From Acidobacteriota bacterium (GTDB lineage Bacteria > Acidobacteriota > UBA6911), in contig OY761556.1 of the NCBI GenBank assembly GCA_963664705.1, forward strand, positions 3,648,001 to 3,712,000: a stretch of 64,000 nt of DNA, in the 5' to 3' direction. The notes below the pieces were generated by a model. It searched no databases. It was not told the DNA's origin and saw only the letters and a list, made by a program, of their open reading frames with translations. The stretch's first letter is position 1; every line of letters starts with the position of its first letter. Shown here one piece after another: positions 1 through 64,000 of this stretch. A program made the position numbers and the translations under genes.

Positions 1-2
1 TC

Positions 3-875
3 GGATATTCGATCTACTACACGCTGGTGAACATAGGCGGCACTCTGGGCCCGATTGTAGCCTTTGCCGTCCGGCGCACCATCGGCATTGAAAATGTTTT
101 TCGCGTTTCAGCTGTCAGCGTTCTCCTGATGTTTTTCGCCACTCTCTTTTTTTATAAAGAGCCGGACCGCCTTGTGGAAAAGCAGGTTGCAAGCCTTGCC
201 CAGGCTTTTCGAAACATGTTTGTGGTCCTGGGGAATATCCGGTTCATGACGTTTCTCCTGATCTTCTCCGGCTTCTGGGTAATGTTCTGGCAGGAGTTTA
301 TCGCGCTTCCGCTTTTCATCCGGGGATATGTGAACGCCAACGCCGATGTCGATCTGCTGACCACGGTGGATCCGCTCGCGGTTATTCTCTTCCAGATTCT
401 GATCAGCTATCTGACGCGCAAAGCCAGGCCCTTCGCGGCTATGACCGCCGGGATCCTCATCACCAGCCTGTCCTGGCTGATCCTGGCCGTCTGCGATTTG
501 CGCTGGCAGATCCAGACCACGCTGCATATTGGCTCCTGGACCGTGCCGATCCAAGGGCTGCCGGTGTATGCCACCGTCGCCCTGGTTATACTGGCGATCG
601 GAGAAATGGTTCAGTCCCCGCGTTATTATGAGTATGTGTCGCGGCTGGCCCCGCCCGGCCAGCAAGGCACATTCATGGGATTTTCCTTTCTGCCGATTGC
701 CATCGGGTTCGTGGTTGCAGGCCAGATCGGCGGACGGCTTGTGAATTATTTCGGCGATGTGCTGCACCGTCCACATCAACTCTGGTTCGTGATTGCGGGA
801 GTAGGGGTCCTGACCACGCTTCTGATGTGGATCTACGATAAGGTGGTTAAGCCTTCTGAGCCCGAAAAACCATAG
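3..875 (+). CDS. MFS transporter, POT/PTR-like (5' partial)
   Basis: Open frame from window start (GYSIYYTLVNIGG, a POT-like motif), many TM helices, GEMVQSP motif, APPGQQGTFMG loop. Confidence 0.8.
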   Translation, partial: GYSIYYTLVNIGGTLGPIVAFAVRRTIGIENVFRVSAVSVLLMFFATLFFYKEPDRLVEKQVASLAQAFRNMFVVLGNIRFMTFLLIFSGFWVMFWQEFIALPLFIRGYVNANADVDLLTTVDPLAVILFQILISYLTRKARPFAAMTAGILITSLSWLILAVCDLRWQIQTTLHIGSWTVPIQGLPVYATVALVILAIGEMVQSPRYYEYVSRLAPPGQQGTFMGFSFLPIAIGFVVAGQIGGRLVNYFGDVLHRPHQLWFVIAGVGVLTTLLMWIYDKVVKPSEPEKP

Positions 876-929
876 AGACAAGATGCCGGATTCCGTATCC
901 TATCCTCTGCATCCTGCATGGAGGCGTTG

Positions 930-1649
930 ATGTTATTTCGAATTGAAGAATCCGTATTTCAGATGTTTCCGCAGTTCTGCCGTGGAATCGTAACAGCCGC
1001 AGGCATTGATAACAGCCGCCCTTCCGCCGAACTGGAGAATCTGTTGCGGCAGGAGGCGGAAAGGATGCTGCAGGATCCCGCGATGGATCTGGCGACACAT
1101 CCCCGCCTGCAGGTATGGAGGGATGCCTACCGGCAGTTCGGGTCGAATCCGAACAAGTTCACTCCTTCCATCGTGTTTCTCGCCAAGCAGGTCAAGGCAG
1201 GAAAACCGGTGCGGTCCATATCTCCCGCAGTCGATATTTTCAATATTATCAGCCTTCGCCACATCATCCCCTGCGGGGGAGATGACATGAACAGCGTGGA
1301 TGGAGATGTGACCCTGGGACGGGCCGCCGGGGACGAGACCTTCGCCGCCATCTTCAAACCCGAAGAGATTGAGCGCCCGGACCCTGGCGAGGTTATTTAT
1401 GTAAATCGCAAGACGGGCAGAATCCTGTGCAGACGCTGGAATTGGAGAAATGGAGATTTCTCCAAGCTCGCTCCGGAAACACGGAATCTTGGAATCAATG
1501 TCGATGGAATGCTGTCCTCTATCGGTCGCGATGAACTGGAGCAGGCGGCGGAAGAGTTGAAGGAATTGCTGCTTCGTTACTGTGGCGGGAGCATTGCCAT
1601 TCACTATCTCGATGCGGAGCATCGGGAGATTGAGCTTCCCTTTCAGTAA
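930..1649 (+). CDS. B3/4 domain protein (tRNA-editing-like, PheRS beta B3/4)
   Basis: WRDAYRQFG, P-AVDIFNIISL, GGDD and CRRWNWR motifs; GGAGG SD before ATG 930. Confidence 0.85.
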   Translation: MLFRIEESVFQMFPQFCRGIVTAAGIDNSRPSAELENLLRQEAERMLQDPAMDLATHPRLQVWRDAYRQFGSNPNKFTPSIVFLAKQVKAGKPVRSISPAVDIFNIISLRHIIPCGGDDMNSVDGDVTLGRAAGDETFAAIFKPEEIERPDPGEVIYVNRKTGRILCRRWNWRNGDFSKLAPETRNLGINVDGMLSSIGRDELEQAAEELKELLLRYCGGSIAIHYLDAEHREIELPFQ

Positions 1650-1709
1650 ACGGCAAACTGGCAGCTTGTTGAATTGCGGCGTTAGCCGGGACGGCCACGT
1701 TATCGGTCT

Positions 1710-2345
1710 CTACGAGCGGAATTGCGGAAGCGATTTTCCCTGGAACAGACCGATGCCGGCAATCCCCGCGGCACCGGCTTTGAGTACAGAGTCCCTCCGC
1801 TCCGGGGTGATGCCGCCCAGTCCCAGAACTGGCACATTGGAAGCGGCACAGGCATTCCTCAGCCGGCGCAAACCGAGCGGCGCCCCAAAGCCCGCTTTGG
1901 ACTCCGTTGGAAAAATGTGTCCGACCAGCAGGTAGTCCGCACCCTGAGCGCATGCGCTTCGAATTTCAGACAGAGTGTGGACCGAGACCCCGATCAGGAA
2001 ATCATCCGGAACCCATTTGCGGATGTCATCAATCTGAAGGCCTTTTGAAGGAAGATGAACTCCGTGGGCCCCGGCTGCCAGCGCAATATCGGCGCGGCCG
2101 TTTACGAGGACGCGGCATTGCGTCAGGTTTGCATGGGCCAGCGCCCCGCGCGTCAATCCAAAAATCGTGCGGTCATCCAGATCCTTTTCCCGGATTTGAA
2201 CAAAATCGACGCCACACTCTATGGCTCTGTGGATACACGCCATCAGGGACATTCCGGACAGGCGCTTCCGGTCGGTAATGTAGTAGAAAAGCGGACGCCT
2301 AGATGGAAGGGTGCTTTCTTTTCCAGTTGTTCTTGATTTGTACAA
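1710..2345 (-). CDS. thiE: Thiamine phosphate synthase (ThiE/TenI family); start uncertain
   Basis: YYITD, VQIREKDL, GAHGVHL, GVSVH, GADY...FPTESK, LGGIT motifs; nearest in-frame initiator upstream of YYITD is TTG 2345. Confidence 0.8.
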   Translation of the reverse strand: MYKSRTTGKESTLPSRRPLFYYITDRKRLSGMSLMACIHRAIECGVDFVQIREKDLDDRTIFGLTRGALAHANLTQCRVLVNGRADIALAAGAHGVHLPSKGLQIDDIRKWVPDDFLIGVSVHTLSEIRSACAQGADYLLVGHIFPTESKAGFGAPLGLRRLRNACAASNVPVLGLGGITPERRDSVLKAGAAGIAGIGLFQGKSLPQFRS

Positions 2346-2634
2346 CCTCGTGAATCCCGATCGCGATATTGGCAATACCCAGCCCCATAACAAAGCCCTT
2401 GAAGAAAGCATTGGAGACCAGCGGCCGGAATTGGGGATACAGGTATAGCAGGTAGTTGTTTTCCCAGGACCTCATCCAGGGCATGAAAAGCAGGAGCATT
2501 CCAAGCTCGAATGAGGCCAGAATATAGATGAAATAAAGGGAGACCCACAGCCACCCGACAATTCGGGCAAGCGTAATACTCCCACCCTTTGGATCCGTCT
2601 CTGCGGGAGGAGTATCTGTAATTCTAGGGTGCAT
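2299..2634 (-). CDS. Small hypothetical membrane protein (2-3 TM)
   Basis: Hydrophobic ORF (FELGMLLLFMPW..WENN..GFVMGLG) overlapping both neighbours in operon style. Confidence 0.7.
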   Translation of the reverse strand: MHPRITDTPPAETDPKGGSITLARIVGWLWVSLYFIYILASFELGMLLLFMPWMRSWENNYLLYLYPQFRPLVSNAFFKGFVMGLGIANIAIGIHEVVQIKNNWKRKHPSI

Positions 2635-5344
2635 GCCTTTCAGAACCACTCTTGGGGCCTGTCGATCCGCAGGCCTTCAATTCATCAATCTTCTGCGCTA
2701 CATCGCGATAGCCCGGATCGATCCCGAAAATCTGACGAAAACACTCAAGTGCCCGATCCCGATCACCGGCCATTGAATGCGCGATTCCCATATCATAGCG
2801 GAGCGCCATCGATTCGTGGGAAGAAATATCTACAATTCCTAATCCGGTCTGGCACCATCGAAGGGCTGAACTGGGCATTGCCTTCTTCAGGTAGCAGGTA
2901 CTCAACATGCCGCAACACTGAATGATACGCGATCCTTCCTTCTTCAGATCAGCAATTTTCAAGGCAAACTGAAATTCTTTGATCGCCTCTTCCGTCAGTT
3001 CCATATCGCGGTATGCCGTTCCCAGGCTGAAATGGTCCTCGAACGATTCCCGCAGCACTTCCTGATCGGAGACCGCGCCGAATTCCTCCATCAGATCCGC
3101 AAACATTTCGTTGGCCGGAGTGCTGTCGATCGCCGAAACAGGAGCAGGAACTGGAGCCGGTGTAGCAATAACCTGCGGAGGGACGATCGCGAAACCGGCA
3201 GAAGCCGGCATCGGGGTCGGCGCAGAGGGTCTTTCTTCCGGCATTTCGAATTTATCTGCGCTGAATACATCGAGGTTGTCGAGAGTCTCGGTCAGATCCA
3301 AGTCGTCAAAGACTCCGCTCAAATCCTGAGAAGGCGGTTCGGCATGCTTCCCGAAAAGGGGAGCTTCTTCCGAGACAGTGGATACTGTCATGGGGTTTTC
3401 AGATGGCGCCGGCGCGCCCAACTTTTCGTATCGTGAAATGACCTCAGAATCGGTGGGATGGATTTTGGCTATTTCATTCAACTTGGCGAGAGCTTCTTCA
3501 CTGAATCCGAGGCGGATGTAGAAATCGACTTCCTGCAACTGCTCTTCAAGCGATTTGGCAGCGCTAGCCGAAGACAAATCCTGTGGGTAGGCTTCGGGTA
3601 TTGATCCATGCGCATCCAGGGATTCCTGGTCCGGCTCGCCCTCTTCACCCTCCGCTTTATCGTTTGAGAAAAAGATATCCAGCAGGTCTGACGAAAGATC
3701 AACTTCGGCTTCCCCATGCTGCATCTCGCCCGAAGCAGCGGGAGCCTCCGGCTCAATGCCGCTGCGGCGCGCGAATCCATCCAGATCTTTTTCATATTCC
3801 TGAACGTCAGGAGATAGTTGCTTTGCTTCGGACAGGCAGCTCAACGCCGCCTCTTCATTGCCGGAACGGCGATGCAGAACCGCCAGAAGCAACAACTGCT
3901 CGGCAGCTTCGGTATTTTTATTTTCGAGCTTGAATATGGAAACCAGGCGAACACGGACTTCCCTATCATAGGGGTCGCGCATTTCCAAGCCTTGAAGCAG
4001 ACCCAGCGCCTTTTCCTTCAGGCCGTAATTGAGCAGCAGGTCGGCTTCCACGATTTCGGGCGAAACTTTGGCTTCGGGAGCCGCATGCTCTCGTCGCTCC
4101 ACGGGAGATCCGGGAGCAATGCTGATTTCCGGCGGCTCGGAAGGGGCCACATACGGCGTATCCGGATAGACTTCGGCAAAGATCTCCCGATGAAGTCTAC
4201 GGTGTTTTGCGCTCTCGGGGTCTGCGTGGAGAATCTTTTCCAGGTACTCCAACGCCTCCGCCGGGCTTTTCTTCTCGATATAGTGATCCGCTATGCTGTC
4301 CAGCAGGGCTACATAGCGAATCTGGTCGCCGGTAGCAGAACAGACAGATGCCAGCTTCACCATTGTGAGGATGTGGCCGGGCTCGCGCTGTAGAACATCC
4401 TGATAGAACTGGACCGCACGTTCGGTCTCCCTGCGCGTTATCAGAATGGGGACGATATCATCAAGGGAGGAGGTTGCCCGATCATATTCGCCTTGTTCCA
4501 AATAGGACTTGGCAACGTCGAAGAAATTGCCGTATCTCGAGTCATCCATCGACAGTACTGTCTGGAAGACCTTAACCGCCGATTCAGGATCTTGATTGGC
4601 AAGGTATGCCTGCCCCAGTAGTTCCCGGAAATCCAGGTTGTCCGGAGCCGACTCGACGGCTTGCTTGAGCTGGTTGAGCGCGGGGACAGGCGTGCTTAGC
4701 TTCAGGCAGCAGTCCAGATAGCCTCGCATGGACTCGACATCCTGCGAATTGAGAAGAACCGCATGATGGTAGGAATCCGCGGCACCCTGGATATTACCGG
4801 CTTTCCCCATTGCACGGGCGGCACCGATCCAATGGGAGCGCGATTTTTCACTGGCTCCTTCAGCCAGGTAAAGCTCGGCCAGTTTTCGCTGGATAGCAGC
4901 ATTGGAAGGATCGATCTCAACCACCTGCTCGTAGGCATCCATCTGCTCCCGCGCCCGGCCTTCTTTTTCAAACAGCGCCGCAAGGCGCAGATACTGGTTT
5001 TTCGCATCGATACTCAAACCCTGCTTCGCATAAAGCGATGCCATGGTTGAGTTGATATCCAGATTGTTCGGGTCGGCGTTGAGGATTTTTTTGTAGACGG
5101 CGATTGCTTTGAGGAAGAAGTTGTTCTGAACGTAGTTCTCAGCCACCTGATTGAAGTACCGGTTGGCCTCAGTGCTTTTGCCCTGCCGCAGGTACAGATC
5201 GCCGATGGTATTGAGTATGAGAACGTCGTTGGGATCGAACTTTACAATCTTGAGATATTCGCCGATAGCCTGCGGAACCTTACCGTGGAGCACGTATCTT
5301 TCGGCGTCTTGAAGAAATTTTGCCTTGCTATCAGCGGCCACCAT
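2624..5344 (-). CDS. Large tetratricopeptide-repeat protein with acidic/Pro-rich linker
   Basis: Multiple TPR-like helical repeats at both termini; AGGAGG SD before ATG 5344. Confidence 0.85.
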   Translation of the reverse strand: MVAADSKAKFLQDAERYVLHGKVPQAIGEYLKIVKFDPNDVLILNTIGDLYLRQGKSTEANRYFNQVAENYVQNNFFLKAIAVYKKILNADPNNLDINSTMASLYAKQGLSIDAKNQYLRLAALFEKEGRAREQMDAYEQVVEIDPSNAAIQRKLAELYLAEGASEKSRSHWIGAARAMGKAGNIQGAADSYHHAVLLNSQDVESMRGYLDCCLKLSTPVPALNQLKQAVESAPDNLDFRELLGQAYLANQDPESAVKVFQTVLSMDDSRYGNFFDVAKSYLEQGEYDRATSSLDDIVPILITRRETERAVQFYQDVLQREPGHILTMVKLASVCSATGDQIRYVALLDSIADHYIEKKSPAEALEYLEKILHADPESAKHRRLHREIFAEVYPDTPYVAPSEPPEISIAPGSPVERREHAAPEAKVSPEIVEADLLLNYGLKEKALGLLQGLEMRDPYDREVRVRLVSIFKLENKNTEAAEQLLLLAVLHRRSGNEEAALSCLSEAKQLSPDVQEYEKDLDGFARRSGIEPEAPAASGEMQHGEAEVDLSSDLLDIFFSNDKAEGEEGEPDQESLDAHGSIPEAYPQDLSSASAAKSLEEQLQEVDFYIRLGFSEEALAKLNEIAKIHPTDSEVISRYEKLGAPAPSENPMTVSTVSEEAPLFGKHAEPPSQDLSGVFDDLDLTETLDNLDVFSADKFEMPEERPSAPTPMPASAGFAIVPPQVIATPAPVPAPVSAIDSTPANEMFADLMEEFGAVSDQEVLRESFEDHFSLGTAYRDMELTEEAIKEFQFALKIADLKKEGSRIIQCCGMLSTCYLKKAMPSSALRWCQTGLGIVDISSHESMALRYDMGIAHSMAGDRDRALECFRQIFGIDPGYRDVAQKIDELKACGSTGPKSGSERHAP

Positions 5345-5433
5345 GCCCTCCTGCAATCAAATATGGTGCAAACTATCCGAAGTCCGCCGATAACAAGGCA
5401 AGAATTGCTTGAACGCTCCCAGAGCTGGCGCCT

Positions 5434-5811
5434 TTAGGCTTTGGCTGCTCTTTCGGGTGCGCGCTCGATTCTTCCTACCTCTTTCAACCGGGCAGCTTTG
5501 CCGCGGCGGCCTCGGAGATAATACAGCCGCGCTCGGCGCACTTTTCCGCTCTTCACCACTTCCAACTTTTCAATAATTGGCGAATGCAGAGGGAAAATAC
5601 GCTCGATGCCATATCCAAACGAAACCTTCCGAACTGTGAAGGTTGACGAAATGCCGTTATTCTTCTGAACAATAACGACACCTTCAAAAACCTGGATCCG
5701 GTACTTGTCCCCTTCCTTGATCTTTACGTGAACACGTACCGTGTCTCCTGGACGGAAGCGGGGAAGATCGGTCCGAATTTGGGAATTATCGACTGCCCGT
5801 AGCAAATCCAT
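5434..5811 (-). CDS. rplS: 50S ribosomal protein L19
   Basis: [25 protein letters not shown]; synteny with trmD. Confidence 0.98.
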
Positions 5812-5823
5812 GACAAATACTCC

Positions 5824-6519
5824 TTAATTGTGGGCTGATTCCTTTATCAGCTCCGGACGGGCCCGTTTGGTTTTTTCAAGGGCCTGTTCTTTACGCCACT
5901 TATCAATCTTTGCATGATCTCCCGAGAGAAGGACCTCCGGAACAGCCTGTCCTCTATATTCGGCGGGCCGCGTGTACTGCGGATAATCCAGCAAGCCCGT
6001 TGAAAAACTCTCGTTTACGGCCGATTCCGAGCATCCAAGCGCGCCCGGTATCAACCGTACAACCGAATCGAGGATGACCATTGCCGGAATCTCCCCTCCG
6101 GACAGAACAAAATCCCCGATCGAGATTTCTCTGTCCACGAGATTGTCGATAACCCGCTGGTCCACTCCTTCGTATCGGCCACAAACCAACATTAGATGCG
6201 GAATTGTAGCAAATTCCGCAGCTAATTTTTGATCCCAAGTCTTACCTTGGGGGGTCAGGAGTACTACCTGGCCATTCTGGCCACTCTCCTGCCCCTTACA
6301 GAACTCAATCGCCTCGTATAGCGGCTCGGGCATGAACACCATCCCTTCACCGCCTCCGTAGGGACGATCATCTACGGATCGATGCTTATCTTTGGTGAAA
6401 TCCCGCAGATTGACGATGCGGATATCTACCAGCCCCGACCGGGCGGCGCGTCGAATGATTCCGCATTCCGTAACGCCCGCAAACAGTTCGGGAAAAATCG
6501 TTATAATATCAAACCTCAT
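5824..6519 (-). CDS. trmD: tRNA (guanine-N1)-methyltransferase
   Basis: MRFDIITIFPE, DDRPYGGG, CGRYEGVD, SIGDFVLSGGE; ATGA overlap with rimM stop. Confidence 0.97.
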   Translation of the reverse strand: MRFDIITIFPELFAGVTECGIIRRAARSGLVDIRIVNLRDFTKDKHRSVDDRPYGGGEGMVFMPEPLYEAIEFCKGQESGQNGQVVLLTPQGKTWDQKLAAEFATIPHLMLVCGRYEGVDQRVIDNLVDREISIGDFVLSGGEIPAMVILDSVVRLIPGALGCSESAVNESFSTGLLDYPQYTRPAEYRGQAVPEVLLSGDHAKIDKWRKEQALEKTKRARPELIKESAHN

Positions 6520-7049
6520 TTGCCCAGGTCCAACAATCCTTCGGGTGGATCGATCAGAATTCTTTTTTCCGGAATCGAAATCCGGATGCAAATGCTGTCC
6601 ACGGCCGGGATCATGTATTCTCTATCGGGTCCCTTAACCACCAACAGATTATTTCCGGCAATCCGAAGAACTTCTTTAACCACTCCCAGCTCGTTGCCGC
6701 CGGTATCCCTGACGCCGCATCCGATGAGATCATGGTCAAAATATGTACCTTCAGGGAGTTCCATCGCTTTATCGGATGGAACCTGCACCCAGCAGCCCAC
6801 ATAGGCCTCGGCGGAACTGATATCGTTCACGCCGGTAAATTTCAGCACTATCCGCCCTTTATGCTCCCAGGTATCTTCAATGGCGATACGAAGCCTGTGG
6901 CCGTCTGCGAACTCCAGCCATACCTCTTCGAGCTCATTGAAACGATCGGGAAAATCCGTATACAAGTCGGCCAGGACTTCGCCGCGGTTCCCTCGGGTCC
7001 TGGCGATTCGGGCGATTGCAATATAAGAAGGCGGTGCGTCCGGCTCCAC
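6516..7049 (-). CDS. rimM: 16S rRNA processing protein RimM
   Basis: IARTRGNRGEV, DLIGC PRC barrel, IDPPEGLL; GTG start overlapping khpA stop. Confidence 0.93.
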   Translation of the reverse strand: MEPDAPPSYIAIARIARTRGNRGEVLADLYTDFPDRFNELEEVWLEFADGHRLRIAIEDTWEHKGRIVLKFTGVNDISSAEAYVGCWVQVPSDKAMELPEGTYFDHDLIGCGVRDTGGNELGVVKEVLRIAGNNLLVVKGPDREYMIPAVDSICIRISIPEKRILIDPPEGLLDLGK

Positions 7050-7279
7050 TATTCCAGGATTTCCAGAACAAACCGCTTTTTGAGCTTCATGCCTGCCGCT
7101 CCGAGAAGCGTTCGGATGCATCGGGCGGTTCGACCCTGCTTCCCGATAACCTTGCCAAGGTCGCTGGGCGCCACGCGAAGTTCCAGAACTGTAGTCTGCT
7201 CACCTTCAACTTCGGTAACCACAACCTGCTCGGGGTTATCCACAAGCGCTTTCGCAATCATTTCGACTAGATCTTTCAT
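7049..7279 (-). CDS. khpA: KH-domain RNA-binding protein KhpA
   Basis: [15 protein letters not shown] motif; between rpsP and rimM. Confidence 0.93.
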
Positions 7280-7357
7280 CTCCGCCTCTCCTCCGAGACC
7301 ACTCTAAACCACATAGAACTCGGGCGCTATCCGGATTCAGCAATGGGAAAGAAGGTC

Positions 7358-7615
7358 TCAGCTGGCGGCCACGGGCGTAGGGGGAGCGGCCTTTTTCAAC
7401 AGGGAGTGCACTGTCTCTGAAGGTTGTGCGCCGCATGCCAGCCAATGACGAACTCTATCCATGTTGAGATCAACAATAGGAGGATTCGTTTTCGGGTTGT
7501 AATGACCCAGGATTTCAACGAAACTCCCGTCTCGAGTCTGCCTTTGCTCCATCACTACCACTCGATAAAAGGGCTTCTTTTTTGCCCCCATGCGTGTCAA
7601 ACGTATTCTAAGCAA
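7358..7615 (-). CDS. rpsP: 30S ribosomal protein S16
   Basis: LRIRLTRMGAKKKPFYRVVV, GAQPSETV; TTG start with GAGGAGG SD. Confidence 0.98.
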   Translation of the reverse strand: MLRIRLTRMGAKKKPFYRVVVMEQRQTRDGSFVEILGHYNPKTNPPIVDLNMDRVRHWLACGAQPSETVHSLLKKAAPPTPVAAS

Positions 7616-7880
7616 AACTCCTCCTCGTAATAAAAGACCTTAAATCTAAACAATTCTTGCATGTAACGCAATCGGATTCAACTGGGGAACACTGTCCGAC
7701 AGGACGATCCGACCGGTCGTAACCGACTAAGTCCAGAGAAATCCTAAGGTTGCATTGTGCGCGAAATCACGAGAAACTTCGACGCTTATCCGCAAAAAAC
7801 TTGATGAAGAACAGCCCTTTGCCCGCTGATTTCCCAAAATTTCACAAAATCCGGGACGTTTCTTCAATCTACATCAATAT

Positions 7881-9218
7881 CTACATCTGAGGGAATTTCA
7901 TCCCGCGCATCAGGCGAGGCATAATCCCCTTGCTCAAGCTGCGCATCATCTTGCGCGTTTCCACATACTGCTTGAGCAATTGATTGATCTGATTCACCGG
8001 CCTCCCGCATCCGCGGGCAATCCGCTTTCGCCTGCTGCCGTTCAAAATCGAATGGTTGCGCCGCTCTTCCGGGGTCATCGAATTGATGATTGCCTCGATG
8101 TGAACCAGCTCCTTCTCATCTACCTTCATCTGGTTCAATCCACGCAGAGGCCCCATGTTGGGAAGCATCCCAAGGATCTGATCCAAGGGGCCCATCTGCC
8201 GGATCTGCCGCAATTGATCGCGAAAATCATCAAGGGTAAACTCATCTTTTCGGATCTTCTCGGCCAGTTCAGCCGCCTGCTCCCTATCCACGGACTCTTC
8301 CGCTTTCTCAATAAGGGAAAGCACATCGCCCATGCCGAGAATGCGGCCAGCCAGGCGGTCGGGGAAAAACGGCTCCATAGCATCCACTTTTTCGCCGGTT
8401 CCGACAAATTTGATCGGCTGTCCGGTCACCGACTTGATAGAGAGCGCGGCACCACCCCTCGCATCGCCATCCATCTTCGTCAGGATCACGCCTGTCAGCC
8501 CCAGACGTTCGTGAAATTCCTTCGCGCTGCGAACAGCGTCCTGTCCCGTCATAGCATCGGAAACCAGAAGGATTTCCACCGGTGGCGTTGCTTTCCGAAT
8601 TCGCTCGAGTTCCACCATCATCTCATCATCAATATGGAGACGGCCGGCGGTATCGATCAGCACAACGTCGTAGCCGCTGTTGCGAGCATGTCGCAACCCC
8701 TGCTCCGCTCTCGACACGGGATCCATATCCCCAGGGACATCGAAATAACCCAAATGAGCGGCCTCGCACAATACGCGCAGCTGTTCAATGGCCGCAGGAC
8801 GGTAGACGTCCACCGACAGCAGCAGCGGCGTATGGTTGTTTTTAGTAAGCCAGTGAGCCAGCTTTGCCGTGCTGGTCGTTTTCCCGGATCCCTGAAGCCC
8901 AACCATCAGAAACACACTGGGCGGCTGCTTGGAAAATTGAAGCTCCGTCTGCGATCCACCCAGCAATTCAATGAGCTCGTCGCGCACGACCCGGATAATT
9001 TGCTGGCCGGGAGTCAGAGATTCGAGAACTTCCTGGCCCAAAGCCCGCTGTTTGACGCGCTCAACGAAATCCTTGGCAATTTTGAAATGAACGTCCGCGT
9101 CAAGCAGCGCGTTTCGTATTTCCCGGGCGGCCTCTTCTACGTGGCGGCTGGAAACTCTTCCTTGCCCCGTCAGGTTTCGCAGAATTTTCTGCAGCTTATT
9201 CGATAAATTATCCAGCAT
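7881..9218 (-). CDS. ffh: Signal recognition particle protein Ffh
   Basis: GLQGSGKTT, DTAGR, TKMDGDARGGAALS, M-domain SRRKRIARG. Confidence 0.98.
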   Translation of the reverse strand: MLDNLSNKLQKILRNLTGQGRVSSRHVEEAAREIRNALLDADVHFKIAKDFVERVKQRALGQEVLESLTPGQQIIRVVRDELIELLGGSQTELQFSKQPPSVFLMVGLQGSGKTTSTAKLAHWLTKNNHTPLLLSVDVYRPAAIEQLRVLCEAAHLGYFDVPGDMDPVSRAEQGLRHARNSGYDVVLIDTAGRLHIDDEMMVELERIRKATPPVEILLVSDAMTGQDAVRSAKEFHERLGLTGVILTKMDGDARGGAALSIKSVTGQPIKFVGTGEKVDAMEPFFPDRLAGRILGMGDVLSLIEKAEESVDREQAAELAEKIRKDEFTLDDFRDQLRQIRQMGPLDQILGMLPNMGPLRGLNQMKVDEKELVHIEAIINSMTPEERRNHSILNGSRRKRIARGCGRPVNQINQLLKQYVETRKMMRSLSKGIMPRLMRGMKFPQM

Positions 9219-9363
9219 CGTCTATCTTTTCTCCAGGGCCATAATATTACCTGAGGTTATGGCAGAAGTGTGGCAGAAAGTGGGGAGGATCTTCTTGCTC
9301 CATGCTTCTTGCGCCTTGCTCCTTTTTTCTGGCTTCCACTTGCATTAAGATATGCATCCAATC

Positions 9364-11262
9364 ATGAGACACGTAATCGTAGGGACAGCAGGACACATTG
9401 ACCACGGGAAAAGCGCTCTGGTTCGGGCTCTGACAGGGGTCGATCCCGATCGGCTGAAAGAAGAACAACTTCGCGGCATCACGATCGACCTGGGATTTGC
9501 CCACCTGGACCTCGGAGATGTGCAGGTCGGTTTTGTCGATGTGCCCGGACACGAAAAATTCGTTAAAAACATGCTGGCTGGCGTCGGTGGAATCGATTTT
9601 GTTCTACTGGTGATCGCGGCCGATGAATCCATCATGCCCCAGACGCGGGAGCATTTCGATATCTGCCGGTTGCTCGGCGTTCGCACGGGAATCGTGGTAA
9701 TCAATAAAGCAGATCTGGTCGACCCGGAAATGCTGGAACTGGTTCGCGATGAGATTGCCGAGACAACGATCGGATCCTTTCTCGAAAACGCGGAGATCGT
9801 CACCGTCAGCTCCAGGACAGGCCAAGGGATTGAAAACCTGAAAAAGGTGATCCACGATCTGTCTCTTGCGATCCCCTCGAGGCCGTCCGACCGACTCCTG
9901 CGGCTGCCGGTTGACCGTTCGTTCAGCATCCGTGGGTTCGGCACAGTTGTGACCGGCACCCTCACCTCCGGCGAGATTCAAAAAGATCAGGAAGTCGAGT
10001 TAATCCCCGGAGGATTGACCACCAAGGTTCGCGGCCTTCAAGTCCACGGGAATATGACCGGTCGCGCCGTGGCCGGCCAGCGTACCGCGGTAAACCTTCA
10101 GGGCGTAGATTTGGATCAGGTGGAACGGGGCATGGTCATCACCGTCCCGCATCTTTTCCAGGCAACCCAAATTCTGGATGTACGTTTACAGCTTCTTCCA
10201 ACCGCGAAACCGCTGAAAAACCTGGTCAAAGTCAGGTTTCATCAGGGAACGCTGGAAATTCTGGCCCGCGTCGCCCTCATCGGGCAGGACACTCTTCTGC
10301 CGGGACAATCCGGGTACGCACAACTCCGGCTGGATGGACCGGTTTTCTGCCTCCATGGAGACGCGTTTATCATTCGGCAGTTCTCCCCGACGATCACGAT
10401 CGGCGGCGGAATCATTCTGCATCCGAACCCTTCCAAACACAAAAGCACCGACATGCAAACCCTCGCCGCTTTGCAGCGGCTGGACAAAGGGAATTTGCAG
10501 GAAAAAATCCCCGTATTACTGGAAGCCGATGTTCATCAGGCCATGGATCTCAATCGATTGAACTCCCTGCTGGGATTTCCCGAACCGCAACTCGTCAAAA
10601 TCTGCTCGGAGCTTGCGAAATCGGGACAGGTAGTGATGGTTCAGGCACCATCTCCCATTCTTGTCGTGCCGGCACTCATGGAGTCTCTGAAGAAAGAAGT
10701 GATTGCCCAGGTCACCGCCTTTCACAAGGAAAACGCCCTGCAAAAGGGGATATCCAAGGAAGAGCTCCGCAAGCGGATTTTTGACAACCTGCCCCTTGAA
10801 GTCTTCCGCTTCTGCCTCGACGCGCTCGTCGAAAAACGAAAGATCGCTTTCCAGGAAGACACCATTTCATTGTTTGGCCGCGAGGTTCAACTCACCGCGG
10901 AAGGACACCAGATCCGCGAAAAAATCGAAGCCATATTCCAGAAAGCGGGTTTTCAGCCTCCGGTATTTACCGATCTGCTGAGCCTGGTGGATGCGAATCC
11001 GGAAGAAACCAAAAGGATTTTCTTTTGGATGATCAAGGAAAAGATCCTGGTCAAAGTGGCCGAAGACGTCGTTTATCATCGGGCGACTATGGATAGCATC
11101 AAGCAACAGATTCGAAGCAAATTCACTCCGGGGAGCAAATTCGGCGTCGCTGACTTCAAGGAACTCTTCGATATCACGCGAAAGCATGCGATTCCGCTGC
11201 TGGAATACCTGGATCGCGACCGCTTCACTCGCCGTCTCGGCAATGACCGCGTACTGCTTTAG
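9364..11262 (+). CDS. selB: Selenocysteine-specific elongation factor
   Basis: [30 protein letters not shown]-terminal winged helix [13 protein letters not shown]. Confidence 0.97.
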
Positions 11263-11270
11263 TCAGGAGC

Positions 11271-11306
11271 GAGGAGCCAATAGGAGACGCCCCCTTTTGG
11301 CTCCTC
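11271..11306. terminator. Hairpin between convergent selB and nuclease-like gene
   Basis: GAGGAGCCAA ... TTGGCTCCTC inverted repeat. Confidence 0.55.
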
Positions 11307-12804
11307 ACTCCCGGACTCTTACTCTCTGAATGATCTTCACTCCACAGCGCCAGTCTTCGTTAACCGAGATTTTCCAAACTTCTATGTCAGGTTCGAGATA
11401 GCCAAGCAATACTTCTGTCGTGTCATGGAATGAAAAGATGGGAGACACCAGATATATCCGCGGCCGGCGTCGCGTGAGACGAGTCTCCGAAAAATAGCCG
11501 CGCCGTTCGAAATCTCCGCTCTCATTGTGCTGAATGACCCGGCCCCAATAATCCAAAGCCTGTATCGGAAGATCAGGATCCTCTGAAACCTTCAGCTCCA
11601 TGACAACCAGCGTACCATTTCGGTCCGCACCCAGGATGTCGATTCGCCCGTTGTCATGCCCGAGATATACGGGGATCTGCGAATACACCGATTCTGGCGC
11701 CAATTCGGGAAAAAGCTGCGGAATACTCTCGAGGATCAAAGCCTCGAGCCATCGTTCTGATTGAAGCCGGTAATAGGGGTGGCGTATATCCGGACTATCC
11801 GCCCGACGAAAATAAAGTATTTCACGAACCAGATCGTTGAGGGAGTCGAGAGTCTCATCCGTCAATTCGATCCGATGGGGCCCAACGCCAAAGAAGATGC
11901 GGTCGCGCTCCTGTCCTGCAACCTGGGCAAATTCGAGCCCCCACAGCCTCAACGAATCGTAATCATGGAATCGCGGATAGCGTCGGATAAGTTCCGGAGC
12001 AAGATCCAGGACGCTCTGCAATTGAGCACTCCATCGAAACGGGCCAAGTACAGGCCAGCGAAAATCCCTGTTTTCCTCAGGCGGTCGCGGGGGAGGCGCC
12101 TTGGAAAATACTGGGAAATCGGGCGCGGCTTCATACTCCCAAATCTCCGTCCGGATTCGACTCTTGTCAAGAAAACGGGATCGATGCAGCAAGCCGGCCG
12201 AAGCTCCGGCGGGCACCAGAAAATACACTCCCATCGCGCAGGGCATTGCGGGAATGCCACAGACGGAAAGGTACCGCAAGGCTTGCCCGATCGCGTGTGG
12301 AATATCGGCAGCTGAATCCTCGTCGGCCGCAAGCAGCACACGGCTTTCCCCCGCATGCCGGAATAACACACGCAGGAATGCGCCTGAAAGCGTGAGAGAA
12401 AGGTCTGAGCTTCTGGTTGCACGCAGAATTCGATATCCCGGGAATACTTTTGCCAGCCATTGCCTGGATACCTTCCACAAATGATGGGGATCCAAGGCGG
12501 CGGAATCCTTTTCCTCCCAAAACATTTCCAGAATCTCAGCAATGGGACTGGCGGCATCAAGCAGTGACACGGAGATTCCGCCCGGCCATTGCTTTATCGT
12601 GCCGACCCAATAGCTTAGCAATCGCCCCTGGCAACGAAACTGGAACTGGATTTTCTCTCCCCGTTCGAACCAGTATGGATTTGCGGACTCCCAGGAAATC
12701 CATTCTGCCGTGCGCCATCGAATCCGGACCTGCTCCGATCGCTGTTTGGCCAGCGCCAGAAGCATACGGTTGCGCTGCAGTTGTGTAGCGATAATTCTTT
12801 TCAT
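11305..12804 (-). CDS. Hypothetical protein with C-terminal NucS/EndoMS-like PD-(D/E)xK nuclease domain
   Basis: ERWLE...GRIDILGADRNGTLVVMELK...IQALDYW. Confidence 0.7.
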   Translation of the reverse strand: MKRIIATQLQRNRMLLALAKQRSEQVRIRWRTAEWISWESANPYWFERGEKIQFQFRCQGRLLSYWVGTIKQWPGGISVSLLDAASPIAEILEMFWEEKDSAALDPHHLWKVSRQWLAKVFPGYRILRATRSSDLSLTLSGAFLRVLFRHAGESRVLLAADEDSAADIPHAIGQALRYLSVCGIPAMPCAMGVYFLVPAGASAGLLHRSRFLDKSRIRTEIWEYEAAPDFPVFSKAPPPRPPEENRDFRWPVLGPFRWSAQLQSVLDLAPELIRRYPRFHDYDSLRLWGLEFAQVAGQERDRIFFGVGPHRIELTDETLDSLNDLVREILYFRRADSPDIRHPYYRLQSERWLEALILESIPQLFPELAPESVYSQIPVYLGHDNGRIDILGADRNGTLVVMELKVSEDPDLPIQALDYWGRVIQHNESGDFERRGYFSETRLTRRRPRIYLVSPIFSFHDTTEVLLGYLEPDIEVWKISVNEDWRCGVKIIQRVRVRE

Positions 12805-12882
12805 ACACGGGTAGTTTGCACAGCCCGTGGCTTATATCCGGCAAATTGATGAAAAACGATCGGAATCAGGGGCGCAATGGGA

Positions 12883-13197
12883 TCAGCGCCCCATATTGCC
12901 GAGCCATTGAAGATAGGTAGAATCCCCGGCAACTATCGGGATCGCGATGACTTCAGGTACCTTATACGTATGCAGTTGGTGAATCCGCGCATTGATGGCA
13001 TCAAACTTTTCAGAGGTGGATTTGATCATGAGAAGGAACTCGGTCTCATCGCACACCTTCCCTTCCCAGCGATAGATGGATCGAATCCCTGGAATAATGT
13101 TCACGCAGGCGGCTTCATCCGAATCCAGCAGGGCGGCAGCAATCCTTTGCGCCAGCTCGACGGTATCGGCGGTGCTCAATACCAGTATTTCGTTCAT
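12883..13197 (-). CDS. cutA: Divalent-cation tolerance protein CutA
   Basis: AACVNI, SIYRWEG, LHTYKVPEVI, YLQWL. Confidence 0.95.
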   Translation of the reverse strand: MNEILVLSTADTVELAQRIAAALLDSDEAACVNIIPGIRSIYRWEGKVCDETEFLLMIKSTSEKFDAINARIHQLHTYKVPEVIAIPIVAGDSTYLQWLGNMGR

Positions 13198-13300
13198 TTC
13201 AATATCCTAAACTATCATTTTGAAATCGATAACCATTGCATGGTGCATAGGACATGAGTATTATGCAGTTGTTGAATGAAACTTCACTGAAAAATATCTG

Positions 13301-13621
13301 ATGACACACTCAAAACGTCACACATCCCATAAAAAAGAGCTCTATTACCTGGTCTGCATCCTGTCGGTACTGGTAATTCTGATCCTCAGCTTTATGGGAC
13401 CGGGCGGATACAGAGATCTCCGGAGAGCCCGTCTCGAATTGCAGGAACAGCGTATGCGCGTGGATCGTCTGACGCAGGAAAACGCGGAAAGGATGCTGGA
13501 AATCGAGAAGCTGCGTGGAGATCCGAACGCGCTGGAACAGTATGCCCGCAAAAAGGGCTTCGGCAGGCCGGATGAGATTATTCAAACGCTCCCCGAGAAA
13601 CCAGCCTCCGGGAAGCGCTGA
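13301..13621 (+). CDS. ftsB: Septum formation initiator (FtsB/DivIC family)
   Basis: N-terminal TM, coiled coil, LEQYARKK-G..PDE motif. Confidence 0.8.
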   Translation: MTHSKRHTSHKKELYYLVCILSVLVILILSFMGPGGYRDLRRARLELQEQRMRVDRLTQENAERMLEIEKLRGDPNALEQYARKKGFGRPDEIIQTLPEKPASGKR

Positions 13622-13624
13622 CGC

Positions 13625-14902
13625 CTACAGGGACCAGACGACTTTACCCTTCACGATTGTCATCGCGGGCCCGCCGCGCAATTTCCAGCCGTTGAATGGA
13701 GTATTGCGGCTTCTGGAAAGGAACTGCCGAGAATCCACCTGCCAGCTCAGATTCGGGTCGAGAACCGTGATGTCCGCCCACGATTTTTCAGCCAACGTCC
13801 CCCGCTCGAGATGCAGAATACGGGCTGGATTTGTCGAAAAGAGCTGAACCAGGCGTTCAACGGTGATGATCTCGGTTCTTACAAAACGGTCGAGAATCAG
13901 ACCAACAGCGGTTTCAAGCCCAACAATTCCAAAGGGAGCCCGGTTAAACTCCACCATCTTGTCGTTAATGTTGTGGGGCGCATGATCGGTCGCAATCGCA
14001 TCGATGTCGCCGGAGGCAATTCCCTTCACAAGCGCGTCCACATCGTCCTGAGAACGAAGAGGCGGATTCATTTTCATGTTGGTGTCGTAGGATGACACCT
14101 GCGCATCGGTCAACAGCAGATGGTGCGGAGCGACTTCACACGTGATCTTTGCCTTGTCCTCTTTTTTTGCACGCAGAACGGCTTCAAGAGAACGGCGCGT
14201 AGACAAATGGGCGATATGCACTTGGGCACCAGTCTGCTTTGCCAGAATTGCGTCGCGCAAAACGTGGATCTCTTCCGCAGCGGGGTTCATGCCTCTCATG
14301 CCAAGAAGCGTGGAATAGTACCCTTCGTTCATCACGCCGCCGGCCACGAGGTCTTTGTCTTCGCAGTGATCGATCACCGGGAGATTAAACAGGCGGGAGT
14401 ACTCCATTCCGCGGCGCATGACCTGGCCATCCTGCACGGAATGGCCGTCATCGCTGACCGCAACAATTCCCGTACGATACATCTCGCCGATTTCGGCAAG
14501 CATTTTCCCCTGGCTTCCTTTGGTAATGGCACCCACGGGATAAACGGCAATCTTCGATACTTCTCGCGCCCGCTGCAGGATGAAGGATGTCACCGCTTCC
14601 GAATCATTGACCGGATTTGTGTTTGGCATGCAAGCCACGGCGGTGAAACCTCCGCGTGCAGCCGCATTCGTCCCGGATTCGATCGTTTCCGAATCTTCGC
14701 GACCCGGCTCCCGCAGGTGAACGTGCATGTCAATAAAGCCTGGAAGCACGAGCAGCCCGCGCGCATCAATTTCCTTGCGGCCGGTCTGACGGATTTTGGG
14801 CGATATTTCGGCGATTCTGCCGTCTTCAATGCCCAGATCGGCAACCTTGTTCAATTTTTGGGATGGATCGACGATTCGTCCCTGACGCAGTATCAGTTGC
14901 AT
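13625..14902 (-). CDS. pyrC: Dihydroorotase
   Basis: DMHVHLREPG, MPNT, KMNPPLR, ATDHAPH, SRNTPF. Confidence 0.97.
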   Translation of the reverse strand: MQLILRQGRIVDPSQKLNKVADLGIEDGRIAEISPKIRQTGRKEIDARGLLVLPGFIDMHVHLREPGREDSETIESGTNAAARGGFTAVACMPNTNPVNDSEAVTSFILQRAREVSKIAVYPVGAITKGSQGKMLAEIGEMYRTGIVAVSDDGHSVQDGQVMRRGMEYSRLFNLPVIDHCEDKDLVAGGVMNEGYYSTLLGMRGMNPAAEEIHVLRDAILAKQTGAQVHIAHLSTRRSLEAVLRAKKEDKAKITCEVAPHHLLLTDAQVSSYDTNMKMNPPLRSQDDVDALVKGIASGDIDAIATDHAPHNINDKMVEFNRAPFGIVGLETAVGLILDRFVRTEIITVERLVQLFSTNPARILHLERGTLAEKSWADITVLDPNLSWQVDSRQFLSRSRNTPFNGWKLRGGPAMTIVKGKVVWSL

Positions 14903-14908
14903 AAGCGC

Positions 14909-15859
14909 TCAACGAGTATTTTTTTTCAGCTTCAATCCGGCATTTCCGGAGAGCAGATATAGGACAGCCATGCGGGTTGCGACACCGTTCGCAACCTGGT
15001 TCAAGATAACGGAGTAGTCCGCATCCGCCACGTCGGAGTCAATTTCAACTCCCCGATTCATCGGGCCAGGATGCATGACAATGGTATCTTTTTTTGCCAG
15101 ACGCATTCGTTCCCGGGTCAGGCCGTAGAAGTTATAATATTCGCGTGTCGAAGGAACGAAAGCTTCATTCTGCCGCTCGAGCTGCATGCGCAGCATCATG
15201 ATGACATCTGCCCCATCAATGGCTTCGTTCATCTGCCCGGTTATGCGGCAGCCGAGTTTTTCGAATTCCCAGGGAATCAGCGTCGGCGGGCCGCAAACCC
15301 ACACATCCGCCCCCATCTTATGGAACAGAATGGTATCGGAGCGCGCGACGCGGCTGTGGGCAATGTCCCCGATAATGGCGATCTTCAGTCTATCCAGCCG
15401 CTTCTTGTAGGTTCGGATGGTCAGAGCATCAAGGAGTGCCTGGGTCGGATGCTCGTGCATGCCATCCCCGGCATTGACGACCGAGGACCGACATTCCCGA
15501 CCAAGAAGATGCGGGGCTCCGGCCGACTCGTGACGAATAACGATGATATCCGGCGCCATTGCCTCGAGATTGCGGGCAGTGTCCAACAGCGTTTCCCCTT
15601 TGGTAACGCTGCTCGCAGAAGCCGTAAAGTTCAGGATATCGGCGCTTAAACGCTTTTCAGCCAGTTCGAAAGAGGATCGGGTCCGTGTGGATGCCTCAAA
15701 AAACAGATTCACGACGGTTTTCCCACGAAGTGTGGGGACCTTTTTGACCGGTCTTGCCGAAACTTCCCGGAGAGCTTCAGCGGTATCAAGAATGAGATTG
15801 ACGTCATCTACGGAAAGCTGCTCAACGCTCAGCAGGTCTTTGTGGCTAAGGGATGCCAT
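14909..15859 (-). CDS. pyrB: Aspartate carbamoyltransferase catalytic subunit
   Basis: [36 protein letters not shown]. Confidence 0.98.
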
Positions 15860-16016
15860 GACATTCCCCTGCGGTCAGGCCGCACGATAATGAAACCGTC
15901 TACAAAATCACAAATCGGGAACTTCCCGCGCGGATGCCTGATTTTGTACCTGAGTACGGTCAGGCCTATGTCCCAAGAAACTGGCGAACGAGCGGGACGC
16001 CTCCGATTTTAACGCA

Positions 16017-16592
16017 TTACACGCTCTCGACCACAGCCGGCGGCGGCATCGGTCTTTTAACGAGGACAACACGCTCTTCCTCATCCTCCTCATTCAACCG
16101 AACTTCGACGATCTCATCCTCATCGGTTTGAATGAACTTGCCGACGTAATCCGCCTGGATCGGCAACTCACGGTGGCCGCGATCAATCAACACGGCTAAC
16201 TGGACCTTTTTCGGGCGGCCCATGTCCACCAGTCCATCCAGCGCCGCACGAATGGTCCGCCCCGTGTACAAAACGTCATCCACCAGAACAAGGCTGCGGT
16301 CGCTGATGTCGAAATCGATCAACGTCTCCCGCAACATGGGTCGGTTGCTGACGGTTGTGAGGTCATCCCGGTATAAGGTAATATCCAGGATGCCGAAGGG
16401 AACGGGACGTTTGAGAGTCGCTTCTATCTTTGCACACAGTCGCTGGCCCAAAGGCACGCCACGCCGACGGATTCCTATGATAGCGAACTCGTCGCTCGGG
16501 CCCAGTTTTTCAATTATCTCGGCCGAGATCCTTGCCAGCACAAGGTCCATTTCTGCGGCCGTCATCAGGAGCTTACCCTTTATTTTTTTCAT
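16017..16592 (-). CDS. pyrR: Pyrimidine regulatory protein / UPRTase PyrR
   Basis: LDITLYRDDL, LVDDVLYTGRTIRAA, DRGHRELPI. Confidence 0.97.
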   Translation of the reverse strand: MKKIKGKLLMTAAEMDLVLARISAEIIEKLGPSDEFAIIGIRRRGVPLGQRLCAKIEATLKRPVPFGILDITLYRDDLTTVSNRPMLRETLIDFDISDRSLVLVDDVLYTGRTIRAALDGLVDMGRPKKVQLAVLIDRGHRELPIQADYVGKFIQTDEDEIVEVRLNEEDEEERVVLVKRPMPPPAVVESV

Positions 16593-16660
16593 TGGATTTT
16601 CGCGCTGCCAAGTGGTGCTTTCGTCAATTGCGCGGCGATGATATCACACGGAAAAAGGCG

Positions 16661-16688
16661 TTGCAAACGTCGAGTTACAACCTATACT
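16661..16688 (+). promoter_or_regulatory. sigma70-type promoter for pyrK
   Basis: TTGCAA-N16-TATACT ending 8 nt before the ATG. Confidence 0.5.
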
Positions 16689-16696
16689 GAATTGGA

Positions 16697-17536
16697 ATGC
16701 TAGATAAAAAAGTTAAGGTAAAAGAAATCAGGGATCTCGGCGCTCGAAACTACCTGCTGACCGTCAGCACGCCTGAACAGGCGCGCCTCGTACGCCCGGG
16801 TCAATTCATCATGTTGAAGTGCGTGGAACAAGTGGACGAAAATCCGCTGTTGCGCCGCCCTTTCACCATTTTCAACATTCATCGAAGTGCGCGCAGCGGA
16901 AAGCCTGACGGGCTGGAACTGCTGATCAAGGATGTCGGAGCCGGAACGACCAAGCTGACCAAGGTGCGTCCGGGCCAGATGCTCGACTGCCTTGGCCCTC
17001 AGGGGCACGGATTCCAGATTACGTCCGAATTGCGGAATCGCGTGGATACCGCCTGCATGGTCGCGGGCGGCGTCGGAATCGCGCCTCTGTTTCTGCTTGC
17101 CCAGGGACTGCTGGCCCAGAATGTACAACCGATTCTGTTTTATGGCGGCGCAAGAATGGAAGACCTGGTTCTGCGCGAGTATTTTGAACGACTGGGCATG
17201 CCCACCCACTATACGACGGAAGACGGCTCCTTCGGCGAGCGCGGTGTTGTTACCCAGCCGCTCGCTAAGTATTTGAAGGAAAACGCTCGGAAATCCGTTC
17301 GCATCTACACCTGTGGACCATGGGGAATGATGAAGGCTGTGCATCAAATCGCAGCCCAGGCGAATGTGCAATGCGAGGTCAGCCTCGAAGCGAGGATGGG
17401 TTGCGCACTCGGTGCTTGTCTGGGATGCGTGGTGGGCAGCAAAGATCATAATGGAGAGACTCAATTCCTGCGCGTCTGCCAGGACGGTCCCGTTATGAAC
17501 AGCCGTCTGATTGATTGGGATACCGTACCTGTTTGA
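16697..17536 (+). CDS. pyrK: Dihydroorotate dehydrogenase electron transfer subunit
   Basis: PGQF, LLRRPF, AGGVGIAP, MGCALGACLGC...RVCQDGPV 2Fe-2S motif. Confidence 0.95.
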   Translation: MLDKKVKVKEIRDLGARNYLLTVSTPEQARLVRPGQFIMLKCVEQVDENPLLRRPFTIFNIHRSARSGKPDGLELLIKDVGAGTTKLTKVRPGQMLDCLGPQGHGFQITSELRNRVDTACMVAGGVGIAPLFLLAQGLLAQNVQPILFYGGARMEDLVLREYFERLGMPTHYTTEDGSFGERGVVTQPLAKYLKENARKSVRIYTCGPWGMMKAVHQIAAQANVQCEVSLEARMGCALGACLGCVVGSKDHNGETQFLRVCQDGPVMNSRLIDWDTVPV

Positions 17537-17617
17537 AGGACTGACAATGACAAACCTCGAAGACTCGAAGTCTCCGTGGACTTCTTTGAATCTTTGCGTC
17601 TTTGAGGCCAACCACTT

Positions 17618-18562
17618 ATGAACAATACCGAAACATACAAAGCTCCGCATCTTGCCGTGGATATCGCGGGAGTGCGATTCAAAAATCCGGTCCTGACTGC
17701 CAGCGGCACCTTCGGCTACGGGTTGGAATTTGCCAATCTCATGGATCTCAACTCACTGGGCGGAATCGTCGTCAAAGGGCTTTCGATGACGCCGATCAAA
17801 GGGAACCCTCCTCCGCGCGTCTATGAAACAGCCTCCGGAATGCTCAACGCCATCGGCTGGCAAAACATAGGCGCAACGGAATTCGTGACCAAGAAACTCC
17901 CGATGCTGAAGAACTACGATACGAACGTTGTCGTAAACATCGTGGGATTCGAGCTCAGTGATTATCTGGAGGTCACAAAGTTCCTGAATGACTGTCCCGG
18001 CGTCAAGGCGCTGGAGCTCAATATCTCGTGCCCAAATGTCAAAAAGGGCGGTTTTCACTTCAACAAAAATCCCAAAGATACCTTCACGATAACGGCGGAA
18101 ACCAAAAAGGCTTCCCGTCACCTTCCGCTATGGGTCAAATTGTCACCCAACGTAACCGACATTCGTGAGTTTGCCAAAGCATGCGAAGATGCAGGCGCGG
18201 ATGCGATCTCGGTCATCAATACATTTGTAGGCATGGCCATCGATGTGGAAAAACGGCGCCCACGACTCCGTTTCATGACCGGAGGCTTATCCGGACCGGC
18301 CATTAAACCTGTGGCATTACGCATGGTCTGGGAAGCCTGCCAGGCAGTAAAGATACCGGTCATTGGAGTAGGCGGTATTGCCAACACCAACGATGCCCTG
18401 GAATTTCTGATTGCCGGAGCCCGCGCCGTTCAGGTCGGAACCGCCAACTTTTATCAGCCGGATGCATCGCAGCGCATCGCGCTCGGGTTGCAGGAGTACT
18501 GCCGTTCGCACAAGATAGACGACATCAACGAAATTATCGGGAGCCTTCATCCCTATGAGTGA
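17618..18562 (+). CDS. pyrD: Dihydroorotate dehydrogenase family 1B catalytic subunit
   Basis: NPVLTASGTFGYG, ELNISCPN, KLSPNVTDI, GGLSGPAIKP. Confidence 0.97.
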   Translation: MNNTETYKAPHLAVDIAGVRFKNPVLTASGTFGYGLEFANLMDLNSLGGIVVKGLSMTPIKGNPPPRVYETASGMLNAIGWQNIGATEFVTKKLPMLKNYDTNVVVNIVGFELSDYLEVTKFLNDCPGVKALELNISCPNVKKGGFHFNKNPKDTFTITAETKKASRHLPLWVKLSPNVTDIREFAKACEDAGADAISVINTFVGMAIDVEKRRPRLRFMTGGLSGPAIKPVALRMVWEACQAVKIPVIGVGGIANTNDALEFLIAGARAVQVGTANFYQPDASQRIALGLQEYCRSHKIDDINEIIGSLHPYE

Positions 18563-19259
18563 TCCTCGTTCAAGACTGATTGTGGCGCTGGATGTCCCGG
18601 ACCGGGCCTCGGCCATTAAAGCGGTAGAACAACTGTCCGGTCACGTCGGCTACTTCAAAGTTGGTCTGGAAATTTTTGCGGCCGAAGGACCGCGCCTGGT
18701 CCAGGAGATTCGTGATCGCGGCGAGAAGGTATTTCTGGATTTAAAGCTTCATGACATCCCGAACACCGTTGCCGGCGCCGTACGATCTGTCTGCAGGCTT
18801 GGAGTTCAGATGCTGACTGTCCATGCATCCGGCGGCCCCAAGATGCTGGCGGCAGCCTGCCAGGAGGCAAAATCCGCTGCAGCGCCACCCATGATTCTTG
18901 CCGTTACGGCCTTGACCAGTCTCTCCGAAACAGATATCAATGGGATGGGAATCCCGGGCGCAGTAGAACAGTGGGTTGAGCGCCTTGCCGCCACAGCCAG
19001 GGAAGCAGGCGTTCCGGGACTGGTAGCCTCGAGCAGCGAACTGATGATGCTTCACCGAAAATTCGGAAATGCGCTGCGATACATAATCCCGGGAATCAGG
19101 CCGGCCGGATCTGCAACGCAAGACCAGTCGCGTGTCGCGACACCAGGACAGGCCATCCGCGATGGTGCAGACTTCATCGTTGTAGGTCGGCCGATCATGC
19201 AGGCTCCGGACCCTGCTCAGGCCGCGGATGCCATCGTCAAGGAAATCGCTCAGGCCTGA
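18555..19259 (+). CDS. pyrF: Orotidine 5'-phosphate decarboxylase
   Basis: LIVALD, FLDLKLHDIPNTV, PGIRP, VVGRPI. Confidence 0.97.
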   Translation: MSDPRSRLIVALDVPDRASAIKAVEQLSGHVGYFKVGLEIFAAEGPRLVQEIRDRGEKVFLDLKLHDIPNTVAGAVRSVCRLGVQMLTVHASGGPKMLAAACQEAKSAAAPPMILAVTALTSLSETDINGMGIPGAVEQWVERLAATAREAGVPGLVASSSELMMLHRKFGNALRYIIPGIRPAGSATQDQSRVATPGQAIRDGADFIVVGRPIMQAPDPAQAADAIVKEIAQA

Positions 19260-19287
19260 ACAAGGGACTCCGGCTCTCCCGGTACCG

Positions 19288-20130
19288 CTATGGATAGTAT
19301 TTTTCCTGCTTGATATCGAAATCGGCCAGGAAACCGCGCCCGGATAGAGTATTGACAACGATATCCACGGTGCCGGGATGACCGCAGACATAAACCGCAT
19401 GCGTTGCCGGACACATCAGCGTTGAAAGCATCTCTTTCACTGTACAGGCGAGATCCGGAGCCTCCCGTTTTTTACTTTCCGGTAGTTCCAGGATCGTTTC
19501 CGCACGCCCTGTCAGGCCTGTCCAGGAAGGGTTCATTAAAGGTCTGCTGATAGTCGGCAGATAAACGAGCGAGAGCTTCCGATTGGCATCCCCAAGACTC
19601 TCAGCCGCCAGCTTCTCCAATTCCTCGCGATAACCCAGGTGGCTTGGATAACTGACGCCGTGGATCAAATAGATCCTGCGCGGAAGAAAGAGTTCGGGGG
19701 CGTGCAAATAATCCTCATTCAGCTTGCGGATCATGCTGATAAACGGCGCCAGACCGGTTCCCGAGGCCACAAAAACAAGGTCGCGTAAATCGGCAGGATC
19801 CAGTGTGAAAATGCCGCGAGGCCCGGTAATAGCGGCCACTGTCCCGGGATCTCTGCGGCGCAACCCTTCAATGACTTCGGATTCAAATAAGGAAGGGGTC
19901 AGCGTCCCCTGTTTTACCAGGTTGATATAAAACTCAACATAGCGCTTTTCAGAGGGTGAGGAAGAAACCGTGTAGGGACGCGCGATCGTTTTCCCCCCAT
20001 GGGTCAGCCACAAAGTCGCATACTGGCCCGGGGCAAACAGGAAATCGCGTTCCAGGCTGAATCGGAAAATGGCCAATCCTTCGGATACTTCGATCCTCGA
20101 TTCCAGTTGCGCCGGTATTTTGTCGTCCAT
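19288..20130 (-). CDS. Ferredoxin/flavodoxin-NADP+ reductase family protein
   Basis: PGQY, RPYTVSS, ASGTGLAPF, YVCG, C-terminal EKYY. Confidence 0.85.
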   Translation of the reverse strand: MDDKIPAQLESRIEVSEGLAIFRFSLERDFLFAPGQYATLWLTHGGKTIARPYTVSSSPSEKRYVEFYINLVKQGTLTPSLFESEVIEGLRRRDPGTVAAITGPRGIFTLDPADLRDLVFVASGTGLAPFISMIRKLNEDYLHAPELFLPRRIYLIHGVSYPSHLGYREELEKLAAESLGDANRKLSLVYLPTISRPLMNPSWTGLTGRAETILELPESKKREAPDLACTVKEMLSTLMCPATHAVYVCGHPGTVDIVVNTLSGRGFLADFDIKQEKYYP

Positions 20131-20143
20131 CCTTTGCACGCCA

Positions 20144-20839
20144 CTAGCTTCGCGCATTGTTGATAACTTCCCGAGCCCGACGAAAGATCGAGTGGAACAT
20201 GGGCCGCGTCAGCTTTCCGGTCTGAGTGTTTTGCTGGCTTGGATGATATGAAGCAATCAAAACCACATCGCCAGGCAGATTCCATTCTCCTCCATGGCTG
20301 AATTTGAGCTTTGCGGGCGCGGGAAGGCCGACGCTTTCCCGCCAGAGCCGGAGAAAACAGCGGAATGCGACCTGCCCCAGCGTCACAACCACTCTCTTGT
20401 TGCCGGCCAGTTGAAGCTCATGCAGAAGATATTCCCTGCAGTTCTCAATCTCAGACGGCAATAACTTATTTTCCGGTGGAGCACAGCGAGCGACGGCGGT
20501 TACCAGGCAATCGCGCAATTGCAATCCGTCCCGGATGCCGACAGACGAGGATTGATTGGCAAAACCAAAAGCATGCAGGGCTTCGTACAACCAGTCGCCG
20601 CTCCGGTCCCCAGTAAAAATGCGCCCGGTCCGATTACCTCCGTGCGCTGCCGGAGCCAGCCCGATTACTACCATTGCGCCATCGGGCATGCCAAACGCCG
20701 GCACTGGCCTTCCCCAATACTCCTCGTTCCGATATCTGCGAACCTTTTCGCAGGCAACGCGCTCCCGCCACTCGACCAGGCGAGGGCATCGACGACACTG
20801 CGTGATCTCATGTTCCAGTGCAAGGAAGTCCTTCTCCAT
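20144..20839 (-). CDS. Uracil-DNA glycosylase family 5 (UdgB-like)
   Basis: CRRCPRL, GLAPAAHGGNRTGRIFTGD, RCAPP, YHPSQQNT. Confidence 0.93.
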   Translation of the reverse strand: MEKDFLALEHEITQCRRCPRLVEWRERVACEKVRRYRNEEYWGRPVPAFGMPDGAMVVIGLAPAAHGGNRTGRIFTGDRSGDWLYEALHAFGFANQSSSVGIRDGLQLRDCLVTAVARCAPPENKLLPSEIENCREYLLHELQLAGNKRVVVTLGQVAFRCFLRLWRESVGLPAPAKLKFSHGGEWNLPGDVVLIASYHPSQQNTQTGKLTRPMFHSIFRRAREVINNARS

Positions 20840-20911
20840 CAAACTAAGAGTAGCACAGCCTCAGGAACCACTAACCATGTACCACCAACAACTGGTACTA
20901 TGGATAGCTCC

Positions 20912-22333
20912 ATGGGAAACAACAGTGATTTAACAATCGCGCGGCTGGCGCCACTGATTCGGAACAAAAAGGTATCGCCCGTCGAGCTCACGAAGTACTT
21001 CCTGAAGCGGATTGAAGAGCTTCAGCCGTCTATCAACGCGTATATCACGGTAACGCCAGAGGCAGCTCTAAGCCAGGCTCGGCGTGCGGAACGCGAAATC
21101 ATGAAGGGCACCTACCGCGGAGCGCTCCATGGAATCCCGATCAACTTAAAGGACCTTTTCCTTACCCAGGGCATCCCCACCACCGCGGGGTCCAAAGTGC
21201 TGAGCCGGTTTATCCCTGATTCCAATGCGGTGATCGTGGACCAGCTACTCGACTCCGGATGCATCATCCTGGGGAAGACCAACATGCACGAGTTTGCCTT
21301 CGGCTCCACCAACCTGCATTCGCACTATGGACCGGTATGCAACCCCTGGAATCTCAGCCACATTTCGGGCGGATCCAGCGGGGGAAGCGCCGCTTCCATC
21401 GTTTCCGCGCAATCACTCGCATCCTTCGGAACCGATACGGGCGGATCTATTCGTATCCCGGCGGCGGCGTGCGGATGCGTTGGATTCAAGCCCAGCTATG
21501 AAAGAGTCTCGTTGAACGGCGTCATCCCACTATCGTCAAGTCTTGATCACGCAGGTCCACTCAGCCGCTGTGTTCTGGATGCAGCAATTCTGCTTGATGC
21601 CATTGCCGACCTGACGCTGGAGCAGGATACCAACCGCCTGATTCGAGCAGTTCGCAGCGGGATACGGTCCCTGGTGATTGGCGTGCCACGGCAATACTTT
21701 TTTGATCGCATTCATCCCGAAGTGCGCCGGTGTGTGCTGACCGCCATCGGCGAGTTCAAGCAACTGGGAGCAAAAGTTTGCGAAGTCACATTGAAAGGAA
21801 CAGAGGAGACCGCTCGCATCGCGGCGGATATCACCGGAGCTGAAGCGTACGCCTTCCACGAAAAATGGCTTCGATCCAGGCCCGGAGATTATGGGAAAGA
21901 CGTACGATCCCGGCTGGAACAAAGCCAAGGAATGACAGCCGCGGCCTACATTAAGTCGATACAGGACAGGCTTGCTTACAGCCGCGATTTCGACCAGGCA
22001 TTCGAGTCGGTGGATTTGATCGCCGGGCCGACGCTCCCAGTCGCAGCGCCGCCGATGAGCGATCGTGACACCCAAATCGGCAGAACGCGCGAAGAAGTTC
22101 GCACGGCAATGCTCCGGTTAACCCGTCCGGGAAACCTGTCCGGGTTGCCTGCCATTTCTGTTCCTTGCGGATTTACCAAAGAAAAGCTCCCGGTGGGCCT
22201 TCAATTGATCGGCCGGCGATTTGATGAAATGACCGTGCTCCGGGCGGCCTATGCTTTTGAATCAGCGACTACATGGCACAAATATTTTCCGGAAGACAGT
22301 GGTAAGAAGCAGGCAGCCGGAAGCCGGAAGTAA
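20912..22333 (+). CDS. Amidase-signature family enzyme (stand-alone)
   Basis: LKDL, GGSSGGS, GTDTGGSIRIPA (Lys-cisSer-Ser triad); alternative start at 20900. Confidence 0.9.
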   Translation: MGNNSDLTIARLAPLIRNKKVSPVELTKYFLKRIEELQPSINAYITVTPEAALSQARRAEREIMKGTYRGALHGIPINLKDLFLTQGIPTTAGSKVLSRFIPDSNAVIVDQLLDSGCIILGKTNMHEFAFGSTNLHSHYGPVCNPWNLSHISGGSSGGSAASIVSAQSLASFGTDTGGSIRIPAAACGCVGFKPSYERVSLNGVIPLSSSLDHAGPLSRCVLDAAILLDAIADLTLEQDTNRLIRAVRSGIRSLVIGVPRQYFFDRIHPEVRRCVLTAIGEFKQLGAKVCEVTLKGTEETARIAADITGAEAYAFHEKWLRSRPGDYGKDVRSRLEQSQGMTAAAYIKSIQDRLAYSRDFDQAFESVDLIAGPTLPVAAPPMSDRDTQIGRTREEVRTAMLRLTRPGNLSGLPAISVPCGFTKEKLPVGLQLIGRRFDEMTVLRAAYAFESATTWHKYFPEDSGKKQAAGSRK

Positions 22334-22399
22334 AGAATCCATTTCTGATTTCTGTCTTCCGTCTTCTTGCATTCAGCTACTTGCACCAAACTTTATCTC

Positions 22400-23434
22400 A
22401 TGGACGAAACGCCCCTGATCAGCGTGGTTGTGGTGAACTGGAATGGGATTTCCTTTCTTCCGGGCTGCCTTGGCTCGCTTGAGAAACAAACCTGGAAAAA
22501 CCTGGAATTCATCATCGTCGACAACGGCTCCACGGATGGGAGCACGGAGCTGATTCGTGCCTGGACCGAACGCATCCCAAAGGCACAACCGCTCTTTCTC
22601 AAAAGAAACACCGGCTTCTGCGAAGGCAATAATCTCGGGATCGCAAAAACCCGTGGAGAATGGATTGCGCTTCTGAACAACGACGCAATAGCAGAGCCGG
22701 ACTGGATAGAACGGCTGGTCAGTCACGGGGATGCTGCCAACAAAATTGGAATGCTGGGGAGCAAAATCCTATTTGTCGATCCGGCCAATGTCATCGATAA
22801 GGTGAGCCACCTTATTTACTGGGATGGGCAGAACCGCGGGCGCGGCACCATGGAAATCGATGCCGGGCAATACGATAAAGATGAAGAAATACTCTGGCCT
22901 GACGCATGCGCCGCACTGTATCACCGCCGCCTGTTCGAGGAAACGGGGGGATTTGATGAAAGCTTCTTTGCTTTCGGCGACGATGCCGACCTGGGAATGC
23001 GAGCTCGTCTGCTTGGATGGACAGCCTGGTATGTACCCCAAGCCGTCGTGCATCACCTTCATTCTGCAACGGCCGGAGTATACTCCCCTCTCAAAGTAAT
23101 GCTGGTGGAACGCAACCGGCTGCTTCTCGCCCTGAAGAATTTTTCACTCCCGCTGCTTCTTGCGAATCCCTATTGGTCGATCCGCCGTGTTCTGTGGCAC
23201 GTGTATGCCGCATCCAAGGGTCAGGGAGCCTCAGGACAGTTGGTTGCCTCCCAGGGCTGGGTAAGAACCCTGGGCATCATGATCTGGGCGCATCTGAGTG
23301 CCATGAAGAATCTGCCGTCCGCATTGAAGAACAGGCGGAAGATACAGCGGACGAAGCGCCTGTCGAACAGAGAGGTGCAGGCGTTGCTGCGCCGCTTCCA
23401 GATTGACCTCCGTCAACTGACTCTCCGCGATTGA
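22400..23434 (+). CDS. Glycosyltransferase family 2
   Basis: SVVVVNWNG, VDNGSTDGS, LLNND, GGFDE.FF..DD.DL. Confidence 0.92.
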   Translation: MDETPLISVVVVNWNGISFLPGCLGSLEKQTWKNLEFIIVDNGSTDGSTELIRAWTERIPKAQPLFLKRNTGFCEGNNLGIAKTRGEWIALLNNDAIAEPDWIERLVSHGDAANKIGMLGSKILFVDPANVIDKVSHLIYWDGQNRGRGTMEIDAGQYDKDEEILWPDACAALYHRRLFEETGGFDESFFAFGDDADLGMRARLLGWTAWYVPQAVVHHLHSATAGVYSPLKVMLVERNRLLLALKNFSLPLLLANPYWSIRRVLWHVYAASKGQGASGQLVASQGWVRTLGIMIWAHLSAMKNLPSALKNRRKIQRTKRLSNREVQALLRRFQIDLRQLTLRD

Positions 23435-23525
23435 TTTTGCAGTGGCTCCTCGCAGCAGCGTGGATGGCAAAACCTGAAAACTTGAAACTTGCATCGCCAG
23501 GCAGCGCTTGTGCTATCTTTTTTGC

Positions 23526-25160
23526 ATGAAAATAGCATTGGCGCAGGTAAACACGGTTGTCGGGGATGTTGGCGGCAATCGCGACCGCGTGCTCGGAATC
23601 ATGAAAAAGGCAAGGTCTCTGCATGCAGATATCACTGTTTTTCCGGAATTGTGCCTCACGGGGTACCCACCGCGCGACCTGCTTGGAATGCACGGTTTTG
23701 TCGAGCTGAACCTTCAGGCACTTCAGGACATTGCATCCCAAACAGATAAAATGGGTGTCGTCCTCGGTTTTGTCGACCGCAATCCGAACCAAGAAGGTCG
23801 CGATTTCCACAATTCTGCAGCCTTTCTCGCCGAAGGAAAAGTTCAGGCGGTTGTCCACAAAACGCTTCTCCCGACCTACGATGTTTTCGATGAAGACCGT
23901 TACTTCCAACGTTCAGATCGCGTGGAGGTTGTGCGCTTCCGCGGCCGCACGCTAGGAATTTCGATTTGTGAAGATGCCTGGAATTCGGAGGACTTCTGGC
24001 CCAAACCTCTGTACGCCACGGATCCTATACGGAACCTGATTGAAAAAGGAGCCGACCTGCTCATCAACATTTCGGCATCGCCGTTTGAGATAGACAAGCC
24101 GAAACTCCGATACAAGATGCTGCAGGATCACGTTCAGAAGCATCGAGTTCCGCTCGTATATGTCAACCTGGTCGGAGGAAATGACGATCTCCTCTTCGAT
24201 GGCAATAGCCTCGTTCTTGGCAAGAATGGGAATGTAATCGCCCAAGGAAAGAGCTTCGAGGAAGACCTCCTGATCGTCGATTCAGAAACACAGGAAGACA
24301 GGGGGTACCGCATGGGGGAACCGCTGCAGGACCTCTTTCGTGCCCTTGTCATGGGAACCGCGGATTATGCAGGCAAGTGCCGTTTTACTACCGCGGTTCT
24401 CGGGCTCAGCGGCGGCATCGATTCATCCGTTGTAGCCTGTATCGCAGCGGAAGCATTGGGACCGCAGAATGTAATGGGAGTGTCCATGCCCTCCGTGTAC
24501 TCCGCACAGGAAAGCTTCGACGATGCGCGCGCGCTGGCAAATAACCTGGGAATCCGATTCGAGTCCATTCCCATCCGCCCGCTGTTCGATCAGTTCGAAA
24601 ATTCCATGGCACCCCTATTTGCAGGACATTCTCCGGATGAAACGGAGGAAAACCTGCAGGCACGGATTCGCGGAACCATCCTCATGGCCCTATCCAACAA
24701 ATTCGGACATCTCGTTCTTGGTACAGGAAACAAATCAGAATTATCTGTCGGGTATTGTACCCTTTACGGTGATATGGCGGGCGGCCTGGCCGTGATTTCG
24801 GACGTGCCCAAAACGATGGTCTACCAACTGGCCGGGTTCATCAACAGAAAGAGAGAAATCATCCCACGAAACGCCATCGCACGCCCTCCTTCAGCGGAAC
24901 TGCGACCAGACCAGACCGACCAGGACAGTCTACCCCCATATGAAATTCTGGATGGCATTCTGCACCTGCGGATCGAAGAACAGAAGAGTTTGGATGAAAT
25001 CATTTCCGACGGCTATGAACGGAGCGTCGTCGAAAAAGTCGCTCGCCTGGTTCATATCAATGAATACAAGCGAAGGCAAGCTGCAACTGGATTGAAGGTA
25101 ACGACTCGGGCATTCGGAACGGGCCGGCGAATGCCGATTGCATCCATAGTCAGTATTTAG
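23526..25160 (+). CDS. nadE: Glutamine-dependent NAD+ synthetase
   Basis: Nitrilase domain (FPEL, ICEDAW) plus LSGGIDS, ENLQARIRG, GNKSE, GY.TLYGD, PPSAEL. Confidence 0.96.
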   Translation: MKIALAQVNTVVGDVGGNRDRVLGIMKKARSLHADITVFPELCLTGYPPRDLLGMHGFVELNLQALQDIASQTDKMGVVLGFVDRNPNQEGRDFHNSAAFLAEGKVQAVVHKTLLPTYDVFDEDRYFQRSDRVEVVRFRGRTLGISICEDAWNSEDFWPKPLYATDPIRNLIEKGADLLINISASPFEIDKPKLRYKMLQDHVQKHRVPLVYVNLVGGNDDLLFDGNSLVLGKNGNVIAQGKSFEEDLLIVDSETQEDRGYRMGEPLQDLFRALVMGTADYAGKCRFTTAVLGLSGGIDSSVVACIAAEALGPQNVMGVSMPSVYSAQESFDDARALANNLGIRFESIPIRPLFDQFENSMAPLFAGHSPDETEENLQARIRGTILMALSNKFGHLVLGTGNKSELSVGYCTLYGDMAGGLAVISDVPKTMVYQLAGFINRKREIIPRNAIARPPSAELRPDQTDQDSLPPYEILDGILHLRIEEQKSLDEIISDGYERSVVEKVARLVHINEYKRRQAATGLKVTTRAFGTGRRMPIASIVSI

Positions 25161-25259
25161 TGGGCGGTGGGCAGTGGGCAATGGGTGGTTAAGTTGACAA
25201 ATAGAGATTACCAATCTTTGACTTGAATACTGCCGACTGCCGACTCAAGGAGAGATAAC

Positions 25260-26696
25260 GTGTTTACGAGAGCTTTGCTTACCGATTTCTACGAACTGAC
25301 AATGGCGGCAGCCTATCTTGAACAGGGGAAAGCAGCCGACACCGCAACCTTCGACCTCTACTACCGGCACAACCCCTTCAACGGAGGGTATGGAATTGCC
25401 GCTGGTCTTGAGGATGCTGTCCGCGCCGTCCTGGACACTGCGTTTGGCAAAGATGATCTTCAGTTCCTGAGATCACTGAAATCCTCGACGGGCGCGCCCG
25501 CTTTTTCGGAGGACTTCATTCAATATCTTGCAGCCTATCGTTTTAGCAGCAATATCCGTGCGGTTCCGGAAGGTACCGTCATATTCCCGAATGAACCAAT
25601 CGTACAGGTTAGCGGCAACCTGATGGAATGCCAACTGGTCGAGACCATTCTGCTGTGCCACGTCAACTTTCAGACTCTCGTGGCAACCAAAGCAGCCCGT
25701 ATATGGGAAGCCGCCAATCACGGCACCGTCATCGAATTCGGGCTGCGTCGAGCGCAGGGGCCCGACGGCGCTTTGAGTGCATGCAGAGCGGCCTATGTTG
25801 GAGGCGCGGATGCCACTTCAAACGTTCTCGGCGCCGCAATGGCCGGGATTCCGGCGCGTGGCACCCATGCCCACAGCTGGATACAAGCCTTTGGCTCTGA
25901 ACTTGATGCGTTCAGGGCTTATGCCCATTCGTTTCCGGATGATTGCACGCTTCTTGTCGATACCTATAACACGCTGAAAAGTGGTGTGCCGAATGCCATC
26001 AAGATTGCGAAGGAGCTTGAATCCAAAGGACGACGACTTGCAGGCATCCGAATTGACAGTGGGGATTTGGCGTTCCTGAGTGCCAGATCCCGTCAAATGC
26101 TCGATGATGAAGGATTGCCTTACGTAAAGATCGTCGCCTCCAATGAACTGGATGAATTTATCATCTCTGACATCCTGGCGCAGGGCGGAAAAATCGACAT
26201 CTGGGGCGTCGGCACAAATCTTGTAACCGGATCCGGTCCCGGAGGCTGTGCCTTGGGCGGCATTTACAAAATGGTGGAGCACAATGGCCGGCCCAAAATC
26301 AAGCTGAGCTCCAATCCGGAGAAAATGACAAATCCCGGCGCAAAAAGGGTGGTCCGATTTCATGACCGGGACGGTTTGATGGATGCCGATGCTTTGGCCG
26401 ACCAGTCCGAAGATCTGCGCAGCGCGGAAGTGCTCATCATCGATCCCAACAATCCGCTGCGTCGTAAAAGATTGAATTCGGACAAGCGGGTAGAATTGCT
26501 TCAGCCTGTTGTCGTATCCGGGCAGAAGGTCGGAGAATTTCCTTCGCTGGATCAGATTCGCAGCCACCGGATGGACCAACTGGCGCACCTGCACGAGAGC
26601 CACCGTCGACTTCACAATCCGCATGAATACAAGGTCGGGCTCACGCATGTTTTGTGGCAGCAGAAGGAAAATATGCTGAACCAGGAAACTGTCTAG
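25260..26696 (+). CDS. pncB: Nicotinate phosphoribosyltransferase
   Basis: LLTDFYELTM, EFGLRRAQG, GTHAHSW, LVDTY, RIDSGDL. Confidence 0.96.
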   Translation: MFTRALLTDFYELTMAAAYLEQGKAADTATFDLYYRHNPFNGGYGIAAGLEDAVRAVLDTAFGKDDLQFLRSLKSSTGAPAFSEDFIQYLAAYRFSSNIRAVPEGTVIFPNEPIVQVSGNLMECQLVETILLCHVNFQTLVATKAARIWEAANHGTVIEFGLRRAQGPDGALSACRAAYVGGADATSNVLGAAMAGIPARGTHAHSWIQAFGSELDAFRAYAHSFPDDCTLLVDTYNTLKSGVPNAIKIAKELESKGRRLAGIRIDSGDLAFLSARSRQMLDDEGLPYVKIVASNELDEFIISDILAQGGKIDIWGVGTNLVTGSGPGGCALGGIYKMVEHNGRPKIKLSSNPEKMTNPGAKRVVRFHDRDGLMDADALADQSEDLRSAEVLIIDPNNPLRRKRLNSDKRVELLQPVVVSGQKVGEFPSLDQIRSHRMDQLAHLHESHRRLHNPHEYKVGLTHVLWQQKENMLNQETV

Positions 26697-26707
26697 GAAC
26701 GGGACCG

Positions 26708-26753
26708 AGATGATTTGTGAAATCAAGGGCTGCCCCGATTTCACAAATCATCT
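26708..26753. repeat. 17-bp perfect inverted repeat hairpin
   Basis: AGATGATTTGTGAAATC-N12-GATTTCACAAATCATCT just after pncB. Confidence 0.85.
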
Positions 26754-26842
26754 GGAATCCCAGGGCTCGCAAAGCCATCCCACATGCCTCTATATCGCCG
26801 TATGTTCGTGGCGGTACAATTGAAGAATGGAGGAGGCAGCAC

Positions 26843-27613
26843 ATGGCCCCCACCTTCCCAAAGATCATCATCGTTCTCCTGGTCAGCCCATTTTTCTCTT
26901 TTTGTCATGGAGGATGCTCCGTGAATCCGTTTGTTGCAGCACAGAAGACACAACGGGAAAACCCGGCCGCTGAAAGCGAGTATGCAAAACGCCGCCAGCG
27001 GATGGTTCAAGAACAGCTTCAGAGAAGGGATATCACCGATGAGCGGGTACTTGCGGCAATGCTCAAGGTCCCCAGACACGAGTTTGTTCCCCGAGAACTG
27101 ATAGATTCGGCATACGAAGACAATGCGCAGCCGCTAATTCTGGGGCAAACGATCTCGCAGCCGTACATCGTGGCATACATGACGCAGGCATTGGATCTTC
27201 GTGGAACCGAAAGGGTGCTTGAAATCGGCACCGGTTCCGGCTACCAGGCCGCGGTTCTCGCCAGCATCGTGCCCGAAGTGTATACAATCGAGATTCTGCC
27301 GGCGTTGCAGGAACGCGCTAAAGAGATTCTGTCCAGGTTGGGGTATGGAAACATCCATTATCGTGTTGGGGACGGATATATTGGCTGGCCCGAATGCGCT
27401 CCCTTCGATCGAATAATCGTCACGGCAGCCCCTGAGGACATCCCGCAGCCACTGATGGATCAGCTCAAGGAGGGTGGGAAGCTAGTGATTCCAATCGGTT
27501 CGATGAGGCAGGATCTGATCGTGGTGACCAAGGAGAAATCGGGAATTATCCGTCGAGCGACAATCGGTGTCCGGTTTGTGCCGATGACAGGAATCGCGAG
27601 CGAAAAGAAATAG
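26843..27613 (+). CDS. pcm: Protein-L-isoaspartate O-methyltransferase with N-terminal hydrophobic extension
   Basis: VPRHEFVP, GQTISQP, VLEIGTGSGYQAA, APFDRIIVTAA, VRFVPM; GGAGGAGG SD. Confidence 0.93.
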   Translation: MAPTFPKIIIVLLVSPFFSFCHGGCSVNPFVAAQKTQRENPAAESEYAKRRQRMVQEQLQRRDITDERVLAAMLKVPRHEFVPRELIDSAYEDNAQPLILGQTISQPYIVAYMTQALDLRGTERVLEIGTGSGYQAAVLASIVPEVYTIEILPALQERAKEILSRLGYGNIHYRVGDGYIGWPECAPFDRIIVTAAPEDIPQPLMDQLKEGGKLVIPIGSMRQDLIVVTKEKSGIIRRATIGVRFVPMTGIASEKK

Positions 27614-27657
27614 CCCGCAACTTCACCCGAAAAATCGCGGATATCCTTGCGGCCGAA

Positions 27658-28566
27658 TTACAGGATCTTTTCGCCCAACGCCGACAGAATCAGCTCGCAG
27701 CCCAGAATGGCGGTAGAATTCTGGTGGTCGAGAATCGGATTGACCTCCACAACATCCAGCGCAACCATGCTCTGACTGTCCGCCACCATTTCCATTACCA
27801 GGTGCGCTTCTCTGTAGGATAATCCTCCCCGGACCGGAGTTCCCACTCCCGGTGAGACGGAGGGATCTACTCCATCCATATCAAATGATACATGCAGGGC
27901 AGCCCCGTCGCTGCATATGGCTTCGAGCGCTCTTTCCATAACGACGGCCATTCCATGCCGGTCGATATCTTTCATCGTATAGGCGTGGACACCAGATTGC
28001 AGGACCAGTTCCTTTTCACGCTCGTCGAGGTTGCGCAGTCCGACAACAGCACACCGGGCGGGGCTGACTTTGGGACTGAAGTCTCCAATGCTCACAAGTT
28101 CCGGCGGCCCCTGCCCGAGCACACATGCCAGCGGCATGCCATGCACGTTTCCGCTGATGGTAGAGTCGGGCGTGTTCATATCGCCGTGAGCATCAACCCA
28201 CAGAAGCGCCAGGGGACGATCCCGTTCACGCATGGCACTGGCCGTTCCCGCAATGGAGCCGGCAGCCAGGCTGTGATCGCCGCCAAGACTCAAGGCGATG
28301 TGTCCAGCCAATACACTCTCACGAACCTTCAGGAAAAGAGCCTGGCACGCCGCCCCGATCTCCCGGGCATACCGCGCTCTCTGATCCTGGACCCCGATAA
28401 GCTCAGGAATCGGAACAAGTATGTTTCCCAGATCGTTGACCTGATACCCGAGTTTGCTGATGCGCTGACCGATGTTGGCAATGCGGAAAGCGGAGGGGCC
28501 CATGTCGACACCTCGTCTTCCGGCTCCGAGATCCAATGGAACGCCGCAGATATCAACAATTTTCAT
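27658..28566 (-). CDS. rocF: Arginase
   Basis: GVDMGP, GGDHS, DAHGDMNT, SGNVHGMP, SFDMDGVDP. Confidence 0.93.
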   Translation of the reverse strand: MKIVDICGVPLDLGAGRRGVDMGPSAFRIANIGQRISKLGYQVNDLGNILVPIPELIGVQDQRARYAREIGAACQALFLKVRESVLAGHIALSLGGDHSLAAGSIAGTASAMRERDRPLALLWVDAHGDMNTPDSTISGNVHGMPLACVLGQGPPELVSIGDFSPKVSPARCAVVGLRNLDEREKELVLQSGVHAYTMKDIDRHGMAVVMERALEAICSDGAALHVSFDMDGVDPSVSPGVGTPVRGGLSYREAHLVMEMVADSQSMVALDVVEVNPILDHQNSTAILGCELILSALGEKIL

Positions 28567-28605
28567 GGCAATGATTTTACTGCCGGGAAAGGGATGACAG
28601 CAAGG

Positions 28606-28642
28606 GGCAGTGGGTAGTGGGTACTTCCCACTACCCACTGCC
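28606..28642. repeat. 16-bp inverted repeat made of heptamer units
   Basis: GGCAGTGGGTAGTGGG-TACTT-CCCACTACCCACTGCC between fumarase and arginase. Confidence 0.85.
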
Positions 28643-28648
28643 GACTTT

Positions 28649-30175
28649 CTAAAACACGGGATCGGCCAGCTTGGACAAAAGGATGCCGGAGGCATCTTCC
28701 ACATCCGCATGAAGCGATTTGCCGTGTGAATCCATGGTAACGATGGCAGGAAAGTCCTCGACTTCTATATTCCACAGGGCTTCCGGAATACCGAATTCCA
28801 TCAGGTACACATTCTTCACCGACTTGATGCATCGCGCGTAATATTGAGCTGCGCCGCCAATGGCCTGCAGATACACTGCGCCAGACTCCTCCAAACCGGC
28901 AAGTGTCTTGGCTCCCATACCGCCCTTACCTATCACGGCACGCAGTCCAAACCGCTTGATGATATCAGCCTGGTAAGGTTCCTCACGAATGGAAGTCGTA
29001 GGACCGGCGGCCACCATTTTCCAGCCGCTATCCTCTTTCAGAACAACCGGGCCGCAATGATAGATGACGCCACCCTTAAGATCCACCGGCGCAGGATTTT
29101 TAATTAAGTGGGCATGAACCGCATCCCGGCCTGTGTACATTTCACCGCTGATAAGAACAATATCTCCGACATTCAGTTTGCGAATCTCGCTCTCGGAGAT
29201 CGGTGCCTTGAGAGCAATTTCCTTCCCGGTCAGGCGGAATCCCTCGGCCGTCCCCATGCCTTTTGGAGTCTGATTCGGATCGCGATAGAGCCAACGCTTG
29301 ATGGCCCCGGTCTTGGCATCGAGAACAACTCCCAGACGGCGGAATGCCCAACAGTTGTAGGCCACGGAGACAAAGAAACTGGCCGGCAATCTGTTTTGGG
29401 AGGCAACCTTGCAACCGATCAGGGATACACCGCCACCGAAACCCATGGTGCCAATCCCCAGCGTGTTGGCTGTGAGCATGACGTATTGCTCGAGGTCCGC
29501 CAATTTCGGATCCGGATTGACATCATCCAACGGGCGGAACAACTGCTCTTTCGCGCAGGCATATCCTCCGGGCCGATCACCGCCGATACAGACTCCTATC
29601 GCCCCGGGAGAACATCCCTGCCCCTGGGCTTGCCACACCGCATGCAAAATGCACTTTCGTACACCATCCAGTGTCCGGTCGACACGGCCGAGGTGCGGCA
29701 GTTCACACGGGATGGAATACTGAATATTCATGTTTTCGCATCCGCCCCCTTTTAGCAGGAGCTTGACCTCAATCTCGTCGCTGTTCTCCCATTGATTCCA
29801 ATGCAGCACAGGCGTTCCCGGACCGAGATTATTCCCGCTGTTTTTGCCTGTGATCGAGTCGACCGAGTTGGGCCTCAATTTGCCCAGTTTGGTTGCTTCA
29901 GCAACCGCTTCCTCAATCTGCCTTCGCATCACCACCTGATTCGCGCCTGCAGGCGTGTGAATCTCAAACGTCGGCATTCCGGTATCCTGGCAGATGGCGC
30001 CGACACAGGTTGTTGCCATATCGATATTGGTGGCAATCACATCCAGAGCCGAAGAGGATTGGTTCCCTGCTGTTTCTTTTGTCATGGCTTCCGACATTGC
30101 AACGCGCACATCCGCCGGAAGATTGGTCGAAGTCTGTATGATCAGGTCAAGCATGCTGGCTTTAAATTGTTCCAT
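28649..30175 (-). CDS. Class I (Fe-S) fumarate hydratase, fused alpha/beta
   Basis: CQDTG, KGGGCEN, GCSPG, CWAFRR, TGRD, GPTTSIRE, IGKGG; AGGAG SD. Confidence 0.92.
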   Translation of the reverse strand: MEQFKASMLDLIIQTSTNLPADVRVAMSEAMTKETAGNQSSSALDVIATNIDMATTCVGAICQDTGMPTFEIHTPAGANQVVMRRQIEEAVAEATKLGKLRPNSVDSITGKNSGNNLGPGTPVLHWNQWENSDEIEVKLLLKGGGCENMNIQYSIPCELPHLGRVDRTLDGVRKCILHAVWQAQGQGCSPGAIGVCIGGDRPGGYACAKEQLFRPLDDVNPDPKLADLEQYVMLTANTLGIGTMGFGGGVSLIGCKVASQNRLPASFFVSVAYNCWAFRRLGVVLDAKTGAIKRWLYRDPNQTPKGMGTAEGFRLTGKEIALKAPISESEIRKLNVGDIVLISGEMYTGRDAVHAHLIKNPAPVDLKGGVIYHCGPVVLKEDSGWKMVAAGPTTSIREEPYQADIIKRFGLRAVIGKGGMGAKTLAGLEESGAVYLQAIGGAAQYYARCIKSVKNVYLMEFGIPEALWNIEVEDFPAIVTMDSHGKSLHADVEDASGILLSKLADPVF

Positions 30176-30200
30176 AATCACTCCTTGGGGATGGTATTCA

Positions 30201-30209
30201 ATTATAGCA
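30201..30209 (-). promoter_or_regulatory. Extended -10 promoter (TGcTATAAT) for fumarase-arginase
   Basis: Perfect TGnTATAAT on the minus strand about 25 nt upstream of the start. Confidence 0.6.
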
Positions 30210-30289
30210 CTCCGGCGGATAACCTGCCTCCAAAACCACCTCGGTTCGCGCAAAATGGTACAATTTCGTTAGCGGTCGCGGGGGGGCAG

Positions 30290-30586
30290 ATGATTTTTTC
30301 AGTGGATACTTGGCTGTTGCCGGCAATTGCGGCAGGCTCATCCTCCTACCTGGTCTGCCTGGCATGGGAACGAATCAGGACAAGCACTGCACCAAGTGGC
30401 CGACTCTCTGCCTTTTTGGCTGGCCTGAGCTTTGTCATGGGAGCCATTTGCGCCTATTACAGGCATACAGTCTTTGGGCCAACCCTCGAAAGCAACGTCA
30501 TTATCATGTTTATTGTGGGCGCCAGTACAACGTATTTCTGGCTACTGCTCAGAAAGTATTTTCCCGGCTTCAAACGCAGAAGCTAG
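30290..30586 (+). CDS. Small hypothetical membrane protein (3 TM)
   Basis: 98-aa hydrophobic ORF; TGgTACAAT promoter at 30256-30264. Confidence 0.6.
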   Translation: MIFSVDTWLLPAIAAGSSSYLVCLAWERIRTSTAPSGRLSAFLAGLSFVMGAICAYYRHTVFGPTLESNVIIMFIVGASTTYFWLLLRKYFPGFKRRS

Positions 30587-30603
30587 GAGCATCCTCTTCC
30601 CAG

Positions 30604-30812
30604 CCTTAGGATGTATATATAAATGCACAGGATCGCTAACAGTGTATATTGATGGATAGTGTGGAATGGAGTGCAGAATGTGGCGCGCGGGACGCAACAT
30701 GACAGGCGGTCCCCTCACCCGTGTAATCTTAACCGAGCGCTTCTCCGCCTAACACGAACGCCCCACGCATATGCACTTGTGAATCCGATGTACATATCGT
30801 CTCACCCCAAGG
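30604..30812 (-). ncRNA. Candidate structured ncRNA (~210-nt rod-like hairpin with asymmetric central bubble)
   Basis: Nested stems 30604-13/30803-12, 30623-33/30783-95 and 30671-30776; about 10 mismatches are A-C on + and so G-U on -. Confidence 0.55.
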
Positions 30813-30925
30813 AATGTTTAGCTGTTATTTATCAGTTTCTTAACCCAATCCAATCCCGTATTGACTTGCGCATCGGGCGATACTTACAATGAAAAGTAAT
30901 ACACAGCTCGATGAAAGGATATCTT

Positions 30926-31183
30926 ATGCCGAGTGACCGTCGCAGGATATTGGAATTGGCGCTGGAATCGCTACAAAACCAGCGTAAAAGGCTGGATGAG
31001 GAAATCGCTGAGATTGCCCGTGAGATCCGGGGCGGATCCACACGCTCATCCGGAGTTGCCGTAAAAACAGCTGCTCCGGCGCGCTCCCGCAAATCATCTC
31101 GGTTTACAAAAGAGGAACGGCAGAAAAGATCCGCACGGATGAAGGCCTATTGGGACAACTGGCGGAAGAAGAAAAAACAGTAG
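30926..31183 (+). CDS. Small basic coiled-coil protein (putative nucleic-acid-binding)
   Basis: AAGGA SD; TTGACT-N18-TACAAT promoter at 30861-30890; basic C-terminal helix RSARMKAYW. Confidence 0.75.
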   Translation: MPSDRRRILELALESLQNQRKRLDEEIAEIAREIRGGSTRSSGVAVKTAAPARSRKSSRFTKEERQKRSARMKAYWDNWRKKKKQ

Positions 31184-31281
31184 ACGGATGACAGGAGACA
31201 GAATGGCAATAATTGAAGTGTATATGCGGCTATACAAATGCGCCATTCTGCCTCCTGATAAATTCAGAAGGAGGGGCATAT

Positions 31282-31878
31282 ATGTCGTTTAGTAAAGAAC
31301 AACTGTTGCCGGGAGAAAACCTGGTTATTCTTTCGCGACAACACTGGCTTGTATTGTTCCGGCCGGTACTATTGAATGTCATCATTCTGGCGGTACTCAT
31401 CGGATTGGCATATATATCCCAGCGGGCGTGGTTTCTGTTGTTCATTCTGGTCCCGTTACTCTATCTCGTTTGGGAATATCTGGCCTGGCACCGTCGGGAA
31501 TACGTTTTAACCGATCGTCGAGTTGTAAAGCAGGAAGGCGTATTCTCCACTTCCTCATTTGATGCCCCGCTGGACAAAATAAACAACGTGTTCCACAACC
31601 AGAGTTTCATGGGACGCATCTGGAAATACGGAGATGTCGGGCTGGAAACCGCGAGCGAACAGGGTACCACTGTCTTCGATTTTCTATCTCACCCGCTGGA
31701 TTTCAAGAATGAAATCGTGCGGCAAAGGGAAATGTACACTGGGAATTCCCGGCCCGGCGCAGCCCCATCCAAATCTATTCCACAACTGATCGATGAACTG
31801 GCCTCGCTTCGCGATCGCGGCATCATCACGGAATCCGAATTTCAGGTAAAGAAAAGAGCTCTCCTGGAAAAAATGTAG
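31282..31878 (+). CDS. Membrane protein with bacterial PH domain and C-terminal SHOCT
   Basis: 2 TM, YVLTDRRV...YGDV.LETA (bPH_2-like), LASLRDRGIITESEF..KK..LL (SHOCT). Confidence 0.85.
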   Translation: MSFSKEQLLPGENLVILSRQHWLVLFRPVLLNVIILAVLIGLAYISQRAWFLLFILVPLLYLVWEYLAWHRREYVLTDRRVVKQEGVFSTSSFDAPLDKINNVFHNQSFMGRIWKYGDVGLETASEQGTTVFDFLSHPLDFKNEIVRQREMYTGNSRPGAAPSKSIPQLIDELASLRDRGIITESEFQVKKRALLEKM

Positions 31879-31951
31879 CGCTATCGGGTGTTGTACTCCT
31901 GTTGCATCGGCGAGTTCATTTATCGCTGCCATTCATGATACTCTTCAGACC

Positions 31952-32518
31952 GTGAAAAGAACGTCCGTCCGGCTACTCATTCTTGCGTTGGTATTTCTCG
32001 CTGCGATCGCGGCGATGGGCGTTCAATACTACACCTCCCGATATGATGACATCATCGGCTTGACGGCAGCACGCCACGGCGTTGATTTTTATCTTGTGAA
32101 GGCGCTGATTTTCGAAGAAAGCTGGTTCCGCTCCGGAATCCGTGGCCCTGCCGGGGAGGTGGGCCTGATGCAGATCACCCCTGCCGCAGCTTCCGATTTC
32201 TCGGGATATAAAGGATTCCCGCCCCTGGAAACCGAGCGTCTTCTGGAGCCGGAGCTGAATCTGGAAATAGGCTGCTGGTATCTTCAAAAGTCGCTGGAGC
32301 ATTATAGGAATTCGCCTCACCCCGAACTCTATGCGCTTCTTCGCTACAACGCCGGGGAATCCCGAGCCGATGCATGGCTGAAACGCGCCCTGGCCGAACC
32401 TCCCGCGGCCGGCATGTCTTCGGAAAATCACTATCTCTCACTGGTCGATTTTCCCAAAACACGGGCTTATGTGCACAGAATACTCAAACGAGCCCGTTCG
32501 CATAATTTCTGGTTTTAA
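31952..32518 (+). CDS. Lytic transglycosylase (SLT domain)
   Basis: ALIFEES, GLMQI, RYNAG, KTRAYV; N-terminal TM. Confidence 0.9.
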   Translation: MKRTSVRLLILALVFLAAIAAMGVQYYTSRYDDIIGLTAARHGVDFYLVKALIFEESWFRSGIRGPAGEVGLMQITPAAASDFSGYKGFPPLETERLLEPELNLEIGCWYLQKSLEHYRNSPHPELYALLRYNAGESRADAWLKRALAEPPAAGMSSENHYLSLVDFPKTRAYVHRILKRARSHNFWF

Positions 32519-32587
32519 TAGCGTCGCTGAAGACTGTTGCATGCCAGCCGCAAAGGGTCTGCTGAAAACCGTCATCCTTTTTCAACA

Positions 32588-32616
32588 TTGACATCCCTTA
32601 TGCTCAAGCCTAGTAT
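32588..32616 (+). promoter_or_regulatory. sigma70 promoter of nadA-nadC
   Basis: TTGACA-N17-TAGTAT. Confidence 0.7.
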
Positions 32617-32678
32617 AAGTTTTTGGCCCCAAATTGGGCCAGTTTTTTAACCCCCATATATGCTCATAATGAGCATAA
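32598..32678 (+). promoter_or_regulatory. Two NadQ-like palindromic operators (32598-32618, 32658-32678)
   Basis: TATGCTC-ATAAT-GAGCATA has perfect 7-bp arms; TTATGCTC-AAGCC-TAGTATAA is a near copy 60 bp upstream. Confidence 0.7.
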
Positions 32679-32691
32679 CGAGGTTAGGCTG

Positions 32692-33735
32692 GTGGAATTA
32701 AAGAAACAAGAAGAAAACACAAGTGCAAGGACGCCGGTTTTGACTCCGGATATCCTGCAGGAAACCGCATCCATTTACGAGCGCGTGCGCCACATCATCC
32801 CCGCAATGGAGTGGCCGGTGCATGCCCCGTATGTCTCGGCCATCCTGCGGTTGAAAAACGAACGCAAAGCCGTCATCCTGGCCCATAATTATCAGACGCC
32901 GGAGATCTTTCACGGTGTTGCGGACATAACGGGAGACTCCCTGGCCCTCGCCCGCGAAGCTTCCAAAATTGATGCCGATATCATCGTCCTGTGCGGAGTT
33001 CACTTCATGGCCGAGACTGCCAAGCTGCTGAATCCGAGCAAGACGGTGTTGATCCCCGACCTTGAGGCCGGCTGTTCGCTGGCTTCATCCATTACGGCGG
33101 AAGACATACGCCTCCTTCGGCAGCAGTATCCGGGCGTCCCGGTGGTCACTTATGTAAACACCTCAGCGGCTGTTAAAGCGGAGTCGGACATCTGCTGCAC
33201 TTCTGCCAACGCCGTGCGCGTCGTAGAATCGCTGGATTCCGATCGAGTCATTTTCCTCCCGGATGAATTTCTGGGACGCTATGTTGCCTCCCAGACCAGA
33301 AAAAAGGTGATCCTGTGGAAGGGCCACTGCGAAGTCCACGAAAAATTCACCGCGCAAGATCTGCGCAGCTATCGAGAGCAATTTCCTGAAATCGTTATTC
33401 TTGCGCATCCCGAGTGTCCGCCCGATGTTCTGGCCGAGGCCGATTACGTAGGTTCTACGGCAGGCATGATCGATGAGGTAGGAATTCGCAGACCGCGCCG
33501 CGTGCTGATGGTCACCGAATGCTCAATGAGCGACAACGTCGCGGTGGAGTATCCAAACATCGAGTTTGTTCGTCCCTGTAATCTCTGCCCGCACATGAAA
33601 CTGATCACCTTGCCAAAAATTCTCGAATCCCTGCAGTCGATGAAGCACGTTGTCGAAGTGGATCCGCTGATCGCCGATCGTGCACGGCAGGCTGTGCAGC
33701 GAATGCTTGAAATTGGATCGAAACCGGTGCGCTGA
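32692..33735 (+). CDS. nadA: Quinolinate synthase
   Basis: [41 protein letters not shown]; GTG with GAGG SD downstream of operators. Confidence 0.96.
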
Positions 33736-33737
33736 CC

Positions 33738-34628
33738 ATGACCTATAACTCTATCCCGCATCTTCTGCCTCCATACCCGATTCTATATGAAGAAACCGTT
33801 CGCCGCGCCTTGCTGGAGGATCTCGGCCGGGCCGGAGACGCAACGACAGATGCGATCGTTTCGTCAAAAGACACGGCGCTCGCTTTGATTGAAGCGCGCG
33901 GTCCCGGACGCACGGCCGGCATTCACATTGCCGAATGCGCTTTCCATTGTCTTGACGCCGGGTTGACCTTCGAAGCGCTGATTCCTGATGGTCAGGACGT
34001 TGATGCGGGATTCACGCTGGCGGTTATTCGTGGCTCGGCTCGCCCGATTCTATCAGCCGAGCGCACCGCCCTGAATTTCTTTATGCGTCTGTCCGGAATT
34101 GCCACGGTGACTCGAGATATTGTGCGACGGATTTCCGCATATTCCGCGCAGGTTGTCTGCACGCGAAAAACAACTCCGGGGCTCCGCGCTCTTGAAAAAT
34201 ACGCAGTGCGTGCCGGTGGAGGATCAAACCATCGCTTCGGACTTGATGATGCCGTTTTGATCAAAGATAACCATATCGTTGTCGCGGGGGGCATTTCAGA
34301 AGCAATTCAGCGGGTCCGCCGCCATGTCGGCCACATGGTCAAAGTTGAGGTGGAAGTCGACACACTCCAGCAATTGGATGAGGCTCTCAAGGAAAAGGTC
34401 GATGCCGTCCTGCTCGACAACATGCCGGTTGCCACACTTGCCGAAGCGGTGCGAATTACCGGCAAAAGGGCTATCACGGAAGCATCCGGCGGGGTCACAC
34501 CCCTGACAGCAGAGGCAATTGCCGCTACGGGCGTGGACCTGATTTCGATTGGATGGATTACTCACAGCGCCCCTGCATTGGATCTAGCGCTGGACTTCAA
34601 GCCGCAGGCATCGGTCAATGCCCTGTAG
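33738..34628 (+). CDS. nadC: Nicotinate-nucleotide pyrophosphorylase (carboxylating)
   Basis: ERTALN, CTRKTTPG, NHRFGL, LIKDNH, EVEVD, LLDN, EASGG. Confidence 0.97.
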   Translation: MTYNSIPHLLPPYPILYEETVRRALLEDLGRAGDATTDAIVSSKDTALALIEARGPGRTAGIHIAECAFHCLDAGLTFEALIPDGQDVDAGFTLAVIRGSARPILSAERTALNFFMRLSGIATVTRDIVRRISAYSAQVVCTRKTTPGLRALEKYAVRAGGGSNHRFGLDDAVLIKDNHIVVAGGISEAIQRVRRHVGHMVKVEVEVDTLQQLDEALKEKVDAVLLDNMPVATLAEAVRITGKRAITEASGGVTPLTAEAIAATGVDLISIGWITHSAPALDLALDFKPQASVNAL

Positions 34629-34736
34629 TTGCGGCCTCCTGGGTTGCTGCCTTCAGGAGGGTCCGACGGCTTTTCCCGAACCAAAATCGCTGTTGCCGCG
34701 TATTATTGTTCCGGAAACCAGAAAAGGAGTGTTCGG

Positions 34737-35618
34737 ATGGGAAAGAATCCGTCGCCCGTGAAAAAGCAATCCCAGGGCCTTGATTTCGTTCGCGATGTTC
34801 TCTACGCCCTCATCGCGGTACTCATTATCAACAGCTTTGTCCTGGCCTCTTTCGAAGTTCCAACCGGATCCATGGAGGACACGGTAAAGATCGGGGACCG
34901 GCTGTTCGTGAACAAATTTATCTATGGGGGCACCACACCCTACACCATTCCATTGACATCAATCCGCATCCCCCATCTTCGCGTTCCCGGATTTCGCCGG
35001 GTCAAGCAGGGAGATGTGATTGTTTTCGATTGGCCCGGCCCGAGGGACCAGGTAGAGAAACCAAGCCAGACCTGGTATCTCAAGCGCTGTATCGGCCTGC
35101 CGGGTGACGTTATCCGAATCGACGAGCGTGTTGTTACGGTAAACGGAAAGAAGACGCCTTTGCCGCCGCATGGCAAATTCCTTCGGCCGGAACCGGAACC
35201 GTCGGATTACCGCAATCCAAACATTTTCCCGAACGGAGCCAATTTTAACGCGGACAACTACGGTCCAATCACGGTCCCGCAGAAAGGAATGACGCTGGTT
35301 CTCAATGCCCAGACATTCCCCGGATGGCAAGTTTTCATCCAGAGGGAGGGGCATTCAGCGGAAATGGCGGACGGTAAGATACGGATCGACGGCAAGGAGA
35401 CATCCTACTACGTTGTTGGACGGGATTACATCTTTGCCATGGGAGACAATCGCGACAACAGCCTGGACAGCAGGTACTGGGGCTTTGTGCCGATGGAGGA
35501 TGTCATTGGAACGCCGATGATTGTTTATTGGTCGTGGGATCCGCAGATATCCATTTTCGATATTTTCAACAAAATCAGCTCCATCAATCCACGACGTATC
35601 GGCACCATCGTCCGATAG
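34737..35618 (+). CDS. lepB: Signal peptidase I
   Basis: VPTGSMEDT, YLKRCIGLPGD, MGDNRDNSLDSRYWG. Confidence 0.94.
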   Translation: MGKNPSPVKKQSQGLDFVRDVLYALIAVLIINSFVLASFEVPTGSMEDTVKIGDRLFVNKFIYGGTTPYTIPLTSIRIPHLRVPGFRRVKQGDVIVFDWPGPRDQVEKPSQTWYLKRCIGLPGDVIRIDERVVTVNGKKTPLPPHGKFLRPEPEPSDYRNPNIFPNGANFNADNYGPITVPQKGMTLVLNAQTFPGWQVFIQREGHSAEMADGKIRIDGKETSYYVVGRDYIFAMGDNRDNSLDSRYWGFVPMEDVIGTPMIVYWSWDPQISIFDIFNKISSINPRRIGTIVR

Positions 35619-35667
35619 CGCGGATTCACCGTAGCCGGGGAGCGCGTCTGCGAATCAAGACGCGCCC

Positions 35668-36123
35668 CTAGCGGCGAACGGCAAAGAAGGACCGCATGAT
35701 TTCGGCGCACTCTTCCTGCAGCACTCCGGCGGTAACCTGGAACGAATGATTCAGTGGAGCCCATTGCTCCATCTGGTATCGGGAATGAAGGGCCCCGGCT
35801 TTGGGATCCGGGGCACCATAGATTACCGCTTCGACCCTCGCCTGAATGAGCGCCCCCACACACATGATGCAAGGCTCGATGGTAACGATCAGGATGGATC
35901 CCGGGAGGCGGTAATTCATATTACTTTTGGCCGCATGGCGCAATGCAACGACTTCGGCATGAGCCGTAGGATCCTTCAGCTTAATGGGACTATTGTGCCC
36001 ACGCCCGACTATTTTTTCGTTCAGAAGCACGACCGCCCCCACGGGCACTTCTCCTGCCGCCTCCGCTTTTCGTGCTTCGGCAAGCGCTTCTCGCATCCAC
36101 ATTTCCGCCGTCGCGAGGTCCAT
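35668..36123 (-). CDS. tadA: tRNA adenosine(34) deaminase
   Basis: GEVPVGAV, DPTAHAE, TIEPCIMC, DPKAGA. Confidence 0.94.
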   Translation of the reverse strand: MDLATAEMWMREALAEARKAEAAGEVPVGAVVLLNEKIVGRGHNSPIKLKDPTAHAEVVALRHAAKSNMNYRLPGSILIVTIEPCIMCVGALIQARVEAVIYGAPDPKAGALHSRYQMEQWAPLNHSFQVTAGVLQEECAEIMRSFFAVRR

Positions 36124-36204
36124 TAGGCTCTCCTGTCTGGCTCCAACTCATTTTTCTCAGCATTAACCGGCTGAAGGAGACCGAAAACGAGTACAATGCG
36201 CGAT

Positions 36205-37176
36205 ATGAAAAAATCCGGGCTCATGGTACACAGCCTCAAACTCCTGGTAACGCTGCTGCTGCTTTCCCTCGTCTTTATATCTGTCGATATATCCAAAATC
36301 AGCCAAGACCTCAAGTCTTTTAGTGCAATATCACTCATTCTCCTGTGCCTTCTTTGCTGGGCAGGGCAACTGCTGTGCTCGGAGAGATGGAGAATCTTCG
36401 CCGCATCTTTACAGATGCAGGGAACTTATCGCAGTTTCGTCCAGGTGTATTTTGCGGGTATGTTCTTTAACATCGGGCTGCCCTCGCTGGTGGGCGGGGA
36501 CGTTATCAAGGCCTATATCATCGGGCGAAAAAATAACAAACCGCTGCAAATCGGCCTGGCATCCGTCCTCCTGGACAGGGCTTCAGGATTGATTTCGCTG
36601 CTGGTCTACGGATCCATTGCCACTGTCCTGGCTCCGATGGCCTGGAGAGGAATTCCGCTTTGGAGCGTATACGCTATATCCTGGCTGGCAATCGCTGTTG
36701 TATTATTGCTTGTCTCCAAGGGAGACCGGCTTTACCGCAGGCTCCTCGATCCCCGGAGCGGGACGCTGTTGCAGAAGGCTCTTCAGACAATCGCCGATTT
36801 TCATCAGGCATTGGCCGTGAGCACCCTGAGCCCGGGAGCGGCGCTGCGGATTGCCGTGTATTCGTTCATTTATTCGGGCCTTGTATTGTGGGTATTTCAG
36901 CAGGTAACCGTTGCAGCGAGATATAGCGTCAGTCTTATCGCCTTTTCGGCGCTCTTCCCGCTGATAGCAATCGGGACCATGCTTCCCATCACACTTGGAG
37001 GCATAGGCCTCCGGGAGTGGCTATACGTTGAAGCCCTGTCACTGGTCGGAGTACCTAGAGACCAGGGGCTTCTCATATCGCTGGCCACCTCGGCCCTTTA
37101 CCTGGTAATCAACTTTGCCGGAATTCTATTTCTGCCTACAGTCCCGATGGAACTGCGGAAGCGCGAAGAGCATTGA
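36205..37176 (+). CDS. Lysylphosphatidylglycerol synthase TM-region / flippase-like protein (UPF0104)
   Basis: RW, GMFFN.GLPS.VGGD, LPITLGGIGLRE; multiple TM. Confidence 0.85.
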   Translation: MKKSGLMVHSLKLLVTLLLLSLVFISVDISKISQDLKSFSAISLILLCLLCWAGQLLCSERWRIFAASLQMQGTYRSFVQVYFAGMFFNIGLPSLVGGDVIKAYIIGRKNNKPLQIGLASVLLDRASGLISLLVYGSIATVLAPMAWRGIPLWSVYAISWLAIAVVLLLVSKGDRLYRRLLDPRSGTLLQKALQTIADFHQALAVSTLSPGAALRIAVYSFIYSGLVLWVFQQVTVAARYSVSLIAFSALFPLIAIGTMLPITLGGIGLREWLYVEALSLVGVPRDQGLLISLATSALYLVINFAGILFLPTVPMELRKREEH

Positions 37177-37262
37177 CGTTCCGCATACTTGTGGCCTTTT
37201 CCGAGTTTTCTGCGTTCCCGGAATGATGTAAGCTAAATAGATAGTTCATCAACAGGTTCATT

Positions 37263-38786
37263 ATGGATAACTCAAGTGAAGAACGTTTGAAAATTGCAGT
37301 TTTTATCGATTTCGATAACATTGCCATTGGCGTCAAACAATCCCTCAATCGCAACTTCGATGTCGGGACAGTGTTGGAAGCCATCAAGGAAAAAGGACAG
37401 GTCATTTCCAAAATTGCGTATGGCGACTGGAAACGAGCGGAAGACTTCAGTCGAGCCATGACGCAGCACGCCGTACAGATGGTGCAGAGGAATTTGACAC
37501 CGGGAGGGGATAAAAACGGTGCGGATATCGCTCTGGCATTGGATGCGCTTGAAATGGCCTTCACCAGGGATCACATCAACGCTTATGTCATTGTCGGAGG
37601 AGACAGTGACTTCATTGCGCTGGTGGAAAAACTGAAACAGTATGACAAGACGGTATTCGTAGTTGGCGGTCGGCAGTTTACAAGCGTGATACTCCAAAAG
37701 AACTGCCATGAATTCATCTCCTATGAAAACCTCGTCGGCATACAACCTATCGCGCGTAGATCTATAGGCAAGGCGCCAATCCCGGGCACCTCTTCCCTGG
37801 AAAGCACTCTCCCGTTGATTCGCCGCGCCCTGAAAGTTTTATCCGATCGTGAAGTGTCGCCTCAACTGGGGCTCCTCAAAAGCACGCTTTTGCAGCTCGA
37901 TTCCACTTTCTCCGAAAGAGACTACGGAGTCAGCAGTTTCCGCGATTTCATCCAGAAACTCGCCGATGCCGGGTTTGTCAATTTGAAGCAGGTCGATCGC
38001 AGCCTGCTCGTCGAATTGAAGGATATAGCGGAAGAAGGAACTGAAGGGACCAAAGAAATATCGGAACCGCAGGTGGTCGTTGCCGCGGTACCGGAATCGG
38101 ATCCTGTTTCTGACACCACCGTGGCTGGGGATCAGGCTGCGCCCGCGCCGCAACCGTCCTCCACGCTATCGGGCACGGAGGCAACCGCTGCTTTGGAGGA
38201 ATTGCTGCGGGATTCAAAGGCCAAGCCCCACTGGCCGATGTACCTGCGCACCTTCAAACAGTTCCTGCGTTCTCTTCAGCCGCCGTTTGACGAAAGGCAA
38301 TATGGCTTTTCCAGCACCTACGAACTGGTCCGGCAGGCGCATAAAGACGGCTTGCTCCGCGTAGAACGTAACCGGCAGGGCATCCTGAGGATTTATCCCG
38401 CCGAACGGTTCCCGCGTACGGCTCCGGAACAACCGTCAGGCGAGGCTATGCCCGCGGAGATTCTGGAACCGATGCAGGAACTACCCATTCCGGAGGCAGA
38501 CGGCATCGAACGGAGCCACGAGCCCGTGCTGCAAACCGAGCTTCCGGAACCCTTCCTGGAGGTGCAGGCAGAAATCGCTGAGCCATCCATGGAACAGGAT
38601 GCGCCAATAGAATCGGAGTCGTCCACTGAACCCCTGTTCCCCATCCAGCAGGAACCGGTGGAAATTTTGGAAGAGGTTGCCGACGAACCCGTCCGCAAAC
38701 CCAAGCCGAAACGAACGAGAAAGCCTTCGGGAGGCAAGCCCACACGGGCTCCGAGAAAGACCCGATCCAAAGCATCCTCAAATTGA
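37263..38786 (+). CDS. NYN (PIN-like) domain protein with two OST-HTH/LOTUS domains
   Basis: AVFIDFDN, KNGADI, GGDSDF; two F.ER.YG.SS motifs; acidic/Pro-rich then basic tail. Confidence 0.9.
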   Translation: MDNSSEERLKIAVFIDFDNIAIGVKQSLNRNFDVGTVLEAIKEKGQVISKIAYGDWKRAEDFSRAMTQHAVQMVQRNLTPGGDKNGADIALALDALEMAFTRDHINAYVIVGGDSDFIALVEKLKQYDKTVFVVGGRQFTSVILQKNCHEFISYENLVGIQPIARRSIGKAPIPGTSSLESTLPLIRRALKVLSDREVSPQLGLLKSTLLQLDSTFSERDYGVSSFRDFIQKLADAGFVNLKQVDRSLLVELKDIAEEGTEGTKEISEPQVVVAAVPESDPVSDTTVAGDQAAPAPQPSSTLSGTEATAALEELLRDSKAKPHWPMYLRTFKQFLRSLQPPFDERQYGFSSTYELVRQAHKDGLLRVERNRQGILRIYPAERFPRTAPEQPSGEAMPAEILEPMQELPIPEADGIERSHEPVLQTELPEPFLEVQAEIAEPSMEQDAPIESESSTEPLFPIQQEPVEILEEVADEPVRKPKPKRTRKPSGGKPTRAPRKTRSKASSN

Positions 38787-38804
38787 TGTATACTGCGGGC
38801 ACTT

Positions 38805-38836
38805 AGGAGCATGTCCTGAAAGCTGGATATGCTCCT
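38805..38836 (+). terminator. Stem-loop after NYN gene
   Basis: AGGAGCATGTCC-N8-GGATATGCTCCT; no clear U tract. Confidence 0.45.
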
Positions 38837-38885
38837 GGGGTCTGCACCAACCGCAGACTCTTAACCACTTTGGGACGGGTGCCTC

Positions 38886-39098
38886 ATGATCTGGGAATGG
38901 ATTGCAGAAAAAGGTACAAGCCTGCTGTCATTCGTAATCGGTCTGGGACTCATTGGGATATCGTTTCTGGAGCCCCAGTATCGGTATTTTTTCCTCTGCA
39001 TTGCCCTCATCGCCTTTTGGTATGGGTACCGGCAATTGAAGAAACACGACACGCCATTTCAACGCCGAGAGCGTGAAATGAAAAGGAAGCAACTCTAG
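38886..39098 (+). CDS. Small hypothetical membrane protein (2 TM)
   Basis: 70-aa ORF, two hydrophobic helices, basic tail. Confidence 0.6.
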   Translation: MIWEWIAEKGTSLLSFVIGLGLIGISFLEPQYRYFFLCIALIAFWYGYRQLKKHDTPFQRREREMKRKQL

Positions 39099-39296
39099 CG
39101 AAGAGCAGCCACATGCTTTTTGCAGGGATTTTACTTCCAGATTCCAGATTCCAGATTTCGGATTCCAGATAAAGACCGAGGACAGGGAGCGCTGTCCGGA
39201 TAATGCCCTATATTATTTGCAAAAAGGTACCCCCGAATGGGAACCGTGGAATGCGTCAGCTTGCCGCCGGGGCAACGTCGATCCCGGTAAGCCACA

Positions 39297-39334
39297 AATA
39301 AAAAAGGGCACAGGCAACATTCTCCTGCACCCTT
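39297..39334 (-). terminator. Intrinsic terminator of TPR gene
   Basis: Minus strand AGGGTGCAGG-loop-CCTGTGCCCT followed by a T run. Confidence 0.7.
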
Positions 39335-39358
39335 ATTTATCTCGAATTTAATCGTCGC

Positions 39359-40858
39359 CTATTTATTCCGACGATTGATAAGAACGATCATATCCTTCGC
39401 TCTCTGAACTTTGTCCGCATCCTGACTCTTTTCAATGAATTTCGTCAGAAGCTCTTTGGCACGGGGATCGTTATCCTTGTCCGCGTAATAGGACTGACCC
39501 AGATCAAAGGCTGCATCCATATTGTCCGGATTAATCTTGACGACGCGTTCCAATGCCGCTTTGGCCATCTTTGGTTCTTTGCTGGCAGTCGTCTTTGCCA
39601 AGCCGAGAAGGACCTTTTCCGGGCTTTCGGACGACTTCGGATCTACGATGGTATCCAGAGCCTCATCGTACTTCTTTTGATCCAGGTAATATTGAGCGAA
39701 AGCATTGCGAACCTCGCCCTGCTTGTCGGCAGGAGCCAATTCAAGCGCTTTCTTGAAGGAAGTCACGGCCTCGGGATTGTTCAGCTTAGACTGGGCTCTT
39801 CCAATCTGCCTCCAGATCGGCCATTGCTTATCCACTGGAACCAGGGCCTTGGCATCTTCGAATCTCTTCAGAGCAGCCGCGGCGTCGCCGACTTGAAGAA
39901 GCTTGGTTCCTTCGTCCAGATCAGCCTGAGCCTTTTCAAGAAGCCCTCTCTCCTTCTGGGCGAGAATGGTCTTCTTCATGTCGTCATATTGGCCGGGCTT
40001 CAATTTGATGGCGTTATCTATAGATGCAATCGCGGCATCGAAATTCTTCAAATTGTATTGAGCGATCGCCATATTTGCGTGAAAATCGGGATTATTGGGT
40101 TCCGATTTAAGCAGCTCGGAAAAGTCCTTCACCGCCTGCTCGTAGTTCTTCGCACGCAATGCGCTTTCCGCCCGGATAGAAGGGATCTTCTTCTTCACAT
40201 TTTGAGCGCTCTGGCTTATTTGCTCATAGGGATTCGGTCCGGATGGGTTGGGCGACGGCAGCGTAGCCATTGCACTGGCAACCTCTACGGTTCTGTCCAG
40301 TCCGGCGGCAGCCTCCTCATACTTGCCCAACTGCAATTTCGTTACCGAAAGGTAATAGAGCGACTCGGCACTCGATGGATTCAGGGAAAGAACTTCCGTA
40401 AACAACTTCTCGGCATCGGCCATTTTCTGCGCCTTATACGCTTCAAGTGCCTGCCCCATGGTTGCCTCGGCTTTCTTCATGCCCAGATCATCTTCGAAAT
40501 AAAGCTTGGCTTCCGGAGAGCCGGCCTGCAGCTTGAGTGTGACCGGTACAGCAGTTCCCTTTAAGATCGCAAATTCATACAGCGCGGGCGCCAAACCCTC
40601 TTTGCGTCCTACCACACGATATGCACCGTCTTCCAGCTTGGCAAATTCCGCCACACCCTGGGCATCGGATTTCTTATCCTTGGGTTTTTGCGGGTTTTTC
40701 ATCGGAATGGCAAAAACCTTTACATCCTTTATCGGCGCACCGGATGCATCAAGGCACTTGACCTGCAGCGTGGTCTCAGCCAACGCGGGCAGGGCCAAAA
40801 AGAAAATTGCAAATCCAGCCAAACAAAGACAAATTGTTTTCCAGTAGTTTATTTTCAT
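39359..40858 (-). CDS. Secreted protein: carboxypeptidase-regulatory-like domain plus TPR repeats
   Basis: Signal peptide (ALPALA), G.PI..V.V / L..G.Y.V...KEG beta domain, multiple TPRs. Confidence 0.85.
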   Translation of the reverse strand: MKINYWKTICLCLAGFAIFFLALPALAETTLQVKCLDASGAPIKDVKVFAIPMKNPQKPKDKKSDAQGVAEFAKLEDGAYRVVGRKEGLAPALYEFAILKGTAVPVTLKLQAGSPEAKLYFEDDLGMKKAEATMGQALEAYKAQKMADAEKLFTEVLSLNPSSAESLYYLSVTKLQLGKYEEAAAGLDRTVEVASAMATLPSPNPSGPNPYEQISQSAQNVKKKIPSIRAESALRAKNYEQAVKDFSELLKSEPNNPDFHANMAIAQYNLKNFDAAIASIDNAIKLKPGQYDDMKKTILAQKERGLLEKAQADLDEGTKLLQVGDAAAALKRFEDAKALVPVDKQWPIWRQIGRAQSKLNNPEAVTSFKKALELAPADKQGEVRNAFAQYYLDQKKYDEALDTIVDPKSSESPEKVLLGLAKTTASKEPKMAKAALERVVKINPDNMDAAFDLGQSYYADKDNDPRAKELLTKFIEKSQDADKVQRAKDMIVLINRRNK

Positions 40859-41020
40859 AGCTATCTCAACTGATTTGATGAAAAGCACACATCCTTTACG
40901 GATTAACCCTAAGACGATACACGCAAGAATCCCATCTTGCAACTAATTGTCACTTTCCCTGCTACGGTGAAGTCAGAGAAGATACGCCTATTTTTCCGCC
41001 CTTTTCCGCGACTTCGGTGC

Positions 41021-43252
41021 CTACGGAATTTTGGTTACGATTTTGGCCGTACCGGTATTGCCATCGGCATCACTGGCTCGGATTCCTATCAGGTGTTCCC
41101 CGATTGCAAGTTCGGCAGTAGTCACCTTGTACTCTTCCATGGCCGAATCCGCAATTCCGTCCACAGGAAACAGGAGATTCCACTCTCCCCCATCAACCGA
41201 GAACTCGGCAGTGGCAATTCTACCGGTTGTTACGCTGGCGCGGAATTGCGCTTCTACTTTCTTTCCCACCACCTTGTTTGCGGTGATTTCGATTTTCGGA
41301 GTGGAATTCACGATTACGAACGGATCAGAAACTAACTCTCCGATCAGGAACCTATCATAGGGGTTGTTCGGGGCATCGCTGGCGACAACTTTTACCCGGT
41401 ATGTCCCGTCCGGAAGCGCCGCCGCATTCAGAGTGTAGAAAGTATCGGTGAGCTTCTTCTCGAGCAGCTTCCATTCTGACTCGCCATCCCCTTTAAAAAA
41501 CAGCGAATATTCCAACGTATCTTCATTATCATCGGTGGCTCGCCATGTGAAGGATTGAGCTCCCGGCGTCAGCACCTGTCGAGGCGAAAGCGGCTGCCGT
41601 TCTCTGCTGCGTTCCCGCGGAGAGTTCAGCGATCTGCCGTCGGAAGTTGAGGAGGGCGTCACAATCCCCATGCTGACGATGGTCAGCGACGATTGCTTCT
41701 GAAGCTCCACTCCATAGGGCAGGACATCGATGGAGGTCACTTGCGGACGGAGGTTCTGCTGCAAATAGGCGATCTGTACCTTTTCGATCATATCCGCAGA
41801 TGAACCTGCCGGCGATCCTGATGCCTTTTTAAAGGTGGCTCGCCATTGCAGGTAACGGGCACGCGGGCTTGTGATCTGCTGTCCCGGGCTGGAGTAGGGA
41901 GAACTCCACTCGCTCCAGGAATTGTCCGCCTTGTCTGTATTTCCCGATCGGGTGGCAATCTCGATCCCTGCGCCCGCCGGATTCGAAACCCGCCACGATA
42001 TTTTACCCCAGGAGGACACAATTCTTGCATCCAGGGCATTCGATTCGAAGGTTCCGGTCTGAGCCCGCTGCGGCAGCAACCGGTAAACCTTGCCCTGGTT
42101 ACTTGCGCCGGCGTAGATCACATCCCCCGCCGACAAAAGCCTGGTCACCTGCTCTTCGGGCGTATCCGAAAGAACGGTCACCTGCTTGGCGGCATCAATG
42201 GAGAAGAGACGCCCCTTGGGTCCTGTGGCGATGAGTAGCGATCCATCCGGCCGAAGAACAGAGTCATATACCATCTGCTCGTTGGAACTGTAGATGGTTT
42301 CAATGCTCCCGCTTCGAGTAATGGCATATACGGCCGATTTTGCCCCGGCCGAATCCTTTTCACTTCCGGTTAGGGAAAGGGCCTTTGTGTCTTTTGCCTT
42401 ATCCGGCACCGTAATCACCGACTCGATTGTTACTGTGGCCGTAGCAGTAGCGGTGGATTCCTTTGTGGTGGTTGAGGCTTTTGAAGCCGCAGCTGTATTC
42501 AGTCCTCTGGCAGAGGAAACCAGCGCATAAATGGTTCCCGTTCGATCGACCGTCAGCGAATGCACTTCTTCCAGCGCAGAGTCCAGCAAAGTGAAACCCT
42601 TGCCCTCCGAATTGATTTCGACAATTAAGCCTCCCGGAGACGTACCGGCCAGAATGCTGTTGTTATCGCGGATTAAGGTCACCACGTGGTTGTCGCTGCA
42701 GGTGTAGAAGGTATTCTTCTTCCCGCTTTTATCCACCTTATAGATTGTTCCATTCGATCCGGTCCCGACATAGAGATCTCCGGCGGCATCGAAGATCATG
42801 GACCAGATATATTTTGAATCCAGGTCGCAGAATTCCGTCCCCTGGTTGGGGCCGGTCACCTTGTAGATTTTCCCATCCGGGGATGTCCCCACATAGAGAA
42901 CGTCCGCACTATCCAGTGCCATCGCAAAGATATCAAGCTCCTTGGACTGAAAGTAGAGGCTTCCCTTCCCCTGCGGGTCAATCCTGAATACCTTTCCTTC
43001 ATCGCCGGTGCCGACAAAGATGTTGCCCGCCTTGTCTCGGACCATTGAGAAAATGTATGGCTGCCCGGTGTCATATAGAAGGCCGTAATCGGAAGCCAGG
43101 AAAAGCCTGCCGTCCGGCGTGACCGAGACGTGATCGAGTTTACCTTTGAGCAGATCCTGCGGCGTAAAATCCTCCCAAAACTGTGGAGTAACCGCCCAGG
43201 CGGCAATGGCAACAACAAGAAAAATGATCGGCAGCGCGATTAGTTTTCGCAT
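41021..43252 (-). CDS. Secreted beta-propeller protein with C-terminal Fn3/Ig-like domains
   Basis: Signal peptide; repeated (L/I)(Y/F)VGT..GK(I/V)(Y/F) blades; RYLQWR; LPDGTYRVKVVASD. Confidence 0.8.
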   Translation of the reverse strand: MRKLIALPIIFLVVAIAAWAVTPQFWEDFTPQDLLKGKLDHVSVTPDGRLFLASDYGLLYDTGQPYIFSMVRDKAGNIFVGTGDEGKVFRIDPQGKGSLYFQSKELDIFAMALDSADVLYVGTSPDGKIYKVTGPNQGTEFCDLDSKYIWSMIFDAAGDLYVGTGSNGTIYKVDKSGKKNTFYTCSDNHVVTLIRDNNSILAGTSPGGLIVEINSEGKGFTLLDSALEEVHSLTVDRTGTIYALVSSARGLNTAAASKASTTTKESTATATATVTIESVITVPDKAKDTKALSLTGSEKDSAGAKSAVYAITRSGSIETIYSSNEQMVYDSVLRPDGSLLIATGPKGRLFSIDAAKQVTVLSDTPEEQVTRLLSAGDVIYAGASNQGKVYRLLPQRAQTGTFESNALDARIVSSWGKISWRVSNPAGAGIEIATRSGNTDKADNSWSEWSSPYSSPGQQITSPRARYLQWRATFKKASGSPAGSSADMIEKVQIAYLQQNLRPQVTSIDVLPYGVELQKQSSLTIVSMGIVTPSSTSDGRSLNSPRERSRERQPLSPRQVLTPGAQSFTWRATDDNEDTLEYSLFFKGDGESEWKLLEKKLTDTFYTLNAAALPDGTYRVKVVASDAPNNPYDRFLIGELVSDPFVIVNSTPKIEITANKVVGKKVEAQFRASVTTGRIATAEFSVDGGEWNLLFPVDGIADSAMEEYKVTTAELAIGEHLIGIRASDADGNTGTAKIVTKIP

Positions 43253-43316
43253 CGCAATTCCTTTGCAAGACTCAACGTGAGAACTGTTCCCGGCTATACC
43301 GGGAACAAAACCGAGG

Positions 43317-45161
43317 TCAGGGTTTGATCGTTAACTTGAGTGCCTTGGCACCGGTGACCATGTAGTCGCTTCTTGGCAGCTCAAATTCCATCAGAGTCGA
43401 TGTGCGAATGGATGTTATGGCACCTACCTTTCGCTCCGACTTGAGAATCGACAGAATCGATGGTGGCAATCCTGGCAGCCCCTCTCCTTTTACAACGGCA
43501 CCGGGCTCCTGGCGGAAAAACCGAACGTACAAATAGTCATTTTTCCGAAGATTGTTGATGAACTTGATCAACTGCGTGAGATCCCGCGGAATCAGGTTTT
43601 CACCCTCTTCCTGTTCATCCAGCGCCATAATTGTGGCGCCGTCCGCAATCAGCATCGTCAGCGGTCCGGGAGATGCATTCTCAGGTATCTTGATGGGAAA
43701 CGTTTGCTGGATCACATCGCCGTTGCCTTTCTTGTACGTAAGATCCAGGTTTAGCGATTCACCCGCCCGCACTTCGGTCCGCTGAAAGCGCATGGAGTCA
43801 AGCACCGCCGTCAGGTCGTTTTCCGTTGAAGAAACATCCAGGTCGATCGATTCCAGATCCAAATTCTTATAGCCGGCAGACATCAGATAATTCACCGGCA
43901 CGGCAATGGACATGGATGCGGAAGTGGGAGCATTGCCATCTGAGGAAAATCTGTTGTCGAGCACAACTTCCTGCTCTCCCTTGATTTTGATCTTTCCCCT
44001 GACCTGCAGCGTGGCATAGCCCTGCGCTCGTTCTGAGGCAACGACCGAATTGTATATCGTAAGGTTGACAAGAAGCGGCGTCAGGAACGGATCACGCGCC
44101 AGCTCATAACGGAGCTCCTTCTTGGCTCCACGGCTCGTTGTCATGTGCACGGTCAATGGAATCATCCGCGGCTTTTCCCCCACTAGACCGTAGATGCCCA
44201 TTCCCCGATCCTGGCGAATAGCTCCGGCCATTTCACCGGTTTCGAGAATTTTGAACGAGCTCTCCAGACTCGGGAAAACCGTGATTGCCCGCCCCTTATA
44301 CATCGGCAGTTCTGTGAAACCCAGGTTGAACATGCTGTGCCCAAAGGCATACAGCCGATTGCCGTCGATATGGGTTACGGTCCCTCCGGCGGATACATCC
44401 AGATCGCCGCGCACCAGGGGTACGATGATGTTGGAACCCGGCTCAAGCGGCGAAGAATCCTGCAGGGTGGTAACGCTTTTTGCGCTGGGGCTGCTTCCAC
44501 CGCCCCCCTGCATCAATGACATCCCCATGGCTCGAAATTGCGGGGCAAAAACCTTCAGGGTTTCCGGATCAAAACCTCCAAGACTCAAGGGCGTTGCAAT
44601 CGGAATCAGTGCATGCCCGCCAAAAGCAGCGAGCGGTTGCTGCTGCTTGAATTCAGCAGGAGCAAGCGATAGCTCTCTGGCACTCAGTTCACCGGCACGC
44701 AGCGGCAAGTGATAATTCCAACGGCTACTTTTCTGAACACTTCTGGGAGCAGTGGATGATCCGACGGATTCCTGAAAGGCATCCACCATCTGGGTGATGG
44801 GGGTGATTCCGCCAATAGCCTCCTTGGCAAACGAGTACGAAAAGGCAACCGCGCCCAGGAGCTTTCCATCTATATACACAGGACTGCCCGACATGCCTTC
44901 GAATATGCCGGTCTTTTCAAGAGATGCCCCGCTGAATTTCGCCAGCACAGCACTCGCTCCAGGGTTGATCCCCTGCAGCACTCCGAGGACTTCCACCTGG
45001 AATTCCTCCGGCTTGGTCCCCTGAAAACAGGTCTTGCCGATCCCCTTCATTCCGGGCCGGACATCCTCGAGTTTCATGAGTTCTGTTTTTGCTGAAGCCG
45101 CTAAGGAGAAAAGCAGAAGAGCGAGCGCGGCAAGTGCCGCCAGGAACCATCTTCTTTTCAT
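43317..45161 (-). CDS. Secreted SpoIVB-like (S55) serine peptidase domain protein
   Basis: Signal peptide; GIFEGMSGSPVYIDGKLLGAV; GTVT...AFGH. Confidence 0.85.
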   Translation of the reverse strand: MKRRWFLAALAALALLLFSLAASAKTELMKLEDVRPGMKGIGKTCFQGTKPEEFQVEVLGVLQGINPGASAVLAKFSGASLEKTGIFEGMSGSPVYIDGKLLGAVAFSYSFAKEAIGGITPITQMVDAFQESVGSSTAPRSVQKSSRWNYHLPLRAGELSARELSLAPAEFKQQQPLAAFGGHALIPIATPLSLGGFDPETLKVFAPQFRAMGMSLMQGGGGSSPSAKSVTTLQDSSPLEPGSNIIVPLVRGDLDVSAGGTVTHIDGNRLYAFGHSMFNLGFTELPMYKGRAITVFPSLESSFKILETGEMAGAIRQDRGMGIYGLVGEKPRMIPLTVHMTTSRGAKKELRYELARDPFLTPLLVNLTIYNSVVASERAQGYATLQVRGKIKIKGEQEVVLDNRFSSDGNAPTSASMSIAVPVNYLMSAGYKNLDLESIDLDVSSTENDLTAVLDSMRFQRTEVRAGESLNLDLTYKKGNGDVIQQTFPIKIPENASPGPLTMLIADGATIMALDEQEEGENLIPRDLTQLIKFINNLRKNDYLYVRFFRQEPGAVVKGEGLPGLPPSILSILKSERKVGAITSIRTSTLMEFELPRSDYMVTGAKALKLTIKP

Positions 45162-45284
45162 CAAGACAACCTTTCAAAAGCGCAAATTATATCAGAACTA
45201 ACCAAACGTTGAACGTTGAACGTTGGGCATACCGCCCATCTTCGCGCTTGATCTTTGCCCCTTCCGTGGCCTAATTTTCTCTGC

Positions 45285-45902
45285 ATGCAGCCAAAGGACA
45301 TCTGCGCGGTCATATTGGCAGGAGGGCGAAGCAGCCGAATGGGCTGCAATAAGGCCCTGCTCGAAGTAAATGGGAAGCTTCTAATCCAGACGCTCATTGA
45401 TCGCGTATCTCCGGTCACAGACCAAATCCTCATCTCATCTAACGACCCGGACTGTTATAAGTTCCTTGATTTTCCCATCATTCCAGATCGATTCCCGGGA
45501 AACGGCCCTCTTGCCGGATTTCAGTCCGCAATGCTTGCGAGCAGCTATTCCCTGTATTTGCTGCTGGCCTGCGATCTCCCAAACCTGAAAACACCATTGC
45601 TGCGCAGGCTCCTGTCCATGGCAGAGGGTTTCGATGCAGTTATTCCGCGCACTCTTGACGGCATTGCGCACCCTTTATGCGCCGTATATCGCCGAACCTG
45701 CCTTCAGGCGGTGGAGCGAGCGCTGACTCGGGGCGACAATAAAGTGATTCGTACCTTCCTGGAAGATTCCCTTGTGGTGCGATGGGTCGAGCCCAAAGAG
45801 GGCAATTTTGACGATGAAGATCTGGCTAATATCAACACCCCAGAGGACTTACGAAACCTGAAAATCCATTTCTCCAAACCTGGCGACACACTCAAGATGT
45901 AG
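45285..45902 (+). CDS. mobA: Molybdenum cofactor guanylyltransferase
   Basis: ILAGGRSSRMG.NKALL, GPLAG, ACDLP, HPLCAVY, NINTPED. Confidence 0.93.
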   Translation: MQPKDICAVILAGGRSSRMGCNKALLEVNGKLLIQTLIDRVSPVTDQILISSNDPDCYKFLDFPIIPDRFPGNGPLAGFQSAMLASSYSLYLLLACDLPNLKTPLLRRLLSMAEGFDAVIPRTLDGIAHPLCAVYRRTCLQAVERALTRGDNKVIRTFLEDSLVVRWVEPKEGNFDDEDLANINTPEDLRNLKIHFSKPGDTLKM

Positions 45903-46050
45903 TGGTTATGAAGAGCAATGCCTACGATATGTTGTGATTTTTCTTTGCCTCCCCGAACACCCCTATGCTATAGTGACGTCCGTATTCGAGCTCTCCGGTA
46001 ACTCAGGGTTTTGCCCTTCGCAGGGAGTTATACCTTTATTGCGGGCTGAT

Positions 46051-47007
46051 ATGGAACGGCATCAGACGACCAACGTGCATTTTGGAAGGTTTTTCCGAAC
46101 GATTCTCCCTGCCTTCCTGATCCTGGTTCTTGGCGTGGCTGTGATTTTGGGAGTGATGGTTTACAAGATCTCGTACCCGCCCGCCGTGCAGGAAGCAGCA
46201 AACCCGTCTCATTATTCGCTACCCTCGCTGGATGTGACGGTACCGACAAATGACGGTAAAGATTTGGCAGCATGGTGGATACCGGGATTGCGGGGTGCTC
46301 CGGCAATCATCCTGGCTCCGGGTTATGGCATGAACCGGGCGGATGCACTCAGCCTGGCATTCGCACTTCACGAAAGCGGATTCAACCTGCTGACATTTGA
46401 CCAGAGGGGCAACGGAGCAGTTCCAAAGGGCGCGAGTACGCTGGGCTTGCTTGAAACAGGGGACATGCTGCAGGCAATAAAGCTTGTCCAAGGCCGGCCC
46501 GAAAGCAATGGGAAGCGATTGGGTATTTGGGGTACGGATATTGGAGCTCTATCAGCCCTGAAGGCCGCCGGAGACTGTCCGGAGGTGCGCGCGATTGTTG
46601 CGGATGGCGCCTACGAATCGCCCGCCGATTTCCTGGGCTACCGGATTGCGGAAGATTTCGGCGTGGATAACAGGCTGGTCGATCTTGGAGCCTTTCAGTT
46701 TTTTAAGCTGGCTCATATCCGCCGTTTTTCGGCTGCAAGAAAGGCGGATGTTCCTGTCCAGGCGCTTTCAGACCGGACCATTCTTTTTATTAATGGGGAA
46801 AACCATAGGGGCCTGGCAGAACTGACCACGGCCATCTATGACAGGATTCAGCCTCAGAAGGAAATCATTTCGTTCAAAACGGCACGAACGCATGTCATGA
46901 ACGGAGAAGATCTAAAGAGCTACGACCGGCAGGTGGCGAATTTTTTCCACCTGAATTTGGTAGCGCCAACGGACGCGGAATCGCAGAAGAACGCGGACCA
47001 ACACTGA
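46051..47007 (+). CDS. Membrane-anchored alpha/beta hydrolase fold protein
   Basis: N-terminal TM, LAAWW.P, FDQRGNG, GIWGTDIGA elbow, AIVADG. Confidence 0.8.
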   Translation: MERHQTTNVHFGRFFRTILPAFLILVLGVAVILGVMVYKISYPPAVQEAANPSHYSLPSLDVTVPTNDGKDLAAWWIPGLRGAPAIILAPGYGMNRADALSLAFALHESGFNLLTFDQRGNGAVPKGASTLGLLETGDMLQAIKLVQGRPESNGKRLGIWGTDIGALSALKAAGDCPEVRAIVADGAYESPADFLGYRIAEDFGVDNRLVDLGAFQFFKLAHIRRFSAARKADVPVQALSDRTILFINGENHRGLAELTTAIYDRIQPQKEIISFKTARTHVMNGEDLKSYDRQVANFFHLNLVAPTDAESQKNADQH

Positions 47008-47050
47008 CTTAATCTGCAAACGCTGATTTGTTCAGGAGAATAAAGCTGCA

Positions 47051-50000
47051 ATGAACCATATCAGGAAACTGGAGCTCGTTGGATTCAAGTCCTTTTGCGA
47101 TCGTACCCACATTCCTTTCAATGAAGGAATCACCGCGATTGTTGGACCAAACGGTTGCGGAAAAAGCAATATTTCGGACGCCATCAGTTGGGTCGTTGGC
47201 GAACAAAGCGCCAAGTCCCTGCGTACCGATAAAATGGAAGGGGTTATTTTCAACGGCACCCAGAAGCGCAAGCCCACCGGGTACGCGGAGGTCATTCTCA
47301 CCCTTGCCCTTGACAACCCGATCGAAATCCAGGGCGTTCCGGAACTGAACCCGGATGGTTTCACAGTCGGCCGCAGACTCTATCGCTCCGGCGAAAGCGA
47401 ATATTACCTGGATGGTAAACGCTGCCGCCTGAAGGACATTCAATCTCTTTTCGAAGGAACCGGCCTGGGACCCAACTCCTACGCAATCCTGGAGCAGGGC
47501 AGAATCGGACAGATCCTAAGCTCCAAGCCTGCAGAACGCCGTGCCCTTATAGAAGAAGCCGCTCGTATCACCTTGTTTAAAAGCCGGCGGCTTTCGGCGG
47601 AAACCAAACTTGAACTCGCGCAGCAGAACCTGGTGCGGGCGCAGGACATCATTCGAGAAGTCGTTCGCCAGTTGAATTCCCTCAGCCGGCAGGCTGCGAA
47701 AGCACGCCGCTATAATCGTCTGCGCGATGAACTGCGGTCCGTGCAACGGCTGAAGGCTGGCATGGAAGAGCGTCAGCTTCGGGCAAAACTGATGGAATGC
47801 TCCACGCGTTTTGCCAACGCGCAGGATGATGAGCAGGCTATCCTCTCCGAACTATCGACGGCAGAGGTGGCACGTGAAACGGCATGGCAGGGTTGCGTGG
47901 CTCAGGAAGAAGAGGTCAACCGAAGCCGGGAGCAGCTCAACGCGCTGAAGGTAGATGCCGGAAACGCGCAGAACACGCTGGAAAACCAAGAGACACAGCG
48001 TCTCGGACTGATTTCCCGCGGCGGTGAGCTCGACCGGGAACAGAAAGCCATTGAAGAGCGCCGTGGGCTGACGCAGCACGAAATTGAGCGGCTCACCCAT
48101 GCCTCCAAAACCATTGCCGAAGAGATCACGCGGGATCAGGAATCTCTTGACGCCGAGCAGGCAAAGAGCGGAGTCCTTCAGGAAGCCATTCACGAAACCG
48201 AGGGCAAAATCGACGATTTGCGTTCCTTCCTGCTGACCGGGGCAGGAAAACTCTCCGATCTTAAAAACCTGCAGGCCCGATGCCAGGAAAGCATCGAGCG
48301 CATTGCCGCACGCACGATTCGCCTCGAGGACGAAACGCAGGCAAAGGCAAAAGAGCGCACGGCACGCGCCGCCGAACTCGACCAGGTGCGCAAGGATTTT
48401 GAGGCCAAGACAAGACGGCAACAGGAAGTTGCAGAAAACTGTGAGGATTGCGAATCGAAAAGCGTGCAACTGGCGTCGCGTTTTGAGCAGCTATCGAATG
48501 AACTCCAGGAGCAGGTCAACGAACACGGACTGATGCAACACCGTTATTCATCGCTTGAAGAAGTCGAACGGCGTCGAAGCAACTACTCCGAGGGCGTTCA
48601 GAAATTCCTGTCCACGCGAATCCCCGGGGAGGATGCGCCGCAGGCCAAAACCCTCGCCGATCACATCGAGGCAGACCCGGCCTATGAAGTGGCGCTCGAA
48701 GATTATCTCAATGATCCGCTGCAATACATCATTGTCGACAGCCGCGACGATGCGGTGACCAGCATCGACCGTTTGAAAAAGATCGGCGCCGGAAAATGCA
48801 CGTTCATGACCCTGCGCAACGGACACAGCCGTCACGAGACCGCCGTGCGGCGGCCACAAATCAGCGGCGACGGAGTCGTGGGATACCTCGATGACCTGCT
48901 GCACATGACGCCGGATATCAAGAACGCCTTCGAGCGCGCCCTGCCGGACTATGCTTCAACCATCATGGTCGCAGATCTGCACACCGCATTCCGCGTGGCG
49001 GAAAATGTATCCGGCGCAAATTTCCTGACCCTGTCGGGTGAATCCTACTCGCCAAGAGGTACGCTCTCCGCAGTGGGCGAGCGCAAATCGATGGCGGGAT
49101 TCCTAGCCCTTAAGCGCGAAAAACGCGAGCTGGGGAAAAAGTTGAACGCCCTGCAGGAAAAAATCCAGGCAACCCGCGGAGAGATTGCAAATCTCAAGCA
49201 GGAGCAGGCAGCTAATGCGGAGATGCTGAAAGTGCTCACGGCCGAATCCCGCAAGCTGGAAGTTGAGACAGCTCTAAAGCGCCAGGAAATAGCCAGGCTC
49301 GAGGCCGAGCTCGGAAAAATCGCCCAGGCAGAACATGTGGCCACTTCTGAGCTCGGGCAGCTGGCGGAAGAAAATATCGGTCTGGAAGCGAAGCTGGTAG
49401 AAGCGGCCGCTCAAATCAAAGAAATCGAATTGCGCAGCGGAAGCAGCAATGAAGAACTGCATGAGCTCAATGCCCGGCTGCAATCCCTGCGGACCGACAG
49501 TGCAATGCTGTCAAAAGAGCTCGCCACCATGACCTCCGCGCATGCCGTCAAGAAAGAACGGAAAAACGGCATGGAGGCGGATTTGAAGCGCCTTGCGGCG
49601 GAACTGGAAGACTCGCAGAAGCGGGCCGAGGTCAACCGCTCCGAAGCGGCCCTCGCCACAAAGAGAATCGGAGAACTGGAAAAAGCCCAGCAGGAAATCC
49701 GCATACGCATTGAGGAATGCGGACGTCTTATCCAGGAAGCGGGAAAGGATCTGGAAGAAAAACAGAAGCAGATGCTTGAGCTGCGAGCATCTCTCTCGGG
49801 CTTTGAAGAAGAGCTTCGCCGGTTGCATGTGCGCCGTGAAGACGCCATGAATACCCGAAGCAAGATCGAGATCGAAAAAACGCGACTGGAGAGCGATCTC
49901 GAACACCTTGAACGCAGCTGCCAGGAAGAATTCCATCTGTCAGTCGCCGAGCTGGTGGCCGAGATTCAGGATACCGATTGGACCCGGGAATACTCCGAAG

Positions 50001-50656
50001 TGGCGGACAGCCATGACCGGCTCCGCAAGATTATTGAAAACTTCGGCGCCATCAACATGCGCGCGCTCGAAGAATATAAGGAACTCGATGACAGATACCA
50101 GTTCCTCAACGGCCAACGGCTTGACATCGAAAAATCGATCGCCGACACGCAGAAAGCCATTGCGGAAATCAATAAACGATCGGTGGAACAGTTCGAGGAA
50201 GCGTTCAAAGCTATTCGGCAGAACTTCCAGGAAGTATTCCAGATTCTCTTTGCCGGCGGTCAATGCGATCTCAAGCTGCTTGATGAAGGAGATGTCCTTG
50301 ATAGCGGCATCGATATCATCGCGCAGCCTCCCGGAAAACGCCTGCAGAACGTACTCCTCCTGTCCGGAGGAGAAAAGGCGCTGACTGCGCTGGCCCTGCT
50401 GATCGCCATCTTCCGCTATAGACCGAGTCCGCTATGCGTTCTGGACGAAGTCGATGCGCCGCTGGATGACGCCAATGTCGGTCGGTTTGCTCGCCTGATA
50501 TCGGAGCTGAGCAAGAACACGCAATTCATAATAATTACCCACAATAAGAACACTATGGAAACCGCCCAATCGATGTATGGAGTCACAATGGAGGAACCGG
50601 GAGTTTCCAAGATCCTTGGCGTCGATTTCCGACCCAAAGAACAAGCCATCGCGTAA
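47051..50656 (+). CDS. smc: Chromosome segregation protein SMC
   Basis: GFKSF, GPNGCGKSN, coiled coils with hinge, LSGGE, LDEVDAPLD. Confidence 0.98.
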   Translation: MNHIRKLELVGFKSFCDRTHIPFNEGITAIVGPNGCGKSNISDAISWVVGEQSAKSLRTDKMEGVIFNGTQKRKPTGYAEVILTLALDNPIEIQGVPELNPDGFTVGRRLYRSGESEYYLDGKRCRLKDIQSLFEGTGLGPNSYAILEQGRIGQILSSKPAERRALIEEAARITLFKSRRLSAETKLELAQQNLVRAQDIIREVVRQLNSLSRQAAKARRYNRLRDELRSVQRLKAGMEERQLRAKLMECSTRFANAQDDEQAILSELSTAEVARETAWQGCVAQEEEVNRSREQLNALKVDAGNAQNTLENQETQRLGLISRGGELDREQKAIEERRGLTQHEIERLTHASKTIAEEITRDQESLDAEQAKSGVLQEAIHETEGKIDDLRSFLLTGAGKLSDLKNLQARCQESIERIAARTIRLEDETQAKAKERTARAAELDQVRKDFEAKTRRQQEVAENCEDCESKSVQLASRFEQLSNELQEQVNEHGLMQHRYSSLEEVERRRSNYSEGVQKFLSTRIPGEDAPQAKTLADHIEADPAYEVALEDYLNDPLQYIIVDSRDDAVTSIDRLKKIGAGKCTFMTLRNGHSRHETAVRRPQISGDGVVGYLDDLLHMTPDIKNAFERALPDYASTIMVADLHTAFRVAENVSGANFLTLSGESYSPRGTLSAVGERKSMAGFLALKREKRELGKKLNALQEKIQATRGEIANLKQEQAANAEMLKVLTAESRKLEVETALKRQEIARLEAELGKIAQAEHVATSELGQLAEENIGLEAKLVEAAAQIKEIELRSGSSNEELHELNARLQSLRTDSAMLSKELATMTSAHAVKKERKNGMEADLKRLAAELEDSQKRAEVNRSEAALATKRIGELEKAQQEIRIRIEECGRLIQEAGKDLEEKQKQMLELRASLSGFEEELRRLHVRREDAMNTRSKIEIEKTRLESDLEHLERSCQEEFHLSVAELVAEIQDTDWTREYSEVADSHDRLRKIIENFGAINMRALEEYKELDDRYQFLNGQRLDIEKSIADTQKAIAEINKRSVEQFEEAFKAIRQNFQEVFQILFAGGQCDLKLLDEGDVLDSGIDIIAQPPGKRLQNVLLLSGGEKALTALALLIAIFRYRPSPLCVLDEVDAPLDDANVGRFARLISELSKNTQFIIITHNKNTMETAQSMYGVTMEEPGVSKILGVDFRPKEQAIA

Positions 50657-50738
50657 TTGACGATTTACGATTGACGATTTACGATTGTTGACTGACGGTT
50701 ATTTACGATCGTCAACCGTCAATCGTAAATCGTCAATT
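50655..50738. repeat. Heptamer-built 22-bp inverted repeat
   Basis: AATTGACGATTTACGATTGACG ... CGTCAATCGTAAATCGTCAATT. Confidence 0.9.
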
Positions 50739-50752
50739 CATTTGGGGGTGTT

Positions 50753-51640
50753 ATGGCACTCGTAACCGAGACCAATCTGACTGGAGTAAAACTGCTGCGC
50801 CGTGGCAAGGTTCGGGACATCTACGAATACGGCGACAACCTTCTACTGATCGCTTCCGACAGGATTTCGGCTTTCGACGTGGTACTGCCAACGCCCGTTC
50901 CCATGAAGGGCGCAGTTTTGACGCAGCTTTCCCAGTTCTGGTTCGATATGATGCGCGATGTGGTGCCCAATCACCTGATCAGCACCGATGTCAGCCAATT
51001 CCCCGCGGATCTGCAAAAGCATCGGGATATCCTGCACCTCCGTTCCATGCTTTCGGTCAAAGCGGATATGTTCCCCATTGAGTGCGTTGCACGCGGCTAT
51101 CTTGCCGGATCCGGATGGAAGGAATACCAGGAAAGCCGATCGGTATGCGGCATTGCGCTTCCGGCCGGATTGAAGGAATGCGACCGGCTTCCCGAGCCGA
51201 TCTTTACACCGTCAACCAAGGCCGAAGCCGGCCACGACATAAATATCTCGTTTGAAGAGGCTGCGAAGATCATCGGGCAGGAAGATGCCGGCAAGCTGCG
51301 CGAGCTCACGCTTAAGATATACAACCGTGCGGTTGAATATGCCCTGACCAAGGGAATCATCATTGCGGACGTGAAGTTTGAGTTTGGAGTCTATCAGGGA
51401 CAGATCATTCTGTGCGATGAAGTACTGACGCCCGACTCGTCAAGATTCTGGCCCCTTGCCAGCTACAAACCGGGACAGGGCCAGCCTTCCTTCGATAAGC
51501 AATACGTACGGGATTACCTCGAACAGATCAAATTCGATAAGAGGCCGCCGGGTCCGGAGCTTCCTGAATCAGTCGTTCGCGGCACCATGGATAAATATAT
51601 GGAAGCCTATCGCCTCCTCACCGGAAAAGTACTGCAATAA
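50753..51640 (+). CDS. purC: SAICAR synthase
   Basis: RGKVRDIY, SDRISAFD, ADVKFEFG, DEVLTPDSSRFW, SFDKQ. Confidence 0.97.
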   Translation: MALVTETNLTGVKLLRRGKVRDIYEYGDNLLLIASDRISAFDVVLPTPVPMKGAVLTQLSQFWFDMMRDVVPNHLISTDVSQFPADLQKHRDILHLRSMLSVKADMFPIECVARGYLAGSGWKEYQESRSVCGIALPAGLKECDRLPEPIFTPSTKAEAGHDINISFEEAAKIIGQEDAGKLRELTLKIYNRAVEYALTKGIIIADVKFEFGVYQGQIILCDEVLTPDSSRFWPLASYKPGQGQPSFDKQYVRDYLEQIKFDKRPPGPELPESVVRGTMDKYMEAYRLLTGKVLQ

Positions 51641-51666
51641 CGCCGCCTCAAAATCTTTGTCTTACC

Positions 51667-51708
51667 TTCCACGAATTATCACAAAAGCTTTTGTGATAAT
51701 TCGTGGAA
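51667..51708. repeat. 42-bp perfect palindrome
   Basis: TTCCACGAATTATCACAAAAG|CTTTTGTGATAATTCGTGGAA. Confidence 0.9.
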
Positions 51709-51771
51709 TTCGTGGCAGCAAATCCCGTAGAATACCTTTCTCTCTTGAAACAAGAAGGCCGGAGACCGCAC

Positions 51772-52317
51772 ATGCTAAGTCAGTGGACGTTCATGGATTT
51801 CCTGTTTGCCGGCATTGTTTTGATCTCGATTGGCTTTGCCGTGCTTAAAGGATTGGTCCGTGAAATTACCAGCCTGGTGGCCCTGATCGGCGGCTTTATC
51901 CTGGCTGTCATTTATTATGGAGTCCCGGCGCGATGGTTTTCTGAATTCGCGCGAAACGACTCGGTCGCCAACCTCATCGGGTTCCTGATTATTTTTCTTG
52001 GATGCATCCTGATAGGCGCAATTATCTCCTTCATAGTGAACCGTTTTCTGAAGGCAGCCAAGATCAAATGGATCGATCGGCTCCTTGGCGGCGTTTTTGG
52101 GTTGCTGCGCGGATGGGCCATATGTTCCATCATTGTCATTGGAGTCGTTGCCTTTCCTATCCGGGATCGAGTGATGGCAAACTCAGTTCTGGCTCCTTTT
52201 CTGCTGGCAGGCGCACGCGCGGCGGTTCATCTAGTCCCTCAAAAACTGGAAGATCAGTTCAACGAACAATATAAAAAAGTGCTCCAGACGTGGAATGAGA
52301 GCAGGAGTGCACAATGA
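51772..52317 (+). CDS. cvpA: CvpA (colicin V production) family membrane protein
   Basis: KGLVREI.SL, DRLLGGVFGLLRG; next to a purine gene. Confidence 0.88.
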   Translation: MLSQWTFMDFLFAGIVLISIGFAVLKGLVREITSLVALIGGFILAVIYYGVPARWFSEFARNDSVANLIGFLIIFLGCILIGAIISFIVNRFLKAAKIKWIDRLLGGVFGLLRGWAICSIIVIGVVAFPIRDRVMANSVLAPFLLAGARAAVHLVPQKLEDQFNEQYKKVLQTWNESRSAQ

Positions 52318-52556
52318 GCGATCAGGAACGCAAGCCGCCCCTGCGGCTCAAGGAGCGCCTGGAAGTGCTTTGCACTGAGATGATTGAAAAAGGGATCCTC
52401 TTTTCGGAGGCTACAGAACAGTTTGAAAAGTGCTTCATTGCGGAAATGATGCGGCGCAACGACGGCAACCTGATTCGAACGGCCGCACGCCTGGGGATCC
52501 ATCGTAATACGCTCTCCAAGAAGGTCAAAAGCCTCAACCACAACCATCACAAATAA
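52314..52556 (+). CDS. Small Fis-type HTH protein
   Basis: FEK.FI...GN...TAARLGIHRNTL.KK; ATGA coupling to cvpA. Confidence 0.85.
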   Translation: MSDQERKPPLRLKERLEVLCTEMIEKGILFSEATEQFEKCFIAEMMRRNDGNLIRTAARLGIHRNTLSKKVKSLNHNHHK

Positions 52557-52613
52557 ACTGCCGCACTCCAAGGTTTTATTTTTTAATAATTTAGAGAAAT
52601 TTTCCTCGTTAGG

Positions 52614-52641
52614 TTGACAATAAAAAAGTCGCTCTTATACT
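52614..52641 (+). promoter_or_regulatory. sigma70 promoter of groESL
   Basis: TTGACA-N16-TATACT (or N18-TACTAT) with AT-rich upstream tract. Confidence 0.75.
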
Positions 52642-52642
52642 A

Positions 52643-52669
52643 TTGGCACTCGCCTCGGGTGAGTGCTAA
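52643..52669 (+). promoter_or_regulatory. CIRCE element (HrcA operator)
   Basis: TTGGCACTC-N9-GAGTGCTAA, one mismatch to the CIRCE consensus. Confidence 0.93.
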
Positions 52670-52743
52670 GCGATGCGAGTTCAACTTATAAGCTTTGGAT
52701 AGGTCTAAAAGCGAAAAAAAGCCCAAAGAGAGGAGACCTTAGT

Positions 52744-53034
52744 ATGAATGTTAGGCCGTTACACGATCGTGTTCTTGTAAAACGCGTGGAAGAGAAGGAA
52801 GTCGTCAAAGGTGGAATCATTATCCCCGACACTGCAAAAGAGAAACCGATGGAAGGTGAAGTTGTTGCAGCGGGTCCCGGAAAAGTCACGGATGACGGAA
52901 AGCGCGCTGCCATGGATGTGAAAGCCGGCGACCGGATTCTTTTCGGAAAGTATTCGGGAACGGAAATCAAAATCGACGACCAGGATTACCTGATTATGCG
53001 GGAAGATGAAATCCTCGCGGTTCTGGGAAAGTAA
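52744..53034 (+). CDS. groES: Co-chaperonin GroES
   Basis: [26 protein letters not shown]; GAGGAG SD. Confidence 0.98.
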
Positions 53035-53038
53035 CTAG

Positions 53039-54700
<1,662 letters not shown>

Positions 54701-54726
54701 AAAGCAGTAATCCGAAGTCAGTAGAC

Positions 54727-54766
54727 AGAAGCCAGAAGGACATCCGTTCTTCTGGCTTCTTTTTTT
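54727..54766 (+). terminator. groEL intrinsic terminator (second hairpin at 54762-54810)
   Basis: AGAAGCCAGAAGGA-loop-TTCTTCTGGCTTCT plus T run. Confidence 0.85.
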
Positions 54767-54836
54767 GTCATGCTTAACGGCTCTCCAGCAGCCGTCAAGC
54801 ATGACAAAAAGATCAAATTATGGTTAGATACGCCGC

Positions 54837-56522
54837 GTGCGACACCTGATTCCCTCTCTCTTGCTTTTGATCCTGATCGCCTGCGGATCGATGTTTTTCC
54901 GGCTGGGATCACTTCCCCTGTGCGGTCCGGATGAGCCCCGTTACGCGCGGATTGCCGAAGAAATGGGCAACCGCGGAGATTGGGTCACTCCCGTGCTCGA
55001 GGGAAAACCTTGGCTCGAAAAACCCCCGCTCTATTATTGGATTGCCATCCCCTTTTATTCGCTTTTTGAAAATCATGAAGTGGCCGCCCGCATCGGATCT
55101 GCATTATGTGCACTGATCGCCTCTTTTGCGATATTCTGGCTCGGCGTATCTCGTTGGTCGCAACGGGCGGGTTTCGTTGCCGCTGCCTCCTTATTGACCA
55201 GCTTAGGCTTCATCGGGTTTGGCCGCAGCGCTTCCACCGATATGCCATTTACATGCTGCCTGACGCTCTTCTTTGCCATCCTGCTGTCGGGTTCTGACTC
55301 GGCAAATCGGAAAGCGGGCTATCTCAGAACCCTGGTTGCCTATGCCTGTTTAGGCCTGGCAGTCCTGGCCAAAGGCCCTGTCGCTATCATTCTCGCCGGC
55401 GGAATTCTGCTGTGTGTGTGGTACCTCGACGAACGAGGCGGTCTTTTTCGCACATGGATGATCCTTCCTGGCACAATCATCACGGCGCTGGTTTCCATTC
55501 CCTGGTTCTGGCTCGCATTCAAACAGAATGGCTTTGCCTTTATTGCCACATTTTTTATCAATCATAATCTGGCGCGGTACACCACGGACATTCACCATCA
55601 CTCACAGCCATTTGCGTATTATATTCCCGTGCTGCTGGGCCTGCTATTCCCATGGACCAGTTGGCTGCCGTTGCTGTTTTCAAGATCGCTTTTGAAGGAA
55701 ATCCGCCGCTGGCGAGAATGGGATCGCCGCATGGTTTTTCTGACCTGCTGGTTTGTATTCCCGATTCTTTTCTTTTCCATTTCCGATTCCAAACTGGCCG
55801 GCTACATTTTGCCCTCCCTTCCGCCGCTGGCACTGATTCTTGGAATTGCAATATCGAATATTTCGACTGGTCTTCGACTGAAAACCTCCGCCATTGTGGA
55901 AATTATACTTACACTGGGCATGGCGGTTGCAGCCCCGCTGGCATTCGACAGGGAATATGGAGGAGCATGGAAAACGGGGCTGCTGATTTCCGTCGCCATT
56001 GTGGTCCCGGCAATATTCTCAATTGCGTTGAAGATGCGAGGGCGATGCCTCCAGGCAATGAGAGCCACTATGGTGCAGGGTATATTGATCGTGCTGGCAT
56101 TGGCACAGTTCGCCTTTCCGGTATTGGGCGCCTATCATTCGACACGGGACATCGCCCTTCGCGCTCTGGAATTGAGGCAGCAGGGTGAGGCGATCATAAC
56201 TTATCGGTTCTTTCACCACACACTGCTCTACTATACCGGATACCAGGTTCAGGAGAAGCTGGACGACCCGGATTCGCTTCTCCGGTTTGCGCAACAACAT
56301 CGGAGTTTTCTGCTGGTAGCGAAAGCCGACAGGGTGAAAGAGATCCAGGGAATGGATATCGCTTCAACGCTCCTGGCAGAACAAGGAGATATCCGATTGC
56401 TCCGAATCGGGGAATCGGGACTGCCGATTTCATCGAACCGTAAAGCCTATCGTGAATTTGAACTCGGGACTGTCGATGGCACCGACTTTCACTTCTCCGA
56501 AAAGCCCGTTTTTGTGTTCTAA
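54837..56522 (+). CDS. ArnT/PMT-like glycosyltransferase (GT-C fold)
   Basis: DEPRYA, EKPPL, D..FT, LAKGPV, SK...YILP; multi-TM. Confidence 0.9.
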   Translation: MRHLIPSLLLLILIACGSMFFRLGSLPLCGPDEPRYARIAEEMGNRGDWVTPVLEGKPWLEKPPLYYWIAIPFYSLFENHEVAARIGSALCALIASFAIFWLGVSRWSQRAGFVAAASLLTSLGFIGFGRSASTDMPFTCCLTLFFAILLSGSDSANRKAGYLRTLVAYACLGLAVLAKGPVAIILAGGILLCVWYLDERGGLFRTWMILPGTIITALVSIPWFWLAFKQNGFAFIATFFINHNLARYTTDIHHHSQPFAYYIPVLLGLLFPWTSWLPLLFSRSLLKEIRRWREWDRRMVFLTCWFVFPILFFSISDSKLAGYILPSLPPLALILGIAISNISTGLRLKTSAIVEIILTLGMAVAAPLAFDREYGGAWKTGLLISVAIVVPAIFSIALKMRGRCLQAMRATMVQGILIVLALAQFAFPVLGAYHSTRDIALRALELRQQGEAIITYRFFHHTLLYYTGYQVQEKLDDPDSLLRFAQQHRSFLLVAKADRVKEIQGMDIASTLLAEQGDIRLLRIGESGLPISSNRKAYREFELGTVDGTDFHFSEKPVFVF

Positions 56523-56900
56523 CCCCAGAAGGACGTTAAACCCGCCGCCGGTATCGGACCCGCCCCCCTTATACCGATAGACATTCAAGGCAGGGCCGGC
56601 TCCAATGTAAGGCGCAAATGAAGCCTTTGGAATGGGGATCCGATAGGCGAACTCAAGGTTAGCCGCAATCGATGTGCGACTCGATCCTGTGCCGATTTCG
56701 AGATTTGGCCTGAACGACAGGTTGTGGACAAGCGGGTCCGTAACAAAATGCACTCCGAAGTGAAATTGATCAGGATCGGCGGTGACGCCCGCGCGAAACC
56801 CAAAGCCGGCCTGCGCCATTAGGCTGCCCGACGCCAGAAAAACGATGGCAAAGAGCACAGGGAAAACTCTTTTCACTACTATATTCCGCATTCGCTTCAT
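56430..56900 (-). CDS. Small outer-membrane beta-barrel protein
   Basis: Signal peptide, alternating beta strands, PYIGAG, C-terminal IGF; GAGGAG SD. Confidence 0.8.
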   Translation of the reverse strand: MKRMRNIVVKRVFPVLFAIVFLASGSLMAQAGFGFRAGVTADPDQFHFGVHFVTDPLVHNLSFRPNLEIGTGSSRTSIAANLEFAYRIPIPKASFAPYIGAGPALNVYRYKGGGSDTGGGFNVLLGLEHKNGLFGEVKVGAIDSPEFKFTIGFTVR

Positions 56901-56996
56901 ACTCCTCAGTAATTTGAATAGTTTTTGTGAAATTTGTGAATTCTGTGTTGCTTTTTCTCTCCGATCTCTCCACCATTCCTAATTCGGGAGACGACT

Positions 56997-58385
56997 ATGC
57001 TCAGACTGCATAACACACTCAGCAACACGGATGAAGAATTCCATCCCCTGGAAGAAGGCGTCGTCCGGTTTTATACCTGCGGCCCTACCGTTTATGATTA
57101 CGCGCATGTCGGTAACTTCCGGACGTTCGTATTTCAGGACCTTCTGCGCAAGTACTTAAAATACCGTAAATACCGCGTAATCCACGTGATGAATATCACG
57201 GACGTCGACGACAAGACAATCCAGAACGCACGCAACCAGGGCGTATCACTCAAGGAGTATACGGAAAAGTATACCGAGGCGTTCCTTGAAGACAGCCGGA
57301 CGCTTCGCATTGATCCACCGGATATCATGCCGCGCGCCACCGATCACATCCCTGAAATGGTTGCACTCATCCGCACGCTGGAAGATAAGGGCTTTACCTA
57401 TAAGAAGGACGGATCTGCGTATTACAGCATTTCTCATTTCCCCGGCTATGGAAAACTCAGCAAGGCCGACTTCAGCGGAGCAAAAACCGGAGTCAGCGTG
57501 GATTCCGATAAATACGACAAAGAAAACGCCAGAGACTTTGTCTTGTGGAAGGCACGGAAAGAAGGAGAGGATTTCTGGGAAACGGAAATCGGCCCCGGAC
57601 GCCCCGGCTGGCATATTGAGTGCTCGGCGATGAGTATGAAATATCTGGGCGAGACATTCGATATTCATTGCGGCGGAGTGGATCTGATCTTCCCGCACCA
57701 TGAAAATGAAATCGCACAAAGTGAAGGCGCCACTGGAAAGCCCTTCGTGCGTTACTGGGTGCATCCGGAGTTCCTGATTGTCGAAGGGGAAAAGATGTCA
57801 AAATCCCTAGGGAACTTCTACACATTGCGGGATCTGCTTGCCAAAGGGCACTCCCCGGAAGCCATCCGGTATCTTCTGCTGTCTGTGCACTATCGCAAAC
57901 AACTGAATTTTACCAATGACGGTTTACATCAAGCCCAGGCGTCCATCCAGCGACTGGAGGATTTTGCCCTCCATGTAAAAGAGAAATCAAAACCGGAGGA
58001 ACCCTCCGACGCATTCATCGCCGAGATCAGCGCCGCTCGCGAGCGCTTTGTTGAGGCGATGGACGACGACATCAATACCTCCGCGGCACTGGCAGCAGCA
58101 TTTGATTTTGTGCGAACCACCTACCAGAAGGATTCGCAGAATGCTCTCTCCGGAGGGGATGCCCGGATTGCTCATGAGTTTATCCAGGAAATAGATGGTG
58201 TGCTGAACATTCTACGCGGCCAGCCCGAACTGCTGGACGAAGAGATTGCGGCTCAAATTGAGGCTCGGCAGGCAGCGCGCAAGCGCCGGGATTTTGCCGA
58301 AGCGGACCGTATCCGCCAAGCCCTTGCCTCGCAAGGCATCCAGCTGGAAGACACTCCCAAAGGCGTCCGCTGGAAGCGCGTGTGA
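56997..58385 (+). CDS. cysS: Cysteinyl-tRNA synthetase
   Basis: CGPTVY..HVGN, GRPGWHIECSAM, FPHHENE, KMSKS. Confidence 0.98.
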   Translation: MLRLHNTLSNTDEEFHPLEEGVVRFYTCGPTVYDYAHVGNFRTFVFQDLLRKYLKYRKYRVIHVMNITDVDDKTIQNARNQGVSLKEYTEKYTEAFLEDSRTLRIDPPDIMPRATDHIPEMVALIRTLEDKGFTYKKDGSAYYSISHFPGYGKLSKADFSGAKTGVSVDSDKYDKENARDFVLWKARKEGEDFWETEIGPGRPGWHIECSAMSMKYLGETFDIHCGGVDLIFPHHENEIAQSEGATGKPFVRYWVHPEFLIVEGEKMSKSLGNFYTLRDLLAKGHSPEAIRYLLLSVHYRKQLNFTNDGLHQAQASIQRLEDFALHVKEKSKPEEPSDAFIAEISAARERFVEAMDDDINTSAALAAAFDFVRTTYQKDSQNALSGGDARIAHEFIQEIDGVLNILRGQPELLDEEIAAQIEARQAARKRRDFAEADRIRQALASQGIQLEDTPKGVRWKRV

Positions 58386-58416
58386 AATATCTCCGCAGTT
58401 ATTGAAACAATCTGTG

Positions 58417-58485
58417 AACCGCTGACTTACGCGGACACACGCTGATAAAGCTATTCGCCCAGCGTACTCAGCGTGGTCAGCGGTT
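58417..58485. repeat. Nonamer-built inverted repeat element
   Basis: AACCGCTGAC ... GTCAGCGGTT with internal CGC(T/G)GA / CAGCG units. Confidence 0.75.
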
Positions 58486-58548
58486 TCCATGGTATTTGCC
58501 CTCCTGGCCTTGGATCTGAGATTAGCATGTAAGAGGACGGCACAATCT

Positions 58549-58893
58549 ATGCTACCAAAGCATCTGCTTGAGGGGCGAAGAGGGGAACGGATTGCGTGCC
58601 GATTCCTGCTCAAAGAGGGATTCGATGTGCTTGCCCGCCGCTACCACAGCCGTTCGGGAGAACTCGACATCGTTGCATTTGAAGGGGACGTTCTTACGTT
58701 CATTGAAGTTAAAACCCGAAGCTCAGGTGAGTTCGGAGAACCCTGGGAATTCGTGGATTGGCAGAAACAACAGATCCTGCGCCGTGCGGCAGAGGACTTC
58801 ATCGCCGAGCAGGATATGGGGCATTATGCCTATCGCTTTGATATTGTGTCTGTTCTTCGCGATACAGTCACACTCTTCCGCAATGCATTTTGA
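58549..58893 (+). CDS. YraN family protein (UPF0102)
   Basis: G..GE..A..FL, GELDIV, FIEVKTR, RFDIV. Confidence 0.93.
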   Translation: MLPKHLLEGRRGERIACRFLLKEGFDVLARRYHSRSGELDIVAFEGDVLTFIEVKTRSSGEFGEPWEFVDWQKQQILRRAAEDFIAEQDMGHYAYRFDIVSVLRDTVTLFRNAF

Positions 58894-59012
58894 AGCATTG
58901 TCTGCATTCCCCCCAGACAGGTTGTGCCCTTCCCGGACAGGCAGTTTTTTTTCAATCTCTGGTTGAGTTTTATTATGGGTTTGGTTATTATCCTGACGCT
59001 GCTTTTGAATGG

Positions 59013-59087
<75 letters not shown>

Positions 59088-59308
59088 TCTAATCATAATA
59101 AATCCAAATAGATACAGACACCCAATCCAAAGATGAAAAGCCAGTTGAAGGGCATTATTCGCTGGTTGCCCCAGTGTTGCAGATCTACTAATGTAAACGC
59201 AGTGAATTCAGATCTGACAAGCAAGTCATTGCCAATGCTGAAAAGGCGTGGGATTGGGGTTTGCCAGAGCTAGGTTCTCGCATTGTATCTTCGCCAAAGA
59301 GGTGCTTA

Positions 59309-59746
59309 ATGAGAAAGCTATATATGATTCTTGGGGTGGCAGTGATGGTTGGGATGCTTGGATCCTTGCTCCTTTCGGGCTTCGCTCGAGGACAGGAAAA
59401 GGCTCCACAGATTAGCCGCCTGGCGGTCGTGTGGAGCAGCAGCGATCCGGAGGTCGCCCATCAAGTCTGTTTTATGTATACCGGCAATGCCAAAAAACAG
59501 AAATGGTTCGATGAGATAACTCTGATCGTATGGGGGCCTTCTGCGCGCTTGCTGGCTGGCGACAAAAGTCTACAGGCCAAAATAAAAACAATGCTGCAGG
59601 ACGGCGTCAAAATACAGGCATGCCAAGCTTGCACGGATTCCTATGGTGTCACGGAGCAACTGAGAAGTATGGGAATCGAAGTGAAATATATGGGTAAACC
59701 CTTTACTGATCTCATTCAGCAAAACTGGCACATACTTACCTTTTAG
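59309..59746 (+). CDS. DsrE/DsrF-like protein with N-terminal signal/TM
   Basis: W.DE.TLIVWGPS, ACQAC (CxxC), YMG. Confidence 0.8.
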   Translation: MRKLYMILGVAVMVGMLGSLLLSGFARGQEKAPQISRLAVVWSSSDPEVAHQVCFMYTGNAKKQKWFDEITLIVWGPSARLLAGDKSLQAKIKTMLQDGVKIQACQACTDSYGVTEQLRSMGIEVKYMGKPFTDLIQQNWHILTF

Positions 59747-59770
59747 GGATCTCTGCTCTCGCAGGCAGGG

Positions 59771-61852
59771 TTACATTTTCATATGCGATGGAGAATCGCT
59801 GCCGGCCCTTTTGAGGTCACCCAGGAATTCGCGGAGAGCCCTTTCGCTGGCAGGATCCGCCATGATTATTATTGTGTCTCCCTGCCGGAGACTGGTATTG
59901 CCATGAGGGAATACCGTCTCTCCTTCCCGCATGATCGAAACGACCAGTGTATTCGGCGGCAACCCGGCATCCCGCAGAGCCTTTCCGGTCAGGGGAGATG
60001 AAGATTTCAGCTGAGCTTCAAAAAGAATGGTGTTGCCCGGAAGTGAGTTGGTCCGGCGAATGCTTCGCTCAAGAGTGTTCCGGTAAGCTGTTATTGCATC
60101 TTTGACCGTAAGCTTGCCCACAAGATTGCCTGCCTCCACCACGGGTGCCCAACTCAATCCTGCAGTAGTCAGCCGTTCGAGTGCAACATCCATGCGCTCT
60201 TCAGGTTTCAATACAACGGAGTCCTTGATCACTATCTTGTCAACGACCGCATTCGCCACCTCCTCAGGTGGCAGCTTCTCCAACTGACGATATGAAAGAA
60301 CTCCAACAAACCTGCCCGTGTTGTCCAGCAGAACCGCTCCTGAATCCGGATCATGATCCAAGACTGAAACAGCCGCCCTGATCGGGAGGCCGGCAGCAAT
60401 GGTGCTGCATGAATTCAATGCGTCCCGTACGAGCAGAGATGAAAGAAGCGGAAAACTCATTCGGACGCGGTGCGCCGGCGAACTTGCCCGGTCGGGAATC
60501 TGGCTGCGATAAATCGTGTTGTTCCCCGTGATAGCGGTCGAAATCGCAACCACGATCATTGCAGGCGCCAACAGCGAAAGATTACCTGTCATTTCTGCTA
60601 CCATCAGCATAACAGCCAAAGGAGCATGGGCTATTCCTCCGAACATTCCTATCATTCCGATGATGACAAACGGCGCCGGGCTTGCGGGCATACCATGAAA
60701 AATCGGGTGGAACAGGCGCCAAAAGGAAGCCCCCAGCATTCCGCCTATGACCATTCCGGGTCCGAAAATGCCTCCCGATCCTCCCGAACTGATGGACAGA
60801 GAGGTGGACAGGATCTTCGCGAACGGCAGGACAAGAACAACCCAGAGCGGCAGGAGCTTCTCGTCTGGGCCCATGGCGATCTGAATCCATCCATAACCCA
60901 TGTGCAGACATGCGGGAAGGACAAGACCCATTAATCCAACGAGGAGACCTCCAATGGCGGGTTTCAGCCACCGGGGCAGCTTGATTCTATGGAATATCTC
61001 GTGGGTACCATAAAAGGATTTTGAATAGAGAATCCCTACTAATCCGCAGACCACGCCCAAAATTGCGTAATAAATGAGTTGGATAGGCTGATCAAAGCCA
61101 ATCTGTGGCATTGCACCAAACACGGGTGTGTAGCCGAAGAAAGCACCGAAAATACTGTAGCCGACTATCGATGCAATTAATCCGGGGATTAGAGCTTCGA
61201 CTTCCAGATCGTGGATGTACAGTATTTCGGCGGAAAGCAAAGCTCCTCCGAGAGGGGCCCGGAAAATAGCGCCGATCCCGGCCCCGATTCCAGCCGCAAC
61301 GGCTATGCGCCGGTTCTGTAGGTCAAGGTTCAGCCATTTACCCATGAGGGACCCGAATCCGGCCGATATTTGAGCTGCCGGACCTTCTCTCCCGCCGGAT
61401 CCACCAGCACCGATGGTAATCGCCGAGGCCACTAACTTAATCAAAGGGATCCGCGCACGGATGATTCCTCCCCTTTTATGGATCGCTTCAATGGCAGCAT
61501 CGGTTCCATGCCCTTCGGCCTCAGGCGCCAGGCTAAACACTATGATTCCGGAAAGCAGCCCGCCGAGAGCGGTGATCAAAGGAAGCAACCAGGGATGTGC
61601 CATGGGTGAAATAACAGGTGAGCCTTCTCCGATGGGGCCTGGAGGAATGTAGCCTACAATCCTCCCCAAAAACAGTTTTGTGCACCAATCAATCGCGGAG
61701 AAAAAAACAACCGAGCCCAACCCGGCTACGATCCCTATCATTGTGCTTAGAAATAGCCATTTCCCCAGATAGCGATGCCCTTCAAATCCGGATCCCAGGG
61801 CTCGGATTCGGTTGAGCCATTTCGTTAAACCCTCTTGATCTGCGGAGTTCAT
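59771..61852 (-). CDS. CLC-family chloride channel/transporter with CBS pair and TrkA-C domain
   Basis: GHGTD, GREGP, FRAPLGG, GGIFGP, AEMTG; CBS pair; P.G.T.L..GD. Confidence 0.92.
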   Translation of the reverse strand: MNSADQEGLTKWLNRIRALGSGFEGHRYLGKWLFLSTMIGIVAGLGSVVFFSAIDWCTKLFLGRIVGYIPPGPIGEGSPVISPMAHPWLLPLITALGGLLSGIIVFSLAPEAEGHGTDAAIEAIHKRGGIIRARIPLIKLVASAITIGAGGSGGREGPAAQISAGFGSLMGKWLNLDLQNRRIAVAAGIGAGIGAIFRAPLGGALLSAEILYIHDLEVEALIPGLIASIVGYSIFGAFFGYTPVFGAMPQIGFDQPIQLIYYAILGVVCGLVGILYSKSFYGTHEIFHRIKLPRWLKPAIGGLLVGLMGLVLPACLHMGYGWIQIAMGPDEKLLPLWVVLVLPFAKILSTSLSISSGGSGGIFGPGMVIGGMLGASFWRLFHPIFHGMPASPAPFVIIGMIGMFGGIAHAPLAVMLMVAEMTGNLSLLAPAMIVVAISTAITGNNTIYRSQIPDRASSPAHRVRMSFPLLSSLLVRDALNSCSTIAAGLPIRAAVSVLDHDPDSGAVLLDNTGRFVGVLSYRQLEKLPPEEVANAVVDKIVIKDSVVLKPEERMDVALERLTTAGLSWAPVVEAGNLVGKLTVKDAITAYRNTLERSIRRTNSLPGNTILFEAQLKSSSPLTGKALRDAGLPPNTLVVSIMREGETVFPHGNTSLRQGDTIIIMADPASERALREFLGDLKRAGSDSPSHMKM

Positions 61853-62180
61853 TCACAGCTCCTTGCCATCCGGTCATAAAGCCCTCCCAGGGCCGTATGC
61901 CAGCTGGAGAAAAGAGAATTTTTGATTTTGTCGGGAAGCGAGTGACTGGGTCTGCCATAACGGTCGACTCAAACTGCTTTATTCAGCGTTACAGGGGCAA
62001 CCGACTGTGAGTTCACGTTGAACCGGGTTGGGTCGGGTGCGTAATCAATCCAATCCATATACATCGTAGCGCGATAAATATGGGATTCCAGATTCCAAAT
62101 TTATGATTTTAGATATAGCGGTGGGGTAGGAGATGATTGAACTGAAACCGGAATGAGGATTGATTGCGGAGGCCGGGATT

Positions 62181-62224
62181 TCGGTCGTCAGTCGCCAGCA
62201 AACGCATTGGCAACTGACGACCGA
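62181..62224. repeat. Heptamer-built inverted repeat downstream of Fn3 gene
   Basis: TCGGTCGTCAGTCGCCA ... TGGCAACTGACGACCGA. Confidence 0.8.
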
Positions 62225-62243
62225 CGACAGACTATCTGTTCCC

Positions 62244-63998
62244 TTATTGCCCAGGTATTGCGGACAGTACCGACAGGCTGTTCGTGCCGAATAGGGCGAA
62301 CGAAGCAACCGGCTTGTCGGCAATCACGCGGATGTATCCGGATGTTCCATTCTGTCCTGCCATGGATGGGAAAAGTTCGGTTACAAGCCGAGCTATTCTG
62401 TTCATCCCGGGCAGTGTCTGGGTGGTCTGAGCCATCACCTGGCCGTTCTCGGAAACGAACTGAATAACCACATTGGCATTGGCAAGGCTGGGGTTCAATA
62501 CCGCAACACCGGTGAAGTACATGTCGTTGGAAGCCACCTGGCTGTAGGTGATGGAATTCCTTAAACTGTAGACCAGTGGCAGTGACGAAGCGAAGGATTG
62601 ACCATTCATGTTTCCGAAGACTGTGGACCCAGCCAACCGGATTCCATCGCTCTCGATTCGAACATATCCGGCGGTAGTCGTTTCCAAATCCAGGGCCGCG
62701 AAGAATGAGGGATCATCAATCCAGATTTTGCCTTGGGCTCCAATCACAACCTCTTTACTGGAACCGATCTGGACCCCATCTCCCCCGTACAGCTGAAGAG
62801 TAACCAGCCCCGGTCGGGAATCCAGGTTGATAATCGACAGACTTGTTTTATAGGAACCACCCATGGCGTACTGGGGTGAATAGAGAACTGTTCCACCTGC
62901 ACTTCGATCCTGTCCGCTCAATGAAGCGATGTCACCAACATCGGGCGTCATCAATTCGAAGGATTGCAGTCCTTTCGGGGAGCGAATGAGCACATAGTCG
63001 CTCGGATCCGGCTGATATCCCGTGAACAAATCGCCAAACAGATCGACCACGATAGCGCCATTCCCATTGACGGGGCGGGATTGGGAACTTCTCACGCTTC
63101 CATCCGCCTTCATGAGGTCGATTGTGACGATTCCGCTGCCAGGCTCGGTATTGGCAAGGTTGATTTTTGTCGACCCTGCCGGCACGATTTCGCTCAGGAT
63201 CACATCCCGGAATGGAGCATACCCGAAGCTTGCCCCATCCATTTCGCTGTTGTCCTCATCAAACCCGAGGTAGAAACCCACCACATCGGAACTGTCACTC
63301 TCCACCCTGATCCAGCCGTTCGCGGTGACATTGGCAAAGCCTTTCCCAAAAATATCCAGATCCATAATAGCGATCCTGGCAACTGGACCAATCGGAGAAG
63401 TCGCGGGGTTCACAATATCGGGGCCCGTGATCAGTTCCCCATTACTATCGACGGCTGTAAAGGTGAGGTCTGATTGTGTGCTGCTCATATTGGCAAGCGC
63501 GAGACCAAACATTGTCTGATTCCCTGCAGCGCTTCTCACCTCGTTGGAGTTGGCAGAGGTGAAAAGAGGCAGCGCCACCAGGAGCTTTCCGCGACTGTTT
63601 GTTGTGAATGTCGATTCTGGTGTAACCCCCTGGTTCCCGTCCGGATCGGCGGATTTGATTCTAAAGTTGTACTGAGTCGACTTCTGCAGATCATTGATCG
63701 TCAGCGAGTGCGTCGTCGCCATATCATTAATTACCGAGAGCCCGACCGGCTGGTTGGCCCGCCAGAATTCCACTCGGGAATTAGCAACAACATCCGTCGT
63801 CCAATTAATGGTGACACTACGGTTTGTGATACCGGTTATCGTGACATCGCTAATAACTGGGGGAACCCCGCTCTTGGCAGTCTGAAAAGTGTAGTCCACA
63901 GAGGTCGAAGGATTGCCCGCCGCGTCCGCAGACTTGATGCGGTAATGATAGGTAGTATTCGCCGCCAAACCTGCCAAGGTCTGGAAGTGCGACGCCAC
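62244..63998 (-). CDS. Fibronectin type III repeat protein with four C-terminal beta-sandwich repeats (5' partial)
   Basis: L....Y..RIKSAD..GN Fn3 motifs twice; frame open to window end. Confidence 0.85.
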   Translation of the reverse strand: MASHFQTLAGLAANTTYHYRIKSADAAGNPSTSVDYTFQTAKSGVPPVISDVTITGITNRSVTINWTTDVVANSRVEFWRANQPVGLSVINDMATTHSLTINDLQKSTQYNFRIKSADPDGNQGVTPESTFTTNSRGKLLVALPLFTSANSNEVRSAAGNQTMFGLALANMSSTQSDLTFTAVDSNGELITGPDIVNPATSPIGPVARIAIMDLDIFGKGFANVTANGWIRVESDSSDVVGFYLGFDEDNSEMDGASFGYAPFRDVILSEIVPAGSTKINLANTEPGSGIVTIDLMKADGSVRSSQSRPVNGNGAIVVDLFGDLFTGYQPDPSDYVLIRSPKGLQSFELMTPDVGDIASLSGQDRSAGGTVLYSPQYAMGGSYKTSLSIINLDSRPGLVTLQLYGGDGVQIGSSKEVVIGAQGKIWIDDPSFFAALDLETTTAGYVRIESDGIRLAGSTVFGNMNGQSFASSLPLVYSLRNSITYSQVASNDMYFTGVAVLNPSLANANVVIQFVSENGQVMAQTTQTLPGMNRIARLVTELFPSMAGQNGTSGYIRVIADKPVASFALFGTNSLSVLSAIPGQ

Positions 63999-64000
63999 AA

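Follow-up and report, generated by a model that had tools for sequence, protein, structure and literature searches.

The locus examined here, the minus strand of positions 30604-30812 in a 64,000-nucleotide stretch of Acidobacteriota DNA (the window), raises the question of whether a rod-shaped RNA is encoded there and, if so, where it begins and ends and what it does. The initial annotation had proposed a structured RNA of approximately 210 nt, to be read as a divergent 6S-like RNA, a new sRNA class or a self-silenced small-peptide mRNA. We conclude that the locus contains a real RNA gene, previously uncatalogued, that is smaller and differently bounded than this annotation held. The conserved 88-nt element is very probably expressed as a non-coding RNA. 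Our main reading, to which we assign a probability of roughly 0.6, is that of a sigma-28-driven, tRNA-ended, protein-binding RNA that would serve a part of the sigma-28 programme other than the flagellum. The features of the locus are listed in Table 1.

Table 1. Features of the RNA locus and its immediate surroundings (window coordinates).
Feature	Position	Strand	Basis
Sigma-28-type -35 box TAAA	30817..30820	-	sequence; motif upstream of 43/44 genomic and 87/89 metagenomic copies
Sigma-28-type -10 box GACGATAT, spacer 15 nt	30794..30801	-	motif common to both flagellin genes and flgM; contains the AUG of the initial annotation
Predicted 5' leader, ending U(-3) A(-2) U(-1)	30769..30787	-	start site placed at ~30786-30787 by prediction
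88-nt rod RNA in its predicted mature form, from G(+1) through the CCA end	30681..30768	-	fold, covariance model, covariation
Acceptor-like 7-bp stem, 5' strand	30762..30768	-	pairs 1-7 kept in 43/43 distinct rows
Acceptor-like stem, 3' strand, and unpaired G-CCA	30681..30691	-	NCCA in 41/44 genomic and 87/90 metagenomic copies
Near-invariant 5' segment: AGAAG (30744-30740) and 5' strand of apical G-U-rich stem	30732..30746	-	per-column counts
Invariant 3' segment: 3' strand of apical stem and AGGGGA (30715-30710)	30708..30721	-	per-column counts
Convergent 98-aa hydrophobic protein gene	30290..30586	+	context; adjacent in 43/44 loci
Divergent sigma-70-type promoter of upstream basic 90-aa ORF (30911-31183)	30861..30890	+	context

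Boundaries, distribution and structure of the 88-nt element

The minus strand of the 209-nt region folded at -75.5 kcal/mol (z = -3.12; 2 of 200 shuffles were as good), and the plus strand gave z = 0.35, which answers the folding check that had been proposed for both strands. All stems found earlier by manual pairing (closing, second, long inner and apical CGCUCG/CGGGUG) and the purine-rich internal loop were present in the minimum free energy structure of the minus strand, where 11 of the 62 pairs were G-U, in line with the approximately ten counted before. The 209-nt fold is thus real. Its unit was wrong, as the conserved feature comprises only the inner 88 nt. This core (30768-30681) yielded z = -4.41 on the minus strand and z = +0.8 on the plus strand. 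When the core was fixed and the flanks were shuffled, 37 of 500 controls folded equally well, and chance alone can therefore account for the outer stems. Pairs between the two flanks numbered 30 here and 28 in one other of the 44 homologues, at most 14 in the remaining 42, and zero in 20; by alignment the flanks of the core are unrelated among relatives, and the conserved unit measures 83-96 nt among copies. The closing stems do not hold as an RNA feature: their 5' arm (30812-30803) is promoter spacer, and the flank pairing is unconserved. The AUG at 30795, taken as a start codon, lies inside the -10 box and upstream of the predicted transcription start.

These boundaries bear directly on two of the three earlier readings. 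A 210-nt divergent 6S RNA would draw on the stability of the 209-nt fold. However, the unit is 88 nt long and has no central bubble, the Rfam 6S model (RF00013) had no match at E<=10 in the region, and the genome's one match to that model is a canonical 6S RNA elsewhere (G000:1247726-1247909, 79.4 bits) that adjoins ymdB/zapA/zapB. A fold-back-silenced small-peptide mRNA would draw on the same fold, on the 26-codon ORF, which does exist, or on an ORF that starts at the NUG found at positions -2 to +1 of all 44 copies (ATG 34, GTG 7, TTG 2, CTG 1). The 26-codon ORF starts in the -10 box and the stems that would bury it are unconserved; its start position is an ATG in 31 of 43 homologues, from which reading frames run for 1 to 100+ codons and share no peptide. 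Depending on the copy, the NUG ORF runs into the invariant block in any one of the three frames (23/14/7), and it spans 4-72 codons, and it was rejected as a conserved start. No conserved small hydrophobic ORF with a sequestered Shine-Dalgarno site, as in a type I toxin mRNA, was found. With outer stems that are unconserved and within chance and ORF lengths that scatter, we regard both readings as extremely unlikely.

A covariance model built from 21 copies of the core (R1) gave a single match in 44 of the 51 genomes of the family (this genome and 43 of 50 others), one match in 25 of the 29 other genomes of the genus, and no match in 86 genomes from other families of the class. When 40 relatives were searched at the DNA level, matches came from 20 of the 24 that belong to the genus and from none of the 16 others, each time in the inner part only. 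The family carrying the RNA is likely UBA6911: when 185,579 genomes were scanned for an exact pattern, there were 36 matches, all labelled Acidobacteriota, Acidobacteria or Terriglobia, one of them UBA6911. In metagenomes the pattern was found at no fewer than 120 loci, 100 of which were put to the model and 90 matched. A second covariance model, run on 151 genomes of the phylum, matched only this genome, one family member and G210 (E = 0.046). The last was rejected as a distant homologue and attributed to chance; it keeps the loop letters and lies antisense in a 265-codon gene, without promoter or outer stem. Eight viral pattern matches lacked the family's stems, and a syntenic search in sister families by way of the 98-aa neighbour protein gave one match in 31, a chance one that contains stops. 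Rfam 15 showed no family above its gathering cut-off over the RNA, and searches at gathering and E-value level yielded tRNA-Gly and chance matches alone; on 16 metagenomic loci it gave no match at E<=1. No prior description of the 88-nt RNA was found in the freely readable literature or in Rfam.

Seven of the 51 family genomes had no RNA match (G003, G007, G008, G013, G118, G124 and G130). The contig of G124 breaks at the expected position, and G118 is the sole RNA-negative genome in which the locus is intact. In G003, G007, G008 and G013, all FliA-positive and flagellated and two of them rated 99-100% complete, the 98-aa neighbour protein was not found; the neighbour pcm was not found at E 1e-40 in G003, G007, G013 and G130. 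Absence of the RNA from G003, G007, G008 and G013 is likely an assembly gap, although the RNA may have been truly lost, for instance in G003 or G013.

The rod begins with a terminal stem of 7 bp, beyond which pair 8 is frequently mismatched; next come a middle helix that varies and a short G/C helix. Its far end is made up of the purine-rich internal loop (5x6), a 6-bp stem in which two pairs are G-U, and an apical loop that is variable and AU-rich. Across 43 distinct genomic rows 92.1% of cells pair and 15 of 28 pairs change on both sides, a value reached by none of 500 shuffles; in controls in which the structure was slid, 35-53% of cells pair, and covariation was 0.255 for the real register and at most 0.085 for the slid ones. 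Ninety metagenomic rows gave two-sided changes in 16 of 28 pairs. These figures come from alignments (A3 and A5) fitted to the model's own structure, with rows from related genomes that are not independent of one another, and the antisense shadow of L111 was left out of the genomic one (A3). Pair 2 swaps from C-G to U-A in 10 of 43 genomic and 18 of 90 metagenomic rows, and pair 8 is broken in 20 of 43 and 59 of 90, respectively. Read on the minus strand the alignment holds 168 G-U cells against 12 A-C cells, and this excess settles that the RNA belongs to the minus strand. Of the three earlier readings it is the new sRNA class on this strand that gained support, from a conserved and covarying core without an Rfam match.

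Conservation is strongest in the far part of the rod. All six pairs of the apical stem are constant in the 43 rows and hence carry no covariation support; in the metagenomic set this stem was the search pattern, so that its constancy there is built in. The 3' segment is identical in all 44 copies save for a single additional G and a single site at which two copies have U. The two invariant segments would take 13.7 and 14.6 kcal/mol to open; the apical loop is free to vary. Buried invariant bases next to a free apical loop suggest, in the modelled fold, the pattern of a protein site and not of a seed. Attempts to read the loop by eye, from the consensus sequences, as a K-turn or in the register of the SRP loop failed, either on the key G, which is not constant, or on the apical stem, which such a register would disrupt. 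A search of the genome for a second copy of the loop motif gave none that was convincing (a repeated look-alike sits in a multi-copy ORF), and for mimicry of or complementarity to rRNA the best matches of the 88-nt RNA were 9 nt long with E>1.

Sigma-28-type promoter and tRNA-like ends

A motif of the type TAAA-N15-GCCGATA, which we take to be the sigma-28 consensus, precedes nearly all genomic and metagenomic copies (Table 1), and the genome encodes FliA. With a matrix derived from 20 other copies of the RNA, the window promoter ranked 1 of 13,789,696 sites. With a matrix trained on 20 of 33 flagellin upstream regions, all from other genomes, it ranked 18 of 13,789,694, close to the two flagellin genes (2 and 7) and flgM (16) of this genome, which are preceded by the same motif. 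The top-200 threshold of the flagellin matrix was passed by 38 of the 44 homologues, and by none in either set of 44 controls, the downstream one or the opposite-strand one. Transcription of the 88-nt RNA is, on these motif rankings, very probably sigma-28-dependent. Another conserved stretch behind a sigma-28-like promoter (L295:1-520 and L296:1-520) was considered as a sister RNA and rejected, since it reads as a short ORF; this ORF is convergent to a conserved 790-aa gene, and its copy at G000:C1 ~978500-978700 seems to change frame.

The leader is short and unfolded in the window. In 37 of 43 homologues (e.g. L004, L012 and L015) it runs to 40-70 nt and contains an A-rich stretch as well as a hairpin whose sequence is not conserved; this long hairpin leader is missing here. 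At the other end, at least five U in the 9 nt 3' of the CCA were present in only 16 of 44 copies.

Both ends of the core resemble those of a tRNA. All 44 genomic copies have U(-1) and G(+1) and 41 encode NCCA, 3 being without it; among 90 metagenomic copies the counts are 90 and 87. The discriminator base is G in 31, A in 10 and U in 3 of the 44. When members were picked by the inner core only, with the register set automatically and slips counted as misses, U(-1) was present in 43/44 genomic and 89/92 metagenomic members, U(-3) in 43/44 and 90/92, A(-2) in 33/44 and 67/92, and NCCA in 40/44 and 81/92. The tRNA genes of the host share the U(-1) bias in weaker form (27/52), and the genome has a type A RNase P RNA. 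To our knowledge, few chromosomal bacterial RNAs beyond tRNA, tmRNA, SRP RNA and Y RNA carry signals for both RNase P and CCA. The substrates listed in PMC10731613 agree with this scarcity; there, bacterial RNase P is described as preferring U at N(-1), pairing with a 3' RCCA and having A(-2)U(-1) as its optimum, and as cutting pre-SRP and C4 RNA, in which a continuous helix replaces the T loop. The 88-nt RNA is thus probably matured by RNase P and left with a CCA end.

Such ends could also mark a tRNA mimic with a functional CCA, either an aminoacylated minihelix serving a non-ribosomal transferase or an uncharged decoy that occupies a tRNA-binding protein. The 7-bp stem that is usually broken at pair 8, the G1-C72 pair and the encoded NCCA (41/44) fit this reading, and the first pairs resemble those of the tRNA-Arg and tRNA-Gly of this genome. 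However, the discriminator (G 31, A 10, U 3) and the swaps at pair 2 leave synthetase identity inconstant, there is no G3-U70 pair and no T, D or anticodon arm, ARAGORN makes no call, and the strongest conservation lies at the opposite end of the rod. We consider a tRNA mimic quite unlikely. Two full-length tRNA-Sec genes were observed in the genome (G000:C1 3078215-3078309 and 6559014-6559112), with a short third call at 1625651.

The gene arrangement points to another possible role. In 43 of 44 loci the gene of the 98-aa neighbour, a protein that is family-restricted and highly conserved (341 relatives, no Pfam family over cut-off), runs convergently towards the RNA, its stop lying 7-534 nt from the CCA and often 7-35 nt. 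The mRNA of this hydrophobic membrane protein, for which there is a weak holin-like lead (score 0.80), must overlap the RNA at its 3' end, and both genes are confined to the family; the RNA could then be a cis-antisense RNA of the type I antitoxin kind. Against this, the protein persists in G118 (76% identical), where the RNA is missing, the RNA of G121 has no such protein gene close by, and the gap reaches 534 nt. Antisense pairing would require neither an invariant loop nor CCA or RNase P signals, and the leader hairpin, tested as a terminator of the neighbour, favoured neither strand (23 vs 23 of 43). A cis-antisense role is in our estimate very unlikely. On the other side of the RNA, the basic 90-aa ORF has a coiled-coil-like start and an Arg/Lys/Trp-rich end; it falls in unnamed clusters commonest in Acidobacteriota, and its family stands beside the RNA in 29 of 44 loci. 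Further out in the window, 23508-26696 and 32623-34628 (plus strand) hold NAD biosynthesis genes (nadE and pncB by family search, nadA/nadC by inspection), and a tRNA-Gly(GCC) gene lies at 59013-59084 (plus strand).

Flagellar loss and candidate modes of action

FliA was matched in 48 of the 51 family genomes. In the two RNA carriers without a match fliA is cut or frameshifted, so that all 44 carriers have fliA; the match in the RNA-negative G130 is a 51% paralogue. Flagellin and FlgI were both missing in the same 15 of 51 genomes, and 13 of these carry the RNA. CsrA was missing in 18 of 51, including these 15; among the 44 RNA carriers it was not found in 16, 13 of them non-flagellated. The 13 non-flagellated carriers keep fliA in place, and their structural genes and full-length flhF are deleted with differing breakpoints (in G045 and G123 one side of the fliA locus ends at a contig edge). 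The RNA core is intact in 13/13, the CCA in 11/13, and the promoter scores above threshold in 10/13.

These genomes are G016, G020, G011, G045, G001, G006, G043, G042, G015, G023, G019, G123 and G132, and the deletions, in which a flagellar cluster of ~50 kb was lost repeatedly with breakpoints that differ, are found at loci L278-L294 and L325-L332. Spared are fliA in 13/13, an flhG-like gene in 12/13 and a divergent sigma-54 activator in all 12 that are covered; flgM is kept in 7/13, as a fragment in one more, and was not found beside fliA in 5/13. The labels flhG, fliM, flhA and 'FleQ-like' were given from position and inspection, family searches yielding only sigma-54 activator and MinD-like. 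In a rough neighbour-gene tree of 44 rows, with bootstrap support unsettled and G121 left out because it lacks the gene, the non-flagellated carriers fall at about seven places, three of them within starred clades. The loss in G042 is very recent and says little; that in the clade of G011, G016, G020 and G045 is older. In G118 both fliA and the sigma-54 activator next to it are gone, and the RNA is missing from a locus that is otherwise intact; the co-loss of fliA and RNA rests on this one genome. Elsewhere in the class 20 of 86 genomes have FliA without the RNA; FliA alone is therefore insufficient for its presence.

Judged by gene content, the 13 genomes keep the flagellar regulatory cascade without a flagellum. 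Repeated loss of the cluster that spares fliA and the RNA amounts to a natural genetic experiment and shows, as far as sequences can, that selection maintains a task of sigma-28 other than the flagellum in this family. The deletions also remove CsrA, FlhF and flagellin as explanations of the role of the RNA, and they provide a filter for its partner.

Sigma-28-type promoters were also observed before genes for PilZ, DUF5658, CAP, polysaccharide export, pilin-like, EAL/HDOD and HD-domain response regulator proteins (G000:C1 3934941, 3404813, 614673, 6010675, 3728643, 4420261, 4733724, 3853910 and 2077211), and four of these promoter-gene links recur in non-flagellated genomes. As such promoters stand before genes of c-di-GMP and polysaccharide functions and before pilin-like ones, the most likely setting is a switch of lifestyle.

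In the mechanism that we propose, FliA polymerase would transcribe a precursor, RNase P would remove the leader by a cut between U(-1) and G(+1), and 3' trimming would stop at the encoded CCA, as in pre-SRP RNA. The resulting stable rod would offer its invariant purine-rich loop and G-U-rich apical stem to a protein, as decoy or scaffold, during the switch from motile to attached life. That protein binding is the mode of action appears somewhat more probable than other modes, given the modelled structure. Since the RNA is kept in non-flagellated lineages, its partner must be kept there too. CsrA, FlhF and flagellin mRNA, absent in the 13 carriers, are thereby excluded as sole partner, as is Ro60, which occurs in 3 of 51 family genomes; FlbT and a second M domain were searched for in the genome and not found, and are excluded as sole partner as well.

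The same genomes weigh on two further proposals. The RNA could act as a sponge for CsrA, or it could serve FlhF, the SRP-type GTPase of the flagellum, in the manner of an SRP RNA, as CsrA, FliW and FlhF are encoded in this genome, the internal loop has one invariant GGA, and size and ends resemble those of SRP RNA. The 13 non-flagellated carriers, however, have an intact core with no CsrA match and no full-length flhF at the locus, the SRP model does not match the RNA, and the genome encodes an SRP RNA of its own together with one Ffh-like M domain. Both proposals are highly improbable.

A trans-acting sRNA that pairs with mRNAs through the invariant segments as seeds would agree with the known sigma-28 sRNAs, which act by pairing (PMC10578931 and PMC11187230), and invariance without covariation fits a seed too. 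In target prediction one flagellin gene ranked 157 of 5,659 for one segment. The rod, however, holds each segment closed at a cost of ~14 kcal/mol, and it is the variable apical loop that is exposed; ranks of 1,714-5,630 of 5,659 (crude gene starts, one genome) were obtained for fliA, flhG, the second flagellin and the sigma-54 activator, flagellin is gone in 13 carriers, and the U-rich tail after the CCA occurs in only 16 of 44 copies. We judge pairing in trans improbable.

FliA is the only tested protein that is present in every carrier, and this opens the possibility of an anti-sigma RNA that would be made by FliA polymerase, gain stability from tRNA-type processing and use the invariant loop to bind FliA, alone or in the holoenzyme. 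Such negative feedback would need no FlgM export, so the RNA would survive flagellar loss and vanish with fliA. FliA-dependent transcription accounts equally well for the co-occurrence of FliA and RNA, and an anti-sigma role is unlikely. If true, it would make the RNA the first 6S-like regulator known to us that is dedicated to an alternative sigma factor, at half the size of 6S.

Comparison with known RNA classes

At the coarsest level the 88-nt RNA is a small structured bacterial RNA, from a family that is uncultured, which limits genetics. The UBA6911 preprint (10.1101/2021.04.09.439258) reports flagellar genes in two genera, and its main text contains neither 'non-coding' nor 'sRNA'. With 6S, Ms1 and CoRP RNA, which bind RNA polymerase (PMC11077062), the element shares an intergenic position, a single copy, a rod-like shape and a conserved structure. 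Those RNAs measure ~180, 300 and 500 nt, whereas the present one has 88 nt and no central bubble.

Like bacterial SRP (4.5S) RNA and phage C4 RNA, which RNase P cuts although they are not tRNAs (PMC10731613), it is a rod of ~90 nt with U(-1)/G(+1), NCCA, a continuous helix where a T loop would be, and a conserved internal loop near the apex. The 88-nt RNA has, at the level of sequence signals, SRP-type ends on a T-loop-free rod. Unlike SRP and C4 RNA, it has no Rfam match and no conserved tetraloop, follows a sigma-28 promoter and is confined to a single family. It lacks the helix-8 motif and the covariance score of SRP RNA (RF00169), a canonical copy of which is encoded elsewhere, and the covariance model R2 did not match the SRP locus. 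As for a dedicated M-domain partner, only one Ffh-like M domain was found in the genome, and FlhF is absent in 13 carriers. Two related observations were made: a second, weak match to the SRP RNA model at G000:C1 991470-991567 (L024; 26.8 bits, under the cut-off of 40), and an ffh-like gene, named from motifs only, at window 7881-9218 (minus strand).

With tRNA and tmRNA the element shares the 7-bp acceptor stem with NCCA. It has no cloverleaf or T arm, ARAGORN and Rfam make no such call, tmRNA is encoded elsewhere, and a constant aminoacylation identity was not found, as the discriminator and pair 2 vary. Bacterial Y RNA (YrlA; PMC4201824) forms a class of 80-130 nt with a tRNA-like part recognised by RNase P and the CCA enzyme. 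The 88-nt RNA differs in having no GNCGAAN0-1G motif, no D and T arms and no adjacent Ro60; of the 51 family genomes 3 have the TROVE domain (Ro60), and the present genome is not among them. Sponges of the CsrB/RsmZ type carry several loop GGA motifs. Here one invariant GGA was found, and 16 of the 44 RNA carriers gave no CsrA match.

UhpU, MotR, FliX and FlgO, which are sRNAs of E. coli (PMC10578931), and C. jejuni CJnc170/FlmR (PMC11187230) have a FliA promoter, which is predicted here too and present at motif level, and are Hfq-bound or base-pairing regulators of flagellum synthesis. Unlike them, the 88-nt RNA is a closed rod with tRNA-like ends and buried conserved bases that survives deletion of the flagellum, and prediction in one genome gave no accessible conserved seed with conserved targets. 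As read from its sequence, the 88-nt RNA joins sigma-28 control with tRNA-type ends and falls outside each known family with which it was compared. It likely represents a new class of sigma-28-driven, tRNA-ended RNA, which motif lists outside Rfam could already hold. The printed sigma-28 sRNAs that we found act by base pairing on flagellar synthesis, and it is from this pattern that the 88-nt RNA departs.
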